DNA from: an uncultured bacterium
Lineage (GTDB): Bacteria; Krumholzibacteriota; Krumholzibacteriia; LZORAL124-64-63
NCBI GenBank assembly: GCA_963727525.1
Contig: CAVSGO010000007.1
Coordinates: 1,280,001-1,344,000 of the forward strand
Length of the DNA: 64,000 nucleotides
Direction: 5' to 3'
Positions 1-64,000 of the stretch are shown piece by piece (position 1 is the first letter of the stretch; each line of letters starts with the position of its first letter). Both the position numbers and the translations under genes were made by a program. Under the pieces are notes generated by a model that was not told the DNA's origin, did no database searches, and saw only the letters and a program-made list of their open reading frames with translations.

Positions 1-52
1 ACTGACCCATGCCGGCTTCACCGGCACCGATGGCAACTGACCACCGGCCAGC

Positions 53-82
53 AAGATAGCACGAGCGCGAGGGGGGAGGCAA
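53..82 (-). promoter_or_regulatory. sigma70-like promoter for the gene beyond the window's left edge (often recA after thpR)
   Basis: Minus strand TTGCCT-N18-TATCTT with TG extended -10 and AT-rich upstream tract. Confidence 0.45.
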
Positions 83-103
83 GGCTTTTGCTAAATTTTC
101 GCC

Positions 104-673
104 TCACGCCACCGGAGGCGGGCCCAGAGGGAACACGGCGACGTCCGCGTACCGTGCCCCGGAGGGCCGCAGTGTGCTGCGCACGAGGCGGACCTCGGCG
201 ACCGGTTGCGGCGGCCACGTGCCGGGATCGATCCCGGCGAGAGCAGCCGACGCCTCGGCTTCGAGCGGCGCCTTGAACCGCGCGAGCGTCAGGTGCGGAC
301 GGAAGACCTTGCGGTCCTGCGGCCCCTCGGGCCAGGTCGCCTCCACCCTCGCGCGCACCGCCGTGGCAAGGCCGGCCAGCGCCTCGCCCCCGTCCATCTG
401 CAAGAAGAGCACCCGCGGCGTCCGCAGGTTCGGAAATGCACCCAGTTCGCCCGGCCGCAGGAGGAAGCCCGGATGCCGCGGCGCTTCGTCGGACAGGGCA
501 AGCGCCAGGGATTCCGCCCGCTCGGCGGGCCACTCGCCCAGGAACGCGAGCGTGAGGTGCCACGTTTCCCGCCTGGTCCAGGCCGCGGGCACACGGGGCC
601 GCCACCTGTCGAGCCACGTGTCCAGGTCGTGCGTGAACCGTTCCGTGGGGTTGACGGCGACGAAGAGCCTCAC
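104..673 (-). CDS. thpR: RNA 2',3'-cyclic phosphodiesterase (2H phosphoesterase)
   Basis: MRLFVA start; two HxT motifs (HLTLAFLG, FRPHLTLAR); follows cinA with 4-nt overlap. Confidence 0.93.
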   Translation of the reverse strand: MRLFVAVNPTERFTHDLDTWLDRWRPRVPAAWTRRETWHLTLAFLGEWPAERAESLALALSDEAPRHPGFLLRPGELGAFPNLRTPRVLFLQMDGGEALAGLATAVRARVEATWPEGPQDRKVFRPHLTLARFKAPLEAEASAALAGIDPGTWPPQPVAEVRLVRSTLRPSGARYADVAVFPLGPPPVA

Positions 674-1941
674 GCCAGCACGCCCCAGCTCAGCCGCGAC
701 GGCGCGAAGACAGGTACGCCGTCGAGCGCGCGCCGCAGGGTATCGAGGGCCGCCGCGACGGCGAGGCCGCGGTTGCGCTCGCGCGTCGCCGGGAAACGGT
801 AACGTCCCACGAGCACGTCCGCGGGCGTGGCCAGCGCGATCCAGGTTGTACCCACCGGCTTATCGGCGGAGCCGCCTTCAGGCCCCGCGATGCCGGTGAT
901 CGCGAGCGCATAGTCGGTGCCCAGACGAGCGCGCGCCCCCACCGCCATCGCCCCGGCCACTTCGCGACTCACGGCTCCGTGGGTCGCGAGCATCGCGGCC
1001 GGCACGCCGAGCAGGTCCTGCTTGGCACTGTCGGCATAAGTGATCAGACCGCCGCGGAAGGCGTGCGAGCTGCCGGGCTCCTCGGTCAGCGCACCTCCGA
1101 GCAGCCCCCCGGTGCACGACTCGGCCACGGCCACCGTGGCACCGCGCGCCACGAGACGGTCGAGCACCACCCGCGGTAGGCTCACGGCATCCTCGGCGAA
1201 GACGCGGTCGCCGAGGATCGGCGCCAGTGCGGTCACCGCTGCCGCGAGCGCGATCTCCTGCCCGGGTGCAGCCGCCACGCGCACGTCCACGCCCCAGGGT
1301 CCGATCCACCACGACCAGGTGAGGCCCGGATGGGCACTACGCACCGGCTCGCACTCGCGCGCCAGGGCCAGCTCCGCCACCTGGGCCACCCGCCAGAGCC
1401 GCATCACCCGCGCCGCCGGCAGCACGCCGTGCGCGTGCAGGTGGGCGCGCACCAGGGGCAGCAGGCCGTCCAGTTCCGCGGGCACGCCGGGCAACAGCGC
1501 GACCCAGCGGTCGCGCAGCCGCCCGATCAGACCCGGCGCCGACCCCACCGGGTTGCCGAGGGGCGTCAGCCCGCGTGGCACCTGCGCCTGCTTCAACGTG
1601 TCGGGATACGCGGTGATGCCACGCGCCGCGAGACGCGCGATGAGAGCGTCGGCGGTGGTCGCGTCGGTCTCGAGGGGCACGCCGGCCCAGGCCGCCACCG
1701 CCTCGCGCGTGAGGTCGTCGGCCGTGGAACCGAGTCCGCCGGAAAGCATGACCACCGCATCGGGCGAGGTGCGATCCAGCGCCGCGACGATCGCCGCCTG
1801 CGCGTCGGGCACGACCTGGACATCGCGCACGGCGACGGCATGCTGGCCGAACGCGCGCTGCACGCGGGTGGAGTTGGTGTCGCTCGTGCGCCCTTCGAGC
1901 AGCTCGTCCCCCACCGCGATGAGATGCATACCGACCGCCAT
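670..1941 (-). CDS. cinA: CinA family protein (MoCF domain + nicotinamide-nucleotide amidase)
   Basis: VGDELLEG..DTN, GGLG.T.DDLT, VAESCTGG, AITGIAGP motifs. Confidence 0.93.
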   Translation of the reverse strand: MAVGMHLIAVGDELLEGRTSDTNSTRVQRAFGQHAVAVRDVQVVPDAQAAIVAALDRTSPDAVVMLSGGLGSTADDLTREAVAAWAGVPLETDATTADALIARLAARGITAYPDTLKQAQVPRGLTPLGNPVGSAPGLIGRLRDRWVALLPGVPAELDGLLPLVRAHLHAHGVLPAARVMRLWRVAQVAELALARECEPVRSAHPGLTWSWWIGPWGVDVRVAAAPGQEIALAAAVTALAPILGDRVFAEDAVSLPRVVLDRLVARGATVAVAESCTGGLLGGALTEEPGSSHAFRGGLITYADSAKQDLLGVPAAMLATHGAVSREVAGAMAVGARARLGTDYALAITGIAGPEGGSADKPVGTTWIALATPADVLVGRYRFPATRERNRGLAVAAALDTLRRALDGVPVFAPSRLSWGVLA

Positions 1942-1943
1942 GG

Positions 1944-2420
1944 TCACACCCCCCATCCCAGCAGTCGCACGGTGACGTGCGTGGCGATGCATGCCAGCAC
2001 GCCGGCCCCGAGATCGTCAGCCATGATGCCGATGCCACCGCCGCCGCCGAGCTGTTCGAGCCGGCGCACGCCGAACGGCTTGGCGATGTCGAAGACGCGA
2101 AACCAGACGAGGCCCACGAGCCAGCCCCCGAGGTTGGTGGCCACCGCGAGGTAGGTCACGAGCATGCCCGCCACCTCGTCGATGACACAAAGGTGCGGAT
2201 CCTCCCCATGCTCGCGCTCGAGCGCCGAGGCGATCGGGATGCCCACCGCCGTCACCACCACGATGAGCGCGCCCTGGAGCCACAACGGCACCGGCCCCAG
2301 CCATCGCCACGCCGCGGCCCACAGTACGGTGACGACGAGACTCCCCGCCGTCGCCGGCGCCACGGGCGCATACCCGGCGCCCCCCACCGTCCCCAGCGCA
2401 TGCACCATGAACCGTCGCAT
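1944..2420 (-). CDS. pgpA: phosphatidylglycerophosphatase A
   Basis: APATAGS, DP..VIDEVAG, FRVFDIAKP, GIMADD motifs; start trimmed to MRRF. Confidence 0.92.
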   Translation of the reverse strand: MRRFMVHALGTVGGAGYAPVAPATAGSLVVTVLWAAAWRWLGPVPLWLQGALIVVVTAVGIPIASALEREHGEDPHLCVIDEVAGMLVTYLAVATNLGGWLVGLVWFRVFDIAKPFGVRRLEQLGGGGGIGIMADDLGAGVLACIATHVTVRLLGWGV

Positions 2421-2465
2421 CGGAGATCTCTTTCGGATAGGCGCCGCAACTCGAATCCGGCGGGC

Positions 2466-2494
2466 AAGATACCGTGGACGCGGGGAGCGGTCAA
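2466..2494 (-). promoter_or_regulatory. sigma70 promoter of pgpA-cinA-thpR
   Basis: TTGACC-N17-TATCTT on minus strand. Confidence 0.7.
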
Positions 2495-2507
2495 ATCCAT
2501 GGTGCGG

Positions 2508-2594
2508 GTGAGAGGGGGTGTGTCGAGGGGCGGGCCGCATGTCCTCGCAGGGCCTGCGGAGTTGCGGCCCGCCCCTCGACACACCCCCTCTCAC
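2508..2594. repeat. long hairpin A: perfect 32-bp inverted repeat with 23-nt loop
   Basis: GTGAGAGGGGGTGTGTCGAGGGGCGGGCCGCA (2508-2539) and its exact reverse complement (2563-2594). Confidence 0.9.
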
Positions 2595-2690
2595 GCGACA
2601 TCGCACGACCGCTACCGCGACCACGGTGATCTCGAGAGCTGGCGGGGACGGACGCGGGTGTGACCCCCCGGGTTCCCTCACCCTCGACGC

Positions 2691-2775
2691 GCCGGGGTGT
2701 GACACACGAATGCCCGCTGAAAATCCGCAGGCTCTGCGAGGACATTCAGCGGGCATTCGTGTGTCACACCCCGGC
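2691..2775. repeat. long hairpin B: perfect 31-bp inverted repeat with 23-nt loop
   Basis: GCCGGGGTGTGACACACGAATGCCCGCTGAA (2691-2721) and its exact reverse complement (2745-2775). Confidence 0.9.
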
Positions 2776-2793
2776 ACCGCCGAGGCTGGGGAA

Positions 2794-3390
2794 CTAGACG
2801 CCTGCGGGCTGCGCCTGCAACTGCCGCAGCACCTGCTTGGCCACGCATTTCAGCGTGTCGAAGACGCCGACGCCCTTGAAGGCGACACCTTCGAAAAACT
2901 CATAGCCCTCGGGATTGAGCTCCTCGTTGAGCTCGGCCACCGGCAGCGCGTCGGGGACGTCGCGCTTGTTGAACTGGATCACGAAGGGCAGCTTGTCGAG
3001 GGCGAGGTTGTATTCCTTGAGGTTCTCGTGCAGGTTGAAGAGCGACTCGACGTTCGCGTCGAAACGCGCCTCGCTGCTGTCGGACACGAAGACCACGCCG
3101 TCGCAGCCGCGCAGGATGAGCTTGCGGCTGGCATTGTAATAGACCTGGCCAGGCACCGTGTAGAGATGGAAACGCGTCTTGAAGCCCTTCACCTCACCCA
3201 GCTCGAGCGGGAGAAAGTCGAAGAACAGTGTGCGGTCCATCTCGGTGGCCAGGCTGACCAGCTTGCCCTTCGTCTCGGGCGCGAGCTTGTCGTAGATATA
3301 CTGGATGTTCGTGGTCTTCCCGCCGAGACCAGGACCGTAGTAAACGATCTTGCAGTTGATCTCACGCGAAGAGTAGTTGATCAGCGACAC
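2794..3390 (-). CDS. mglA: MglA small Ras-like GTPase
   Basis: SLINYSSREINCKIVYYGPGLGGKTT, DRTLFFDF, YTVPGQ, NKRD; GTG start. Confidence 0.95.
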   Translation of the reverse strand: MSLINYSSREINCKIVYYGPGLGGKTTNIQYIYDKLAPETKGKLVSLATEMDRTLFFDFLPLELGEVKGFKTRFHLYTVPGQVYYNASRKLILRGCDGVVFVSDSSEARFDANVESLFNLHENLKEYNLALDKLPFVIQFNKRDVPDALPVAELNEELNPEGYEFFEGVAFKGVGVFDTLKCVAKQVLRQLQAQPAGV

Positions 3391-3429
3391 GTCCGAACCC
3401 CTTCCCTGCACCCGCCCCGCCAGGGCGGC

Positions 3430-3927
3430 TCAGTCCACGAACAGATTGTCGATCTCGGCCTCGACACCTTCGGAGAATTCCTTGTCGAAGGTATCGTACT
3501 CCTCGTTGCGGTACTTCAGCTTCCCGTAGAGACCATCGATCACCACGTTCAATTCCTCGACGGCCTTCTTCATGCGCAGGCGCACCAGCCCCAGCGTGGT
3601 CCGTTTGTCGTAGATCACGGCCAGCACGACGCCCCGGGCGATCTTGCCCAGGTACATACTGTCGTTGACGCCCTGGTGATAGAGCGAGCTGAAATCCTCC
3701 TCGCCGATGAGCTTGGCCAGCTGGAAGTTGGCCTCGAAATCGGCGGCGCACAGCGACGCGAAGCTGGTGATGTCGAACTGGGGCGTCTCACCGGTCTGCG
3801 CGATCATCTGGCCCGTGCGGTCGATCAACAGCACGTGCTTGGCGTCGCTGCTCTGCACGAGGGCGTCGAGCGCGTTGGTGATCGCCCAGTAGTCCTCTTC
3901 GAAGATCGCCCATTCGGCTCGTACCAT
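3430..3927 (-). CDS. mglB: MglB roadblock/LC7 protein (GAP of MglA)
   Basis: LAKLIGEEDFSSLYHQG, TTLGLVRLR; directly upstream of mglA. Confidence 0.92.
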   Translation of the reverse strand: MVRAEWAIFEEDYWAITNALDALVQSSDAKHVLLIDRTGQMIAQTGETPQFDITSFASLCAADFEANFQLAKLIGEEDFSSLYHQGVNDSMYLGKIARGVVLAVIYDKRTTLGLVRLRMKKAVEELNVVIDGLYGKLKYRNEEYDTFDKEFSEGVEAEIDNLFVD

Positions 3928-4023
3928 GGAAGCGACTCCCGGCCCTGACGGCCCGCAATTGTGGATCCAGCGTGACTCCGGGTAAGGATATCGGCAGATG
4001 ACCTGACCGCTTGAGACCCGAAG

Positions 4024-4650
4024 TCACACCGATTGACGGTGGTGGAAGGCGCGCTGGAGCGTGGCCTCGTCAGTATAGGCCAGGGCGCCGCCCACCGGGA
4101 TCCCGGTAGCCAGGCGGCTGAGCTTCAGTTCCTGATCCTCGAGCAGGCGCTGGAGATACAGCGCCGTTGTCTCCCCCTCGACGCTGGTGTCCAGGGCCAG
4201 GATCACCTCGCGCACACCGTCGTCCGCCACCCGCTGGCGAAGGCGGCCGAATGGCAGGTCCTCCGCCCGCACGCCATCGAGGGGCGACAGCAACCCACCC
4301 AGAACGAAGTATCGGCCACGGAAGAAGGCGGCCTTCTCGAAGGGCAGGATGTCCACGGGCGACGACACCACGCATAGCAAGGCGCCGTCGCGCGCGGGCG
4401 AGGTGCAGATGGGGCAGGGATCCGCCTCGGTGATCGCACCGCAGCGACAGCAGCTGCGTACCTGCTGGCCGGCCGAGTCGACGGCTGCCACGAGTTGCCG
4501 CGCCGTCTCGCTGTCCTGCACGAGTTGCAGAGCGATGCGTGTCGCCGACTTGCGTCCCAGGCCGGGCAGGCTCTGCAGGCATCGTACCAGGCTCTCGAGA
4601 GCCGGCGACTGGAATTCGCCGCCATCGCGCTGGGCCCCACCGGTGGCCAT
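4024..4650 (-). CDS. recR: recombination mediator RecR
   Basis: LPGLGRKSA HhH, C4 zinc finger, Toprim EGETTA, LSRLATGIPVGG. Confidence 0.95.
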   Translation of the reverse strand: MATGGAQRDGGEFQSPALESLVRCLQSLPGLGRKSATRIALQLVQDSETARQLVAAVDSAGQQVRSCCRCGAITEADPCPICTSPARDGALLCVVSSPVDILPFEKAAFFRGRYFVLGGLLSPLDGVRAEDLPFGRLRQRVADDGVREVILALDTSVEGETTALYLQRLLEDQELKLSRLATGIPVGGALAYTDEATLQRAFHHRQSV

Positions 4651-4652
4651 GG

Positions 4653-4958
4653 CTACATGCCCGGAATGTTGAGACCGCCCGTGACCTGGCCCATCTCGGT
4701 CTGCGTCAGGGCATCCACCTTGCGCACGGCCTCGTTCATGGCCGAGACCACGAGGTCCTGCAGGAACTCGATGTCCCCGGGGTCGACGACCTGAGGCTGC
4801 AGTTCCACGCTCACGACCTCGTGCTTGCCGTTCATCGTCACCTTGACCTGGCCGCCACCGACCTCGGCCGTGACCGTCTTCCCAGCCAGCTCTTCCTGGA
4901 CCTTCGCCATCTTGGCCTGCATCTGCTGGGCCTGCTTCATCAGGGCACGGATATCCAT
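4653..4958 (-). CDS. ybaB: YbaB/EbfC nucleoid-associated protein
   Basis: LMKQAQQMQ, GGGQVKV, LQDLVVSAMNEA; dnaX-ybaB-recR synteny. Confidence 0.95.
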   Translation of the reverse strand: MDIRALMKQAQQMQAKMAKVQEELAGKTVTAEVGGGQVKVTMNGKHEVVSVELQPQVVDPGDIEFLQDLVVSAMNEAVRKVDALTQTEMGQVTGGLNIPGM

Positions 4959-4993
4959 CTTTCCTCCTGCCGGCGCGTGTCAGGCGCGCGGGT

Positions 4994-6658
4994 TCATGTC
5001 TCGTCGCCGTGCTCGGACCAGTGGTCGCGTTCGCTCTCGGGCAGAGGCTCACCCTTCAGCAGGTCGACGAGAGCTCCGAGCTCACCATCTCGACGACACT
5101 CGTCGGCCAGTTCCTCGCGCGCCGTGGGCGCCACCTGGCGACGGATCGTCTCCTGCACCTTCTCCTGCTGCCGCACCTCCGCCCCGGCTGCTTCGAGCGA
5201 GAGCGAGACCTTGCGGCCGAGAAACGCGCCCAGCCGCTCCTCGAGGAGCGGGCGCTCGGCCTCGAGGTTCTTCATCACGAAAGCCTTGTCCGGCGCGAAA
5301 GCCACGGCCACGCGCCCCGTCGGCGCATCGAGGGAGGGCAGGCCCTCCATGAGGCAGGCGGCGATGCGCGGATGCGTGCGCATGAGTCCGTCGATGAACG
5401 CCGTCCACGCGCTCAGTGTGGCCGCGCCTCCGGCGGCGCTCGGTCCGGGCTTACCCGCCCGACGTGGCGCCGGGGCCGCCGACCGCCGTTCCAGCATTCC
5501 ACCCGAGTCCGCACCACCGACCACGCCCAGGGCCTGCATCCGCGCGACGAGATCGCTCAGTTCCACGCGCGAGTCCCAGAGCGCGAATTCCACCACGGCG
5601 GCCTCGAGGAGCAGGCGCGGCTGGGTGCTACGATGGATGCGATCGAAATGGACCGCCGCCCGATCGAGCATGGCGAGCAGGTCGGCCAGGGCGAAATGCT
5701 CGGCCTGCGCCTGGAGCCTGGCCACGGTATCGGCCGGATGATCCACGGCACTGGCGAGCTGCGGATCGGTGCGCAGAAGCAGGAGATCACGGAAGTCGGC
5801 GATCATGCCCTGCGCGAAGACGTCGAGGTCCTGGCCCGCCTGCGCGAGCCCATCCACAAGGCGCAATGCGCGCGCTGCGTCGCGCGTGACGAGAGCCTCG
5901 TTCAGTTCCAGGTAGAGCTCCGACCGCACGAGGCCGAACAGGGTGACGAGCGCCGCCTCGTCGATCGTCTCACCGCTGCTGGCGATGGCCTGGTCGAGCA
6001 GGCTGAGGCCGTCGCGCACGCTGCCCTCGGCCAGAGACACGAGCACGCGCAGGCCACTGTCTTCGAGCACCACCCCCTCGGCTGCGGCCACCTCGCGCAG
6101 GCGTGCACCCAGTTCCTGACGGCCGATCAACCGGAAGTCGAAGCGTTGGCAACGTGAAAGGATCGTACGTGGGATCTTGTTGGGCTCGGTGGTCGCGAAG
6201 AAGAAGAAGACGCGCGCCGGCGGCTCCTCGAGGATCTTCAGGAGCGCGTTGAACGCGCCCTTGGACAGCATGTGCACCTCGTCGATGATGAACACACGGC
6301 TGCCGCCCTCGCCCGGCGTGTACTGCGCCATGTCGCGCAGTTCGCGCACGTTGTCCACGCCGGTGTTCGACGCGGCGTCGATCTCCAGGACATCGAGATA
6401 GCCCCCCCGCGCGATGGCCAGGCAGGTCTCGCACGCGCCGCAGGGATCGCCATCGCTCACGTGGCGGCAGTTGAGGGCCTTGGCAAGGAGTCTGGCCACG
6501 GTGGTCTTGCCGCAGCCGCGCGGACCGCTGAACAGGTACGCGTGGCTCAGCTTGCCCTTGCGCATCGCGGCGCGCAGCGTGCCGGTGACGTGGTCCTGGC
6601 CCACGACCTGCGAAAAGGTCTCGGGCCGGTACTTGCGGGCGAGTGCGCGATAGGACAT
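4994..6658 (-). CDS. dnaX: DNA polymerase III subunit gamma/tau
   Basis: YRALARKYRP, GPRGCGKTT, EIDAASN, IIDEVHMLS, SRCQ. Confidence 0.97.
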   Translation of the reverse strand: MSYRALARKYRPETFSQVVGQDHVTGTLRAAMRKGKLSHAYLFSGPRGCGKTTVARLLAKALNCRHVSDGDPCGACETCLAIARGGYLDVLEIDAASNTGVDNVRELRDMAQYTPGEGGSRVFIIDEVHMLSKGAFNALLKILEEPPARVFFFFATTEPNKIPRTILSRCQRFDFRLIGRQELGARLREVAAAEGVVLEDSGLRVLVSLAEGSVRDGLSLLDQAIASSGETIDEAALVTLFGLVRSELYLELNEALVTRDAARALRLVDGLAQAGQDLDVFAQGMIADFRDLLLLRTDPQLASAVDHPADTVARLQAQAEHFALADLLAMLDRAAVHFDRIHRSTQPRLLLEAAVVEFALWDSRVELSDLVARMQALGVVGGADSGGMLERRSAAPAPRRAGKPGPSAAGGAATLSAWTAFIDGLMRTHPRIAACLMEGLPSLDAPTGRVAVAFAPDKAFVMKNLEAERPLLEERLGAFLGRKVSLSLEAAGAEVRQQEKVQETIRRQVAPTAREELADECRRDGELGALVDLLKGEPLPESERDHWSEHGDET

Positions 6659-6707
6659 GCGGTGTAGCTCCCCAGCGGGAAGGGCAGACCGGAGCCGGGA
6701 GCAAAAA

Positions 6708-6811
6708 GGGAGGGCCAGGCTTACGACGCACACGCCGGAGGAAGCGTACCGTTGCTGCCTTCCGGCCCTGGCGGGATTGGCGCTCCGTCGTCACGCCGGG
6801 CCTGGCCCATC
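6708..6811 (-). ncRNA. ffs: signal recognition particle RNA (4.5S, small type)
   Basis: Minus strand CCAGGGCCGGAAGGCAGCA helix-8 motif within a long hairpin closed by GGGCCAGGC/GCCTGGCCC; upstream of dnaX. Confidence 0.9.
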
Positions 6812-6828
6812 GGCGTCCCTGAACTCGG

Positions 6829-6905
6829 TGGTGGAGATGATGGGGCTCGAACCCACGACCTCCTCGTTGCGAACGAGGCGCTCTCCCAAGCTGAGCTACA
6901 TCCCC
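6829..6905 (-). tRNA. tRNA-Ala(CGC)
   Basis: GGGGATGTAGCTCAG..., anticodon arm CCTCG-TTCGCAA-CGAGG, GTTCGA, encoded CCA. Confidence 0.95.
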
Positions 6906-6926
6906 ACCGATGGCGAATGTGTTCGT

Positions 6927-6955
6927 AATCTAGCACCGGTCGCCACGAACGTCCA
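6927..6955 (-). promoter_or_regulatory. sigma70-like promoter for tRNA-Ala/ffs/dnaX
   Basis: TGGACG-N17-TAGATT with TG extension. Confidence 0.55.
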
Positions 6956-7003
6956 AATTTCAATGACGCCCGGATCCCTGAGCGGCTTCCGACGGGATTT
7001 TCG

Positions 7004-7093
7004 TGGCGGAGAGGCAGGGATTCGAACCCTGGGAACCCTTGCGGGTTCAACGGTTTTCGAGACCGTCCCGTTCAACCGCTCCGGCACCTCTCC
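7004..7093 (-). tRNA. tRNA-Ser(CGA)
   Basis: GGAGAGGTG..., anticodon arm ACGGT-CTCGAAA-ACCGT, long variable arm, GCCA end. Confidence 0.95.
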
Positions 7094-7117
7094 GCAATCT
7101 GGGCGCTGCTGACAAGA

Positions 7118-7205
<88 letters not shown>

Positions 7206-7222
7206 GCCGCAGCGGACGCGGC

Positions 7223-7251
7223 AATATAACATTGACCCCCACGAAAATCAA
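7223..7251 (-). promoter_or_regulatory. sigma70 promoter of tRNA-Ser pair
   Basis: TTGATT-N17-TATATT with TG extension. Confidence 0.7.
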
Positions 7252-7280
7252 CACGACCACAACGACCTGGCAACCGCCCC

Positions 7281-7760
7281 TCAAACGCGGCGCCGACGGA
7301 AGAAATCCGTCAGCAACGCGCCCGCCGCTTCGGCGCCGATCGCCCCCACAACCTCCACCGCGTGCCGGTAGGGATGCCCCTGCAGGAGCCGGGACGTCGA
7401 GACCACGGCGCCGGCCCGGGGGTCGGGAGCGGCAAAGACCAGGGTGGTGATGCGGCTCAGCAGGATCGCGCCGCAGCACATGGTGCACGGCTCGAGGGTG
7501 ACATACAGGGTGGCGCCGTCCAACCGCCAGTCGCCCGCCGCGCTCGCCGCCGCGCCGATGGCGAGGATCTCTGCGTGCGCCGTGACATCGCACAGTCCCT
7601 CCACCTGATTGCGGCCGCGGCCCAGCACGCGTCCTTCGCGCACCACCACGGCACCGACGGGCACCTCCCCCGCCTCCGCCGCGGCGACGGCCTCGCGCAT
7701 CGCCTCGGCCATCCAGCGTTCGTGGCTGCGGAAGCTGGCGAGCAACTCGTCGTCCGTCAC
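7281..7760 (-). CDS. tadA: tRNA adenosine(34) deaminase
   Basis: GEVPVGAV, HAE, TLEPCTMC; GTG start overlapping upstream stop (GTGA). Confidence 0.92.
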   Translation of the reverse strand: MTDDELLASFRSHERWMAEAMREAVAAAEAGEVPVGAVVVREGRVLGRGRNQVEGLCDVTAHAEILAIGAAASAAGDWRLDGATLYVTLEPCTMCCGAILLSRITTLVFAAPDPRAGAVVSTSRLLQGHPYRHAVEVVGAIGAEAAGALLTDFFRRRRV

Positions 7761-9943
7761 GGCACCGTGCCCTCGGCCGTGGCCACGTTGCCGGCCAGAT
7801 CCCACACCTGCACGCGCACGCGCCAGGGCTTGACGGTCGAGCCGGAATCGGGTCGCGGGAACACCAGATCGCCACGGAATTCTTCGGTCGCACTGTCGCA
7901 GATTCCGTCACGCGGATCGAGACGCTCGCTGGTTCCGTCCGGCAAGATCACCTGGGCACCGGCCAGCGGCCCACCGGCATCGCGCGCGCGCAGCGAAATG
8001 CGCAGGCCGGTCGGCACCGCCTCCAGCGTCAAACCGTCGAGGACGGGCGGCGTGTTGTCGACCTCGATCTCTGGCAGCGTACGCTGCGCCTCGGTCGCCA
8101 GGGCGGCCGGGTTGTCCGGCCGATCGCTGGCGCGCAGACGCACGGCGTAGTCGCCGTCGGGCACGTCGGAGGTATCCCAGGTCAGTACCGGATCAGGCGT
8201 GGGATCCGCGATCGGACGCCAAGTTGCATCGCCGTGGCGCTGATACTCGAGCTGAAATTCGAGGCGGTCGTGGTTGGGGTCGATCGCGTGCCAGGCGAAG
8301 GTGCGCAACGGACGCAGCGCCGCTGCGCGCTCCCGATCGAGGCGGCGGTCGCTGCGGCTCGTCGTGCTGTACTCCACCTTGAGGCCGCTGTCGAATTTCT
8401 GCGTGGCGTTGTCGTTGCCGCCGAGCATACCGCCGCTGACGATCTCCCCACCGGGCTGCGGCTCGAAGATGGTGATCTCGGGCGGCAAGTTCGGTGCGAA
8501 GGCGCTCACCGACACGGCATCGACACGCGCATCCGGATCGTTCCCGTTAAAGGTTGCCCGCCACTGAAGATAGCGGCTCGGCGCCACCGGGATCGCCACA
8601 TCGTCGCCGCGATCGAGGTCCACCCACTCGGACCACGTCGTGTCGGGATGCGCGCCGGCCCCCGTGCGCACGGCGAAGCGGACGCCGGCGTCGCGCGGCG
8701 TCGTGCGCGCACGCAGGCGCCCCCAGCGCACGGTCACGTCACCGTCGAGCGGCTCGCTGAAGGCCGCGGCATCATGGCGCGTCGGCGTGAGGAGCGACAC
8801 CTCGCCCGGATGGGCCTGGCTCACGACGAGGGTCGCGCCCTGCTTGCCGATGGCCAGCAGATCGAGGATGTCGCCGCCATTCCACGTCGCGAGGGGATGC
8901 ACGGCGGAGGGAGGATCGAGCACCATCACCGTGGTGGGCAACCCTTCGTCGCGCTTGCCCGCACCGACCCAGCCCCAGGTGGCGCTCCAGGCCGCGATCA
9001 TGAGTTCGCGATCGCTGGCCCAGATGCGACGCGGTACGTCCGCCGTGAGCGCGTAGAGCGCCGAACGCACCGGCCCCAGTCCGTTGTCGGGCGTGACGAC
9101 CATCGCGACCGCGGACCCGAAGGGATTGGCATCGGTGGGCTTGCTCTTGCCACTGCCCTGACCCGGGTCGGACGCCTGATCGTCGTCGCTGGCGAGACCG
9201 AGCACGTACCAGCCGTCGGGCCCGCGCAGGATCTGGCGTACCTCGTCCTGCTCGACCTCCAGGAGCAGCTCGGGCGCCGGCTTCTTCGCATGCGGATCCA
9301 CTGCGAATACGCGGCCGGGGCCTTGCGTGGCCACGAGGAGACGCCCGTCCGTGTCGACGGCGAGATCGAGCGCGTTCGTCGCGGGCAACGCGACGACCTT
9401 TTCCACATCGCCCTGGCGCGGCAAGCGGTACACGGCGGCCGGCGAACCCGTGGCCAGGTACACGGCGCCATCGGCCGCGCGCCGGATGGCCCATACGTAG
9501 CCGCCCTCTACCGCGCCGCGCTCGGTAACCGTGCCATCGTGATCGATCCGATAGACCTGGCCTTGCGGCCCGCAACCGGCGATCACCCCGCCATCGTCGG
9601 CGAGCAATGCGAAGACTTCGGTGGCCGGCACCTTGGCGAGCAGACGCGCTTTGCCGTCGGACGCGAGCCTCCAGATCTGCCCGTCGTGTCCACTGGCCAC
9701 CAGGTAGCCGCCGTCGCCGTCGGAAACCGCACGCCAGTACACGCGACTGCTGTCGGCGAGCGCCGCCTGGGCGGTGACGCCGGGGATGAGTCGTCCCTGC
9801 GCATCGAGAGCCGCGCCATGCAGTTCCGTCTCGGCGAAGGGGCGTCCATCCGGATAGTCCCAGTACACGGGACCGGCCGCCTCGGCGCGGCTGGCGAGGA
9901 TGACGGCGAGAGCGAAGAGGGGTAGCAGCGCGCGGTGCGTCAT
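7757..9943 (-). CDS. secreted beta-propeller protein with C-terminal Ig/FN3-like domains
   Basis: Signal peptide; repeated blade motifs (LATG.., G.VY.I); WSEW, RYLQWRA, WDTSDVPDGDY.VRLRASD. Confidence 0.8.
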   Translation of the reverse strand: MTHRALLPLFALAVILASRAEAAGPVYWDYPDGRPFAETELHGAALDAQGRLIPGVTAQAALADSSRVYWRAVSDGDGGYLVASGHDGQIWRLASDGKARLLAKVPATEVFALLADDGGVIAGCGPQGQVYRIDHDGTVTERGAVEGGYVWAIRRAADGAVYLATGSPAAVYRLPRQGDVEKVVALPATNALDLAVDTDGRLLVATQGPGRVFAVDPHAKKPAPELLLEVEQDEVRQILRGPDGWYVLGLASDDDQASDPGQGSGKSKPTDANPFGSAVAMVVTPDNGLGPVRSALYALTADVPRRIWASDRELMIAAWSATWGWVGAGKRDEGLPTTVMVLDPPSAVHPLATWNGGDILDLLAIGKQGATLVVSQAHPGEVSLLTPTRHDAAAFSEPLDGDVTVRWGRLRARTTPRDAGVRFAVRTGAGAHPDTTWSEWVDLDRGDDVAIPVAPSRYLQWRATFNGNDPDARVDAVSVSAFAPNLPPEITIFEPQPGGEIVSGGMLGGNDNATQKFDSGLKVEYSTTSRSDRRLDRERAAALRPLRTFAWHAIDPNHDRLEFQLEYQRHGDATWRPIADPTPDPVLTWDTSDVPDGDYAVRLRASDRPDNPAALATEAQRTLPEIEVDNTPPVLDGLTLEAVPTGLRISLRARDAGGPLAGAQVILPDGTSERLDPRDGICDSATEEFRGDLVFPRPDSGSTVKPWRVRVQVWDLAGNVATAEGTVP

Positions 9944-11796
9944 GGTCGCGTCTCCTGAGGAACGGGTTGGCGGGGCGGGCGCACGTCCATTGGCAGGATC
10001 GCGTATCCCTTCAGCATGACATCGAGATCGCGGTGCACGCGCACCACGTAGGACGCAACGGTGGGCGTGGCGTCATCGTCGGGGCTCGCGGCAAGTGCCC
10101 GACCGATGCTGCCGGGCAGGTGCGCCAGCTCGTGACCGCCAGCCACGTAGCCGGTCTGCGGTGTGATCACAGCGGCCACGAGCGTGGCCGTGGAACGCGG
10201 TCGCGAGAGCAATGAGAAAAGCGCCTCGAGATCGTCGTCCGCGAAGAGTCCGGGTGCGCGCTGGGCATCGAGGGTGAAGAACTCGTTCGCGCTCGCCACG
10301 CCGATACGGTAGGAACCGGGCGCCAGACCCGGCGGCAACGTGAGCGTCAGCTTCTCGCGCCGCGTGCCGCCGCGCCAGTCCTCGAGATCCACCACCACGG
10401 GGATCGTGGCACCGGGTTCGGCCACGGCCGGCGCGTGGGCCGTCACGATCCTCGCCGCGGCGACGCCCGAAGTCGTGGTCAGGCGCGCCATCACGCTCAT
10501 CGGTACCAGCTTCGCGTGGCGGTTGGTCATGAGCGTGCGCAGGATCGGCATCCACTCCGTGCCGATGGCGGCCGCGCCCCCGGGGCCACCTGTCACACCG
10601 TGGGCCCCGAGCGGCGGCAGGTCCTGGCCGTCCGCCGTTCGCCAGCGCGTCTGCAGGTCATAGGTCACGGTCTGCAGGCTCGCATCGTTGCCGTCGGCCA
10701 GGAGCGAGCTGTAGAGGCACCAGAACACGAGCTGGGGCGTGAGCTGGGGCTCGAGCGCCACCTGGTAATGGTAGGCGCGCGCGTTGCCCGCGACGTCCAC
10801 CTGCACGTCCACCGGCACCGTGGGCGCCCGTTCGCCTAGCCGACCCGCGAGCCCGGCGCGCTGGTCGCGCGTGACACGCCCCACCACGTCGCCGGTGCCG
10901 CCGAGCTTGAAGCTCATGATCCGGCTGGGAAAGGTCGTGGTGATCTCGGCCGTGGCCAGCGGCAGATCCACCGGTCCCAGCTGCAGGAATGGGTGCCCCA
11001 TCATCACGACCTGGTCGCCGTCGCGCAGGCACGTCGTACCGATGGCGCCGATCTGACCATCGCCGTATACGAGTGCCACTGCGCAGGCACTGCCTGCCTG
11101 CAATGTCGTCGCGCTTATGGCCGACGGTGCGGACGCGCGCCCGCCCGGCGCGGTCACGGCCAGCCCCAGGGGAAGACTCGCGAGTCCCGCGACCGTGTCG
11201 CGCGGTAGAATTCCCGGGAGCAGCCGGGCTGCCAGCGCGGCGGGCGTGGGCCACGGATCACCGGTCGGCGCCACCGCCAGCCCGGGCGGCGGCGACTGCC
11301 CGAGCACCGCGGCCGCGAAAACGCCGTGTCCAGGGCCGAAGACGCCGGCGGCCGGGACATCGCCCATGTCGGGCGACCCGGCGTTCGCCGCCTGGCGATC
11401 GTCCTTCGCCGCCACGCCGAGCAACTCCGCGGCCGGCGTGACGCCGGCGATGGGCCGCAGCGCGCCTTGCCATCCGGACGACACGGCGCCGAGCAGCTTG
11501 CCGTCGACGTACACTGGACTTCCACTCATGCCCTGCGCGACGGACGAGGTCTCGAGGTCGTGCCCGGACAGCTCCACGATGATGAGGTCGGCGCCGGGGC
11601 TCACGTTGCGTCGCACGCCGAGGACGGTGACGCCGAACGTGTCGATGCTCGCACCGGCGAACACGGTGAGACCGTAGCCGGTGAGGCCTGGATGCACGTC
11701 GTCGATTGGAAACACCGTGGGTAGCGCGGCCGCCGCGGCGGCAACGAGCATGCTCGGAACGAGAAACCCCGTCAGGCTCGCGATGAGGGTCTTCAC
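9940..11796 (-). CDS. SpoIVB-type peptidase S55 domain protein
   Basis: GLTGYGLTVF, VAQGMSGSPVYVDGKLLGAV, GHPF; signal peptide; GTG start approximate. Confidence 0.85.
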   Translation of the reverse strand: MKTLIASLTGFLVPSMLVAAAAAALPTVFPIDDVHPGLTGYGLTVFAGASIDTFGVTVLGVRRNVSPGADLIIVELSGHDLETSSVAQGMSGSPVYVDGKLLGAVSSGWQGALRPIAGVTPAAELLGVAAKDDRQAANAGSPDMGDVPAAGVFGPGHGVFAAAVLGQSPPPGLAVAPTGDPWPTPAALAARLLPGILPRDTVAGLASLPLGLAVTAPGGRASAPSAISATTLQAGSACAVALVYGDGQIGAIGTTCLRDGDQVVMMGHPFLQLGPVDLPLATAEITTTFPSRIMSFKLGGTGDVVGRVTRDQRAGLAGRLGERAPTVPVDVQVDVAGNARAYHYQVALEPQLTPQLVFWCLYSSLLADGNDASLQTVTYDLQTRWRTADGQDLPPLGAHGVTGGPGGAAAIGTEWMPILRTLMTNRHAKLVPMSVMARLTTTSGVAAARIVTAHAPAVAEPGATIPVVVDLEDWRGGTRREKLTLTLPPGLAPGSYRIGVASANEFFTLDAQRAPGLFADDDLEALFSLLSRPRSTATLVAAVITPQTGYVAGGHELAHLPGSIGRALAASPDDDATPTVASYVVRVHRDLDVMLKGYAILPMDVRPPRQPVPQETRP

Positions 11797-11889
11797 GAGG
11801 GCGTGACCGCCTTGTTGAGGGACAGGAGGTAGCTTGGGTGGCGCTGGAACACCGACGCGGAGGTTAGGTTCGCGCTTTTCTTTTGGCAA

Positions 11890-11930
11890 ACCACGAAACG
11901 ACGAAGCCCGTCCGTACGGCCGGGCTTCGT
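11890..11930 (-). terminator. terminator hairpin after tRNA-Arg
   Basis: ACGAAGCCCG-N10-CGGGCTTCGT stem followed by a partly T-rich tract on the minus strand. Confidence 0.6.
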
Positions 11931-11937
11931 GCGAGGG

Positions 11938-12014
11938 TGGTACGCCCAGGAGGATTCGAACCCCCAACCTTCTGGTCCGTAGCCAGATGCTCTATCCAGT
12001 TGAGCTATGGGCGC
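11938..12014 (-). tRNA. tRNA-Arg(ACG)
   Basis: GCGCCCATAGCTCAACTGGATAGAGC, anticodon arm TCTGG-CTACGGA-CCAGA, CCA end. Confidence 0.95.
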
Positions 12015-12050
12015 ACCGATCTCGTTGTGGTCGCGCGCAAGCGCGCTATC

Positions 12051-12141
<91 letters not shown>

Positions 12142-12154
12142 GAGGCCTCTATGC

Positions 12155-12241
12155 TGGCGGAGGGCGGGGGACTCGAACCCCCAAGGGTTTTCACCCGGCG
12201 GTTTTCAAGACCGCTGCCTTACCAGTTAGGACTAGCCCTCC
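12155..12241 (-). tRNA. tRNA-Ser(TGA)
   Basis: Anticodon arm GCGGT-CTTGAAA-ACCGC, variable arm, GCCA end. Confidence 0.93.
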
Positions 12242-12386
12242 CAAGGTCCCAGTCCTGAGACTCGCAAATCCCGAGGTTCACAGAATCCTGAGGCTTGCCA
12301 GTCTCGTGCGGTCGCCGCCCGCCCACGCTTCCACGTGTCAGGACCGCTCCGCAAGCCGAGGGCCGCCGGAGCGAACCGGCACGTTA

Positions 12387-14765
12387 CTACTTGCCCTTAA
12401 GCTTGTCAAGCAAACCACCTGCGGCCTTCTTCAGCTTGTCCTTGGCCTCCTCCTGCACCTTCGGATTCTGCAGGATCTTCTTCGTATCCAGGTCGAGGCT
12501 CGCCTCCGGGTCGCGCGAGTTCCCGGTGAGTTTCACGTCCAGCCCGATCCGCCCGTCGCCGTCGCGCAATCCGTCGGCGAGAAATGAGGCGTCGCCGAGA
12601 TCGGGCGTGAATCCGGGTGGCAGCTTCACGTGGAACTCCAGGTCCAGCGCGCCATCGAGCCCCACCGAACCGGAACCCGTCCAGTCCGTGTCCTTGCCGT
12701 CGATGTCCAGGTTCGAGAGCTTGATCTTGCCGTCCTCGATCCGGAAGCTCTCCTTGCACTTGTTGTAGACCACGTGCAGCAAGTCGGCGCGCGTTCCGAG
12801 GTACGGCTCGAGACCGCCGAGCATGTCCTTGAGGTCGATGCGTCCATTGGCACCATCGAGCATGCCCGTCATAGCGAGCGACGACGTGATGCGCGCCTTA
12901 TCGCCGAGGCGGCACGACCCCGAGGTATGCGCCTGGAGATTGCCGGTCCAGATGGCGGCGAGCTGCGGCACGTACGGCGCAAGCAATGCGCTCGCCGGAA
13001 CCTGGGAAGCATCGAGAGTGAACGTGGCCACACCCTGCGGATCCGTCGCATAGTCGACGTTGCCGGTTCCGGTGATGTCGCCACCTCCGAGGTCGGCGTC
13101 CAGGGCCGTCACCGTGAGCACCTTGTGGGCGAGGTTGCCGCTGAGTCCGACGCTCGTGTAAGGCGTTTTCATGAGCATCACCTTCGCCACCGTGGTTTTC
13201 ACCACCAGCTCGAGATCGGCAGGAATGAGATCGCCAGGCGCGGTCGTCCCCCTGGCCTCGGCAGCATGGGCGGCATCCACGAGCGACCAGCCGCTGCGGC
13301 GCGCTTGCTGATCGCCCGCCTGCTTCTGCATCGCCGCCGCCAACGCATCGAGGTCGAGATTCTCCACAGCCGCCTCGATATGGTGCGCCCGACCCTTCGC
13401 GCCGAGGGCGATGGTCATCTTGGCAGTCCCCTGCACCACCGGATGCGCGAGGTCGCTCAGCACGAGCGTCTGCGGCCAGCCCGCGCGGTGGAGATCGCCG
13501 GTGTAGTCGAGCCGCGGGATCTGCAGCGGTTCGCCGAGCAGAGGCATGGCCAGGCTGAGCTGCTGACCTTCGGCGTGCAGGCGGAACCGATCGAGCAGAC
13601 CCTTCGCCGGACCTGCCTGCCACGCCGCCTTGTCGCTCAGCGCCGGTGCCCGGGCCGCCTTCGCCTCCAGCGAGACTGTGAGCTTGCCCGTCAGGGATGG
13701 CGGCGAAGCGGCCCCCTGTGGCCGCGGCGGCAGGAACGCCAGCAGAGCGCCCGGAAGGGTCGCGAGATCCACCGTCCCGTGGAGGTCGGCCGCGAGAGGC
13801 CCACCTGTGGGCGGCAGCGTCATACTCGTCTGGCCCGCGAGTTCGGCGGCGCCGTCGGGCCCGGTGAGCGTGAGATTCTCGATGCTGAGCTGCTTGCCAC
13901 TCGCCGGCGCCAGCGCCACCTGGCCCACCGCCGTCGCCCGCCAGCCGGGCAGGCTCAGCTCGGAGACGTCGAATGCGATCCGGTCCGTCGCGGGCGGCAC
14001 GGTAACCGTCGTCTTCAGGGTCACATCGGTCAGCGGCGGCAGCGGTGAGGCGCCGAACCCGACCAGCTCGATCTTCGCGATGGTCGCGTCCAGGGCGAGG
14101 GAGGCGTCGCCAGCGGCATCGGCGGACGCATCGGCTTTCCCGGGCGCCGACAGGCGCTGCAAGCGTCGCAGCAACAGGCCCAGGTCCGGCGCCGTGAGAT
14201 CCTGCTGCCAGCCGGAGAGGGCGACGCGGCGGCCGCTGTCCGCGTCTTGCCACGTCACCGTGCCGTCGCGCACTTCCACGCCGGCGAACGCCAGACCCCA
14301 GGCAGCGGACTGGCCGCCACCGCCACCGCCGCCGCCACCGGGCACGCCACCAGTGTCGGTCGGCGCCGTGCGGGTGGCGATATTGAGATCTGGTCCGATC
14401 AGCCGGATCTCGCCGAACTCGAGCCGTTTCTTGAGCAGAGGCACCAGGGCGAGATCGATCTCGAAGCGTTTCAGCCCCACGTATCCGCGCACGAGCGGTC
14501 CGGGCTGCTGTCCCGCCCGGCGCAACCCTTCTGCCGTGACGGTGAGCCGGCTCTCACCGAGCACGAGCCGCAGCCGCGGCCACAAGCGCACGGAGACTTC
14601 GCCCAGGTTCACATCTCCGCCCGTGGCAGTACGCAGGCGCTCTACCGCCATGGCGCGCAGCTTGTCCCTGGGCACGAGACGCGGCAGGAGCACCGTCGCC
14701 AACACGAGCAGGCCCACCACCACCACGAGCACCGTCAGGATCGTGCGTCGTCGCGAACGCGCCAT
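12387..14765 (-). CDS. AsmA family protein
   Basis: N-terminal TM anchor, AsmA-like N-terminus (L..LL.KRLEFGEI.L..P), beta-rich body, C-terminal GSGSVGLDG...VKLTG..RDP. Confidence 0.8.
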   Translation of the reverse strand: MARSRRRTILTVLVVVVGLLVLATVLLPRLVPRDKLRAMAVERLRTATGGDVNLGEVSVRLWPRLRLVLGESRLTVTAEGLRRAGQQPGPLVRGYVGLKRFEIDLALVPLLKKRLEFGEIRLIGPDLNIATRTAPTDTGGVPGGGGGGGGGQSAAWGLAFAGVEVRDGTVTWQDADSGRRVALSGWQQDLTAPDLGLLLRRLQRLSAPGKADASADAAGDASLALDATIAKIELVGFGASPLPPLTDVTLKTTVTVPPATDRIAFDVSELSLPGWRATAVGQVALAPASGKQLSIENLTLTGPDGAAELAGQTSMTLPPTGGPLAADLHGTVDLATLPGALLAFLPPRPQGAASPPSLTGKLTVSLEAKAARAPALSDKAAWQAGPAKGLLDRFRLHAEGQQLSLAMPLLGEPLQIPRLDYTGDLHRAGWPQTLVLSDLAHPVVQGTAKMTIALGAKGRAHHIEAAVENLDLDALAAAMQKQAGDQQARRSGWSLVDAAHAAEARGTTAPGDLIPADLELVVKTTVAKVMLMKTPYTSVGLSGNLAHKVLTVTALDADLGGGDITGTGNVDYATDPQGVATFTLDASQVPASALLAPYVPQLAAIWTGNLQAHTSGSCRLGDKARITSSLAMTGMLDGANGRIDLKDMLGGLEPYLGTRADLLHVVYNKCKESFRIEDGKIKLSNLDIDGKDTDWTGSGSVGLDGALDLEFHVKLPPGFTPDLGDASFLADGLRDGDGRIGLDVKLTGNSRDPEASLDLDTKKILQNPKVQEEAKDKLKKAAGGLLDKLKGK

Positions 14766-14821
14766 GGTTCCTCCTTCGCCCGCGTGTGCCCAGACATCAT
14801 GGGCCTCGAGACATTGCGTGC

Positions 14822-15970
14822 CTAGGGTCGTGCCGCCACCAGCCGGCCGCCGCCGAGGACACGGTCGCCGTCGTACAGGACGACGGCCTGACCCGGGGCG
14901 GCACCGTGGACCGGGGCGGCGAGCGTCACCTCGACCGTTCCATCCGGCGCGAAAAGCGCGCCTTGCACCGGTACGCCCGCGTGGCGATGCCGGATGCGTG
15001 CGGTCCAGCCCGTGCTCCCGTCGAGCATCGGCCCCTGCGTCGGCAGGTCGGGCACGGCCGCCACAAAATCGTCGGCAAGAAGCCGAGTGGCCGCCAGTTC
15101 CTCACGCCTGCCGACCACGAGGCGATTGGCTCCGCGCTCGAGCGCGAGCACGTAGAGCGGCTCAGCAGCCGCCACCTGCAGCCCGCGCCGCTGCCCCACC
15201 GTATAGTGGACCAGACCGCGGTGCTCTCCCAGCGTCCGGCCCTGCCGGTCGACGATCGGACCGGGCCGGGTGGACGCCGGGTCATCGGCGAACAGGAAGC
15301 TGCGGTCGCCGGTGGGCACGAAGCAGATCTCCTGGCTCTCCGGCTTGCTGGCCACCGGCAGACCCAACGCATGCGCCGCCTCGCGCACGGCCGGTTTCGT
15401 GGCCCATCCCAGCGGGAACACCACACGTGACCACACCCGCCGTGGCACGCGCGCCAGGAAATAGGCCTGATCCTTCTCGATGTCGACGCCGCGCAGGAGC
15501 GCGCTATCATCGCCGCCGATCGGGTCCGTGCGCGCATAGTGGCCGGTGGCCACGTAGTCGCAGCCCATGCGGTCGGCCAGGGTGAGCAGGTGCGGGAAGC
15601 GGACCTGGCTGTTGCAGGCGAGGCACGGATTGGGCGTACGCGCCGCACGGTATTCCTGCACGAAGGGCGCGATCACCTGCGCCCGGAACGCCTCGCTCAC
15701 GTCGGTGACCCAGTGCCGGGCGCCGAAGCGATGAGCGAGGGCGCGCGCATCCTCGATCGCCTCGAGCGAGCAGCACGACTTGCCGCCGGGATCGGCGTGC
15801 TCGCCGTAGCAGAAATTCTTGAACGTGACCGTGCGCACGTCGCAGCCCAGCTCGCTGAGGATCGCCAGCGCGAGGGCACTGTCGACCCCGCCGCTGAGCG
15901 CCAGCAAGACGGAGGCGCCGGGCGACAACGCCCGGCGCAGTGGCTCGGCAATGGGCAACGTCACGGGCAT
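14822..15970 (-). CDS. mnmA: tRNA 2-thiouridine(34) synthase
   Basis: SGGVDS, TPNPC..CN, ATGHYA, KDQAYFL, KPESQEICF, YTVGQRRGL, PGQAVV. Confidence 0.96.
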   Translation of the reverse strand: MPVTLPIAEPLRRALSPGASVLLALSGGVDSALALAILSELGCDVRTVTFKNFCYGEHADPGGKSCCSLEAIEDARALAHRFGARHWVTDVSEAFRAQVIAPFVQEYRAARTPNPCLACNSQVRFPHLLTLADRMGCDYVATGHYARTDPIGGDDSALLRGVDIEKDQAYFLARVPRRVWSRVVFPLGWATKPAVREAAHALGLPVASKPESQEICFVPTGDRSFLFADDPASTRPGPIVDRQGRTLGEHRGLVHYTVGQRRGLQVAAAEPLYVLALERGANRLVVGRREELAATRLLADDFVAAVPDLPTQGPMLDGSTGWTARIRHRHAGVPVQGALFAPDGTVEVTLAAPVHGAAPGQAVVLYDGDRVLGGGRLVAARP

Positions 15971-15988
15971 GCGCTCCTTCGAGACCCC

Positions 15989-16747
15989 CTACTGCGTGGC
16001 GGGCTGGGCCGGCGCCTTCTGGAGATCATCGAGGATCTTCAGATTCGCCTGCGAACGTTCCCCGACGTCGCCGTCGGGATCGTACTTCACGGCGAGCTTC
16101 CACTCGCGCTCGGCCTCGCGATAGATCCGCGCCTCGGCGAACATCACCGCGAGGTGATAGTGACCCAGCGCGCTCTTCGGGTCCCGGTCGAGCACCTTCA
16201 TGAACTCGTCCTTGGCCTTCTCCGTCTCGCGCTGGCGCAGGTACAGGGCGCCGAGATTGCAGCGCGCCTTCTCGTCATCCGGCCGTAGCTCCAGGGCATG
16301 GTTGTACATGGTGGCGGCCTGCTCCACGCGGGCATCGCGCTCCTTCTGGGGCGCCATCATGTCCGAACGCGTGTCCCAGACGCCACCGAGATTGACCCAG
16401 CCCTCCACGAATGTGGAATCGGCGGCCACCGACTTGAGGAACCAGGTTTCCGACGAATCGAGAAGGGCCTTGGCGGCGGCATCGTTCCAACCGCGCGCCT
16501 TGGCCGTGTCCTCGGCGGCCGAATAGTAGCGATTGCCCAGCTCGTACTGCGCAAACGTCGCGCGCTCCCCGCCGCGGTCGGCGATCGCGCGCAGGGTATC
16601 CATCGCCGCGGGCTGCGGCAGGTCGCGAATACCATCGACGAAGCGATCCAGATCGCTCTGGGGCACCTTCGTCTCGCGACATCCCGCCGCCGCGACAGCA
16701 AGCGCCGCGAGCAACAGCGGCCAGGCAAACTTGGCGATCCGCTTCAT
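15989..16747 (-). CDS. tetratricopeptide repeat lipoprotein
   Basis: Lipobox AAGC; TPR patterns (WVNLG, RCNLG.LY, HYHLA). Confidence 0.8.
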   Translation of the reverse strand: MKRIAKFAWPLLLAALAVAAAGCRETKVPQSDLDRFVDGIRDLPQPAAMDTLRAIADRGGERATFAQYELGNRYYSAAEDTAKARGWNDAAAKALLDSSETWFLKSVAADSTFVEGWVNLGGVWDTRSDMMAPQKERDARVEQAATMYNHALELRPDDEKARCNLGALYLRQRETEKAKDEFMKVLDRDPKSALGHYHLAVMFAEARIYREAEREWKLAVKYDPDGDVGERSQANLKILDDLQKAPAQPATQ

Positions 16748-16807
16748 GGTGTTCCTCTCCTGTCCTCGTCCGGTCCTCTGTCTGGGCTTCGATCGCGACC
16801 GGCGGAC

Positions 16808-18013
16808 CTAGAAGACCAGCCGCTCCAGCCCACTCACCGAGATGCTCAGTCGCCAGGTCCGCGTGGACCAACCATTGTCCGCCAGGCTCCCGGCGAGACT
16901 GTACGAGAGCCCGAGGTCGATCTGCCCGAGGCGATTCTGGAACGGGAAACCGGTGCCGACCGCGAAGATCCGCTCGTCGACCGGGTGGCCGCCCACCTCG
17001 TACGCCCACCGCCGCCAGGCGAATCCCGCCCGCAAGGGCAGCCGATGGTGGTGCCCCGTGGGAAGGTACTGCAGATTGCGCTCGACGCCCGCCGCAATCA
17101 TCACCTCGTCACGGACGATACCGTCCCAATCCGGCAAGCCCCGGAACGCGCTCCAGTGGGCGAAACGCCCATCGACACCCAGATTCCAGTTCGGCGCGAA
17201 CGCCACCTTCAGGCCGGCCATGTATTCCGCGGGCAGGTGCAGACGAAACGTCTGGCGCTGCTGCTGCCCCACGCCGCCGAGGCTCGACGTACGCTCGAGA
17301 TCGGCGGAGAAACCGGGCGAGAACGTCACACCGAGCGAGACCCGGCCCGGTGGCGTGATGAGCGCGCTCAGCGTACCGGTGACGCCGTCGAGCACGTCCT
17401 CCTGATCGAGCTTGTTGGCCACGTACGTGCTCGGCGGCACCGTGACGACAGACGTGCGTTCCTCGTTGATCGGACCGCGCACGAAATCGAAACTCGCCCC
17501 GACGGCCAGCGCGGATGTCGCCCGCCAGGAGAGACCGACGGGCACGCGGAAGAGCGTGCCCTCCCGCGTGAGGGTGGAGTATCCGACGAGCGTGTCGCCC
17601 TCGACGTCCCAGGTCGCCGGGACGCGCAGATCGTACTGCAGCGAGCGCCTGAGGTCAAAGCCGCCGTGGAGCGCCAGGCGCCCCGAAATCAGAGGCAGGG
17701 CCAGGCGCGCCTGCGGCAGCAACACCCGGGTCGTGGTGCGTACCGCGGCGTCACCTTCGGACCGCGTGCGTTCCCCGTAGCCGCTGAAATAGACGAAGAG
17801 GTGCCGCAGATCCGCGAGCGATGCGGGATTGAGGAATCCGGGCGCCAGCGTGTCGTGGTCGGCCACGCCCCAGCCGCCGCGCCCCGCGTCGCGCGCGGAA
17901 CCCGATACGATGTCGGCGCCGGGTCCGACGAGCGCGATAGGCGACTGGGCCAAGGCCGGCACCGCGAGCAGCGCCCCCAGCAGGGTCAGAGCGACGGTTG
18001 TCCTCCAGGTCAT
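16808..18013 (-). CDS. outer-membrane beta-barrel, FadL/PorV-like
   Basis: Signal peptide, SARDAGRGGWGVA...NPASLA N-terminal motif, amphipathic strands, terminal F. Confidence 0.7.
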   Translation of the reverse strand: MTWRTTVALTLLGALLAVPALAQSPIALVGPGADIVSGSARDAGRGGWGVADHDTLAPGFLNPASLADLRHLFVYFSGYGERTRSEGDAAVRTTTRVLLPQARLALPLISGRLALHGGFDLRRSLQYDLRVPATWDVEGDTLVGYSTLTREGTLFRVPVGLSWRATSALAVGASFDFVRGPINEERTSVVTVPPSTYVANKLDQEDVLDGVTGTLSALITPPGRVSLGVTFSPGFSADLERTSSLGGVGQQQRQTFRLHLPAEYMAGLKVAFAPNWNLGVDGRFAHWSAFRGLPDWDGIVRDEVMIAAGVERNLQYLPTGHHHRLPLRAGFAWRRWAYEVGGHPVDERIFAVGTGFPFQNRLGQIDLGLSYSLAGSLADNGWSTRTWRLSISVSGLERLVF

Positions 18014-19437
18014 CGGCTCACCTCGGTCACGTCGTTGTCACGGCTGTAGATCACGCGCAACCGGGGTTGCTGGGCGCTGTCGGCCGCCGTCCCATGGAAG
18101 ACGCGGCGCACGTACCAGAAGTCGGGCTTGTACGACGTCGCAAAGGACGGGAACAGACTCTCCGATCCCGCGAGCAGGAACGCGCGCTCACCGCTGTACA
18201 CGCCGTTGAGATACCGCTGGATCGACGTGGTCACGTTGAAGTTCACGACGTCGCTGTTCGAGTCTGCCGGATCGAGCCCCGTGCGCCCGGAGATCTGATA
18301 CACCTGCGACCCCAGATCGCCGAGCGTGACATGGGTGACGCCGGCGGGCGCGAAGTCGGGCGGGATCTCGGACACCACGATGGCGTGGCTGGGTCCCACC
18401 GTGCGCGTGGTATCCGTCGTCAGGAAGATGTCGGCCCGATTCACGTGCACGTTGTTCGGCAGAGCGGCGAGGTCGAAGCTCAACGCGGGATACGAGCGGA
18501 CGGGCGTGCGGAACTCGATGCCGTCGGCCGCCGTGGCCGGCGGCGTGCCCACACTGTGCCACGTGGAAACGTCGGCCACGGGACCGATCACGAGATTGGT
18601 GGAATCCGATGGGAGCGATGCGGGCGCTTCGTTGACCTCGATGATGAGGGCCGGCCCCAGGACTTGCGACGGTCGTTCCATGGGCAGTGTGCTACCGCCA
18701 TGCACCATCTCCTTGCTCGCGAATCCGAGCAGTCCCGGCTGAGATCCCGAACCCTCGCGAATGATGATGCTGACCTTCTCACCGTTGGCGAGCCACGTGG
18801 CGACGCGTGACGTCGAGAGCTGCACGAAGATCGGTCCGCTGGCCGGTTCGAGTTCACCGGCCACGTCGAGCGTCGCGGCCTCGAACGCCGGTTCGGGCCC
18901 CGGATGGCTCAGCGTGTCGAACGGCGCCAGGAGTTGATGCACGTCGTAGTATTTCTGGGCCCCGGTCCAGGGGCGCGGATTCGGGATCGAATCGGAGATC
19001 GCGTTGCCGTGATTGGGGAAATACCACGTGAGCATGTTGAGTGTGAGATCGACGCGGTTGATGTTGCTCGCCCGCAGGTACTCCGCGGTCCAGAGGTTGT
19101 CGGGATACGCGGAGAAGTCGAAGGTGACGAGGATCGACGAGGCGTCGTCGCCATCGCTGCCGAGGTAGAGCGTCTCGGCCTGGTCGAGCGGGTGCGCACT
19201 GTCGGTGACGTCGAGCACGCCGTAGTGATCGACCTGCCGGATCGTCAGCGGTACGAGGAGCGTGTCGAACTCGACACCCCCGAGTCCTCCGCCGACGCTG
19301 TTGGGATCATCGCTCGAGCAACCGTCGAGCGAAGCGACACCCGTCAGGCCGGCGAGGGCCAGAGGGAGCAAGCCGGCGGCCACGCGCAAGCCAGCATGCC
19401 AGCGCCAGGGCCGTCGCGGAATCGGGATTCGCGTCAT
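18010..19437 (-). CDS. putative lipoprotein (DUF4270-like)
   Basis: LDGC-SSDDPNSVG lipobox-like segment; two beta domains each ending P.L.I/V; 4-nt overlap with barrel gene. Confidence 0.6.
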   Translation of the reverse strand: MTRIPIPRRPWRWHAGLRVAAGLLPLALAGLTGVASLDGCSSDDPNSVGGGLGGVEFDTLLVPLTIRQVDHYGVLDVTDSAHPLDQAETLYLGSDGDDASSILVTFDFSAYPDNLWTAEYLRASNINRVDLTLNMLTWYFPNHGNAISDSIPNPRPWTGAQKYYDVHQLLAPFDTLSHPGPEPAFEAATLDVAGELEPASGPIFVQLSTSRVATWLANGEKVSIIIREGSGSQPGLLGFASKEMVHGGSTLPMERPSQVLGPALIIEVNEAPASLPSDSTNLVIGPVADVSTWHSVGTPPATAADGIEFRTPVRSYPALSFDLAALPNNVHVNRADIFLTTDTTRTVGPSHAIVVSEIPPDFAPAGVTHVTLGDLGSQVYQISGRTGLDPADSNSDVVNFNVTTSIQRYLNGVYSGERAFLLAGSESLFPSFATSYKPDFWYVRRVFHGTAADSAQQPRLRVIYSRDNDVTEVSR

Positions 19438-19469
19438 GAACTCGGTTCCTTCCCAACTGCAGTCTGGCA

Positions 19470-19886
19470 TCAGGGTCCGGCCGGCGGCCGAGCCGAGAGA
19501 CTCACCCGCGTGAACCCGCTCTCCTTGATGATATCGATCAAGCCGACGACGGCCCCATGCGAGGCATTCTCGTCGGCCCTCAACACGATGCGGTCGTCAC
19601 CGGTTCCCGCCTGCAACTGGCGCAGCGCGTCGCGGAGCTGCTCCCTGGCCACGGGCTTGTCGTTGAGGTACACGTCGCCGCTCGCCGTCAGATAGACGAT
19701 CGCCGGCGAGTCGGTGACCTCCTGCGCCGTGGACGATCGCGGGAGCACCAGATTGATGGCCGGCTGGTTCTTGAACGTGCTGCTGAGCATGAAGAAGAGC
19801 ACAAGGAGGAACATCACGTCAATCAGCGAGGTGACGTTGATCAGGGCCGACCGCCGCTTGCGCTCCGGACTGAAGTCCATGGTCAC
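19470..19886 (-). CDS. exbD: biopolymer transporter ExbD
   Basis: INVTSLIDVMFLLVLFFM, LRADE. Confidence 0.92.
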   Translation of the reverse strand: MTMDFSPERKRRSALINVTSLIDVMFLLVLFFMLSSTFKNQPAINLVLPRSSTAQEVTDSPAIVYLTASGDVYLNDKPVAREQLRDALRQLQAGTGDDRIVLRADENASHGAVVGLIDIIKESGFTRVSLSARPPAGP

Positions 19887-20500
19887 ACCCTGGCCTTCGC
19901 GCGCGCGCGCAGGGTGTCGAGCACCTTGCCGGCGTAGACCTCGAGGTCGAAGACGAGGCCGTCGACCCGGCCGGCCAGCCAGTTGTGGGCCACCAGGGCG
20001 GGGATGCCGACGATGAGACCGGCCGCCGTGGTGATCATAGCTTCACTGATACCGCTCGACAGTTCCTCGGGGTTGCCGATGCCCACGTGAGACACGACCG
20101 CGAAGGTGCGGATCATGCCGGTGACGGTGCCGAGCAAGCCGAGCAGCGGCGCGACGGCCGCAACCGTCTCCAGGATGTTCAGATGGCGATTCAGGCGCTT
20201 GGCCTCCTGGCGGCCCGTCTCCTGGAGCACATCCCGCGTGATCTCCCAGGAATCGTCCGCGTGGTCGAGGCCGCTGCATACGATGCTGGCGAACGGCCCC
20301 GGCCGCCGCTGGCAGATGGCATAGGCCACGGAGTAGTCGCTCCCGGCTTGCAGCGTCTCCACCGCCTCGGCGATCTCGGGGACCACCACGCGATTGCGCC
20401 TCAGCGTGAAGATGCGTTCCAGGAAGACAGCCACCCCGATCAGCGAGCAGAGCACGATCGGGATCATCATGTAGCGGCCGGCGAGAATCATCTGCCACAT
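19883..20500 (-). CDS. exbB: MotA/TolQ/ExbB proton channel
   Basis: APLLGLLGTVTGMI, GISEAMITTAAGLIVGIP. Confidence 0.92.
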   Translation of the reverse strand: MWQMILAGRYMMIPIVLCSLIGVAVFLERIFTLRRNRVVVPEIAEAVETLQAGSDYSVAYAICQRRPGPFASIVCSGLDHADDSWEITRDVLQETGRQEAKRLNRHLNILETVAAVAPLLGLLGTVTGMIRTFAVVSHVGIGNPEELSSGISEAMITTAAGLIVGIPALVAHNWLAGRVDGLVFDLEVYAGKVLDTLRARAKARV

Positions 20501-20570
20501 CGTGTTCGTCCTTCTGCGGTGGCGCGGACCGAAAAAAGACCGGCCGTGCACAGCACGCCGGCGACCGCGG

Positions 20571-21620
20571 TCACGGCTTCCATTGAGGATAGTGCAGGGA
20601 AAGAGTGATCACAAGGTTGCGATCGGGGAAGTCGGCCGGCAGCGGCGGATAGGGTGCGAACGACTGCAGGGCCGCGAGGCTCGCCCGGTGCAGCGATTCG
20701 TTCCCCTCGGTCTCGATGATCTCCATGACGCTGGGCCGTCCGTCCTTCTCAACGACCAGGCGGATCCGCGTGAAGCCGTAGATGATGCCGAGGCGGTAGG
20801 CGTAGGGCGCGAGCCAGTTGCGCTGGAGATCCTGGGAAAAGCGGTGGATCCAGGGCGCATAGTTCCATTCGTAGGTACTGAGCGAGAAATCGCCCTCGAT
20901 GCTCGCATTGCCGGTGACGTTGCCCTGAGCCTGCTGGTCGAACTCGAACCCGCGATCGCCGCCGGGGCTGCGCTCGCCTTGCTTCAGGATCGAGGGCGTC
21001 CGATCCTGCCCCTGCCAGTCGCTGGTGTCGTCGCTCTCGGTCGCGCCCTGGTCGTCGCCCTGACGGGGTTGCGGTTCCCCACCCCGACGCGGCTCCGGCA
21101 AGGTCCAGGTGCCGTCGGGCGTCGCCTCGTCGCCTGGCCGCCGCTCGAGATCCGGTCCCGTCTGCCCTTCCTTCACCTGCCGGGGTTTCTGGTGCGCGGG
21201 CTCGACCGGTGTGGCGTCCACCGCCACGCCCTCGGCCCCGGCCAGGTTCTCGGGCGCGATGGCGACCTGCGGAAACTCGGCGTCCATCGTTGCCGCCGGC
21301 TGGCTGGCGTCCTGACCGCCGGGCACGCGGTCAGCCGCCTTCGCATTGATGAGGGCGAGATAGTCCGGGTGGTCAGGTGGCGTGTCGCTGGCCAGACGCT
21401 CGGGCATCTCGGTGTATGCCGTCGGCAGAGTCGAATCCTTGGCGCCGACCGGCTTATCGGGATCGACTAAGATCACCTCCACCTCGTTCGCCGCCGCCTC
21501 GCGCGGCGGTTTCCCGTCGCCGAAAAGGGGCAGGTTCCACGTGAGGACACCGATGATGACGTGCAGTAGCAACGATGCGATAGTGGTGCTGATTATCAGC
21601 TTGCGATCGGTCACGACCAC
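20571..21620 (-). CDS. tonB: energy transducer TonB family protein
   Basis: TM with SLLLH motif, Pro/acidic linker, TonB_C-like end (SG/GNE.L..A....APYPPLP); start approximate. Confidence 0.75.
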   Translation of the reverse strand: MVVTDRKLIISTTIASLLLHVIIGVLTWNLPLFGDGKPPREAAANEVEVILVDPDKPVGAKDSTLPTAYTEMPERLASDTPPDHPDYLALINAKAADRVPGGQDASQPAATMDAEFPQVAIAPENLAGAEGVAVDATPVEPAHQKPRQVKEGQTGPDLERRPGDEATPDGTWTLPEPRRGGEPQPRQGDDQGATESDDTSDWQGQDRTPSILKQGERSPGGDRGFEFDQQAQGNVTGNASIEGDFSLSTYEWNYAPWIHRFSQDLQRNWLAPYAYRLGIIYGFTRIRLVVEKDGRPSVMEIIETEGNESLHRASLAALQSFAPYPPLPADFPDRNLVITLSLHYPQWKP

Positions 21621-21750
21621 GCCTTGCCGGATTCGCGCCCGGCCGGCGTGATCGCCGGCGCCGGTGCGAGCCACGCAGTACCAGTGAATGTACCCTGTGC
21701 CATGCCCGCCCAAGGTAACGCACAGAATCGGTGAAACCAGCGAGGATGGC

Positions 21751-22746
21751 ATGTCCGCATCGGGACCCGCGTCCTTTTCCCATCGGCCGGAGACCGTCGC
21801 CACGCTCGTGCGACGCCTGGAAGCCGTCGCACCCGGGGCCGTGCAGACCGGCGTCCGGCTGGGCACCCTGACGACGCTGCGGATCGGCGGTCCCGTGGAT
21901 GTGGTGTGCCGCGTCGAAAACGCCGATCTGGCGCGGAAGTTCCACGCCGACATCGCGTCCGCCGGTCTGCCCTGGGATCGACTCGGGGGCGGGAGCAACG
22001 TTTTAGGTGACGACGCGGGCTACCCCGGCGTCATCCTCGTGGTCGCAACGCGCGACTACGAGGTCCATGGCGACATGGTGCGGGTGGGCGCGGGCTTGCC
22101 CTTCGACGCCATGATCACCCGCACATTGGGTGATGGCCTCGTGGGACTGGAGTTCGCCTCCGGCATCCCCGGCTCGGTGGGCGGCGCCGTGGTGGGCAAC
22201 GCGGGGTGTTACGGACACGAGATCGGCGAGTTCGTCCGCGAGGCGCGCGTGCTCACGCCCGCGGGCGACCTGGTGCGCATCGGCACGGAAGATTTCGGTT
22301 TCGCCTACCGGACGTCGGCCCTGAAGACCAGCGGCGCGATCGTGCTCGACGTTTGCCTCGCCCTGCGCCGCGGCGACGCCGCTCGTGCCGGCGAGACCCG
22401 CGACGAGCTCATCGCCGATCGCAAGCGCAAGCACCCGAACCACGAGCCCACCGCCGGCAGCTGGTTCAAGAATCTCCCGAGCAGCACGCCCGGAGGACGG
22501 CGTCAACCGGCGGGCGCCCTGCTCGAGGCGGTGGGCGCCAAGGCCATGCGCGAGGGCGACGCGGCGGTCTTTCCCCGCCATGCCAACATCGTGGTCAACC
22601 TCGGCGAGGCGACGAGTGCCGATGTTCTGCGCCTGACGACACGGATGCATGATGCGGTGCAGACACGCTTCGGCATCGACCTGGAGCCCGAGGTTCGGCA
22701 CCTGCACCTGCCGGCAGCGCCAACCTGGCTTCCCAGCGCCGATTAA
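21751..22746 (+). CDS. murB: UDP-N-acetylmuramate dehydrogenase
   Basis: TTLRIGG, LGGGSNVL, GIPGSVGGA..NAG.YG, AGSWFKN, HANIVVN, LEPEV. Confidence 0.95.
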   Translation: MSASGPASFSHRPETVATLVRRLEAVAPGAVQTGVRLGTLTTLRIGGPVDVVCRVENADLARKFHADIASAGLPWDRLGGGSNVLGDDAGYPGVILVVATRDYEVHGDMVRVGAGLPFDAMITRTLGDGLVGLEFASGIPGSVGGAVVGNAGCYGHEIGEFVREARVLTPAGDLVRIGTEDFGFAYRTSALKTSGAIVLDVCLALRRGDAARAGETRDELIADRKRKHPNHEPTAGSWFKNLPSSTPGGRRQPAGALLEAVGAKAMREGDAAVFPRHANIVVNLGEATSADVLRLTTRMHDAVQTRFGIDLEPEVRHLHLPAAPTWLPSAD

Positions 22747-22753
22747 GTTCCGG

Positions 22754-22782
22754 TTGACACTCCCGCGGGCGAACCTGACATT
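22754..22782 (+). promoter_or_regulatory. sigma70-like promoter of the barrel gene
   Basis: TTGACA-N17-GACATT. Confidence 0.55.
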
Positions 22783-22872
22783 AATACGGCGCACGACCGG
22801 ATTGACCCGCCCGAGCCATCGCCAGGGGGACCGTTCGATCCGCCGGCGAACGAGCCGACAGGAGCTGAATTG

Positions 22873-23862
22873 ATGTTCGACAAGCAACGCCTGACCCTGG
22901 TCCGTCGTATGGTGATTGCGTGCACGGTGATCGGGTGCGTGGTGATCGCGGTGGTCGGGGTCGCTGCTGCCCAGGTTGCTCCGGTTGCTCCCCAGGCGAA
23001 TGCGGCGCCCCAGGACACCACCAGGGAAAAGACGTTCAATCTCTCGACGTCGCAGACCGCCGCGGTCGAGGCCGAGAAGGAAGAGACGCCCAGGGAGCGC
23101 TATGCCCCTCAGATCGAGGCCGGCAAGCTCGAGATCGGCCTCAGCCTCGGCTTCATGAACCTCAACAAGCAGCTTCTCGCGCTCGATCGCCTCATCTACA
23201 AGACCACTGATGACGCGTTCTTCTACGCCGACGTGACCATCAATGCCAAGTCGGCGTTCACGCCCGTGATCCGTGCGGCGTACAATCTCAACTCCTGGTT
23301 CGCGCTCGAGGGTCAACTGAACTTCACGTTCTCGGACTACGACGCAACGCTGACGAATCGCTACAAGGTCAGTCCGGAAGGGCCCGGGAGCACGGGTCCC
23401 CAACTCGTCGATCCCAGCGGTCCGGACGCGGGCGCTTACGACGCGGAGCACCGTTCGGTCCTCGGCGTCATCGCGGATCTCAACGCGATCGTCTATCCGC
23501 TCAACCTGCATGGTTCGCGAATCAGCCACTGGCAACCGTACCTGACGGGCGGTGTCGGTCGCGCGAGCTATACCATGGACTCCAATTACACCAGCGATCC
23601 CGCGACGGCGTTCGACGCCAACCTCGGAGGCGGCATTCGCCTCATCGCCGATGACCTGATCAGCTTGCGCTTCGAGATCGTGCAGCACTTCCACACCATC
23701 GAGTTCGCACCGTCGGAGTACTTCGATATACGCAACTCGGGCACGGTCAAGGTGCCGAACTATCAGTTCGATCAGGCCGGCTACTACTCGCGCGTGACGT
23801 CGTACCCTTCGGAGTCGCTCGGCAGCCTGGTCTGGTCCGTGGGGATCGTCGGATCCTTCTAG
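22873..23862 (+). CDS. outer membrane beta-barrel protein (OmpA-like 8-stranded)
   Basis: AGGAG RBS, signal peptide, QPYLTGGVG and NLGGG strands, terminal F. Confidence 0.75.
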   Translation: MFDKQRLTLVRRMVIACTVIGCVVIAVVGVAAAQVAPVAPQANAAPQDTTREKTFNLSTSQTAAVEAEKEETPRERYAPQIEAGKLEIGLSLGFMNLNKQLLALDRLIYKTTDDAFFYADVTINAKSAFTPVIRAAYNLNSWFALEGQLNFTFSDYDATLTNRYKVSPEGPGSTGPQLVDPSGPDAGAYDAEHRSVLGVIADLNAIVYPLNLHGSRISHWQPYLTGGVGRASYTMDSNYTSDPATAFDANLGGGIRLIADDLISLRFEIVQHFHTIEFAPSEYFDIRNSGTVKVPNYQFDQAGYYSRVTSYPSESLGSLVWSVGIVGSF

Positions 23863-25388
23863 CTTCCCGCCGATCCGGCCCACCCCGGCAACGCCTCGCG
23901 GCGGAACTGCAGCGCGTCTCGCACGTGTGCGGCTCCGACCAGCGATTCCCCCTCGAGAGCCGCCGCCGTGCGCGCCACACGGCACGCCCGGAGTACCGCG
24001 CGTGGCGACAGGCCCAGAGGGCGGCGTGCCGCATCCAGATAGGCAAGCGCTTCGGCGTCCAGTCCGTAGGACGCCACGCGGCGACGTAGCGACCAGTGAG
24101 CCGGCGGTTCCCCGCTCGCCTGCAACAGTCGATGTGCGCGCACGAGACGCGACCCGAGACGGGCGAGGTCCAGCGGTGGCGCAGAGGCGTCGCCGATCGG
24201 CTCGTCCCCCATGTCGACACAGAGATCGAAGCGATCGAGGAGCGGTCCGGACAGGCGACCACGGTAGCGGGCCACCCGCGCGGGCGGGCACGTGCAGGCA
24301 CGGATCCGGCTGCCCAAATACCCACAACGGCAGGGGTTCATCGCCGCGACCAGCTGGAAGCGCGCCGGGTAGCGGCGCCGCCCCGGTCCCCGGGCCACCC
24401 GGACCATCCCCTCCTCCAGCGGTTCGCGCAACGCATCCAGCGCCGCGGCGGAGAACTCGGCCGTCTCGTCGAGGAAGAGCACTCCGCGGTGCGCGAGCGT
24501 CACCTCGCCCGGGAGCAAACGGGTGCCGCCTCCGACGAGGCCGGCCACCGTGATCGAGTGATGCGGCGCCCGGAGCGGCGCGCGCCGCACGAGGCCGGGT
24601 GCCCGCAGCAATCCGGCCGCGCTATGGATGCGGGTCACCTCGAGTCCCGCATCCATATCCAGCGGCGGATGCAATGCCGCCACGAAGCGCGCCAGGCGCG
24701 TCTTGCCCACGCCGGGCGGCCCCACGAGCAGCAGATGATGGCCGCCGGTAGCCGCCAGGACAGCCGCCCGCGCGGCCAGCGGCTGGGCCGCCAGATCGAG
24801 ATCGGCGGGCAATTGCGGCCACGGAGGCGGCGACGTCGGCTCGCGGTGCGCCGCGGGAGCCGGCGGTACGCCGTCGAACCACCAGGATGCGGCCTCGCGT
24901 AGCGTGCGCACGCCGTGCACCTGCAGACCGGGCACCAGGGCTGCCTCCCAGGCCTGCGCTGCCGGGACCACCACGACATGATCGCCGCGAGCCGCCGCGT
25001 CGAGGACGATTCCGAGCAGCCCCCGCACCGGACGCACGTCGCCGAAGAGCGACAGCTCGCCCACGACGAGCGCCGACAGGTCCGGGACGGGCTGATGGTG
25101 CTCCCGCCGACGCTGAGCCGCAAGCACGGCCAGAGCGATGGCGAGATCGTGACACGCGCCTTCCTTGCGCACGTCGGCCGGCGCGAGGTTCACCGTCACC
25201 TTTCCCGATGGAAATGCGAAGCCGCTGTTGCGAATGGCGGCCAGCACGCGCTCTCGGCTTTCCCTGACGGCCGTATTGGGCAGGCCGACGAGATGAAAGG
25301 CCGGTAGCCCGCGCGCGATGTCGACCTCGACCCGCACGGCGTAGCCCGTGATCCCCACCAGTCCACCGGATCGAACGTCGCACGTCAC
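23859..25388 (-). CDS. comM: YifB/ComM Mg-chelatase-like AAA+ ATPase
   Basis: VGLP..AVRESRERV, NLAPAD.RKEG, GPPGVGKT, PHHS, LAHRGVLFLDE, AAMNPC.CG, SGPLLDRFD; GGGAGG-N5-GTG start. Confidence 0.93.
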   Translation of the reverse strand: MTCDVRSGGLVGITGYAVRVEVDIARGLPAFHLVGLPNTAVRESRERVLAAIRNSGFAFPSGKVTVNLAPADVRKEGACHDLAIALAVLAAQRRREHHQPVPDLSALVVGELSLFGDVRPVRGLLGIVLDAAARGDHVVVVPAAQAWEAALVPGLQVHGVRTLREAASWWFDGVPPAPAAHREPTSPPPWPQLPADLDLAAQPLAARAAVLAATGGHHLLLVGPPGVGKTRLARFVAALHPPLDMDAGLEVTRIHSAAGLLRAPGLVRRAPLRAPHHSITVAGLVGGGTRLLPGEVTLAHRGVLFLDETAEFSAAALDALREPLEEGMVRVARGPGRRRYPARFQLVAAMNPCRCGYLGSRIRACTCPPARVARYRGRLSGPLLDRFDLCVDMGDEPIGDASAPPLDLARLGSRLVRAHRLLQASGEPPAHWSLRRRVASYGLDAEALAYLDAARRPLGLSPRAVLRACRVARTAAALEGESLVGAAHVRDALQFRREALPGWAGSAGS

Positions 25389-25563
25389 GCTCACCTCCCA
25401 GATCCGACGGCCCGGAGCAAGGCGAGGTCCAGTTGCGCGTGTCGGCGATGGAGGGGCGGGAAGGCTCGATAGCGGGAGGCGATGGGCGCGGGGCCGTATC
25501 CGCGGCGCGGCGACGCGCGCCGTCACCGCCGGGCGACGCGGCCGGTCCGGATCGTCAACGTCG

Positions 25564-25593
25564 CGGCGGGGCTCCCAGGGGGAACCCCGCCGT
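25564..25593 (-). terminator. GC-rich hairpin downstream of the histone gene
   Basis: CGGCGGGGTTCC/GGAGCCCCGCCG stem (one G-U pair); no clear U-tract. Confidence 0.4.
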
Positions 25594-25626
25594 GATCCTG
25601 CGTACCGACGAGCACCGGCTGCGGGT

Positions 25627-25797
25627 CTAGAGATCCTGCGGGCGCACCGTCTTGCGACCGTTGGCGACTGCGCGCTCCTCGGCCTTGGCGATCAGCTGAC
25701 GCACCTTGGCGTCGAGGGCATCGTAGAATTCACCGGACACGTTACACTCGCGAACTGCTTCCTTCGTCTTCGTCTTGCTGATGATCATCTCGGCCAT
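25627..25797 (-). CDS. bacterial histone-fold protein (56 aa; short alpha3-truncated type)
   Basis: MAEMIISKTKTKEAVRECNVSGEFYDALDAKVRQLIAKAEERAVANGRKTVRPQDL; RKT-x4-D L2 motif; SD AAAGGGAGG 7 nt upstream; absent from the ORF track (<60 aa). Confidence 0.9.
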   Translation of the reverse strand: MAEMIISKTKTKEAVRECNVSGEFYDALDAKVRQLIAKAEERAVANGRKTVRPQDL

Positions 25798-25981
25798 GAG
25801 GGATCCTCCCTTTGTACGTGATTCCGGGCGCTATCGGCGCAATGCCGGCCAGAAGCGTGCCGGCACACGATCGCGCCGACCTCTGGGGCTGTCAAGGCAC
25901 CATTTGCCAATCCGCGCCGCCTGGAGCATCCTGTGACCGTGCACCCGACATTCGCCGCACGATCCCGCAAGGAGCCTCAAG

Positions 25982-27349
25982 ATGAGCATCGACAAGGTCC
26001 TGGCCTATCTCGACACCCACGCTGACAGCCACGTCGATCAGCTCTGCACGTGGCTGCGCATCCCCTCGATCAGTTCGCTCGCCGACCACCGACCGCACGT
26101 TGAACGCGCAGCCGCCTTCGTGGCCGATGAGTTGCGTGCGCTCGGCCTTGGCGTGGACGTCATCACCGGCGACGGCAATCCCCTCGTGTACGCCGAGACC
26201 GAGCAACGCCCGGACCGGCCCACCCTGCTGTTCTACGGACACTACGACGTGCAACCCGTCGATCCGCTACCGCTGTGGACCAGTCCGCCCTTCGAACCGG
26301 TGGTGAAGGACGGCATCGTCTATGCGCGTGGCGCGAGCGACGACAAGGGCCAGCTCTACGCGCACGTCAAGGCGGTCGAAGCGTATGTGAAGACCGGGAC
26401 CCAGCTCCCCGTGAACGTGAAGTTCATCATCGAGGGCGAGGAGGAGTGCGGCGGCCATACTATCTACGCGTACACGGAGCAGCATGCCGACCGCCTCGCG
26501 TGCGATGCCGTGGTCATCAGCGACACCACGCTCTACAACGAGAAGACGCCGGCGATCTGCTACTCGCTCAAGGGCCTCACGTACATGGAGGTCCGCCTCA
26601 CCGGTCCCGCCAAGGATCTGCACTCCGGAAGCTATGGCGGCGTGGTGCAGAATCCCGCCAACGCGATGAGCACGATCATCGCAGCGCTGAAGGACGGGCA
26701 AGGGCGATGCCGCGTCCCCGGCTTCTACGACGACGTCGTCGCGCTCGATGACGACGAGCGCGCGGCGTTCGCGCGGCTGCACTACACCGACGACATCCTG
26801 CGCGACGAGACCGGCGCGCCGGCCGCATTCGGAGAGACCGGATTCACGACGCTCGAGCGCATGTGGGCGCGGCCGACCTGCGACGTCAACGGCCTCGCCA
26901 GCGGCTACGATGGCGAGGGCGCCAAGACCATCATCCCTGCCACGGCCATGGCGAAGGTGAGCATGCGCCTGGTGCCCGATCAGGATCCCGAGAAGATCGC
27001 GGCCGCGTTCACCGACTACGTGCGCTCCGTGTGCCCTCCGGGCGTGGTCTGCGAGATCGAGAACCTGCACAACGCGAGCCCGGTGCTGGTACCGCGCGAC
27101 TCGTCCCTGATGCAGGCCGGTCGACGCGCGTTGCAACACGGCTTCGGCGCCGAACCCGTGTTCATCCGCGAGGGCGGCAGCATTCCGATCGTGGGGACGT
27201 TCCAATCCTGCCTGCGGGTTCCGGTCCTGCTGCTCGGATACGGCCTCTCCACCGACAACATCCATAGTCCAAATGAGAAGTTCGATCTGGTGAATTTCCG
27301 CGCGGGCGCGCGAACCACCGCCCATCTCCTCCAGGAGGCCGCGAGCTGA
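25982..27349 (+). CDS. M20/M25/M40 family dipeptidase
   Basis: YGHYDVQP, RGASDDKG, EGEEE, DLHSG, GGSIP, HSPNE; AAGGAG RBS. Confidence 0.93.
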   Translation: MSIDKVLAYLDTHADSHVDQLCTWLRIPSISSLADHRPHVERAAAFVADELRALGLGVDVITGDGNPLVYAETEQRPDRPTLLFYGHYDVQPVDPLPLWTSPPFEPVVKDGIVYARGASDDKGQLYAHVKAVEAYVKTGTQLPVNVKFIIEGEEECGGHTIYAYTEQHADRLACDAVVISDTTLYNEKTPAICYSLKGLTYMEVRLTGPAKDLHSGSYGGVVQNPANAMSTIIAALKDGQGRCRVPGFYDDVVALDDDERAAFARLHYTDDILRDETGAPAAFGETGFTTLERMWARPTCDVNGLASGYDGEGAKTIIPATAMAKVSMRLVPDQDPEKIAAAFTDYVRSVCPPGVVCEIENLHNASPVLVPRDSSLMQAGRRALQHGFGAEPVFIREGGSIPIVGTFQSCLRVPVLLLGYGLSTDNIHSPNEKFDLVNFRAGARTTAHLLQEAAS

Positions 27350-27362
27350 ACGTGCGGGGAAT

Positions 27363-27391
27363 TTGACAGGACCCGGGAAAGCAGGTAATTT
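27363..27391 (+). promoter_or_regulatory. sigma70 promoter of tRNA-Glu
   Basis: TTGACA-N17-TAATTT. Confidence 0.7.
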
Positions 27392-27410
27392 TCGCCGTCT
27401 CCCTCGAGGC

Positions 27411-27485
27411 GTCCCCTTCGTCTAGTGGTTAGGACACCGCCCTTTCACGGCGGCAACACGGGTTCGAGCCCCGTAGGGGACGCCA
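27411..27485 (+). tRNA. tRNA-Glu(TTC)
   Basis: GTCCCCTTCGTCTAGTGGTTAGGAC, anticodon arm CCGCC-CTTTCAC-GGCGG, CCA end. Confidence 0.95.
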
Positions 27486-27487
27486 CC

Positions 27488-27919
27488 TCAGCGGCCGCGC
27501 ACCTTGCCCCCGGTGCGTTTCCTCCCCCGCAGCACCACCGTGTAGGAGCTGACGGCGAAGCCGGCGAGGCCATCCACGTTGCGCACCTCGAGCGCGTCCC
27601 AGGGGATGTCGTGGATGACGCCTGTCTGCTCGTCGACGAAATGGTGATGGGCGTCGACGTTGGCGTCGAAGACGGTGGGGCCGTCGTCGAACTGCAGCGG
27701 GCTCAGGAGGCCCTTGCTCACGAAGAGGTTGAGGGTGTTGTAGATGGTGGCGCGCGAGATCACCGGAAGTTGCGCCTGCACCTCCTGCCACACCTGGTCG
27801 GCCGTGAGGTGGCGATCGCGACGTAGCACCACCAGCGCCACCGCCACCCGCTGCGTCGAGGGCTGGATCCCGTGTTGCCGCAAGATGGCTGTGATGTCCT
27901 GAGGATCACGCATCGTCAC
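27488..27919 (-). CDS. Fur family regulator (PerR/Irr-like)
   Basis: STQR, HLTAD, ISRATIYNTL, FDAN..HHHF. Confidence 0.9.
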   Translation of the reverse strand: MTMRDPQDITAILRQHGIQPSTQRVAVALVVLRRDRHLTADQVWQEVQAQLPVISRATIYNTLNLFVSKGLLSPLQFDDGPTVFDANVDAHHHFVDEQTGVIHDIPWDALEVRNVDGLAGFAVSSYTVVLRGRKRTGGKVRGR

Positions 27920-28006
27920 ACCATAGTCTCACTTCCGGATCCAATCAAATCGCAGCGCCGCCCGACCGGGACGGCGCCGCCAGTACGATCTTCGGGATCC
28001 GCGCGG

Positions 28007-28489
28007 CTACAGCGCCGGCCGCTCGTCGATGGGCGTATCGACATCCACGCGCAGGGCGCTGAGCATGTCGTGGTGCTGCTGCTCCTGCTGCGCAAGATCC
28101 TCGCAGACCGCTTGCAGACCCACATCGGTGAGCGAGTCACGCAGCTCGATGTAGCTATCGCGCGCGCGCGTTTCCATCCCGATGGCGAACTCGATCACGG
28201 CGCGCATCTCTCCGCGCACGATGAGATCGGTGGCCTCGACGCCCAGCGTACGCTCGGTGTCCTCCGCGAGCGTGGCGAGATACTGCGCCCCGTCCACGCC
28301 CTCGTGCTGCAGCAATACGCCGAATCGGTCCACGAGCAGTTCCGCGTGTCCGTTCTCCATCTCCGTGAGTTCAATGAAGACCATCTGCGATTCGCCGTCG
28401 CTCGTGATGTCCGCGGCCTTGGCGTAGAACACCTTGGCGCGCACCTCGTTCGCTATGGCGAGTTTGACGATATCGACAACCTTTTTCAT
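28007..28489 (-). CDS. rubrerythrin/ferritin-like di-iron protein
   Basis: AI..E...FY...E..H pattern present twice. Confidence 0.85.
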   Translation of the reverse strand: MKKVVDIVKLAIANEVRAKVFYAKAADITSDGESQMVFIELTEMENGHAELLVDRFGVLLQHEGVDGAQYLATLAEDTERTLGVEATDLIVRGEMRAVIEFAIGMETRARDSYIELRDSLTDVGLQAVCEDLAQQEQQHHDMLSALRVDVDTPIDERPAL

Positions 28490-28710
28490 GGTCCGCCCCT
28501 TCGTGCTGACGCCGAGTCGTTGCCTGGCCACGCGAGCGCGTCGAAGGCAACGCCGGTGACCGTAGCGGCCATGATAATACCTGGCGAACCGACCGGAAAG
28601 CCAAGTCGGACCGAATCAGCTGTGGACCGGATCGAGCCGGTTCGGTCCGCGAGCTTGGTTCCGGCGCCCATTGCGACTAAGTTGGCGGCACCACGCAGAC
28701 GGAGGACCTC

Positions 28711-28734
28711 ATGCCCAGGCGTCCCTTCCCGTGA
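28711..28734 (+). other. candidate 7-codon leader ORF (MPRRPFP) coupled to rarD
   Basis: GGAGG at 28701-28705, ATG at 28711, TGA overlapping the rarD GTG. Confidence 0.4.
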
Positions 28735-29648
28735 CCACCGAGCGCGCCTCCACTGGTGTGGTCTACGGCCTGGCCGCGTACCTCTGGTGGGGCCTGTGTC
28801 CCGTGTACTTCAAGGCCGTGGCCCACGTGCCCGCCGGCGAGATCCTCGCCCACCGGGTGATCTGGTCGTGCTTGCTGTTGCTCCTCATCCTTGCGCGGCG
28901 AGGCCAGCTCGCCCAGGTAGCCGCGGCGGTGCGCGACCGCCGGCTGGTCGCCACGCTGGTGTGCTCCACGCTGCTCGTCGCCACCAACTGGTTCACCTTC
29001 ATCTGGGCCGTCGCCCATGCCCGCCTGTTGCAGGCGAGCCTGGGGTACTTCATCACCCCGTTCGTGAACGTGGTCCTGGGCATGATCGTCCTGCGGGAGC
29101 GGTTGCGGCCGTTGCAGGCGGCGAGCCTGGCGCTGGCCCTCGTGGGCGTGGTGGTCATGGGGATGAAGGTGGGCGGCCTGCCGGCGGTCTCGCTGATCCT
29201 GGCCTTCTCGTTCGGCTTCTACGGGCTGCTGCGCAAACGTGCCGCGGTGTCCGGCACGGTGGGACTCACCGTGGAGACGGCGATGCTGGCGCCGGCGGCG
29301 CTGGGGTACCTGGTCTGGCTGGGCCGCGGCGATCGCCTCGTCTTCGCGCACGCCTCGCTCGCCACCGACAGCTTGCTCGTGGCGGCCGGCGTCGTGACGG
29401 CGTTGCCCCTGGTATGGTTCGCCAATGCCGCCCGTCGGCTGCCGCTCGGCACGCTCGCGTTCCTGCAGTACCTGGCACCGAGCGGGCAGTTCCTGCTCGC
29501 GGTGCTGGCCTACGGCGAGGCGTTCAGCCTCCATGAAGGCGTGAGCTTCGGGTTCATCTGGGCCGCGCTCGTGCTCTTCACGGTCGATGCGGCCCGGCGC
29601 GCGCCGTGGATCAGCGGCCGAGTTCCGAGAGCTTCGCGGCCAGGATGA
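28731..29648 (+). CDS. rarD: EamA family transporter RarD
   Basis: WWG..P.YFK, EILAHRVIWS, NWFTFIWAV, ASLGYFI.P, SFGFYGLLRK, QYLAP. Confidence 0.93.
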   Translation: MTTERASTGVVYGLAAYLWWGLCPVYFKAVAHVPAGEILAHRVIWSCLLLLLILARRGQLAQVAAAVRDRRLVATLVCSTLLVATNWFTFIWAVAHARLLQASLGYFITPFVNVVLGMIVLRERLRPLQAASLALALVGVVVMGMKVGGLPAVSLILAFSFGFYGLLRKRAAVSGTVGLTVETAMLAPAALGYLVWLGRGDRLVFAHASLATDSLLVAAGVVTALPLVWFANAARRLPLGTLAFLQYLAPSGQFLLAVLAYGEAFSLHEGVSFGFIWAALVLFTVDAARRAPWISGRVPRASRPG

Positions 29649-29940
29649 AATCGCTCTCGGTGAGCCCGTTCACCTTGTGCGTGAAGATCTCCACCTCGAC
29701 GTCGCCCCATGTGAAGCTGATGTTCGGATGGTGGTTCTCGGCCTCGGCGATCTCACCGATGCGGTTGACCAGTGCAAGCGCGAGCTTGAAATCGGGCATC
29801 TTCCAGCGGCGGTGCAGGTGATGGCCATCGACGATGTCCCACTCGGGCACCTGGGAGGCGAGTTCGGCGATCTGGGCCGGCGCCAGCGCAGGCACGCCGC
29901 CACTGCACGGGATGCAGCGCTTCTGGGCGAGGTCGCTCAT
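29611..29940 (-). CDS. phhB: pterin-4a-carbinolamine dehydratase
   Basis: C.PC.GG, AEAENHHP, FTHKVNGLTESDFILAAK. Confidence 0.92.
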   Translation of the reverse strand: MSDLAQKRCIPCSGGVPALAPAQIAELASQVPEWDIVDGHHLHRRWKMPDFKLALALVNRIGEIAEAENHHPNISFTWGDVEVEIFTHKVNGLTESDFILAAKLSELGR

Positions 29941-30395
29941 CGAGGTTCTCCCTGGTTGGCGGTCGGCAGATCGCTGAAATACTCGTGCATCATCGCCTTC
30001 AGATCGGCGGCCACGGCCTCGGCCGTACGGCCCTCGATCTGCAGCCGCGGCAGGTACGCCACGGCGCGGCCTTCCTTGAGCAGGTAGACGCTGGGGCTGC
30101 TCGCCGGAAACTCCGGGAAATGACTGCGAAAACGCGCGGTGGCCTCAAGATCCTGGCCGGCAAAGACAGTCGCCAGCTTCGCGGGACGCGGCGCTCCGTT
30201 GCCCAGCGTCATCGCCAGGGCCGGGCGGGCGTTGCCCGCGGCGCAGCCGCACACGCTGTTGACGAAGACGAGGGCGGCGGAGCCGGTGGTACCGGCGAGG
30301 AATTGGTCGACGTCGGCCGGGGTGCGCAGCTCGCACAGGCCGAGACGGGTCACTTCCGTGCGCATGGGTTGTGTCAGCAGGCTATCAAACGGCAT
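29937..30395 (-). CDS. BrxA/BrxB bacilliredoxin
   Basis: PMR.E, VNSVCGCAAG.ARP, TVFAGQD, SSPS, IEGR. Confidence 0.92.
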   Translation of the reverse strand: MPFDSLLTQPMRTEVTRLGLCELRTPADVDQFLAGTTGSAALVFVNSVCGCAAGNARPALAMTLGNGAPRPAKLATVFAGQDLEATARFRSHFPEFPASSPSVYLLKEGRAVAYLPRLQIEGRTAEAVAADLKAMMHEYFSDLPTANQGEPR

Positions 30396-30432
30396 GGGCT
30401 ACCCCCGACTCTGGTCCTATCAGCGACGGCGA

Positions 30433-30448
30433 TAAACGTCGACGTTTA
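30433..30448. promoter_or_regulatory. perfect 16-bp palindrome, putative operator of the brx-phhB unit
   Basis: TAAACGTCGACGTTTA in an AT-rich intergenic region. Confidence 0.5.
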
Positions 30449-30503
30449 CGATCAACTATCGTCCAATCTACTCAGGAATAACAAGGCTGCAACCGCCAGC
30501 GCG

Positions 30504-31103
30504 TCATTCGCGATCGGGGTCCGGCACCATGATGGTCTCGAGCGGCGTCTCGTCGTACATGGCCGCCTCTCGCGACTTCAGATCCTGGTACGCGTGCCAC
30601 AGAGCCTGCGCGTGGAAGAGTCGCCGGAGAGCGGAGAGATCGACGGCGCGCTCGGCCATCATCTCCCACAGGGCGTACTGCGCGGCGCTGTCGGGCCGGG
30701 CGATCACGGCCGAAACGGAGGTGGGCAGCGCCAGTTCGGGCAGCGTCAGGAACAGGAGGCTGTCGACGACAGACGTCGCTGGCCTGGATGCGTCACGGTC
30801 GGTGGCGATGCGCACATCCCAGGCGCGATCCCACCACGCGGCATCGTCCAGCCTGGGATGTGGCTTGACGGGTTCGGGCCCCACCTGGGGCCGGATGACC
30901 GGTGGCGGCGGCGCGGTCGGCCACGCGATCACCTCGAAGGCGATGTCGGGAGAGGAGGACACGTCGGCCGAAATCGGGCCACGCCCGGCGAGCCAGTGCG
31001 CCCACCACGACTCGGGGATGCGTCCCACGGCGAGGATCACGAGCGCGGCCGCGATCCAGCAGCCGAGCCACGGTGGGCGTGGTCGGGGACGGTGGCGTGG
31101 CAT
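30504..31103 (-). CDS. hypothetical membrane-anchored protein
   Basis: Open frame with N-terminal hydrophobic segment and Pro-rich linker, directly after the biotin ligase. Confidence 0.55.
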   Translation of the reverse strand: MPRHRPRPRPPWLGCWIAAALVILAVGRIPESWWAHWLAGRGPISADVSSSPDIAFEVIAWPTAPPPPVIRPQVGPEPVKPHPRLDDAAWWDRAWDVRIATDRDASRPATSVVDSLLFLTLPELALPTSVSAVIARPDSAAQYALWEMMAERAVDLSALRRLFHAQALWHAYQDLKSREAAMYDETPLETIMVPDPDRE

Positions 31104-31110
31104 GGCGCAC

Positions 31111-32109
31111 CTACGCCGGGCGGCCGTGCGAGTTCCCGCGGTCATCATAGGCCATACGGCCACCCACGATCGGGTCCTCGTGCCCCGCGATGCGCAGCGA
31201 AAGATCGTCGGCGATGGCCACGACCTTGCCGGCCGCGAGCGGCGGCGGCAACTGGTCGGCTCGCGCCGCGTCGGGCAGACCCTCGGCCCAGATCCGCACC
31301 GTCCGCCCGACGTCCCGGCAACTGTTCCGGTACGCGTCCACGAGCGCCGCGCTGCCGTCTCGCTGGAGCTGGGCGACGTGACCGGCGATCGCCGCCAGCA
31401 ACGCCGCGACGAGGCGGCCGGGCTGGGCCGCCGCCGTCGCTCCGGCCGGGTGGTCGGCCAGGCACGTGACCCGCGGCACGCAGAGCGTGGGCGGGACGGG
31501 CGGCGCCACCCGGATGTTCACGCCGATGCCCAGGACGATCGCGGTCAGCCGGTCGCCCCGGCTCTGGGTGGCGGCGATCACACCGGCGAGCTTGGCGTCG
31601 CCGACCAGCACGTCGTTCACCCACTTGAGGCGGGTGTCGAGCCCCTCGCCACACACGGCGCGCAACGCCGAGATGGTCGCCACGGCGGCCAGGGCGGACA
31701 CGCCGCCGGCGGCGCGCGCCGCCGGCAGATCGACCGGTAGGGCGGCGCTGAGATGCAGGTTGCCCGCGACCGCACGCCACGGCCGCCCCCGGTTGCCGTG
31801 AAAACCGCGGCCGGTCAGGGCGAGCGTCGCGACAGGACCGGCCAGATGCGCTTCGGCACGCGCCGACTCCACCAGCACGTCGTACTGCGAGCGCGGGGCG
31901 TCGGACACGAGCACCACGTGACGCCAGGCGTCCAGCCCCGGGGCCGGCACCACGTGCCATGCCTGCGGTGTCTGCGCGCCTAGCCGCGCCCACCACGCCT
32001 GGGAAATCCGATCGTCGACCAGCGAAAAAGACTGCTTGACGCTTTCGGGCGCCAGCAGGGACGCTAGCCACTCCCACGACCGGTCAGTTGTATCGGTCAG
32101 TATCCGCAT
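31111..32109 (-). CDS. biotin--protein ligase (BPL/BirA catalytic domain, no HTH)
   Basis: GRGFHGNRGRPW, GNLHLS, KWVNDV, KLAGV, GIGVNI. Confidence 0.8.
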   Translation of the reverse strand: MRILTDTTDRSWEWLASLLAPESVKQSFSLVDDRISQAWWARLGAQTPQAWHVVPAPGLDAWRHVVLVSDAPRSQYDVLVESARAEAHLAGPVATLALTGRGFHGNRGRPWRAVAGNLHLSAALPVDLPAARAAGGVSALAAVATISALRAVCGEGLDTRLKWVNDVLVGDAKLAGVIAATQSRGDRLTAIVLGIGVNIRVAPPVPPTLCVPRVTCLADHPAGATAAAQPGRLVAALLAAIAGHVAQLQRDGSAALVDAYRNSCRDVGRTVRIWAEGLPDAARADQLPPPLAAGKVVAIADDLSLRIAGHEDPIVGGRMAYDDRGNSHGRPA

Positions 32110-32182
32110 GGGACTCGGCTCCCGTGTTCTGGACCCGCGGTGACGTGTGCATGATGGCACGCCCTGTGATTGACGCCAAGGA

Positions 32183-32229
32183 GGAGTGATGACGCGTGGA
32201 GTGATGACGCGTGGAGTGATGACGCGTGG
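32183..32229 (+). repeat. 15-bp tandem repeat x3 (GGAGTGATGACGCGT)
   Basis: Three exact copies spanning the start codon of the FadL-like gene. Confidence 0.9.
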
Positions 32230-33565
32230 GTTCACGAAGCTCGCGCTAACCGCGCTCGCCCTGTCCCTCACCACCAGCGCCTGGGCCGGTGGCTTCAGCA
32301 TCTACGAGGCAGGCGCGCGCGCCACGGGACTCGGCTGCGCCTTCACCGCAACGGCGGACGACGGGTCGGCCATGTTCTACAACATCGCCGGCATCAGCTT
32401 CCTCCAGGGCAACCTGGTCGATCTCAGTCTCATGCCCATCGCGCCGCGGATCAAGTTCACCGGCGTGACTCCATCTTTCCCGAACGCCTCCGGCGAGACC
32501 AAGCACGATCTCTACCTCTCACCTGGCTTCGGCGCTTCGCATCCGCTGAACGAGCACTGGACCGTGGGCCTGGGCTTCTACGCGCCGTTCGGCCTGGGCG
32601 TGAAGTGGCAGGATCCCGAACGGTGGGTCGGCCGCTTCACGAGCTATGACGTGGAGTTGCAGACGTACCTCATCGTACCTGCCGTATCCTACCGGTTCAG
32701 CGACAAGCTCGCCATCGGTGTGGGCGCGGACGTGTCGTGGCAGCACATCACGCTGAACCGCTACCAGGGCACCGAGTTCGGCGGCAACAACGAGTTGGTG
32801 AACGTCATCGACGTGGCTCTCGAAGGTACGAGCGATCTGAACGTGGTGCCCTCGGTGGGCGTGATGGCCCGCCCGACGCCGAAGCTCTCGCTCGGCGCGA
32901 TGTACCACCACGAGAAGACCCTGAAATACTCCGGTGGCACCGGCACCCTGACCAACGTGGCGCCGGACGCGCTGCGCGACGCCGTGGACGCTCAGATCGC
33001 GGCGCTCGGCGGCACGGACTACGCGTTGACCACCGAGATCGGCCTGCCCCACATGCTCAGCCTGGGCGCCGCCTACCAGGTGCACCCGCGCGCGCGCATC
33101 GAGGTGGACGCCGTGCACTTCTCGTGGTCGAACTTCGCCGAGCTGCCGATCACCTTCTTCCCCGACGTGACGGGCCAGCTCAGCACCGTGGTACCGGAGA
33201 AGTACAAGGACGTGTGGCAGATCCGCGCGGGCGCCCAGCTCGACCTGGCACCCGGCTGGCAAGGCCTGCTCGGCTACGTGCGCGATAACACGCCGCAGCC
33301 GAAGGCCAGCATGAGCCCGCTGCTGCCGGACGCCGATCGCAACGACTGGTCGCTCGGCGTGCAGCATCGCCGTGGCGCCTGGACCTACACCGCCAGCGCG
33401 ATGTTCGTGGTCAACCAGGAGCGCGACAACCTGGTGAACGGCCAGGTCGCCCTCTTCCCCGAGGAAGCCGCCGATCCTGACGAGATTGCCCGCAAGCAAC
33501 TCGAGGCCGGATCGTACACCGCGCTCACCACAGTCCTCGCCTTTGGCGTGGGCTACCAGTTCTAG
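32189..33565 (+). CDS. OmpP1/FadL/TodX family outer-membrane transporter
   Basis: GGFSIYE.GARA.G.G.A..A.ADD.SA.FYN.AG, APFGLG, LPDADR, terminal YQF. Confidence 0.9.
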   Translation: MTRGVMTRGVMTRGFTKLALTALALSLTTSAWAGGFSIYEAGARATGLGCAFTATADDGSAMFYNIAGISFLQGNLVDLSLMPIAPRIKFTGVTPSFPNASGETKHDLYLSPGFGASHPLNEHWTVGLGFYAPFGLGVKWQDPERWVGRFTSYDVELQTYLIVPAVSYRFSDKLAIGVGADVSWQHITLNRYQGTEFGGNNELVNVIDVALEGTSDLNVVPSVGVMARPTPKLSLGAMYHHEKTLKYSGGTGTLTNVAPDALRDAVDAQIAALGGTDYALTTEIGLPHMLSLGAAYQVHPRARIEVDAVHFSWSNFAELPITFFPDVTGQLSTVVPEKYKDVWQIRAGAQLDLAPGWQGLLGYVRDNTPQPKASMSPLLPDADRNDWSLGVQHRRGAWTYTASAMFVVNQERDNLVNGQVALFPEEAADPDEIARKQLEAGSYTALTTVLAFGVGYQF

Positions 33566-33577
33566 GGAGGTGCCGTG

Positions 33578-34993
33578 ATGACTCTCGTGCGAACCACCAT
33601 CGTCGGCGCCGCCATCGCGGGGCTACTCGCCGCCGGCTGCAGCCCCAGCGATCCACAGCAGCTCACCCTACAGGTCGACCAGCCCACAGGATCCGGCGTG
33701 CTGGCCAACTACGTCGCGATTGGCGATGGCCTGATGGCGGGCTTCATGGACGGCGGCCTCATCGCCACCGCGACCGCCCCGAGCAACGGCCAGTTCGCCA
33801 GCGTACCGTTCCAGATCGCCGGCAAGCTCGGCTACACCGGCACGGGCGGCAGCCATCCGTTCTATCAGCCCCTCGTGGGCACGCCAGGGCTCGGCAGCGC
33901 CGACACGGGCGATCCTGCGGTCGTGGCGGGAGTGCTCTATTTCGACACCGTCTCCCAGGAGATCACCCTGCGCGGCACCACGCCGCGCGACCAGGTGCCG
34001 TCGCTGCTCCTGGCGTCGGCCGTGCCGGTGCCCTACAACAACCTGGGCGTGCCGGGAGCCGTGCTGCTCGACGTCAGCCAGGCGCTTGACAGCATGACCA
34101 GCGCGGTGCCCGACAACAGCTTCTTCGACGTGGTCTTGCGAAATCCGACCTTCGGCGACGTGACCATGCGCGGTCAGGCCGCGGCCCGGGGCCCGACGCT
34201 CGTCACGGTGTGGATCGGCGAGGGCGATGCGATCAATGGGGCCCGGACCGGCTCCCCGGTACTGGGCACCAACGTGACGCCGGGGCCAGCCTTCAGCGCA
34301 CTGCTCACGCAGCTCGTGAACGACTTGCAGGCACTGGTGAACACGAGGTACGGCTACGACCCGACGATCATCGTCGCCACGGTGCCACCGCTGGAGCTGC
34401 TGCCCTACTTCGTACCGAAGGCCGTTTTCGACACGGTCGTGGGCGCCACGATCCCGACCGCGGAGACCGGCGTGACCTACGTGCTCTTCCCGACGCTGGC
34501 TGACGTCCAGGATCCGGGATTTACACCTCCGATCCCGGCCACCAGCACGCTGACGGCGAGCGAGGCCGCCGTGGTCAGCGGCGCACTCGCCGACTACAAC
34601 ACGGCGATCATGGGTCTCGACGCCCTACCGGGCGTGACCGTGGTGGACGTGGCGGCCCTCCTGGGGGCGCAGGCCCAGGCGAATCCGGCCACGGTCACCC
34701 ATTTTCTGTTCCTGCTCGGCCAGGGCGCGACCGTATCGCAGGCGGCGGCCGCCACGCTGTTCTCGCTCGACGGTCTGCACCTCAACAGCCATGGCTACAG
34801 TCTGGTCGCGAACGCCTTCATCGATGCGATCAACGCCGAGCTGGCGTTGACCGGCGCCGATGTCATTGCGCACGTGGATCCCGCGCTGTCCTGGGACCCC
34901 ACGTATGCCGTGGGCGGATCGCCGGCCGCTGCCGGCGCCGCGCCCCGGCTCTCGGCGGCGGCCGCGGCCGCATTGCGCGGTATGCAGCGCTGA
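33578..34993 (+). CDS. SGNH/GDSL-fold lipoprotein, catalytic Ser and Asn substituted
   Basis: Lipobox LAAGC; YVAIGDGLMAG (block I), NNLGVPGA (II), WIGEGD (III), FSLDGLHLN (V). Confidence 0.8.
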   Translation: MTLVRTTIVGAAIAGLLAAGCSPSDPQQLTLQVDQPTGSGVLANYVAIGDGLMAGFMDGGLIATATAPSNGQFASVPFQIAGKLGYTGTGGSHPFYQPLVGTPGLGSADTGDPAVVAGVLYFDTVSQEITLRGTTPRDQVPSLLLASAVPVPYNNLGVPGAVLLDVSQALDSMTSAVPDNSFFDVVLRNPTFGDVTMRGQAAARGPTLVTVWIGEGDAINGARTGSPVLGTNVTPGPAFSALLTQLVNDLQALVNTRYGYDPTIIVATVPPLELLPYFVPKAVFDTVVGATIPTAETGVTYVLFPTLADVQDPGFTPPIPATSTLTASEAAVVSGALADYNTAIMGLDALPGVTVVDVAALLGAQAQANPATVTHFLFLLGQGATVSQAAAATLFSLDGLHLNSHGYSLVANAFIDAINAELALTGADVIAHVDPALSWDPTYAVGGSPAAAGAAPRLSAAAAAALRGMQR

Positions 34994-35016
34994 TCTGGCA
35001 CAGAAATGCGCACACG

Positions 35017-35049
35017 GGCGGGGGAGCCGCAGCTCCCCCGCCTTGCTTT
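35017..35049 (+). terminator. intrinsic terminator after FadL-SGNH operon
   Basis: GGCGGGGGAGC-CGCA-GCTCCCCCGCC followed by TTGCTTT. Confidence 0.7.
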
Positions 35050-35140
35050 GGAACCCAAAGGGTGTTTTCATCTGCGGGTGCCTACGCGACCGTCTGCGGG
35101 CCGCAGATCACCGGAATTGATGTTTCGAGGGGAGTGCTCG

Positions 35141-36112
35141 GTGTCGCCATATCGCCGTCGTAGTCGTCTGGAGGATTGGGGGGCCCAGTTCGGCATGGGT
35201 CCAGCCGTGACGCTGCTGGTCACGCTCAACGTGGTCATCTTCATCTTTCAGATGCTCACCAATACCGCGCGGGGATTCGGCGGCATGGGCGGCCCGACGA
35301 TGGAGTGGTTCTCCTTCGTGCCGTACTTCGCCATCGAGAGGGTGCAACTCTGGCGGTTCGTCACCTACATGTTCCTGCACGGCGGCTTCTGGCACGTCGC
35401 CCTGAACATGTTCGTGCTCTGGATGTTCGGACCGCGTATCGAGGAGATCTGGGGCAAGCGCATCTTCTTGATCTACTACTTCGTGTGTGGCATCGGCGCC
35501 GCGCTCACGTACGGCATGTTCTCACTCGTGGGCATGAAGGCGCTCACCCCCATGGTCGGCGCGTCGGGGGCCATCTACGGCCTGCTGCTCGCCTACGGCG
35601 TGACCTACCCCGATTCGCTCATCTACATCTTCTTCGTCATCCCGCTGCGCGCGAAGTACGCGGTGATCGTGTTCGGACTGATCGAGTTGATGTCGGTGCC
35701 CGGCGGTGGTCATACGGCGCACCTGGCCCACCTGGGCGGAATGCTCTTCGGCTGGCTCTTCCTGCTGTGGTCCACCGGCGGGCGCCTCGGACGCATCCCG
35801 CGCGTGCCGCGCCCGGGCGGCAGCGTTGGTGGCGCCAGCAGCAAGCGCGGGGGCGATCCCTGGAACAACCGCGGTGGTAGCGGCAGCGGTGGTCTGACCG
35901 GGGCCTTCCGCCGCTGGCGGACCCGAGCGCGCATCAAGGTCGTGGACAGCCGCCGCACCCGCGGGGGCGACGCCGGCTCCGGAAACGGCGGCCTGAACCG
36001 CGATGACCAGGCCCGCATCGACCAGATCCTCGAGAAGATCTCGCGCGAGGGGCTCGCCAGCCTCACACCGGAGGAGCAGGATATCCTGCGCCGCGCCAGC
36101 AAGAAGGACTGA
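35141..36112 (+). CDS. rhomboid intramembrane serine protease with C-terminal helical domain
   Basis: WR..TYMFLH...H...NM, GASGA, AHLAHLGG; C-terminal IDQILEKISREG..SLT.EE. Confidence 0.92.
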   Translation: MSPYRRRSRLEDWGAQFGMGPAVTLLVTLNVVIFIFQMLTNTARGFGGMGGPTMEWFSFVPYFAIERVQLWRFVTYMFLHGGFWHVALNMFVLWMFGPRIEEIWGKRIFLIYYFVCGIGAALTYGMFSLVGMKALTPMVGASGAIYGLLLAYGVTYPDSLIYIFFVIPLRAKYAVIVFGLIELMSVPGGGHTAHLAHLGGMLFGWLFLLWSTGGRLGRIPRVPRPGGSVGGASSKRGGDPWNNRGGSGSGGLTGAFRRWRTRARIKVVDSRRTRGGDAGSGNGGLNRDDQARIDQILEKISREGLASLTPEEQDILRRASKKD

Positions 36113-36113
36113 T

Positions 36114-36872
36114 ATGGCGATTCGGCCTCGCGAATTAGCGCTCCGTATCTTGATGCATTGCGGCCTGTACCCCCACGTCGCGTTCACCTACAGCCCGTTC
36201 AAGATCGTCGAGTTCGAGGAGTTGCTGGCGCCTATCCACTGGCGGGGCGACGAGCGCGTGCTCGACATTGGCTGCGGCGCCGGACTGCAGACCATGCTGA
36301 TCGCCCGGCACGCCGGTCACACCACGGGACTCGACATCGAGTCAGCGTTCATCGCCGACGCTCGGCGCCGTGCCTCCCACGCACGCATTCGCGGGACGAT
36401 CGACTTCGACGATCGCCATCTGCACATGATCCAGTATCCGGACGCCACCTTCGATCACATCTTCAGCGTCTGCGTGCTCGAGCACATTCCGGAACACGAG
36501 GACATCCTCCGCGAGTGTCTGCGGATCCTCAAACCGGGTGGGCAGATCCACTTCTCCGTCGATTCTCTCGAACCCATCACGGCTCCCGCGCTCGTTGCGT
36601 CGCACACGGCCCAGCACAAGGTCGTCCACTATTACCGGCCCGATGAACTCCGGCACACCCTCGAGAGTATCGGGTTCGGCGGCGTCTCGGTGCATCCGAT
36701 CTTCCGCAGTGCCTTCGCGAAACGCTACTTCGAGGAGGGGATCCGCCGCGGTTTCAATTTCGGACGCATCCGCGCCAGTGTGCTCGCATCATCGCTCCGC
36801 AAGGCCGAGGCGAAGCCCGATGTATCCGGTCCCGGTATCTTCCTGCTCGCGCGTGCGCGCCGGATTCCATGA
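36114..36872 (+). CDS. class I SAM-dependent methyltransferase
   Basis: VLDIGCGAG, FDHIFS..VLEHI, RILKPGG. Confidence 0.88.
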   Translation: MAIRPRELALRILMHCGLYPHVAFTYSPFKIVEFEELLAPIHWRGDERVLDIGCGAGLQTMLIARHAGHTTGLDIESAFIADARRRASHARIRGTIDFDDRHLHMIQYPDATFDHIFSVCVLEHIPEHEDILRECLRILKPGGQIHFSVDSLEPITAPALVASHTAQHKVVHYYRPDELRHTLESIGFGGVSVHPIFRSAFAKRYFEEGIRRGFNFGRIRASVLASSLRKAEAKPDVSGPGIFLLARARRIP

Positions 36873-36987
36873 TTGACGTTTGTCGGGTAGCGTCAAAGCG
36901 CTATTCGAGTAACATTGCTGATCAGGCACCGAGGGAACTCCCTCCTCCCGCGGCGAGGAGGGAGTTTGGCTCGTCCATCGGGGTGGT

Positions 36988-37998
36988 ATGACGGTCGTGG
37001 ATCTGAGCATCGTTATCGTGAGCTGGAACACGCAGGCCTTGCTCCGCGCCTGTCTCGCGAGCCTCCCCAAGGCTGTGGCGCCGCTACGATACGAGGTCCT
37101 CGTCGTCGACAATGGTTCGCGGGACGCAACGCCGGCGATGCTGCGGCATGATTTCCCCTCGGTGACGCTCATCGAGGCCGGTGAGAATCTCGGGTTTGCG
37201 CGGGCCAATAACCGGGCCTTCCGCGTGGCCTCGGGTCGCTACATCCTCATGCTCAACCCCGATACCGTGTGTCCGCCGGGATCGCTCGCGGCACTCGTGG
37301 ATCACGCCGATCGGCATCCAGGCCACGGCGGCTACGGACCGCTACTGATCGACGCCGAGGGGCGACCGACGATCACCTACGGTCACTTCCCCTCGGCCCG
37401 TTATCATTGGATCTGGCCCCTGGGCCTCTTGACGATCGGCCCCAGGTGGGCGCGTCTGACCCAGTTCGTGTACGTACCGCGGCGAGGCGAGCACGACCGG
37501 ACGGTGCCTTACGTCGCCGGTGCCTGCATGCTGATCCCGCGCGACATGCTGGCGACCGTGGGCGACCTCGACGAGCAATTCTTCCTGTATTTCGAGGAGA
37601 CGGACTGGTGCCGTCGCGCGTGGGAGCGCAACCTCCCGATCCGTCTCTGCATGGCGTCGGAGGTCGTGCATCTCGAGGGGCAAGCGGCGCTGCAGGCGTC
37701 CGCGTTCAGCGTCCGCCAGTTCCACCACTCGCTGCGTCTCTATGCCCGCAAACACCACGGACGGCTCGCCGTCTGGAATTTCCGGGCCGCTCTCTTCTGG
37801 GAATACGCCGGCAAGGCAGCGCTGCGCGTGCTGCTGCCGACCGATCGCGTGCGGAATCGTGCGCGCGCGCGGCGTTTCTGGTCGATCGCCCTGCTGCAGT
37901 TGCACACGGATATCGCACCGGCCCCCCCGCTCGCGTCGACGACTAGTGCCGGCGTCGCCCCTCGTTGCTGCGCGCGCGGCGCTCGAACTCGGCGATGA
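36988..37998 (+). CDS. glycosyltransferase family 2
   Basis: LSIVIVSWN, VVDNGS.D, NLGFARANN, LNPD, DEQFFLYFEETDWC. Confidence 0.92.
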   Translation: MTVVDLSIVIVSWNTQALLRACLASLPKAVAPLRYEVLVVDNGSRDATPAMLRHDFPSVTLIEAGENLGFARANNRAFRVASGRYILMLNPDTVCPPGSLAALVDHADRHPGHGGYGPLLIDAEGRPTITYGHFPSARYHWIWPLGLLTIGPRWARLTQFVYVPRRGEHDRTVPYVAGACMLIPRDMLATVGDLDEQFFLYFEETDWCRRAWERNLPIRLCMASEVVHLEGQAALQASAFSVRQFHHSLRLYARKHHGRLAVWNFRAALFWEYAGKAALRVLLPTDRVRNRARARRFWSIALLQLHTDIAPAPPLASTTSAGVAPRCCARGARTRR

Positions 37999-39517
37999 GG
38001 TCCTTCTCGGTGTCCAGGCTGATGACCCGGAAATCTTCGACGTGCAGGGCGGCGTCATCGAGCACCGTGATCTCGAGGTCGAACACGCGGCACATCTCAC
38101 GGAACTGCTCGGGGCGCTCCTCGAGCAGGTGCAGCGCGAGGAGCGGGTTGGCCTGGATCTGCAGGCGCTTCTCGCGCGTGACGATCGCGATCCGGTGCAT
38201 GAGCCGCTCGATGCGATTGCCCAGCGTCTCCAGCGAGAGCACCTTGCCCGTGCCGGTGCAATACGGGCAGGGGTCGCTGAGCTGGCTGAGCAGCGACGGC
38301 CGCACGCGCTGACGACTCATCTCCACGAGGCCGAGGCCACTGATCTGGAAGACCTTGGTGCGGGCCCGGTCGCGCTTGAGGTTGTTGCGGATCTCCTGCA
38401 GCACGCGGCGCTTGTTTGCCTCGTTCTCCATGTCGATGAAGTCGATCACGATGATGCCGCCGATATCGCGCAGGCGGAGCTGCCGCGTGACCTCGCGTGC
38501 CGCCAGCAGGTTCGTCTGCAGGATCGTCTCTTCCTGGTTGCGCTTGCCGGTGAAGCGGCCGGTGTTGACGTCGACGGAAACGAGCGCCTCGGTGGGCTCG
38601 ATGATCAGATAGCCACCCTTCTTGAGCCAGACCCGCTTGTCGAGCGACTTCTTGATCTCCGCCTCGATCTCGTATTGATCGAAGATCGGCAGGTCACCGC
38701 GGTAGAGGCGGATGCGCTCGCGCAGCTCCGGTGCGAAGATCTTGGCGTAGTTGACCAGGCGCTTGTGATCGTCAGCGTCGTCGATGATCAGTTCCTGCAC
38801 GTCTTCCTTGAAGATGTCGCGGATCAGGGCGACAACGAGGCCCACGTCCTCGTGCACGAGTGACGGCGCCGGCACCTCCTTGGCCACCGTCTCGCTGATC
38901 TGCGCGGCGAGATCGCTGAGATAGCGCACGTCGTTGGCGATGGCTTCCTCGCTGGCCGACTCGGCGGCCGTGCGGATGATGAAGGCGCCCTTGTCGGGGC
39001 GGTTCTTCTGCAGGAGCTGCTTCAGACGCACGCGCTCGCGACGGTCGGCGATCTTGCGCGACACGCCGATGTGGCGCCCCTTGGGCATCATCACCAAATA
39101 GCGACCGGGCAGACTGATGTCCGCCGTCAGGCGCGGCCCCTTGGTGCTGATCGGCTCCTTGGTCACCTGCACGATGATCTCGTCGCCCACCTTCAGCATG
39201 GTGCCAATGTCGGGGATGGGATCGTGGCGGCCGCGGCGTCCCGGCGCCGTCGGTTCCTCGTCGTCGTCCTCCACGTCGCCGAGGTTGCCGGCGTGCTGGA
39301 TATCCGACGCATGCAGGAAGCCGGCTTTCTCCAGACCGATCTCGATGAAGGCCGCCTGCAGGCCAGGTTTGACGGAGCTGACCTTGCCCTTGTAGAGATT
39401 GCCCACGATGCGGCGGGAATCGGCTCGTTCGACGAGTAGCTCGACGGGCTCGCCGTCCTCCTGGATCGCCACCCGCACCTCGTGGGGCGACGAGTTGATG
39501 ATGATATCCTTGCGCAT
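37943..39517 (-). CDS. rng: Rne/Rng family ribonuclease (RNase G)
   Basis: GNLYKGKV, QVTKEPI.TKG.RLT, SVDVNTG, LRLRDIGGIIVIDFIDM, C..C.GTG. Confidence 0.95.
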   Translation of the reverse strand: MRKDIIINSSPHEVRVAIQEDGEPVELLVERADSRRIVGNLYKGKVSSVKPGLQAAFIEIGLEKAGFLHASDIQHAGNLGDVEDDDEEPTAPGRRGRHDPIPDIGTMLKVGDEIIVQVTKEPISTKGPRLTADISLPGRYLVMMPKGRHIGVSRKIADRRERVRLKQLLQKNRPDKGAFIIRTAAESASEEAIANDVRYLSDLAAQISETVAKEVPAPSLVHEDVGLVVALIRDIFKEDVQELIIDDADDHKRLVNYAKIFAPELRERIRLYRGDLPIFDQYEIEAEIKKSLDKRVWLKKGGYLIIEPTEALVSVDVNTGRFTGKRNQEETILQTNLLAAREVTRQLRLRDIGGIIVIDFIDMENEANKRRVLQEIRNNLKRDRARTKVFQISGLGLVEMSRQRVRPSLLSQLSDPCPYCTGTGKVLSLETLGNRIERLMHRIAIVTREKRLQIQANPLLALHLLEERPEQFREMCRVFDLEITVLDDAALHVEDFRVISLDTEKDLIAEFERRARSNEGRRRH

Positions 39518-39538
39518 GATTCCTTTCAGGCGCGAACG

Positions 39539-42283
39539 CTAGTCGTTCATGTGGGCCCGCAACCACATGTGGGCGCGGGTCGCCAGAATGTCCTCGACGG
39601 GCGAGAGCCACTGCCCTCGTGCGTCCTGGCCGTAGATGCCGGTGCGCGTCACTCGGCAGAAACGCGGCTCCGACAGAAGATCTCCGAACAGGGCCGCGAG
39701 GAAGTCATGGATCGGCAGCCCCGCTCCCTCGGCACCATGTCGCAAGCTCACGCACAGGGCGGGCAGTTCCTCGCCCCGGGTGTTCGACGGCTCCCAGGTC
39801 GGACCCGGCGCCCAGACGATCGCCCGCGCGTCGACCTCGACGTCCCCCTTGGGACGCCGGCGCAGGAACGGCCAGCGGTCGGCCGCAAGAAACGCGGCCA
39901 CCGCGGCCCGTGCCGCGTCGGGATCGGGGCCCCCGTCCGCGCGCGTCGGCAACGCCACCCGGTAATCGAGGCGCTGGGCGCTCGCCTCGATGGACGGCGG
40001 CGTGACGGTGCCCACGATCACGGCACGATTCACCGCGAGCCCGGCCGTCAGCGCCCGGTCCAGCCGCGGCCCCACGCCGGCCTCGTCCCACTGGAACGCG
40101 ACATCGAGGACCTCGTGCTCGCCGGCAACGCCGACCGCGAGTGGCGGACCGAACTTCATCAACGGATGAGGATGATAGCCCTTGCTGTAGGCAACGGGCA
40201 AGCCAGAACGGCGCAGGGCGAGCTGAAGGTGGCGCTGGAAATCGAGATGGCCGAGGGTGACCATGGCACCGATCTTGGCATACTCCAGGCGATACCACAC
40301 TTTGGCCGAGGCTTGCTCGCGCCAGTGGCGCCAGCGGTCGGCACGGGCCGGGTCTGTCTCGGGAGGCCGATAGGTTGGGCCGCGCCCGCCGTCCGGCTCC
40401 GCGCCCGGCGCGTGGTCCGCCAGGGCCTGGGCGGCCACCGAGAGCGGCTGTAAGGTGGCCATCACATGCCCGAGGCCCTCGTCGCAGGCGGCACAGGCCA
40501 CGCAGTCGCCCTCCAGACGGCAGTCCGGCGTCGTCTTTCCCGCCAGGGCAGCTTCCCATTCGCGCCGCAGAAACTCGGGCGAAACCGGGCCGGCGATCGT
40601 CGCCCACGGCAGGGGCGATCCTGGATCCCGCGGCGCCAACCACGCGGCACCGTCGATCCCGCACGCCGTGATCGCGGCGTCCCAGCGGGCGAAGTCGAAG
40701 GACTCGTCCCAGGCATCGAACCGTGCGCCGCGGCGCCACGCGTCCTGCACGACGTCGGCGAGTCGCTCGTCGCCAAGGCCGAGCAACGCCTCGAGGAAGC
40801 TCACCTCCGGTTCGCGCAGGCTCACCTTCACGTGCAAGCGGCGCAGCCGCTTCGCGAGATACAGGTTGCGCCGCGCAATCTCCTCGCGCGGGATCTGTCC
40901 GGCCCACTGGAACGGGGTGTGCGCCTTGGGCGCGAAGGGTGATATCGAGACGTGGATCTGCCCCCCGCCCTGTGGCGCCAAGCCCACCAGCCGGCCCACC
41001 AGGGCCACGATGCCGTCGAGGTCGTCGTTCGTCTCGGTGGGAAGACCGATCATGAAGTACAGCTTCATGGATTTGACGCCGCCGCGAAACGCCTCCTTCG
41101 CGGTATGCACGATGTCCTCGTCGGCGATGCGCTTGTTGATCACGTCGCGCAGGCGCTGCGTGCCCGCCTCCGGCGCGAACGTGAAGCTCGCCGGACGTTC
41201 GCGACTGATCCGCCCGTAGAGTTCGGCGTCGACCGAGTCGACCCGCAGGCTCGGTAACACCAGGTTGGTGCGCGTGCCGGCCAGGGTGTCCTGGATGCCG
41301 GCCACCGCGGGACCGAGGGCGCTATAATCCGACGTGGAGAGTGACAGCAGGCCTACCTCGAGATGTCCCGTCTGCCGGGCCGTGCGCTCGGCCGCCGAAA
41401 CGACGGCATCGACGTCGCGCTCGCGTACGGGTCGCTGAATCATGCCGGCCTGGCAAAAGCGGCAGCCGCGGGCGCACCCGCGCATCACCTCGATGGCCAC
41501 GCGGTCGTGCACGGGTTCGATCACCGGCACGAGCCCGTCCGGCGGCGGTACCTGGTTGAGGTCGGCGAGCACACGTACGGCGATGGGCGCCGAGACGCCA
41601 GGATGCCACACGCCAGGCATGGCGTGCAGAGCGGCGAGCGTGCGCGCGCGGTCCCAGCCACGGGCGCGGGCATCGGCCACGAGGGTCGCCACGTCGGTGA
41701 TCGCCTCCTCTCCATCGCCGGGCAGGACAGCATCGCAGAAAGGCCCCATCACAGTGGGATTCATGGCGAACGAGCCCCCTGCGATGACGAGGGGATCGCC
41801 TTCGCCGCGGGCGGAGGCGCGCAGAGGCAGACCGGCGAGGTCAAGCATCGTGAGCACGTTCGTGTAGCCCAGCTCGTAACCCAGCGAGAAACCGATCACG
41901 TCGAAGGCGCGCGCCGGACGCCGCGACTCCAGACCGAAGAACGGCAGCTCCTCGCGGCGGAGCGCGTCCTCCATGTCGGGCCAGACCGCAAAGCCCAGAT
42001 CGCAGAAGGTGTCGGGCCATTCGTTCAGCCGCCCGTACAGCACGCGCAGACCGGTGTGGGACATGCCCACCTCGTAGGCGTCGGGGAAGCAAAGCAGGAC
42101 GTTGGCGCCCGTCTCGCGCCAGCGCGTGCCAGGCGTGGCGCCCTCCTCGCCGCCGATGTACCGGCCCGGGCGGCTCACGAGCGGTAGCACGCGGTCGAGC
42201 AGGGTGCGCGACAGGGTGGCGGGGTCGTCGAAGCGGGATGCGGGGCGGTACGGACCGCCCTCGCCAGTTGCGAGCTTGTTCAT
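39539..42283 (-). CDS. TIGR03960-type B12-binding radical SAM fused to TIGR03936/DUF2344 domain
   Basis: P.RYIGGE, FPDAYEVGMS, RGCARGCRFCQAG, APEAGT; C-terminal GHLDF..ALRR.GLPVAYS.GYHPHP. Confidence 0.9.
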   Translation of the reverse strand: MNKLATGEGGPYRPASRFDDPATLSRTLLDRVLPLVSRPGRYIGGEEGATPGTRWRETGANVLLCFPDAYEVGMSHTGLRVLYGRLNEWPDTFCDLGFAVWPDMEDALRREELPFFGLESRRPARAFDVIGFSLGYELGYTNVLTMLDLAGLPLRASARGEGDPLVIAGGSFAMNPTVMGPFCDAVLPGDGEEAITDVATLVADARARGWDRARTLAALHAMPGVWHPGVSAPIAVRVLADLNQVPPPDGLVPVIEPVHDRVAIEVMRGCARGCRFCQAGMIQRPVRERDVDAVVSAAERTARQTGHLEVGLLSLSTSDYSALGPAVAGIQDTLAGTRTNLVLPSLRVDSVDAELYGRISRERPASFTFAPEAGTQRLRDVINKRIADEDIVHTAKEAFRGGVKSMKLYFMIGLPTETNDDLDGIVALVGRLVGLAPQGGGQIHVSISPFAPKAHTPFQWAGQIPREEIARRNLYLAKRLRRLHVKVSLREPEVSFLEALLGLGDERLADVVQDAWRRGARFDAWDESFDFARWDAAITACGIDGAAWLAPRDPGSPLPWATIAGPVSPEFLRREWEAALAGKTTPDCRLEGDCVACAACDEGLGHVMATLQPLSVAAQALADHAPGAEPDGGRGPTYRPPETDPARADRWRHWREQASAKVWYRLEYAKIGAMVTLGHLDFQRHLQLALRRSGLPVAYSKGYHPHPLMKFGPPLAVGVAGEHEVLDVAFQWDEAGVGPRLDRALTAGLAVNRAVIVGTVTPPSIEASAQRLDYRVALPTRADGGPDPDAARAAVAAFLAADRWPFLRRRPKGDVEVDARAIVWAPGPTWEPSNTRGEELPALCVSLRHGAEGAGLPIHDFLAALFGDLLSEPRFCRVTRTGIYGQDARGQWLSPVEDILATRAHMWLRAHMND

Positions 42284-43759
42284 TCAGTCCCTGTCGTAGG
42301 ATGCGCGATCGGCCTGGTCGCCGCGCACCGCGGGAGCCTCGAGGCTGATCTCCGCTCCGGCGGCATGGCGATCGAATACGTCTTTCTGCGGCTCCTCCGC
42401 GAACGACACCGGATACTGGCCGGTGAAGCAAGCATTGCAGTAGCGATGTCCTTCCCCCGTCGCCTCGAGCAGTCCTTCGAGCGAGAGATAGTGCAGGGAG
42501 TCCACGCGCAGGTATGTGGCGATCTCGTCGACCGTATGGGTCGCGGCGATCAGCTCCTGCCGGTGCGGCGTGTCGATGCCATAGAAGCACGGATTGGTGA
42601 CGGGGGGCGAGGCGATGCGCAGGTGCACCTCGCGCGCGCCCGCGTTGCGCAGCAGCTTGACCAGCTTGCGCATCGTGGTGCCGCGCACGATCGAGTCGTC
42701 CACGACGACCACGCGCTTGCCGGCGAGCACCTCGCGCACGGGATTGAACTTGATGCGCACCGACATGTCGCGGACCTTCTGCGCCGGCGAGATGAATGTG
42801 CGTCCGACGTAGTGGTTGCGAATGAGCGCCAGCTCGAAGGGCAGACCGGTGGCGCGGGCGTAGCCGAGTGCTGCGGTGTTGCTGGAATCGGGCACGGCCA
42901 TCACGAGGTCGGCGTCGACGGGAGCTTCGCGACCCAGGATCTCACCGCTGCGTCGGCGCGCCCACTCCACGCTGACGCCGAAGACGCGGCTGTCCGGCCG
43001 CGAGAAATACACATGTTCGAAGACGCAGAACTTCTCGGGCTGGGACGGCGCGAGCCGCCGGCTGGACAGCTCGCCCTCGCCAAGCACGACCAGCTCGCCG
43101 GGTTCGATGTCGCGCAGGTACCGCGCGCCGATGATGTCGAAGGCGCAGCTTTCGCTGGCCACGACGTAGCTGTCCCGATAGCGGCCGAGGCAGAGCGGCC
43201 GGAACCCGAGGGGATCGCGCGCAGCGATGAGCTTGTCACACGTCAGCACGACCAGACTGTAAGCGCCCTGCACCCGGGGCAGCACCTCGGCCAGGGCATC
43301 GGCCACGGTGTCGGCGTGGCTGCGCGCAACCAGGTGCAGGATCACCTCGCTGTCGCTCGTCGTGGAGAAGATGGATCCGTCGGCCTCCATCGCCTTGCGT
43401 AGCTGGGGCGCGTTCACGAGGTTGCCGTTGTGCGCGAGGGAGATGGCCCCCTTCGCGCTCGCCACCTGGATCGGCTGGGCATTGATGAGCTGACTCGAAC
43501 CCGACGTACTGTAGCGCACGTGGCCGATGGCGAAGTTGCCGGTGAGCGTCTTGACCGTGCCCTCGTCGAAGACGTCGGCCACCAGGCCCATCCGCTTGTG
43601 CGTCGTGATGCGAAGCCCGTCGGCCACCGTGATGCCGGCACTCTCCTGCCCGCGATGCTGCAGCGCGTGCAACGCCAGGCTCGCCAGCTCCGCCGCCCCC
43701 TTCACACCGGCGATGCCGACGACCCCGCACTCCTCGCGCCAGTGCCGACCCTCACTCAT
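42284..43759 (-). CDS. purF: amidophosphoribosyltransferase
   Basis: EECG propeptide/Ntn Cys, LQHRGQE, GHVRYST, VDDSIVRGTT, C-terminal C..CF. Confidence 0.97.
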   Translation of the reverse strand: MSEGRHWREECGVVGIAGVKGAAELASLALHALQHRGQESAGITVADGLRITTHKRMGLVADVFDEGTVKTLTGNFAIGHVRYSTSGSSQLINAQPIQVASAKGAISLAHNGNLVNAPQLRKAMEADGSIFSTTSDSEVILHLVARSHADTVADALAEVLPRVQGAYSLVVLTCDKLIAARDPLGFRPLCLGRYRDSYVVASESCAFDIIGARYLRDIEPGELVVLGEGELSSRRLAPSQPEKFCVFEHVYFSRPDSRVFGVSVEWARRRSGEILGREAPVDADLVMAVPDSSNTAALGYARATGLPFELALIRNHYVGRTFISPAQKVRDMSVRIKFNPVREVLAGKRVVVVDDSIVRGTTMRKLVKLLRNAGAREVHLRIASPPVTNPCFYGIDTPHRQELIAATHTVDEIATYLRVDSLHYLSLEGLLEATGEGHRYCNACFTGQYPVSFAEEPQKDVFDRHAAGAEISLEAPAVRGDQADRASYDRD

Positions 43760-44360
43760 GATTGCCTCCGACGGCTGCGGCGGTACGTACCGCGGTCAGC
43801 CAGCCATGCAAATGCGGATTGACGAGCAGCCCCTGATCGCCTGCGCGCGACACCGCCAGGCGATCGGCGAGGCGCCGCGGCGCGCGGCCCTCGGGCCGCA
43901 GCACGAGTCGCCACAGCACGCCCGAGAGCAGCGGCCCCGGCTCGCCGAGGGCGAACGACGCCACGTCCACGGCCACGAGATCGTCCGCCACGGCGCCACC
44001 GAGCAGGCTCTCGTGGAGATCATCGTCCGTCGCGCTCAGGGAGCTGGCGACCGGCACACCGGGCCAGCTCGCGTCGAGATCGGCCCCCGCGAGCGCGCCA
44101 CGCGCGAACCACGGATCACCCCCATCGGCCAGACGGAAATGGCCGAAGTGGTGCTTGTTCGGGTTGAAGTACCGCCCGATCGCGAGCAACGCGGCCACGT
44201 CCGGAGCGTCGGCTCCCTCCCAGAAGGTGTGCATCTCGCAGCGACGCAGCGCCACGAGCGCGTCGCCGCCCCCGAGATGGCGCTGCATCACGCGCACGGC
44301 CGTGGCCGCGTGCAGGTCGATGCCCTTGTGGCTCGTCAGCAACGTGATCTGTGCGCTCAT
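43752..44360 (-). CDS. hypothetical protein, probable tandem PurS-like subunit
   Basis: Between purLQ and purF with GGAG RBS; two halves ending YFNPNKH and LLVNPHLH, reminiscent of the PurS LxNP motif. Confidence 0.6.
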   Translation of the reverse strand: MSAQITLLTSHKGIDLHAATAVRVMQRHLGGGDALVALRRCEMHTFWEGADAPDVAALLAIGRYFNPNKHHFGHFRLADGGDPWFARGALAGADLDASWPGVPVASSLSATDDDLHESLLGGAVADDLVAVDVASFALGEPGPLLSGVLWRLVLRPEGRAPRRLADRLAVSRAGDQGLLVNPHLHGWLTAVRTAAAVGGNHE

Positions 44361-44382
44361 GGGTGCTCCCACTCCGTCCTCG

Positions 44383-47300
44383 TCAGCATAGTTCCACCAG
44401 GCGTCGCAGCAACGGCATCCCGGGGCCTGCCCCACGTAGGGACTCCGCCCGCCCCGCGGCAAGGCGGCGCCGACTGCCCCAGGCCGACGGGAGATCCTCG
44501 GGCACCTGTGCCAGCAGCAGGGCGCGTTCCGGGTGCGGCATGAGGGCGAGCACGTTGCCGCCGGCGTTCGTCAGGCCGGCCACATCGTCGAGGGATCCAT
44601 TGGGATTGCCACCCGCGCCGCCATCGAATCCCCGGTAGCGCAGGGCCACGTAGCCCTCGGCCGCGAGTCGCGCGAAGAAGGCCGGATCCTCGTGCGTGAA
44701 CCGTCCCTCGGCGTGGGCCATGGGCAGCGGCACCTCGCCGTCGAGACCGGCCACGAACGCGCAGCGGCTGCCCATTGCGGGCGCGAGGTTGACCCACCGG
44801 GAGTAGTAGCCGCGACGCCCCGGCACGCGGTTGGTCGCCAGCGCCACTTCCACGGCGCCCGGCTCGATTCCCGGCACGATGCCGGCCTCCACGAGCACCT
44901 GGCAACCGTTGCAGATGCCGAGGATGGGCTTGCCACCGGACGCGGCGTCGCGCAACACGGAGAGCAGCGGATCCTTCGCCGCGACGGCGCCCGCACGCAC
45001 GCGATCCTGGTAGCTGAAGCCTCCCGGCACGAGGAAGCCGTCGAACCGGGCCAGGTGTGCGGCCGATCGCGTCCAGCGGAAGATCTCGGCGTCGGCGCCC
45101 ACATGCACGAGAGCCCGCGCCGACTCGTCCTCGCAGTTCACGCCGGCGAGTTGCACGACGGCGACTCGCGGCCGGCGGCCCAGATTAATGAGGGGTGCGG
45201 ATTCCGCGGCGGGCGCCGGCATCGCCCGCGCCGCCTCCGGGACCTGACGCACGGCGTCCTCACCGCCCCATAGCCGGGGCAGGCCGGTCTGCCATGCCCG
45301 CGCGAGCGCGTCCACCGCCACGGTCACGCGCTCGCCCCGCGGGCCCGTCACGTCGAGGGTGGGCTGTTCCGTCACGGCACCGAGCGGCCACCACGGCGCG
45401 CCCGCGAAGGACAGGAGCTTCTCCACCTCGGGCGCGGCCACCGCGGGCGCCGTCAGGAGGAATCCCCCGCGCTCGTTGAACAGGATCTCGCGCAGGCTGA
45501 GATCGTCGAGATCGGACGGGATCGTGAGGCTGGCGCCGCGCCGCATCTGCCCTTCGAGCCCGATGGCCATCTCGGCGAGCGCCACGGCCAGCCCGCCGTC
45601 GCTGATGTCGTGCACCGCGTTCGCGATGCCGGCGCGGACGAGCGAGAGCACGCCGTCGAGTTCCGCCCGTACGACGCCGAAGTCGACCGGGGGCACCGCC
45701 GGACGGCCGGCCTTGTAGCCGGCGTCGAGGTAGAGGCTGCCGCCGAGGTCCGCGCCGGGACGGCCCACGAGGTACAGTCGGTCGCCAGCCTCCTTGAGGC
45801 GCAGGCTCCGGCAGCGCGCGGCATCGTCCACCACGCCGACGCAGGCCACGATCGGCGACGGCGCCACCGAGCGGCCCGACGCGCTCTGATTGTAGAAGCT
45901 CACGTTGCCCGACACCACGGGCAGCGGCTCGCCCGGCGCCGAGAGGCGGCCGAGACCGCGGCACGCATCGCCGATGCCGCGCACGCCCTCGACGAAGGCG
46001 CCCATCGCACGAGGCTCCTCCGGGTTGCCGTAGTTGAGGCAGTCGGTGATGGCCGCTGGTTCGCCGCCCACGCACACGACGTTGCGGCAGGCCTCGATCA
46101 CGGCCATGGCCCCGGCCGTCCAGGGATCGGCGAGGCCCAGCAGGGGATTGCCGTCGGCCGCGATCGCCACGGCGCGCGCACAGCCCGGCAGGGGGGCCGT
46201 CACACCCGCGTCCGCCTCGCCGGGGCGCAGGATCGTGCTGGCTTGCACCTCGCTGTCGTAGTGCCGGAAAACGCACTCGCGGCTCGCCACGTTGGGATGC
46301 CCCATCAGGGCCTGCCACTCGTCGGCGATGGTCGACTCCGGCGCCTCGGGCAAGCGTGCGTCGGCCGGCACCTCCAGGCGCGGCGGCGACTCGGCGGCGC
46401 GATCGTAGCGGATGCCCTCGGTGATCGTGGCCACCGGCGCATCGCAGAGCATCTGATCGCCGAGGCGCAGCACGTAGCGCGTCTCGGCGGTGACGCGGCC
46501 GATGCGCCGCGCGCAGGCGCCGTCGTAAAGATCGGGCAGCGCGAAATCCTCGTTGTAGATGGCCAGCACGCGCTCCGTGAAGCGGGCCGGCACGGCGAGG
46601 CCGTAGCGCTCCTGCGTCTCGCTGCAGGCGATCACGCGCGCAGGCACGTCGCCGGGCGCCACGTGCACGTGGGCAAGATCGACGTCGCAGCCGAAGCCGC
46701 CGGCATCGCACAGCTCGCTCGTGACGCAGGCGATACCGCCGGCGCCGAGGTCCTTGAAGCCGATCGTCACTTGCTCGGCTGCGGCGAGATCGAGCACTGC
46801 GCGGTTGGCGACGCTGAGGATGCGTTTGAGGAACGGATCGGGCGTCTGGACGCTACCCTTGTTCTCGGTGGCGGCGGCGGCGTCGAGGGTGGCCGAGGCG
46901 AAGGCGGCGCCCCCCATGCCCGACCAGTCGGTGGGCTTGCCCACCAGGATCAGGTCGTAAGGCTCGTCATTGGCCTGCGACGGTACGGCGCTGTGGGTGA
47001 TGCGCGCCTGGTCCACCAGGCCGAGGGCCACGACGTTCACGAGACAGTTCTCGTCGAACGACGGATGGAAGACCACGTCGCCGCCGAGGTTCGGTACGCC
47101 CAGCGCATTGCCGTATTCCCAGATGCCGTTGACGACCTCGCGCGCGATGTCGAGGCGGTGCGCCGCGCCATGGTCGTCGGCGCTCTCGGCGAGGGGCCAG
47201 CCGAAACGCAGCGGATCGAGCACGCCGATGACCTCGGCGCCCATGCAGTAGACATCGCGTACGATACCACCGATGCCGGTGGCCGCGCCCTCGACGGGCA

Positions 47301-47661
47301 TGACCTGGCTGGGATGGTTGTGGCTCTCGTGGGCAATGACGATGCCCCAGCGCCGACCGTCGTGCTCGCCGAAGTCGACCACCCCGGCATCCTCAACAGG
47401 GCCGATGACGACGTTGGCGGCCCGGCTGGGCAGGTTCGCCTTGAGATGCGGCCGGCTGCTCTTGTAGGAGCAGTGTTCACTCCACATGGTGTCGAAGAGG
47501 GTCATCTCGCAGAGTGTCGGCTCGCGTCCGATCAGCTCGGCTACCCGACGCGCCTCGGCGGAGCTCAGGGTGAGTCCGCGCGCGCGCAACCAGGTGCGCA
47601 GGGTGTCGTCGTCGGATGCAAAGACCGGTACGGGGGCGAAACTCTCGTCGTGCGGCGCCAC
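44383..47661 (-). CDS. purL: FGAM synthase: small-type PurL fused to PurQ glutaminase
   Basis: MWSEHCSYKSS, ESHNHPS, GAATGIGG, DLGAGG, SETQER, DCLNYGNPE, HDISDGG; then PGGFSY.D, GICNG, AHAEG, MPHPER. Confidence 0.95.
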   Translation of the reverse strand: MAPHDESFAPVPVFASDDDTLRTWLRARGLTLSSAEARRVAELIGREPTLCEMTLFDTMWSEHCSYKSSRPHLKANLPSRAANVVIGPVEDAGVVDFGEHDGRRWGIVIAHESHNHPSQVMPVEGAATGIGGIVRDVYCMGAEVIGVLDPLRFGWPLAESADDHGAAHRLDIAREVVNGIWEYGNALGVPNLGGDVVFHPSFDENCLVNVVALGLVDQARITHSAVPSQANDEPYDLILVGKPTDWSGMGGAAFASATLDAAAATENKGSVQTPDPFLKRILSVANRAVLDLAAAEQVTIGFKDLGAGGIACVTSELCDAGGFGCDVDLAHVHVAPGDVPARVIACSETQERYGLAVPARFTERVLAIYNEDFALPDLYDGACARRIGRVTAETRYVLRLGDQMLCDAPVATITEGIRYDRAAESPPRLEVPADARLPEAPESTIADEWQALMGHPNVASRECVFRHYDSEVQASTILRPGEADAGVTAPLPGCARAVAIAADGNPLLGLADPWTAGAMAVIEACRNVVCVGGEPAAITDCLNYGNPEEPRAMGAFVEGVRGIGDACRGLGRLSAPGEPLPVVSGNVSFYNQSASGRSVAPSPIVACVGVVDDAARCRSLRLKEAGDRLYLVGRPGADLGGSLYLDAGYKAGRPAVPPVDFGVVRAELDGVLSLVRAGIANAVHDISDGGLAVALAEMAIGLEGQMRRGASLTIPSDLDDLSLREILFNERGGFLLTAPAVAAPEVEKLLSFAGAPWWPLGAVTEQPTLDVTGPRGERVTVAVDALARAWQTGLPRLWGGEDAVRQVPEAARAMPAPAAESAPLINLGRRPRVAVVQLAGVNCEDESARALVHVGADAEIFRWTRSAAHLARFDGFLVPGGFSYQDRVRAGAVAAKDPLLSVLRDAASGGKPILGICNGCQVLVEAGIVPGIEPGAVEVALATNRVPGRRGYYSRWVNLAPAMGSRCAFVAGLDGEVPLPMAHAEGRFTHEDPAFFARLAAEGYVALRYRGFDGGAGGNPNGSLDDVAGLTNAGGNVLALMPHPERALLLAQVPEDLPSAWGSRRRLAAGRAESLRGAGPGMPLLRRLVELC

Positions 47662-47703
47662 GATCCCTCCCTGGACGGCGTAAGGGAGCCCGAAGTGGTC
47701 CCC

Positions 47704-47731
47704 AATGTAACGCCCCCGCAGGGGAATTCAA
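47704..47731 (-). promoter_or_regulatory. sigma70-like promoter of purLQ operon
   Basis: TTGAAT-N16-TACATT. Confidence 0.5.
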
Positions 47732-47757
47732 ACGGGGAAGGCGGCGGCCTTCCCCGT
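47732..47757 (-). terminator. hairpin terminator after the LVIVD gene
   Basis: ACGGGGAAGGC-N4-GCCTTCCCCGT with a short T run on the minus strand. Confidence 0.55.
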
Positions 47758-47780
47758 GAACGTCCGCGCGGAAACCGGAT

Positions 47781-50186
47781 TCAGCGCGTCAGGACCAGCC
47801 GCGCCGTCGTCGTGGTCCCGGCAGCGCGGAGACGCGCCAGGTAGAGGCCTGACGGCACCTGGCGCCCATCGTCGGCCCGTCCATCCCAGACCAGATCCTG
47901 TGCGCCGGCCGACCACACACCCGCAAAGAGGGCGCGGACGCGCCGGCCCTGCACATCGAAGATCGCCACCTCGGCCGGGCCCGCGGCGGGCACCGACAGG
48001 CGCAGGTGCGTGACGGGATTGAACGGATTGGGACAGGCCGTCAGGGAGGCTTGCGGCGGCACCACGGGCTGCGGTTCCGGCGCCGCCGTCAGCTCGCTGC
48101 AATCGTGTGGCAGCACGGCGCCGGTGACGACGATCACCCCGCCGCGCCAGCGGACATCATTGGCGGCCAGGCCGCCCCCGCCCCGCAGCAGGGGACGGGC
48201 GGGGTCGCTGATATCCACGGCCTTCACGCCCAGAGCGCCGCACGCGACGTAGGCCACGCCATCGCCCAGCATGACCCGCCGCGCCTCGATCGGCACGCTG
48301 CACGGCAGGCCGACCAGGGCAGGCGCCGTAGGATCTTGGAGATCGACGGCCAGCAACTCGTCACCCGAGCGGAGCAGCCACGCGAGGTCGCCCTGCACGG
48401 CCATGTCGATCACGGCGCCGAGTCCGGACAGCGTGCCGACGACCTGTACGGTCTGGGGATCGATCACGCGCAGGGTCCCCGCGCCCTCCACACCGATCAG
48501 CCGATCGCCGACGACCTGCTGGTCACTGAGGATGGAGCCCAGCGGCAGGCTGCCGACCACGAACGGCGCATCGGGATCGGAGGCGTCCACGATGTGCAGT
48601 TGTGTGGGCGCGAGCGCGCCGATCGCCAGACGCCGTCCGGGCAGGGCACAGAACCCGTACGACGTGGAGACATGGTCCAGGGGCAGGAATCCGCGTGTCA
48701 CCGGCGCGGCCGGATCGGACACGTCGAAGACCTCCACGCCCTCGACTGACGGGTACGTCTCGACCTCGCTCCCGATCGCCAGGAGCAGATCGCCACTGAA
48801 AACCGCGTCCCAGCGCACCGGCGCGATGCTCGCATGGGTCGCCGGCGTATGCGCATGGTCGGCGAGCGACCAGCTGGAACTCCCGAACATGTACGTCTCA
48901 CGCAGCACGAGAGCGCCGTCCACGGCCTTGATATGGGTGATGTTCGGGTACGCCAGTCCGTCGTTGCAGAAGGCGCTATCCACGACTGCGGGCTGGACCG
49001 GGTCGCGCAGATCCCAGACGTACTCCATGTATCCGGTGTCCGCGTACATGCCATGGGGCGTGAACGATTCGGCCCAGCCGTCGCCCCAGAGCCGCACCGA
49101 TTGACCCGACGCGTACGTCGCCAGCGCGGGCACCACCTCGGGTGGTCCTGCGGGGAGCGTCCTCAGGACCGGAGCATGCGCAGCCACGGCGATCGCTGCC
49201 GGCGTGATCGCCCCGGCCACGATCGTGGATCCGGCCGCCAGCGCGAGTTGCGGTTGCCAGGATTCGGGCCAGGCCAGCGGTGCTTCGGGCAACGCGAAGG
49301 CCAGACTCATGGACATGTCGTGCGCGAGGACGAGATCATCCGTCACGGCATCGACCCCGACCGACGTACCCCGCCACACCCCCAGAACACTGTCGGTGGG
49401 ATCGGGAACCGACAGGTCGACGAGCAGCAGGACCCAGGGGTCGGAACCGTCGACGCGATCGTCCTGCTTCTGGACCGGCAGCGACTCCATCACGGCAAGC
49501 ACGGCACGGTCGCCGACCACCCGCACACCAAAGTACATCGGCCAGTTGGCCGGGTTGCTCGCGGGGTGGTACTCGGCCACGACGACGGGTTGGACGGGGT
49601 CGGCCAGCGAGACATCGCAGAGGACCTCTTCCGTCGCCACGAGACAGTGGTCGGCGCCGTAGGCGGCCACGCCGTGGGCGAACATCAGGCCCTGCGTCGC
49701 GCTGCCCACGAGCGTGGGCGTATCGGGGGCGGCAACGTCGTACACGAGGAGACCGCTGGAGAATGTGATACCCAGGAGCAGGGAGCCGCCCAGGGCGAGG
49801 TCTTCCAGCGGAGCCGCGGTGGCGATGAGCGCGCCTGCCACCGGTTGGGCCGGATCGCTCACGTCGACCACCTGCAGGCCGCCGTCGACGAGCGCCACGA
49901 GCAGCCGGTCGCCCACGAGCTGGCACGCGGTCGCGCCGCCGCTGCGCGCGAGCTGACCGATCACATGCGGAGCATCGGGATCGGTCACATCGAAGACGGT
50001 GAGCGACGTGGCCGCGACGACCATGACCGTGTTGCCCTGCGCGGCGACGCACTCCGCGTCCGTCGGACTGGAGATGAGACCGGTGAATCCCGAGGTGTTG
50101 GCATAGGGGAAGCACGGCTGGGACAGGCCGGTGATGGGCGTCGCGGTCGCGGCCACGACCAGTACGGCGACGAAAATGGCTCGCAT
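47781..50186 (-). CDS. secreted LVIVD-repeat beta-propeller protein with C-terminal FlgD Ig-like domain
   Basis: Signal peptide; many LQVVDVSDP..P repeats; C-terminal PNPFNP..IFDV.GRRV..WDGR...G..VPSG.Y. Confidence 0.88.
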   Translation of the reverse strand: MRAIFVAVLVVAATATPITGLSQPCFPYANTSGFTGLISSPTDAECVAAQGNTVMVVAATSLTVFDVTDPDAPHVIGQLARSGGATACQLVGDRLLVALVDGGLQVVDVSDPAQPVAGALIATAAPLEDLALGGSLLLGITFSSGLLVYDVAAPDTPTLVGSATQGLMFAHGVAAYGADHCLVATEEVLCDVSLADPVQPVVVAEYHPASNPANWPMYFGVRVVGDRAVLAVMESLPVQKQDDRVDGSDPWVLLLVDLSVPDPTDSVLGVWRGTSVGVDAVTDDLVLAHDMSMSLAFALPEAPLAWPESWQPQLALAAGSTIVAGAITPAAIAVAAHAPVLRTLPAGPPEVVPALATYASGQSVRLWGDGWAESFTPHGMYADTGYMEYVWDLRDPVQPAVVDSAFCNDGLAYPNITHIKAVDGALVLRETYMFGSSSWSLADHAHTPATHASIAPVRWDAVFSGDLLLAIGSEVETYPSVEGVEVFDVSDPAAPVTRGFLPLDHVSTSYGFCALPGRRLAIGALAPTQLHIVDASDPDAPFVVGSLPLGSILSDQQVVGDRLIGVEGAGTLRVIDPQTVQVVGTLSGLGAVIDMAVQGDLAWLLRSGDELLAVDLQDPTAPALVGLPCSVPIEARRVMLGDGVAYVACGALGVKAVDISDPARPLLRGGGGLAANDVRWRGGVIVVTGAVLPHDCSELTAAPEPQPVVPPQASLTACPNPFNPVTHLRLSVPAAGPAEVAIFDVQGRRVRALFAGVWSAGAQDLVWDGRADDGRQVPSGLYLARLRAAGTTTTARLVLTR

Positions 50187-50275
50187 GGCGGCACCCCCGA
50201 GCTGGGCCCTTTCGAAATCACGGTATCAAGATCGTACCACGCGGGGGCGCCGACGTCACGCTCGGTGATATCTCG

Positions 50276-50719
50276 TCAACGGGAGCCCTGGCCGGCCCAG
50301 TCGAGCAGCGTCTGCTTCTGCTGCGCGTCGAGACGCGCCTCGGGATGGCCGAGGCGGTAGCTGCGCAGGGGCATCTTGTTCTTCTCGATCTGGTGGGCGA
50401 TGTCACCCATGGCATCGCGCTGCGCTGCGAAGTCGAGTACCGGCCACTCGGTGAAGTTGAGATCCTTGCGCCCCTCGTCCACGTGATCGACGAGCCACCA
50501 CGAGATCGGCGCCATGTGGCTGTACCAGGGCCAGCGTGTGAGGTTGGAATGGCAGTCGTAGCACGCGGCGCGCAGGATCGTCATCACCGGCACGGGCGCG
50601 TGGATCTCGGAGGTCACCGGAGGATTCGTCCGCGCCACGGGCACGAGCTGGATGGCGAGAAGGAGCACGGCCAGGATGACCGTGCTCCCGATGACGGGGC
50701 GTTTCCCGATCCGTCGCAC
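50276..50719 (-). CDS. heme-binding domain protein (monoheme cytochrome c, Haem_bd)
   Basis: ACYDCHSN.T.WPWYS, EGR..LNF.EW, MP..Y...HP. Confidence 0.9.
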   Translation of the reverse strand: MRRIGKRPVIGSTVILAVLLLAIQLVPVARTNPPVTSEIHAPVPVMTILRAACYDCHSNLTRWPWYSHMAPISWWLVDHVDEGRKDLNFTEWPVLDFAAQRDAMGDIAHQIEKNKMPLRSYRLGHPEARLDAQQKQTLLDWAGQGSR

Positions 50720-50731
50720 GAGTTGCGGCCC

Positions 50732-51469
50732 CTACTCGCCGAGCTGCTTGCGCATCTGCTGCGCCGCGCGGCTCTGCGGATCGATCGTCAGCGCCTTGTC
50801 CAGGCTGGCCGTCGCGCCGGCCTGGTCGCCGCTCGCGAGCTGGAGCTGGGCCTTCATCACGTAGGCCTCGGCGTCCTGCGGATTCATCTCGATGTTCAGA
50901 TCCACGACCTTGGTCGCGCCCGCCATGTCGCCCTGCTTCTGTGCCAGGGTCTCGGCGACCGTACCGAGCGTCTCGGGGCTGAAGTCGTACGAGCCGCTGC
51001 CGTAGTACTGATCGCGCAGCTCGCGGTACTTCGCGATCGCCGCGTCGACGCCGTCCTTCCCCGCCACCCGCACCATCACCTGGTCGAGGGTAGCCGGATC
51101 GGTGAGACCCCGGTGGCAGGTCACGCAGGAGATCTGCACATCGTCCTCACCAGTGGCCTGCGGCAGCAGCTGCGCGTTGAGCGTATGCGCCATCTTCATC
51201 ATCTCGCGGGCGACCTTCTTGTGCGCGAGCTCGTCGCTGGCCCAGTCGATCGTGCTGTGATCGCCCGGCACCTTCTCGACGTGGCAATAGGTGCAGCGCA
51301 CGCCGAGAGCCCCGGAGACGTTGCGCATGGCGCCGATGAGTTCCTGCTTGCCCGTGTCCTTGGGGAAGACCTGCAGGTTGGTGAACTTGTCCGGCACCTG
51401 CGCCGAGGCGGCGGTGGCCAGGATCGCGCCGACCAGCGCGAGCAGGCCGAGCACAACGAGTCGTTTCAT
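50732..51469 (-). CDS. diheme c-type cytochrome (PufC-like domain) with C-terminal TPR
   Basis: Signal peptide, NLQVFP, M...S.ALGVRCTYCH, AREMM.M, CVTCHRG, TPR-like tail. Confidence 0.85.
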   Translation of the reverse strand: MKRLVVLGLLALVGAILATAASAQVPDKFTNLQVFPKDTGKQELIGAMRNVSGALGVRCTYCHVEKVPGDHSTIDWASDELAHKKVAREMMKMAHTLNAQLLPQATGEDDVQISCVTCHRGLTDPATLDQVMVRVAGKDGVDAAIAKYRELRDQYYGSGSYDFSPETLGTVAETLAQKQGDMAGATKVVDLNIEMNPQDAEAYVMKAQLQLASGDQAGATASLDKALTIDPQSRAAQQMRKQLGE

Positions 51470-51538
51470 GGTCGCTCCGTTTCGTCGATAAAATGTCGCC
51501 AGAATCGCGGACATGGTACCCCGGGTCGCGCGCGACGG

Positions 51539-52411
51539 CTACACGTCGACGCCGAGCAGATGTTTGACCACCACGCCGATCCCGAACGACAGCGCCGCCA
51601 CCCCCAGGCTGATGCTCACCATCTCACCGAATCGGACCCAGAAGCTCAGATCCTTGGCGACGGCCAGGTAGAACGCGAAGACCAGGATGATGAGGATGGC
51701 CGCGCCGAGAGCCAGCGCGAGGCACACGACGTAATTCTCGATCAACAGGTACGGCAGCGTCATCAGGAAGACGGTGACGATGTACGCTATCCCGGTGTAG
51801 AAGCTCGACTTGAGTGGATTGGCGCCCCCCTCCGCGCGCGTGGACAGGTACTCGCTCGCCGCCATCGACATGGCGGCCGCGATCCCCGTCACCAGACCCG
51901 AGAGGGCGATGAGCCGCGTGTTCTGCAGGGCGAAAGTGAGGCCGGCGAGCACGCCCGTCAGTTCCACGAGCGCATCGTTGAGCCCGAGCACCACCGAGCC
52001 GACGTAGGTGAGGCGTTCGTCGTCGAGCATGCTGAGGAGGCGATCCTCGTGCTCCTCCTCCTCCTTGCGAATGTCCTGGATGTCCGGGAAAGCCGCCTCC
52101 AGCTCGCGGTAGCTCGCCTGTGCGCGTTCCTCGGCCTTCTCCATGAGCTTGACGCCGAACGTCAGCCCGAAGAGGCGGGCCACCAGCACGATGAAGCTCA
52201 CCTGCCAGTGGTTGGGGCGCAGCTTGCGGCCGGTGAGGCGGGCGAAGGTCTGGTTGTGCTCCAGCTCATCCTCCGCGATGCGCTCGAGGATGCGCCGGTT
52301 CTCGGGATTGCGCTCGATGCGCGCGAGTTGACGATATACCTGACACTCGGTGATCTCGTCGCGCTGGGCGGTGAGCAGCTTGCGCCGCAGCGCGGGGTCG
52401 ATCGCGGCCAT
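51539..52411 (-). CDS. rubrerythrin-VIT1/CCC1 fusion metal transporter
   Basis: N-terminal E..H di-iron motifs; VLGLNDALVE, AAMSMAASEYLS. Confidence 0.9.
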   Translation of the reverse strand: MAAIDPALRRKLLTAQRDEITECQVYRQLARIERNPENRRILERIAEDELEHNQTFARLTGRKLRPNHWQVSFIVLVARLFGLTFGVKLMEKAEERAQASYRELEAAFPDIQDIRKEEEEHEDRLLSMLDDERLTYVGSVVLGLNDALVELTGVLAGLTFALQNTRLIALSGLVTGIAAAMSMAASEYLSTRAEGGANPLKSSFYTGIAYIVTVFLMTLPYLLIENYVVCLALALGAAILIILVFAFYLAVAKDLSFWVRFGEMVSISLGVAALSFGIGVVVKHLLGVDV

Positions 52412-52414
52412 CGG

Positions 52415-53719
52415 TCACGCGCCCTTCATGGCCAGGGTCCGGGTGAAGATCTGTGGCACGTGACGGAGCTGATGCTGCAGATCGAAGCAGCGTTCGATCG
52501 TCGCGGCGTCGAGGTGGCGGCTCACGTCGGGATCCGCCGCCAGGGCCTCCCGCAGGCTCACGTCCTCGTTCCATACCCGCATCGATGCGCGCTGCACCCA
52601 CAGGTAGGCGTCCTCGCGGGTCACGCCGGTCTCGGTGAGCGCCAGCAGCACGGCCTGGCTGAAGTACATGCCCCGCACCTTGTCCATGTTGGTGCGCATC
52701 TGTTCCGGATACACCACGAGCCCGCCGATGAGCCACGTCATCTTGCGCAGCATGTAATGGAGCAGATGGCAGGCGTCGGGAAAGATGATGCGCTCCGTGG
52801 AGCTGTGGCTGATGTCGCGCTCGTGCCACAACGCCACGTTCTCCAGACCGGTGTGCGCGTAGCCGCGCAGCAAGCGCGCCATGCCGGTGATGCGCTCGCT
52901 CACGATGGGGTTCTTCTTGTGGGGCATGGCGCTGCTGCCCTTCTGCCCCTTGGCGAACGGTTCCTCCACCTCGTGCACGTCGGTGCGCTGGAGGTTGCGG
53001 ATCTCCACGGCCACCTGCTCGAGCGTGGCGCCCGCCAGAGCCAGAGCGCACAGGAATGCGGCGTGGCGGTCGCGCTGCAGCACCTGCGTGGTCGCGGTGG
53101 CCGAGCCCAGGCCGAGGCGCCGGCACACCTCGTCCTGCACCGCGGGCTCGAGGTGCGCGTGCGTACCCACGGCGCCCGAAATCAACCCATAGCTGCACTC
53201 GGCGATCGCCGCATCGAGGCGCTTGCGCGCCCGCAGCAGGGCCGACCAGTAGACGATCAACTTGAGCCCGAGGGTCGTGGGTTCGGCGTGGATGCCGTGG
53301 CTGCGGCCCATCATGACCGTGTCACGGTGCTCGCGCGCCTTCGCCTCGACGGCGTCCAGGAGTTCGGTGAGCGCTGTGCGCAACACCACGCCGGCGGCCT
53401 TGATCTGCAGGGCGAAGGTGGTGTCGAGCAGGTCGCTGCTCGTCATACCCTGGTGCACATAGCGCGACTCGGGCCCGACGTGTTCCGCAAGGTTGGTGAG
53501 GAAGGCGATGACGTCGTGCTGGACCGTGTTCTCGATCTCCAGCACCCTGGCGACCTCGAACCCGCCCTTCGCGCGGATGGCTTGCGCCGCCTCGCGTGGG
53601 ATCTCGCCCCGCGCCGCCCGCACCTCGCACACCACCGTCTCGATCTCCTGCCAGTGGCGGAAACGCGCCTCGTCCGACCAGATGGCCATCATTTCCGGGG
53701 TCTCGTAGCGGGGGATCAT
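52415..53719 (-). CDS. purB: adenylosuccinate lyase
   Basis: [49 protein letters not shown]. Confidence 0.97.
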
Positions 53720-53774
53720 GCGGGCCTCCTGCCGGCGGCGTCCGGGGGTTTCGCGGGTTGCGGGATCGCCGGGT

Positions 53775-53803
53775 AGGATGCCCGAAAAATCGTGGCCCCG
53801 CAA
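53775..53803 (-). promoter_or_regulatory. possible purB promoter
   Basis: TTGCGG-N17-CATCCT. Confidence 0.4.
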
Positions 53804-53869
53804 GTGGCGGCTCACGATCCGTGGCGGCTCACGATCCGTGGCGGCTCACGATCCGTGGCGGTTCACGCT
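53804..53869. repeat. 17-bp tandem repeat x3 plus degenerate fourth copy (GTGGCGGCTCACGATCC)
   Basis: Exact copies start at 53804, 53821 and 53838; partial copy at 53855. Confidence 0.9.
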
Positions 53870-54837
53870 CCTAGATGCCGTCCGGTCACGAGATGCTGGG
53901 TCACGTACTCCGCCACGGCCTCGCGAACCGGCGTGATGGGCACATCGCACCCTGCCGCGCGTAGCTTCGCCATCTCCGCTTCCGTGAAGTACTGGTACTT
54001 GCCGGCCAGTTCCTGCGGCATGGGGACGTACACGATGTCGGGTTGGCGGTCGAGAGCGGCGAAGATGGCGCCGATGAGGGTGTTCCAGTCGGTGGCCTTC
54101 CCCGTGCCGACGTTGAAGACGCCGTTGGTCTCGGGATGATCGAGGCACCACAGCGTCATGGCCGCGGCATCCTGCACGGAGACGAAGTCGCGCATCTGAC
54201 CGCCGTCGGCGTATTCCGGCCGGTCGCTCTTGAAGAGACTCACACTGCCGGTGTCGCGGATCTGCTCGTAGCCCTTGCATACCATCGAGCGCATATCGCC
54301 CTTGTGCCACTCGTTGGGACCGTACACGTTGAAATACTTCAGGCACACGATCGCATCGAGCAGACCGCTGCCCAGCGCCCAGAGGTCGAACTCCTGCTTC
54401 GAGCGCGCGTAGAGATTCAGCGGTTCGAGGTCGCGCAGGCGCGCATGGTCATCGCTGTACCCGCGGCTGCCGTCGCCGTAGGTGGCCGCGCTGCTCGCAT
54501 GCACGAAGCGCGCGCCGGCGTCGAGGGTGGCCCGGCACAGCACCTGCGAGTAGTTGAGGTTGTTGCGCTGCAGGTAGCCCCAATCGGTCTCGGTGGTCGA
54601 GGAGCAAGCGCCCATGTGCAGCACGCCGCGCAACACGTCCTCGTACTCGCCTCCCATCATCGCGTCGAGGAAGGCCATGTGCGGCTGGTAGCCACGCGTG
54701 CGCAGCGGCGCCAGGTTGGCGCAGGCGCTGGCATCGGGGTGCACGTCGACGGCGAGGATGTCGTCCTCGCCGCGCTGGTTGAGGAGCCAGATCAACACGG
54801 AACCGATGAACCCGGCCGCTCCGGTGACGGCAATCAT
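53863..54837 (-). CDS. hldD: ADP-L-glycero-D-manno-heptose 6-epimerase
   Basis: TGAAGFIGS, H.GACSSTTE, ASSAATYG, PLN.Y..SK, YFNVYGPNE.HKG.M.S, KYQYFTEA. Confidence 0.95.
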   Translation of the reverse strand: MIAVTGAAGFIGSVLIWLLNQRGEDDILAVDVHPDASACANLAPLRTRGYQPHMAFLDAMMGGEYEDVLRGVLHMGACSSTTETDWGYLQRNNLNYSQVLCRATLDAGARFVHASSAATYGDGSRGYSDDHARLRDLEPLNLYARSKQEFDLWALGSGLLDAIVCLKYFNVYGPNEWHKGDMRSMVCKGYEQIRDTGSVSLFKSDRPEYADGGQMRDFVSVQDAAAMTLWCLDHPETNGVFNVGTGKATDWNTLIGAIFAALDRQPDIVYVPMPQELAGKYQYFTEAEMAKLRAAGCDVPITPVREAVAEYVTQHLVTGRHLGA

Positions 54838-56063
54838 GGGGCCTCCTTCAGTTCGATGATGCCATTGAAGGTCTTGCCGTCGCGTTCGGCCGTGAACGGC
54901 ACGTGATCACCGACGGTGGCCTCGTAGGTCACGCGCGTGACGGTATCGCGCGAGTCGAGTGTGACGCCGTTGATGGTGCGGATGATGTCGCCCTTGCGCA
55001 GACCCGCCTTCCAGGCCTGCGACCCGTCGGCGATCCGGTAGACGATGAAGCCGACCGGATCCTTCAGGTGCAGATTGCGGACGATGGTCGGCGAGAGCTG
55101 CAGTAGCGCCATGCCCCAGTCGACCTCGCGATAGTGGCCGAACTCGCGGATCTCCTCCAGCACCCAGTTCACGCGCTCGCTCGGTACCGCGAACCCGATG
55201 CCGATGCTGCCGCCCGTCTCGGTGAAGATGAAGGTGTTGATGCCGACGACGTCGCCCAGAGCATTCACGAGCGGCCCGCCGCTGTTGCCCGGATTGATGG
55301 CCGCATCGGTCTGGATCATGCCGAGATAGGCGGGACCATCCTCGTTCTGCCGCACGATGTCGCGATTCACCGCGCTGATCACGCCGACGGTCACGGTCGG
55401 TTGCGTGTCGGCCAGCAGGTCGCCGAAGGGAGAACCGATGGCGATCGCCCATTCGCCGATCTGCAGATCGCGACTGTCGGCGAGCTTGGCGACGGGCAGA
55501 TGATCGCCGTCGATCTTCAGCACCGCGAGGTCGAAGTGCCCCACGACATCGACCACATCGGCGTGGAACTCGCGACCGTCGGAGAGCGTGACGAGGATGT
55601 CCACCGGCGTGCCGATGACGTGGGCATTGGTCACCACGTAGCCGTCGGCGGAGACGATGACGCCCGAGCCATAGCTCTGCGTCTGCTGGACGAGCGGACG
55701 CCGCGGCGTGAAACCCGGGATGAAGCGATTGAAGAACTCCAACCGGGGATCGGTCACCGCGTGCTGCTGCGTCACGCTGATCGACACCACCGCCGGGGCC
55801 ACCTTGCGGGTGGCGAGCACGATGGCGTTGCGACGCGAGCCGGCTACGGGATCGTAGAATGACGGATTCGCGGCTGCCGTCGTACCTGGTGGCGCCACCG
55901 TAAGTGCCGTGTCCACCGCGGTCGGCGGAAACTCGGTGGCGGCCTGGTACGCCGGCGGGCCCGCGTTGCGGGCGCGAACCAGCAGGAGCAACGTGCCGGT
56001 GAGCGCTCCCAGCAGGAGCCCCATCACGATACCAGTCCAGATCGGCAACCGGGGTCCGCTCAT
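54834..56063 (-). CDS. HtrA/DegQ-type trypsin-like serine protease with PDZ
   Basis: [32 protein letters not shown], one PDZ domain. Confidence 0.93.
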
Positions 56064-56716
56064 CCACGCGCTCCCTGCAGCTTGTCCCAGTCGGCGAGGA
56101 ACTTGCTCAGGCCCTTGTCGGTGAGCGGATGCGCGACGAGTTGCTTGACCACGGACGGCGGAATGGTCGCGACGTCGGCGCCCATGAGAGCCGCCTGCAC
56201 GACATGCAGCGGATGGCGCACGCTGGCGACGAGGACCTCGGTCAGGAAATCGTAATTGCGATAGATGGTCACGATCTGCTCGATCAGCGCCATGCCGTCC
56301 TCGCTGACGTCGTCGAGGCGCCCGACGAAGGGCGACACGTAGGCGGCGCCAGCCTTCGCCACGAGCAGCGCCTGGCTGGCCGAGAAGACCAGGGTGGAAT
56401 TGACGGGGATGTCCTCGGCGGCGAGGGCTGCGATGGCCTTGAGCCCCTCGTAGGTGGTCGGGATCTTGACGACGATGTGATCATCGAGCTTCGCGAGGCG
56501 CTTGCCCTCGGCGATCATGCCCGCCGCCTCCGTGGCCACCACCTCGCCGCTCACCGGCCCCTGCGCCACGTCGCAGATCTCGCGCAGCAGCTGATCGGTG
56601 TCGGTGCGCCCTTCCTTGGCCATGAGGCTGGGGTTCGTGGTGACGCCATCGCACATTCCCATGGCTTTGACCTCGCGGATGGCCTCGAGATTCGCGGTGT
56701 CGATGAAGAACTTCAT
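56060..56716 (-). CDS. tal: transaldolase / fructose-6-phosphate aldolase
   Basis: [47 protein letters not shown]. Confidence 0.93.
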
Positions 56717-57525
56717 GCCCTGTCTCCTTCGTCCGTTGGACGGTACAGAGGATCCTCCAGCACAGGAGGATAGCTCACTTCCTCGAGAAACAGCCCGTGT
56801 GCCGGCGCCCGCATGCCGGCCGCACGGCGATCGCGCGCCGCAAGCACCGCCGGGAGCGAGGCGGCGTCGCGTCGCCGGGCGCCCACTTCGAGCAGCACGC
56901 CGACGAGGTTGCGCACCATGTTGTGCAGAAATCGGTCGGCGCGCACGTGGAAGATACCCCAGGTGTCGCTCCATTCAAAGCCGCAGCGGTCCACGCGGCA
57001 CACGTTGTCGTCGCGCAGCGAGGTTGCACGGCAGAAGCTCGCAAAATCGTGGGTGCCGACGAGGTGCGCGCAGGCGGCGTCCATGGCCGCGGTCTCCAGA
57101 TGCCACGGCACCTGAAATGCGTGCGGTATGAACAGGTTCCGCTCGAGCTGCAGATGGTACGCGTAGCGCCTCGCGGTGGCCGAGCGTCGCGCGTCGAAAT
57201 AGGGCGACACCTCGCGCGCGCCGCAAACCTGGATGTCGTCGGGCACCATGCGTGGCAGGGCGCGGACCACGCGCACCACCTCGTCGAGGTCGTCCAGCGA
57301 CACATGCGCCACCTGCCCGCGGGCGTGCACGCCGGTATCGGTGCGACCCGCCCCCACCGGCACGCAACGGCGGCCCAGAAGGCGCTCGAGACAGCCGGCC
57401 AGTTCGCCCTGGACGGTGCGCAAACCCGGCTGGATCTGCCAGCCATGGAACCCGGCTCCGACGTAGGCCACATCGAGCCGCACGCGCGGCCCCCGCCCGG
57501 GCATCCCCATGGCGTCAACCGTCAT
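56713..57525 (-). CDS. truA: tRNA pseudouridine(38-40) synthase
   Basis: [43 protein letters not shown]. Confidence 0.95.
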
Positions 57526-58253
57526 CGCGCTACCACCACGAGAGCCGCGAGCCAGACCACGAGACCCGCCCCCTGCCACCACGGCAGCGGGGTCGCGCGG
57601 ACAGGCCGGACGACGCGCCCGTGCAGAGCCAGGGGCAGCGTCTCGGCGCGCCGCAGCAGGCTCTCCAGCGCCGGTACGGCCGCGGCCATCGCGTCGCGCC
57701 ATGCGGGTCCGCGGGCGCCACCCCGGCGCAGGCGCAGCGCGGCACGCACGCGGCGGCCGTCGTCAAGCACCCGCCCCGCCGTGCCGAGCGCCACCGCGAG
57801 CACGAGAGCGACGTGGGACACGTCGCAACGCAGGGGGCGCAGCCACCAGGCCAGCGCACTTGCGAGTTCGGGCAGCGGCACGAGGCGGCGCACGAGCGCC
57901 ACGGCCACCGCCATGCCGGCAAGCCGCGTCAGCGTGACGACACCGCGCAGAAAGCCCGTCCACGACGGATGGCCGAGTGGCGCCGCGTCGAGCGTGGTCA
58001 GGATGTGCACGAGGAGCACGAGCGCGATCAGCCAGAGCCAGGGCCGCAGCGCCGTACCCAGATGGCGCCAGAGGTAGCCGGCGCGCGCCAGCGCGATGCC
58101 CTCGACGACGAGCACGATCGGGAGCCCCCGCGCCGGTGCCACAAGGACGGTGGCCACGAGGAGGATACCGGCCGCCAGCCGCGCCGCCGGATGGACTCCC
58201 GCGAATGGCAGCGACGCCACGGGACGGTAGGCCGTGGCCGCGAGCGGCCTCAT
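57522..58253 (-). CDS. energy-coupling factor transmembrane component T (CbiQ/EcfT-like)
   Basis: Several TMs, HP..RL, two Arg motifs (RLRRG, ALHGR), RRAE.L..AL; 4-nt overlaps with both neighbours. Confidence 0.65.
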   Translation of the reverse strand: MRPLAATAYRPVASLPFAGVHPAARLAAGILLVATVLVAPARGLPIVLVVEGIALARAGYLWRHLGTALRPWLWLIALVLLVHILTTLDAAPLGHPSWTGFLRGVVTLTRLAGMAVAVALVRRLVPLPELASALAWWLRPLRCDVSHVALVLAVALGTAGRVLDDGRRVRAALRLRRGGARGPAWRDAMAAAVPALESLLRRAETLPLALHGRVVRPVRATPLPWWQGAGLVVWLAALVVVAR

Positions 58254-59278
58254 GGCGACGCGCGCCCTGCCAGGGTCGCCGCGATCTGCGCCGCGATCTG
58301 CACCGCGTTCCAGGCCGCTCCCCTGAGCAGGTTGTCCGCCACGATCCACATGAGCACGACGTCGGGTCGTCCCGCCTCGTGCCGCAGGCGCCCCACATGC
58401 ACGTCGGTCCGCCCGGAGATCTCCGCCGGCGTGAGGTACGCGTCCGGCGTGGGGCCAACGGCGACGCCGGGCCATGCGCCGAGCGCCGCGTGCGCCTCCG
58501 CCAGCGGCACAGGGCGTGCGAACACGGCGCGCACGGCCGCCGCGTGACCGTTCCACACCGGCACCCGCGTGGCCGTGCAGGTGACGGCGATGTCCGGGAG
58601 CGCGAGGATCTTGCGCAGCTCGTCCCCCACCTTGCGCTCCTCGAGCGTGACGCCGTCGTCCCCGATGCTGCCGATCACCGGCACGGCATTGGCCGCCACC
58701 CGGCGCGGGAACACGGAACCCCGTTCGGCTCCCGTTCGTTCGCCGGCGGCGAGATCGGCCGCCTGCTTCAGGAGCTCGTCACGGCCGTTCTGGCCCGCCC
58801 CTGAAACCGCCTGCAGGGTGGTGACGTGGGCCTCGCGCAGGCCGTAGGCGCGGGCGAGCGGCGCGAGGGCCAGCGCGATCTGGATCGTCGAGCAGTTGGG
58901 ATTGGCGATGATGCCACCGCCGGCGCGGCCGGATGGCACACGGTCACCATTGATCTCGGGCACCACCAAGGGAACCTGCGCGTCCAGACGCCAGGCCGAG
59001 GAGTTGTCCACGACCCAGGCACCCGCCGCGGCGGCCAGCGGCGCCCACGTGCGGCCAGGGCCGGCCCCGGCAGAGAAGAGCGCGAGGTCGACACCCGCGA
59101 AACTCCCAGCGCCCACGGCAGTGCACACCAGAGCCTCGCCCCGGAACGTCAGCGTGGTCCCGGCCGAGCGCGGCGACGTCAGCAGGCGCGGGGACGCGGT
59201 GACCCACGGGGCATCGGCCAGGAGCGCGAGCATGGTGCGGCCCACGAGGCCGCTGGCGCCGAGGATCGCGGTGCGCAC
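58250..59278 (-). CDS. asd: aspartate-semialdehyde dehydrogenase
   Basis: GASGLVG, VDNSSAWR, VPLVVPEIN, IANPNCST, QAVSGAG, RVPV..GH, DNL.RGAA.NAVQ; AAGGAG RBS. Confidence 0.95.
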   Translation of the reverse strand: MRTAILGASGLVGRTMLALLADAPWVTASPRLLTSPRSAGTTLTFRGEALVCTAVGAGSFAGVDLALFSAGAGPGRTWAPLAAAAGAWVVDNSSAWRLDAQVPLVVPEINGDRVPSGRAGGGIIANPNCSTIQIALALAPLARAYGLREAHVTTLQAVSGAGQNGRDELLKQAADLAAGERTGAERGSVFPRRVAANAVPVIGSIGDDGVTLEERKVGDELRKILALPDIAVTCTATRVPVWNGHAAAVRAVFARPVPLAEAHAALGAWPGVAVGPTPDAYLTPAEISGRTDVHVGRLRHEAGRPDVVLMWIVADNLLRGAAWNAVQIAAQIAATLAGRASP

Positions 59279-59311
59279 TAAGGGTCTCCTTGGCGGTGAA
59301 GGCTTATGGCG

Positions 59312-59340
59312 AAGGTAGCAGCACTGGACTTGCCGGTCAA
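59312..59340 (-). promoter_or_regulatory. sigma70 promoter of asd operon
   Basis: TTGACC-N17-TACCTT with TG extension. Confidence 0.7.
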
Positions 59341-59430
59341 AGGCGGCGGGGTCCCCGGCGGAGGTCCGCGATTGTCCCCGGCCGGGCCGGGGTGGTAAGG
59401 TCGCGGCGACGCCAACCCGGAGGTCTGCGC

Positions 59431-61833
59431 TTGGCATCGCAACTTCGCCATCTGGCACCCAACGCCCTGACCGTGCTCCGGATCCCGACGCGCGGGATCG
59501 TGATGATCGCGATCGTGATGATCGCGATGGTGACCGCGTGCTCGCCGCCCGCGGAGCGCACGGAGGCTCGCCGCGCCCTCGCGCGCTGGGAAGACCGTCG
59601 GCTGGCGCCCCAGGATTCGCTCTCCAGGTTCCTCACCTCGCCCGACGCCCACGTGCGGGTGGCGGCGCTGCGCACCGCCGGCCTCATCGGCCGCAGCAGC
59701 GCCCTGCCGGCCATGCTCGCCGCGCTCCGGGACCGCAGCCAGGCCGTGCGCTGCGAGGCCGCGTTCAGCCTGGGCGTGCTGGGCGATCCGGCGGCGGTCA
59801 CGGCGCTCGGCGAGCGCGTCGCCGACGACCGCCGCGCTGTGCGCATCGCGGCGATGCAGGGACTCGCCTTGCTGCCCGGCGAAGGCGTCGCACTCCCGTC
59901 ACCACTGTTCGGACCGGCCGGCGGTGGCACCTCTCGCGAGGCCCTCGCCGCCTGGGATGCGCTGATCCACGTGGCCGCGACTTGCGACCGCGACAGTCTC
60001 GCACCTGTCATCGCCGCCGGACTGCGACGCGAGGAGCATGCGATCCGCTGGCGCGCGCTGCGCTGCGTGGAGCGGGCGCCGGATTCGTCGCTCGTGGACG
60101 TGATCGTGCCGCTGGCGCACGACGGCGATTTGCTCGTACGCACCCACGCATTGCGGGCGCTCGGACACATCGGCGGCGACGCCGCCCTCGCCGCCGTCGT
60201 GGGCAGCGGCGAGCAACTCTCCCGCTTGCGCAGCTACGATCGCGTGCGTTGCCAGGTGGCGGTGATGCGGGCGCTGGGCGACCTCGCGGGACCGGCGCTG
60301 GCCGCCGACACGACCGGCGCCCCGACCAGCCTGTCCGGGCGCGCGGCGGCCCTCCTGACCGCCGCGGCCGGCGCCGCCGAGCCGTTTGCCAGCGAGGAAG
60401 CGCTGCGGGCGATGGCGCGGGTCGTGGCCACCGCACCGCTGCCGCCCGAGGCCGCCACGCAGGAGAGTCTGCTGCCGGTGTGGCGCATCCGCATGGCGCG
60501 CACGGCGCGCGAGAAGCTAGAATCTGGCACGTCCCCGGCCGTCCGGTCGGCGGCCGTGGAGGCTTATGCCGCATTGCGGGGCCGTGGCTGGGATCGCGAT
60601 GGGTTGCGCGAAGCGCTCGCCGACGCGTCGGACCTGGTCCAGGCCGCCTGGCTGCGGGCGCTGGCGCATACCGGCAGCGCCGCGGCGCCGGCCTCGCCGC
60701 TCGTGGGCGCGGTGGCGGCACTCACCGACCGCGGGACGGAGCCTCCGTCACCGGTCGTGCGCGTGGCCGCCGCGGAGGCCCTGGCCGCCTGCTACCGCGA
60801 TCGCAAGGCCACCTTCCCCGACCAGCCGGATCTGCAGGCCCATGCCGCCATCGCCGCGCTGGGCAGCCTCGCGACGGCGGCGCGCGAGGATCCCGACTTC
60901 ACCGTCCGCGCCACCTGTGCGGGCTTGCTGGGCGAGTTCCCGCTGGGCTGGACCCTCGACGAGCTGCGCCGCGCCTACCCGGGCGACGGTCTTGCGGCCG
61001 CCGAGGTGAGCGACCTGCGGCTGGCCTGTCTCGACGCCATCGGTGCGATCGCCGTGGCCCGTCGTGATACCCCTACCGCGCCCGCGGCCCTGGCCGCGCC
61101 CACCGGCGGCTTGCGCTGCGCACCCGCCTGGCTCACGCACGAACGCCTGCCGTCAGGCACGAACGAGGCCACGAGGGATTCGTTGCGCGCCTGGAACCTC
61201 GACGTCGCACCCCATGCCGGGGCCATGGCTACGCTGCTGCGCGGCGCCTTCGACGACGACGACCTGAGGGTGCGCCTGCGCGCTCGCCAGGTGGCCGGGA
61301 AAGCGGCGTTGCTGCCCGCCGCCCTCATCCCCACCGAGGCGAGCCTGCGCGCCACCCTGCCGGCGTTCCTACGCGCGCCCGCGCAGCCGCCGGTGGCGTT
61401 GCCACATCATGCTCCGCGCGTGCGCTGTGTGACGGATCGCGGCACCTTCACCATCCAGCTCGACGGCGAGCGCGCGCCCAACACCTGCGCCACGTTCCTG
61501 CACCTCGTCCGGGACGGGTTCTATGACGGGCAGGTCTTCCACCGCGTGGTGCCCGACTTCGTGATCCAGGGCGGCGACCCGCGCGGCGACGGCTGGGGCG
61601 GACCCGGCTACACGCTGCGCAGCGAGTGGTCGCGCGCCACGTTTGCGCGCGGCGCCGTGGGTCTCGCCCACAGTGGCAAGGACACGGGAGGGAGCCAGTT
61701 CTTCGTCTGCCACTCCCCGCAGCCGCACCTGGACGGGCTCTACACGCTCTTCGGGGAGGTCGTGGACGGCATGGCCGTGGTCGACGCCATCCAGGTGGGC
61801 GACCACTTCCGCTGCGAAGTCGTGACTGACTAG
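59431..61833 (+). CDS. HEAT-repeat lipoprotein with C-terminal cyclophilin PPIase
   Basis: VTAC lipobox; HEAT repeats (VR..AA..LG); FHRVVPDFVIQGGDP.G.GWGGPGY, GKDTGGSQFF, PHLDG.YT.FG; start uncertain (TTG 59431 or ATG 59503). Confidence 0.88.
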   Translation: MASQLRHLAPNALTVLRIPTRGIVMIAIVMIAMVTACSPPAERTEARRALARWEDRRLAPQDSLSRFLTSPDAHVRVAALRTAGLIGRSSALPAMLAALRDRSQAVRCEAAFSLGVLGDPAAVTALGERVADDRRAVRIAAMQGLALLPGEGVALPSPLFGPAGGGTSREALAAWDALIHVAATCDRDSLAPVIAAGLRREEHAIRWRALRCVERAPDSSLVDVIVPLAHDGDLLVRTHALRALGHIGGDAALAAVVGSGEQLSRLRSYDRVRCQVAVMRALGDLAGPALAADTTGAPTSLSGRAAALLTAAAGAAEPFASEEALRAMARVVATAPLPPEAATQESLLPVWRIRMARTAREKLESGTSPAVRSAAVEAYAALRGRGWDRDGLREALADASDLVQAAWLRALAHTGSAAAPASPLVGAVAALTDRGTEPPSPVVRVAAAEALAACYRDRKATFPDQPDLQAHAAIAALGSLATAAREDPDFTVRATCAGLLGEFPLGWTLDELRRAYPGDGLAAAEVSDLRLACLDAIGAIAVARRDTPTAPAALAAPTGGLRCAPAWLTHERLPSGTNEATRDSLRAWNLDVAPHAGAMATLLRGAFDDDDLRVRLRARQVAGKAALLPAALIPTEASLRATLPAFLRAPAQPPVALPHHAPRVRCVTDRGTFTIQLDGERAPNTCATFLHLVRDGFYDGQVFHRVVPDFVIQGGDPRGDGWGGPGYTLRSEWSRATFARGAVGLAHSGKDTGGSQFFVCHSPQPHLDGLYTLFGEVVDGMAVVDAIQVGDHFRCEVVTD
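59496..59533 (+). repeat. 15-bp tandem repeat x2.5 (GATCGTGATGATCGC)
   Basis: Copies at 59496 and 59511, partial at 59526; encodes (IVMIA)2 in the signal peptide. Confidence 0.75.
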
Positions 61834-63083
61834 CTGCGCAGCGCCCGCACCAGCGAGCCCCAGGTGGGCGACGCGCCGTAGAGCAGGATACCGACGCGGA
61901 ACAGCTTGCCCGCCATGCGGCTGGCGATGACGATCGACACCAGCAGCAGCGCCCATGACAGCGCGATCTGCCACATGGGCGGCGTCTGGATCGCCACGCG
62001 CATGAACATGAGGACCGGTGCGAAGAGCGGTACGAGGCTGAGCACCACGGAGGCCAGCGCGTCGGGCTGACGCATCACGAAGCTGAGCATCACCATGGGG
62101 ATGATGTTGCCCATCATGAGCACCGAGTTGAATTGCTGCGCGTCCTGCACCGAATTGCACATGGCCCCCACGCCGGCGAAAAGCATGGCGTAGAGGAAGA
62201 ATCCGAGCACGAAGAACACGACGAACGACACCAGTATGATGGGCGTCAAGGCGCTGACGTCGAGCTGGAAATCGCCGAAAGACACGCCCTGTACCGACAG
62301 GATGATGAAGGTGAGCACCCACACGCCGAACTGCGTCATACCCGCCAGCCCCAGTCCCAGCACCTTGCCGAGCATGAGCTGCCCCGGCTGCAGGCTCGAG
62401 AGCAGGATCTCCGCCATGCGGCTGCCCTTCTCCTCGATCACGGCCAGCAGCGCCTGATTGCCGTACAGCAGCATCATCATGTAGAGGATGAAGATCAGGA
62501 CGAAGGCCACGGCGAACGACACCGCCTCGTTCTGCTCCGTCTCCGCCCCGGCCTTCACGGAGATGCTGGTCCAGTCGCTGCCCGCCAGCACGTAGTCGTG
62601 TAGCGACGACGGCACCCCGGCCTCGTCGAACCTGGTCTCGCGCAGTACGCGGTCAAGAGCCGGCTCGAGCGCCTCCTCCCTGACGACCGAGGCGCTGACC
62701 GACGTGTTGTAATAGGTCACCTTGCGCGAGTCGATGAAATCGGCGGGCACGACGATGCCGGCGAAGAGAGAGTCGTCGAGGATCATCTGCTTGAGCGTCG
62801 CGGCGCACCCTTCGGGCGGCTGGTCCCCGCAGGGAATGGGCACGAGCTTGATGTGGCTGTCGCCGCGCGCGTCGAGATCGTGCTGGAGCTTCTCGTACAC
62901 CTGACCCGAGAGGTCGACGACGCCGACCTGCCGCTCCTTCTCACCCCCGGCTCCGGCGAGCAGCGCCGGCCCGAGGATGAACAGCGCCATCACCGCCGGT
63001 CCCAGCACCGTCCCGATGACGAAGCTGCGGCTGCGCACGCGCTCGAGGTATTCCTTGCGAACCACCGTCAGGATCTTGTTCAT
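61830..63083 (-). CDS. ABC-2 type transporter permease (NatB/YhaP-like)
   Basis: VRKEY..RVRS.SF, IEEK.SR..EILLSS, LM.GK..G, P.LM.MR. Confidence 0.9.
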   Translation of the reverse strand: MNKILTVVRKEYLERVRSRSFVIGTVLGPAVMALFILGPALLAGAGGEKERQVGVVDLSGQVYEKLQHDLDARGDSHIKLVPIPCGDQPPEGCAATLKQMILDDSLFAGIVVPADFIDSRKVTYYNTSVSASVVREEALEPALDRVLRETRFDEAGVPSSLHDYVLAGSDWTSISVKAGAETEQNEAVSFAVAFVLIFILYMMMLLYGNQALLAVIEEKGSRMAEILLSSLQPGQLMLGKVLGLGLAGMTQFGVWVLTFIILSVQGVSFGDFQLDVSALTPIILVSFVVFFVLGFFLYAMLFAGVGAMCNSVQDAQQFNSVLMMGNIIPMVMLSFVMRQPDALASVVLSLVPLFAPVLMFMRVAIQTPPMWQIALSWALLLVSIVIASRMAGKLFRVGILLYGASPTWGSLVRALRS

Positions 63084-64000
63084 GCCGCGCCTCCCGCGCC
63101 GACGACGGCCTCGCGCTGGCGGCGCACGGCGGTCAGGAAGATCTCGCCCAGGGACGGGCGGTTGGCCGCGAACAGGCTGAGCGACCCGTCAGCGTTCAAC
63201 GTCTGCAGGAGCGCCTGCGCATCGCGTCCAGCGGCCAGCGTGAGGCGCCAGGAACCCTCGTCGTAGAGCCGGTCGGTGACGCCCGGCAAGTCGGCCGGCG
63301 GCTCGTGGCCGTCGACGTACGCGACGCGCACCATCTGGAAGGGGAACTCGGCGCGCACCTGAGCGAGCGGACCGTCGAGGATCTTGCGGCCGCTGTCGAT
63401 GAGACAGATGGCGTCGCAGATCTTCTCCGCCTCGGCCAGCATGTGCGTGGAGAACAGGATCGTTGTGCCTCGCTCGCGCTGCCCGAGGATCATCGTGCGC
63501 ATCAGCTCGATGTTCAGGGGGTCCAGCCCGCTGAAGACCTCGTCGAGCACCACGAGTTCGGGCTCGAAGATGAACGTGGCCGCGAACTGGATCTTCTGCT
63601 GCATGCCCTTGGACAGGTTGTCCACCTTGCGCTGGGCGTAGTCGCCCAGACCGAGACGTTCGAGCCACTCGCCGGAGCGCCGCTTCGCCTCGCGGCGCGG
63701 CACGCCCTTCAGCTCGGCGAAGTAGGCGAGCTGGTCCAGGCACTTCATCTTGCGATAGAGGCCGCGCTCCTCGGGCAGGTACCCGATGCGGTCGCGCACC
63801 TTGCCGCGCAAGGGCTCGCCTCCGAGGGTGATCGTGCCGGAATCCGGCAGGAGGATGCCCATGATGCAGCGGATGGTGGTGGTCTTGCCGGCACCGTTGG
63901 GCCCGAGGAAGCCGTAGATGCTACCGCGCGGGATCGCCAGGCTGACGTCGTCGACGGCGACCTGCTCGCCGTAGCGCTTCGTCAGGTGCTCGACGCGCAG
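63080..64000 (-). CDS. ABC transporter ATP-binding protein (5' end outside window)
   Basis: GPNGAGKTT, GYLPEERGLY, LSKGMQQK, LDE.FSGLD, STH. Confidence 0.93.
   Translation of the reverse strand: MRVEHLTKRYGEQVAVDDVSLAIPRGSIYGFLGPNGAGKTTTIRCIMGILLPDSGTITLGGEPLRGKVRDRIGYLPEERGLYRKMKCLDQLAYFAELKGVPRREAKRRSGEWLERLGLGDYAQRKVDNLSKGMQQKIQFAATFIFEPELVVLDEVFSGLDPLNIELMRTMILGQRERGTTILFSTHMLAEAEKICDAICLIDSGRKILDGPLAQVRAEFPFQMVRVAYVDGHEPPADLPGVTDRLYDEGSWRLTLAAGRDAQALLQTLNADGSLSLFAANRPSLGEIFLTAVRRQREAVVGAGGAA

Follow-up and report, generated by a model that had tools for sequence, protein, structure and literature searches.

A conserved gene for a 56-residue histone of the face-to-face type in an uncultured member of the Krumholzibacteriota

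Does a minus-strand reading frame of only 56 codons in a bacterial contig encode a histone, and if so, to which kind of histone does the product belong? The question was raised by a stretch of 64,000 nucleotides (hereafter the window, meaning the whole stretch of DNA that was analysed) from a genome of the Krumholzibacteriota, an uncultured phylum of the FCB group. To our knowledge bacterial histones have been characterised in a few organisms only, namely Bdellovibrio and Leptospira, with some expression data elsewhere. The original prediction placed a 56-residue histone gene at this position, and the ATG-to-TAG frame found there encodes exactly the protein that had been quoted. Third codon positions were mostly G or C, as had also been stated (GC3 0.80, with GC1 0.63 and GC2 0.39), in a window of 68.6% GC. 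A frame of 56 codons is by itself not beyond chance in 69% GC DNA, and the ORF listing has 49 ORFs of at least 30 residues overlapping the surrounding 4.5 kb. As ORFs this short are frequent by chance, the status of the gene rests on homology, purifying selection, synteny and the conservation of its start, Shine-Dalgarno sequence and length.

Orthologous loci were taken as the best 80 of 181 confirmed stretches, obtained by scanning one genome per species, and the window was added to give 81. The gene measured 56 codons in 80 of these 81 loci and had an ATG at the aligned start position in 72. For the substitution analysis 71 genes were kept that align over residues 1-56, begin with ATG and are 171 nt long, and 10 were dropped. 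Median dN/dS was 0.17 and the maximum 0.76 (dS was defined for 2284 of the 2485 pairs), with a median pS of 0.50 versus a median pN of 0.13. Conservation of the ORF in relatives, the lack of which the original prediction had named beforehand as a reason to give it up, was thus present, and the frame is a real gene, conserved and under purifying selection.

The antisense strand carries a longer ORF of 157 residues, which was stop-free in 70 of the 71 orthologues. Open antisense frames are usual opposite GC-rich genes. As a true gene this ORF was excluded by the dN/dS pattern and by the homology of the histone frame. Since synonymous change is far above non-synonymous change in the histone frame, it is this frame that is the coding one. 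The gene had been called hidden and missed by the ORF track. It is indeed absent from that track because it is shorter than 60 residues, and the length-filtered track shows the antisense ORF instead; the word hidden overstates the case, since orthologues are already annotated in public databases, by JGI as 'histone H3/H4' and by NCBI as 'DUF1931 domain-containing protein'.

The positions of the signals around the gene are given in Table 1. The near-perfect Shine-Dalgarno sequence described beforehand, AAAGGGAGG, was found with the expected N7 spacer, and GGAG or GAGG occurs at -18 to -4 in 73 of the 81 orthologous loci (the best 80 of 181 plus the window). Further upstream lies a promoter-like element with a perfect -35 TTGACA and a weak -10-like GATCGT; a consensus promoter scan of the histone locus returned 0 sites. 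The arrangement of TTGACAGC, about 15-17 nt and then GA(C/G)(G/C)AT was seen in 6 of 40 upstream regions examined (the window and loci L007, L026, L030, L038 and L045), where it sits about 70-80 nt 5' of the start codon, and the other loci differ upstream.

On the downstream side, the hairpin that had been noticed from the sequence proved to be strong. The 91-nt region containing it folded at -51.3 kcal/mol with z = -3.63, and 0 of 200 shuffles were as stable. The hairpin has no T-run and a consensus terminator scan of the histone locus gave 0 sites. Of 79 loci, drawn from the best 80 of 181 plus the window, 75 have a hairpin of at least -20 kcal/mol in the first 100 nt after the gene, and in 56 of the 79 z is below -2 against mononucleotide shuffles; the hairpins differ in sequence from locus to locus and are often followed by a T-run. 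The hairpin of the window is a probable terminator without a T-run, and this organisation suggests that the histone gene is a monocistronic unit with its own terminator.

Codon usage was assessed with 27 ribosomal, EF and RpoA genes of contig C5 as the reference versus 2384 long ORFs. The LLR of the histone gene was 0.013, compared with a ribosomal mean of 0.014, and its CAI was at the 45th percentile; codon selection is weak in this genome. As the gene reached only the 86th percentile of random 55-codon windows despite its ribosomal-like value, codon usage speaks neither for nor against high expression. Judged from sequence, the conserved strong Shine-Dalgarno sequence, the dedicated terminator and the promoter-like TTGACA-N17-GATCGT would fit, but do not show, good expression of the kind that the original prediction had suggested.

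Table 1. Positions of the features at the histone locus (window numbering) and of the HU/IHF genes in the host genome (contig and position)
Feature	Position	Strand	Basis and remarks
CDS of the alpha3-truncated, face-to-face-type histone, 56 codons + TAG	25627..25797	(-)	ORF, translation, homology, conservation
Shine-Dalgarno AAAGGGAGG	25805..25813	(-)	Direct reading; 7 nt before the ATG at 25797..25795
Promoter-like element, inferred	25867..25895	(-)	TTGACA 25895..25890, 17-nt spacer, GATCGT 25872..25867; read by eye
GC-rich hairpin, 13-bp stem, 3-nt loop	25564..25592	(-)	Folding; 35 nt past the stop codon
Antisense shadow ORF, 157 aa	25348..25821	(+)	ORF listing; covers the histone gene fully
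YifB/ComM-family AAA+ gene, Mg_chelatase/ChlI domains	23859..25526	(-)	Pfam; downstream of the histone gene
M20-family peptidase gene	25982..27349	(+)	Pfam; upstream of the histone gene, divergent
HU/IHF genes of the host genome	C5:494180-494446, C7:1024754-1025023, C5:762573-762839, C6:221720-222004		PF00216

The gene stands between a ComM homologue and a divergent M20 peptidase gene, beyond which Pfam identified a Fur-family regulator gene. Neighbours were counted in loci drawn from the best 80 of 181, up to a distance of 2.5 kb and where at least 1.5 kb of flank was present on the side in question. A same-strand ComM homologue followed the histone gene in 59 of the 69 loci with enough downstream sequence, and a divergent M20 peptidase gene lay upstream of it in 54 of the 71 with enough upstream sequence. 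Both neighbours were missing at L076-L085, which are the ten most diverged loci. For the ComM/YifB gene the listed start is a GTG, which places about 45 Pro/Arg-rich residues ahead of the first Pfam domain, and this domain begins at residue 66. In relatives, tblastn matches to ComM start about 200-300 nt past the histone stop, and the true start of the gene is probably further downstream than the listed one, near 25390.

ComM/YifB is a DNA helicase that functions in recombination and transformation. Its frequent position next to the histone gene could be taken to mean that the 56-residue protein is a specialised histone-fold protein tied to ComM/YifB and not a general chromatin protein. We consider this very improbable. 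The strong hairpin between the two genes, which recurs at nearly all loci, argues for separate transcripts, and the M20 peptidase gene is kept about as often as ComM, so that the adjacency looks like a clade-wide gene order. Moreover, the loci lacking both neighbours come from records titled as other phyla, and the solved relatives of the protein are general DNA organisers. Because of the intervening terminator-like hairpin and the missing neighbours at the distant loci, we take the histone-ComM-M20 adjacency to reflect conserved gene order rather than an operon.

Next to the genomic evidence stands the homology of the protein itself. When the single sequence was searched with phmmer against PDB chains, 9F2C chain A (HTkC) was the best match with an E-value of 2.2e-9, 8FVX and 8CMP (HBb) had about 1.8e-5 and 9QT0 (HLp) 7e-3, and HMfB was not listed. 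A family profile built from 30 close relatives gave 9F2C at 1.4e-14 and 57.2 bits, HBb at 1.1e-5 and 28.7 bits and HLp at 1.1e-5, with HMfB at an E-value of 0.35. 8FVX and 8CMP are structures of Bdellovibrio Bd0055/HBb and 9QT0 is the HLp of Leptospira perolatii, while HTkC is described in the consulted part of PMC11390915 as a face-to-face histone of Thermococcus kodakarensis. The expectation that the protein would be nearest to face-to-face histones such as HTkC was borne out, 9F2C leading both PDB searches.

An AlphaFold2 model, made with a 75-sequence alignment, reached a pLDDT of 88 and has alpha1 at residues 8-14 and alpha2 at residues 22-45, with the alpha3 helix absent. In a Foldseek search against the PDB the nine best matches were chains of HTkC, HBb and HLp with TM-scores of 0.80-0.91, and classical histone-fold proteins ranked after these alpha3 histones with about 0.45-0.59. 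Both results agree with the histone fold that had been predicted, with its short alpha1 and long alpha2. Among 5.8 billion proteins 94 relatives were found at 66-100% identity, 58 of them exactly 56 residues long and 14 of 53 residues, and those named at NCBI derive from MAGs of Ca. Krumholzibacteriia or Eisenbacteria. Loop L1 has a cysteine, C18 (25744..25746, minus strand; E-C-N-V-S), which 90% or more of the 30 close relatives share and which is replaced in more distant ones.

The HMM check that the original prediction had proposed, against PF00808 and DUF1931, gave a weak match to each model. PF09123 (DUF1931) scored 19.8 bits against a gathering cut-off of 21.8 and covered model positions 20-53 of 138 only, and PF00808 (CBFD_NFYB_HMF) scored 17.3 bits against 21.4. 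Both scores are under the curated cut-offs, which alone is not decisive. A search of NCBIfam with the 56-residue protein matched no family. As the gathering thresholds of Pfam miss this subfamily, surveys that rely on them would under-count bacterial histones.

DUF1931 is still the best Pfam match and the name given to orthologues by NCBI, and the antisense frame is open in nearly every orthologue. From these observations it could be argued that the protein is a non-DNA-binding histone fold like the DUF1931 pseudodimers, or that there is no histone gene and the antisense ORF is real; we find this pair of readings scarcely credible. The DUF1931 match is partial and under the cut-off and the protein is a single fold of 56 residues, not a pseudodimer. 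It retains the RKT/RD-clamp loop and the lysines of alpha1. The antisense ORF is opposed by the substitution pattern in the histone frame, by the Shine-Dalgarno sequence and ATG which that frame has of its own, and by the commonness of open antisense frames in GC-rich genes. The nucleosomal archaeal (HMf-like) class did not fit either: there is no alpha3 helix, the PF00808 score is below its cut-off and HMfB was matched by the profile only at the E-value given above.

With these classes set aside, the alpha3-truncated histones come into view. According to the part of PMC11390915 that was consulted, alpha3 is cut to 3-4 residues in these proteins and alpha2 is 4-5 residues shorter than in nucleosomal histones. 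In the AlphaFold2 model alpha2 has 24 residues. The chain has one residue beyond the clamp Asp, and in the alignment its end coincides with that of HLp. The earlier placement in the alpha3-truncated class therefore stands, no helix following alpha2 and the C-terminus being aligned with that of HLp. This HLp-like ending directly behind the Asp agrees with a functional role of the C-terminal carboxylate.

Within this class, the consulted part of PMC11390915 describes face-to-face histones as closed tetramers with a conserved Arg and Asn (logo R48 and N52) preceding the RxTxxxxD loop, and 'bacterial dimer' histones as being without these two residues. According to the accessible part of bioRxiv 10.64898/2025.12.06.692711, the R45A exchange converts the HTkC tetramer to a dimer, and R45 is bonded to the carboxylate at the C-terminus of the facing dimer. 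For the HLp tetramer, the accessible part of PMC12701072 reports contacts of R49, S52 and N53 with F63, T61 and R55, and an R55-D62 clamp. In the 56-residue histone R42 and N46 align with the face-to-face Arg and Asn positions (logo R48/N52; HTkC R45; HLp R49/N53). The HLp residues R49/S52/N53 and F63/T61/R55 align with R42/A45/N46 and L56/Q54/R48, and the clamp is R48-D55. The RKT-x4-D hallmark pointed out in the original prediction is present in loop L2 as R48-K-T50-V-R-P-Q-D55, that is, as the RxTxxxxD motif with its RD clamp. In 75 relatives, reaching down to 45% identity, T50 was invariant and K12, L28, A39, R42, A43, N46, R48, D55 and L56 were conserved in at least 90%; R42 and N46 were invariant among the 30 close relatives.

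Models of the oligomer had also been called for. Four copies of the protein, modelled together, reached scores of 0.88-0.89 over three runs, compared with 0.13 for the best control, where the score covers the contacts of one chain and closure of the torus on both faces is not directly visible. The runs agreed in at least 97% of contacts and the partner pLDDT was at least 91. In the calibration, which used two-copy models only, 20 of 30 solved homodimers and 1 of 23 single chains came up to the mark applied to complex models. In the four-copy model residues 2-56 of the scored chain form a handshake with one neighbour, and residues 41-42, 45-46, 48 and 52-55 contact another. A handshake dimer and a dimer-dimer contact are thus predicted, and the modelled contact is the published face-to-face interface. 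This pass may stem partly from solved face-to-face tetramers that the model had learned.

The protein could alternatively be a dimer-only alpha3 histone like HBb/Bd0055, which would bend or coat DNA and form no torus. In its favour, the structural search ranks HBb chains near the top (TM 0.83-0.88), the sequence match is clear, the MAE...SK N-terminus and the RKT motif are common to both proteins, and the tetramer is a prediction only. Against this, HBb has Ser and Asp where the 56-residue histone has the conserved R42 and N46, the profile ranks HTkC about 28 bits above HBb, and the four-copy model puts its confident dimer-dimer contact exactly at the R42 and N46 positions. We therefore judge a dimer-only histone to be unlikely. 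As all face-to-face features that could be tested were found in the protein and the other histone classes failed, it is a member of the published family: a good new example of the known face-to-face histones and not a new kind.

Taking the evidence together, we think it likely that the locus holds a real gene, present once and monocistronic, whose product is a tail-less histone of the alpha3-truncated, face-to-face class and would act as a chromatin protein. From the relatives HTkC and HLp, two chains would join as a handshake dimer, and two dimers would close into a torus. This contact would be made by R42 and N46 at the end of alpha2, by R48 in loop L2, which the R48-D55 clamp would hold, and by the C-terminal stub with L56 as its last residue. 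DNA would be bound non-specifically and wrapped on the positively charged rim of the torus, about 50-60 bp in relatives. The likely DNA contacts would be S7, K8, K10 and K12 of alpha1 and G22, K49 and T50 of the L1/L2 bridge. That the 56-residue histone would be tetrameric in solution and wrap DNA, how abundant it would be and what role it would have in the cell are points that we infer by analogy.

The gene is single-copy in the host genome (4.66 Mb in 8 contigs, 96.7% complete), and a genome-wide search found no other PF09123 or PF00808 match. The same genome has four genes of the HU/IHF family (PF00216) above the Pfam cut-off, so that the chief protein of the nucleoid may be another than the histone. 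It would be a nucleoid-associated chromatin protein that works beside the four HU/IHF proteins.

The distribution of the gene was determined in a species-level genome collection. Queried with the profile, 139 of the 208 genomes of the phylum had the histone; among those with a completeness of 90% or more and a contamination of 5% or less, the count was 87 of 125. Split by family, the counts were 82 of 90 for the host family (f1), 7 of 7 for f2, 19 of 23 for f4, 9 of 10 for f6 and 12 of 13 for f9, and low or zero for f3 (8 of 43), f5 (1 of 12), f7 (0 of 8) and f8 (0 of 1). A query with the single protein gave 35 of 41 genomes including the host genome, and 23 of 24 sampled in the same family. 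For the phylum of a genome titled Gemmatimonadota, just 6 of the 201 genomes sampled gave a histone match. Across much of the Krumholzibacteriota the gene persists, and elsewhere it is sporadic.

The titles of the records holding related loci were mostly Ca. Krumholzibacteriota or Krumholzibacteriia, and some read 'uncultured Fibrobacteraceae' or 'bacterium'. Loci L076-L085, L055, L059 and L065 are in records titled Methylomirabilota/NC10, Acidobacteriota, Gemmatimonadota or Eisenbacteria, and their histones are 67-79% identical to the 56-residue histone. In a tree of 65 hand-picked rows (the window, 29 of the 80 loci, 20 relatives and 15 representatives), histones whose records bear the titles of other phyla fall within the Krumholzibacteriota group (support 92/76); the tree is poorly resolved, with few columns and only 14 of 58 inner branches well supported. 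Horizontal transfer, mis-binning or loose record labels are possible explanations for these titles.

Several variants of the protein were noticed. Genomes of family f6 (L097, L098; G029:C10, G034:C1; also G039:C31) have a second, divergent paralogue of about 42% identity beside the orthologue, with a different N-terminus (MEMLLVGSK...). In the sister families f2, f4 and f9, which belong to the same class (L086-L091, L099-L102, L105), the match begins at residue 2-3 and has no Met, within an open frame of 62-186 residues. More distant relatives (P0099, P0101, P0130) have Lys/Ala/Arg-rich N-terminal tails ahead of the fold; the 56-residue histone is tail-less, the open frame of its gene being only 67 codons. 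The best profile matches include proteins of 115-123 residues with two tandem face-to-face-like folds (P0096, P0100, P0104, P0242-P0361), one of them named as coming from a Nanoarchaeota MAG, with an ANGRKT...D motif in each fold. Going by sequence, these look like fused pseudodimers that retain the DNA-binding loop, unlike classical DUF1931 proteins.

The claim that histones are little studied in this lineage is in line with our literature search, which found no paper joining 'Krumholzibacter' and 'histone'. The main texts of PMC11390915, PMC12701072 and PMC10627809 do not contain the term Krumholzibacter; their supplementary tables may list the phylum. What is mildly new is the host lineage, the high persistence of the gene there, its co-existence with HU/IHF and a likeness to HTkC above that to the solved bacterial histones; the known picture of face-to-face-type proteins is unchanged. 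The findings matter as a case of a face-to-face-type histone persisting phylogenetically in an uncultured phylum, and its co-occurrence with four HU/IHF genes would allow one to ask how a nucleoid is shared between such a histone and HU. More tentatively, and with considerable doubt, Krumholzibacteriota might be a further lineage, after Bdellovibrionota and Leptospirales, with a vertically kept core chromatin histone, here tail-less, torus-forming and HTkC-like, which would complement HU/IHF and would have been passed to scattered other phyla.

The known systems differ in how closely they resemble the 56-residue histone. Aquifex Aq_328 and Thermus 1WWI, which are DUF1931 (PF09123) pseudodimeric histones, are related to it through the histone fold. 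The consulted part of PMC12701072 says that such fused doublets are without the DNA-binding residues, whereas the present protein is a singlet which keeps the RKT loop and the lysines.

HBb/Bd0055 (8FVX, 8CMP, 9EZZ) has the same truncated fold, and besides the N-terminal residues shared with our protein it has a GRKTV loop with the RD clamp. According to published abstracts and the consulted part of PMC11390915, the HBb of Bdellovibrio bacteriovorus (PMC10627809) is dimeric and bends DNA, and it differs from the 56-residue histone at both tetramer positions.

HLp (9QT0-9QT2) is, like the 56-residue histone, a bacterial singlet, and the two align without gaps over 51 residues with a TM-score of 0.89-0.91. 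R49, N53 and R55 of HLp are matched by R42, N46 and R48, its clamp by R48-D55, and a hydrophobic C-terminal residue follows right after the Asp in both proteins, L56 in ours. The DNA-contact residues of HLp include S14, K15, K17, K21, T27, G29 and T57 according to the accessible part of PMC12701072; of these, S14, K15, K17, G29 and T57 are matched by S7, K8, K10, G22 and T50. However, S52 is replaced by A45, K21 by A14 and T27 by V20, HLp has 7 extra N-terminal residues, and the sequence similarity is much weaker than that to HTkC both with the single sequence and with the profile. The setting differs as well: the HLp gene has SMC and MAP as neighbours, not ComM and the M20 peptidase, and Leptospira is described in PMC12701072 as being without HU and Dps, whereas the Krumholzibacteriota host genome has four HU/IHF-family genes.

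HTkC differs in being an archaeal, thermophilic protein that stands alongside the nucleosomal HTkA/B, where the host genome here has HU/IHF instead. Its L1 is 4 residues longer and its alpha1 one residue shorter, and it has Glu in place of N46. An HTkC-like relative, P0230, has His at the position of the clamp Asp D55, and the alignment with HTkC itself ends before this position. In sequence, HTkC is nevertheless the closest of the solved structures, with 42% identity in the Foldseek alignment. Both proteins have the MAEM...KSK N-terminus, the EFYDAL opening of alpha2 and the GRKT loop, and the Arg that is essential for the HTkC tetramer, R45, is R42 here. By analogy with the near-identical relative P0230, the two would also share an equal aligned C-terminal end.
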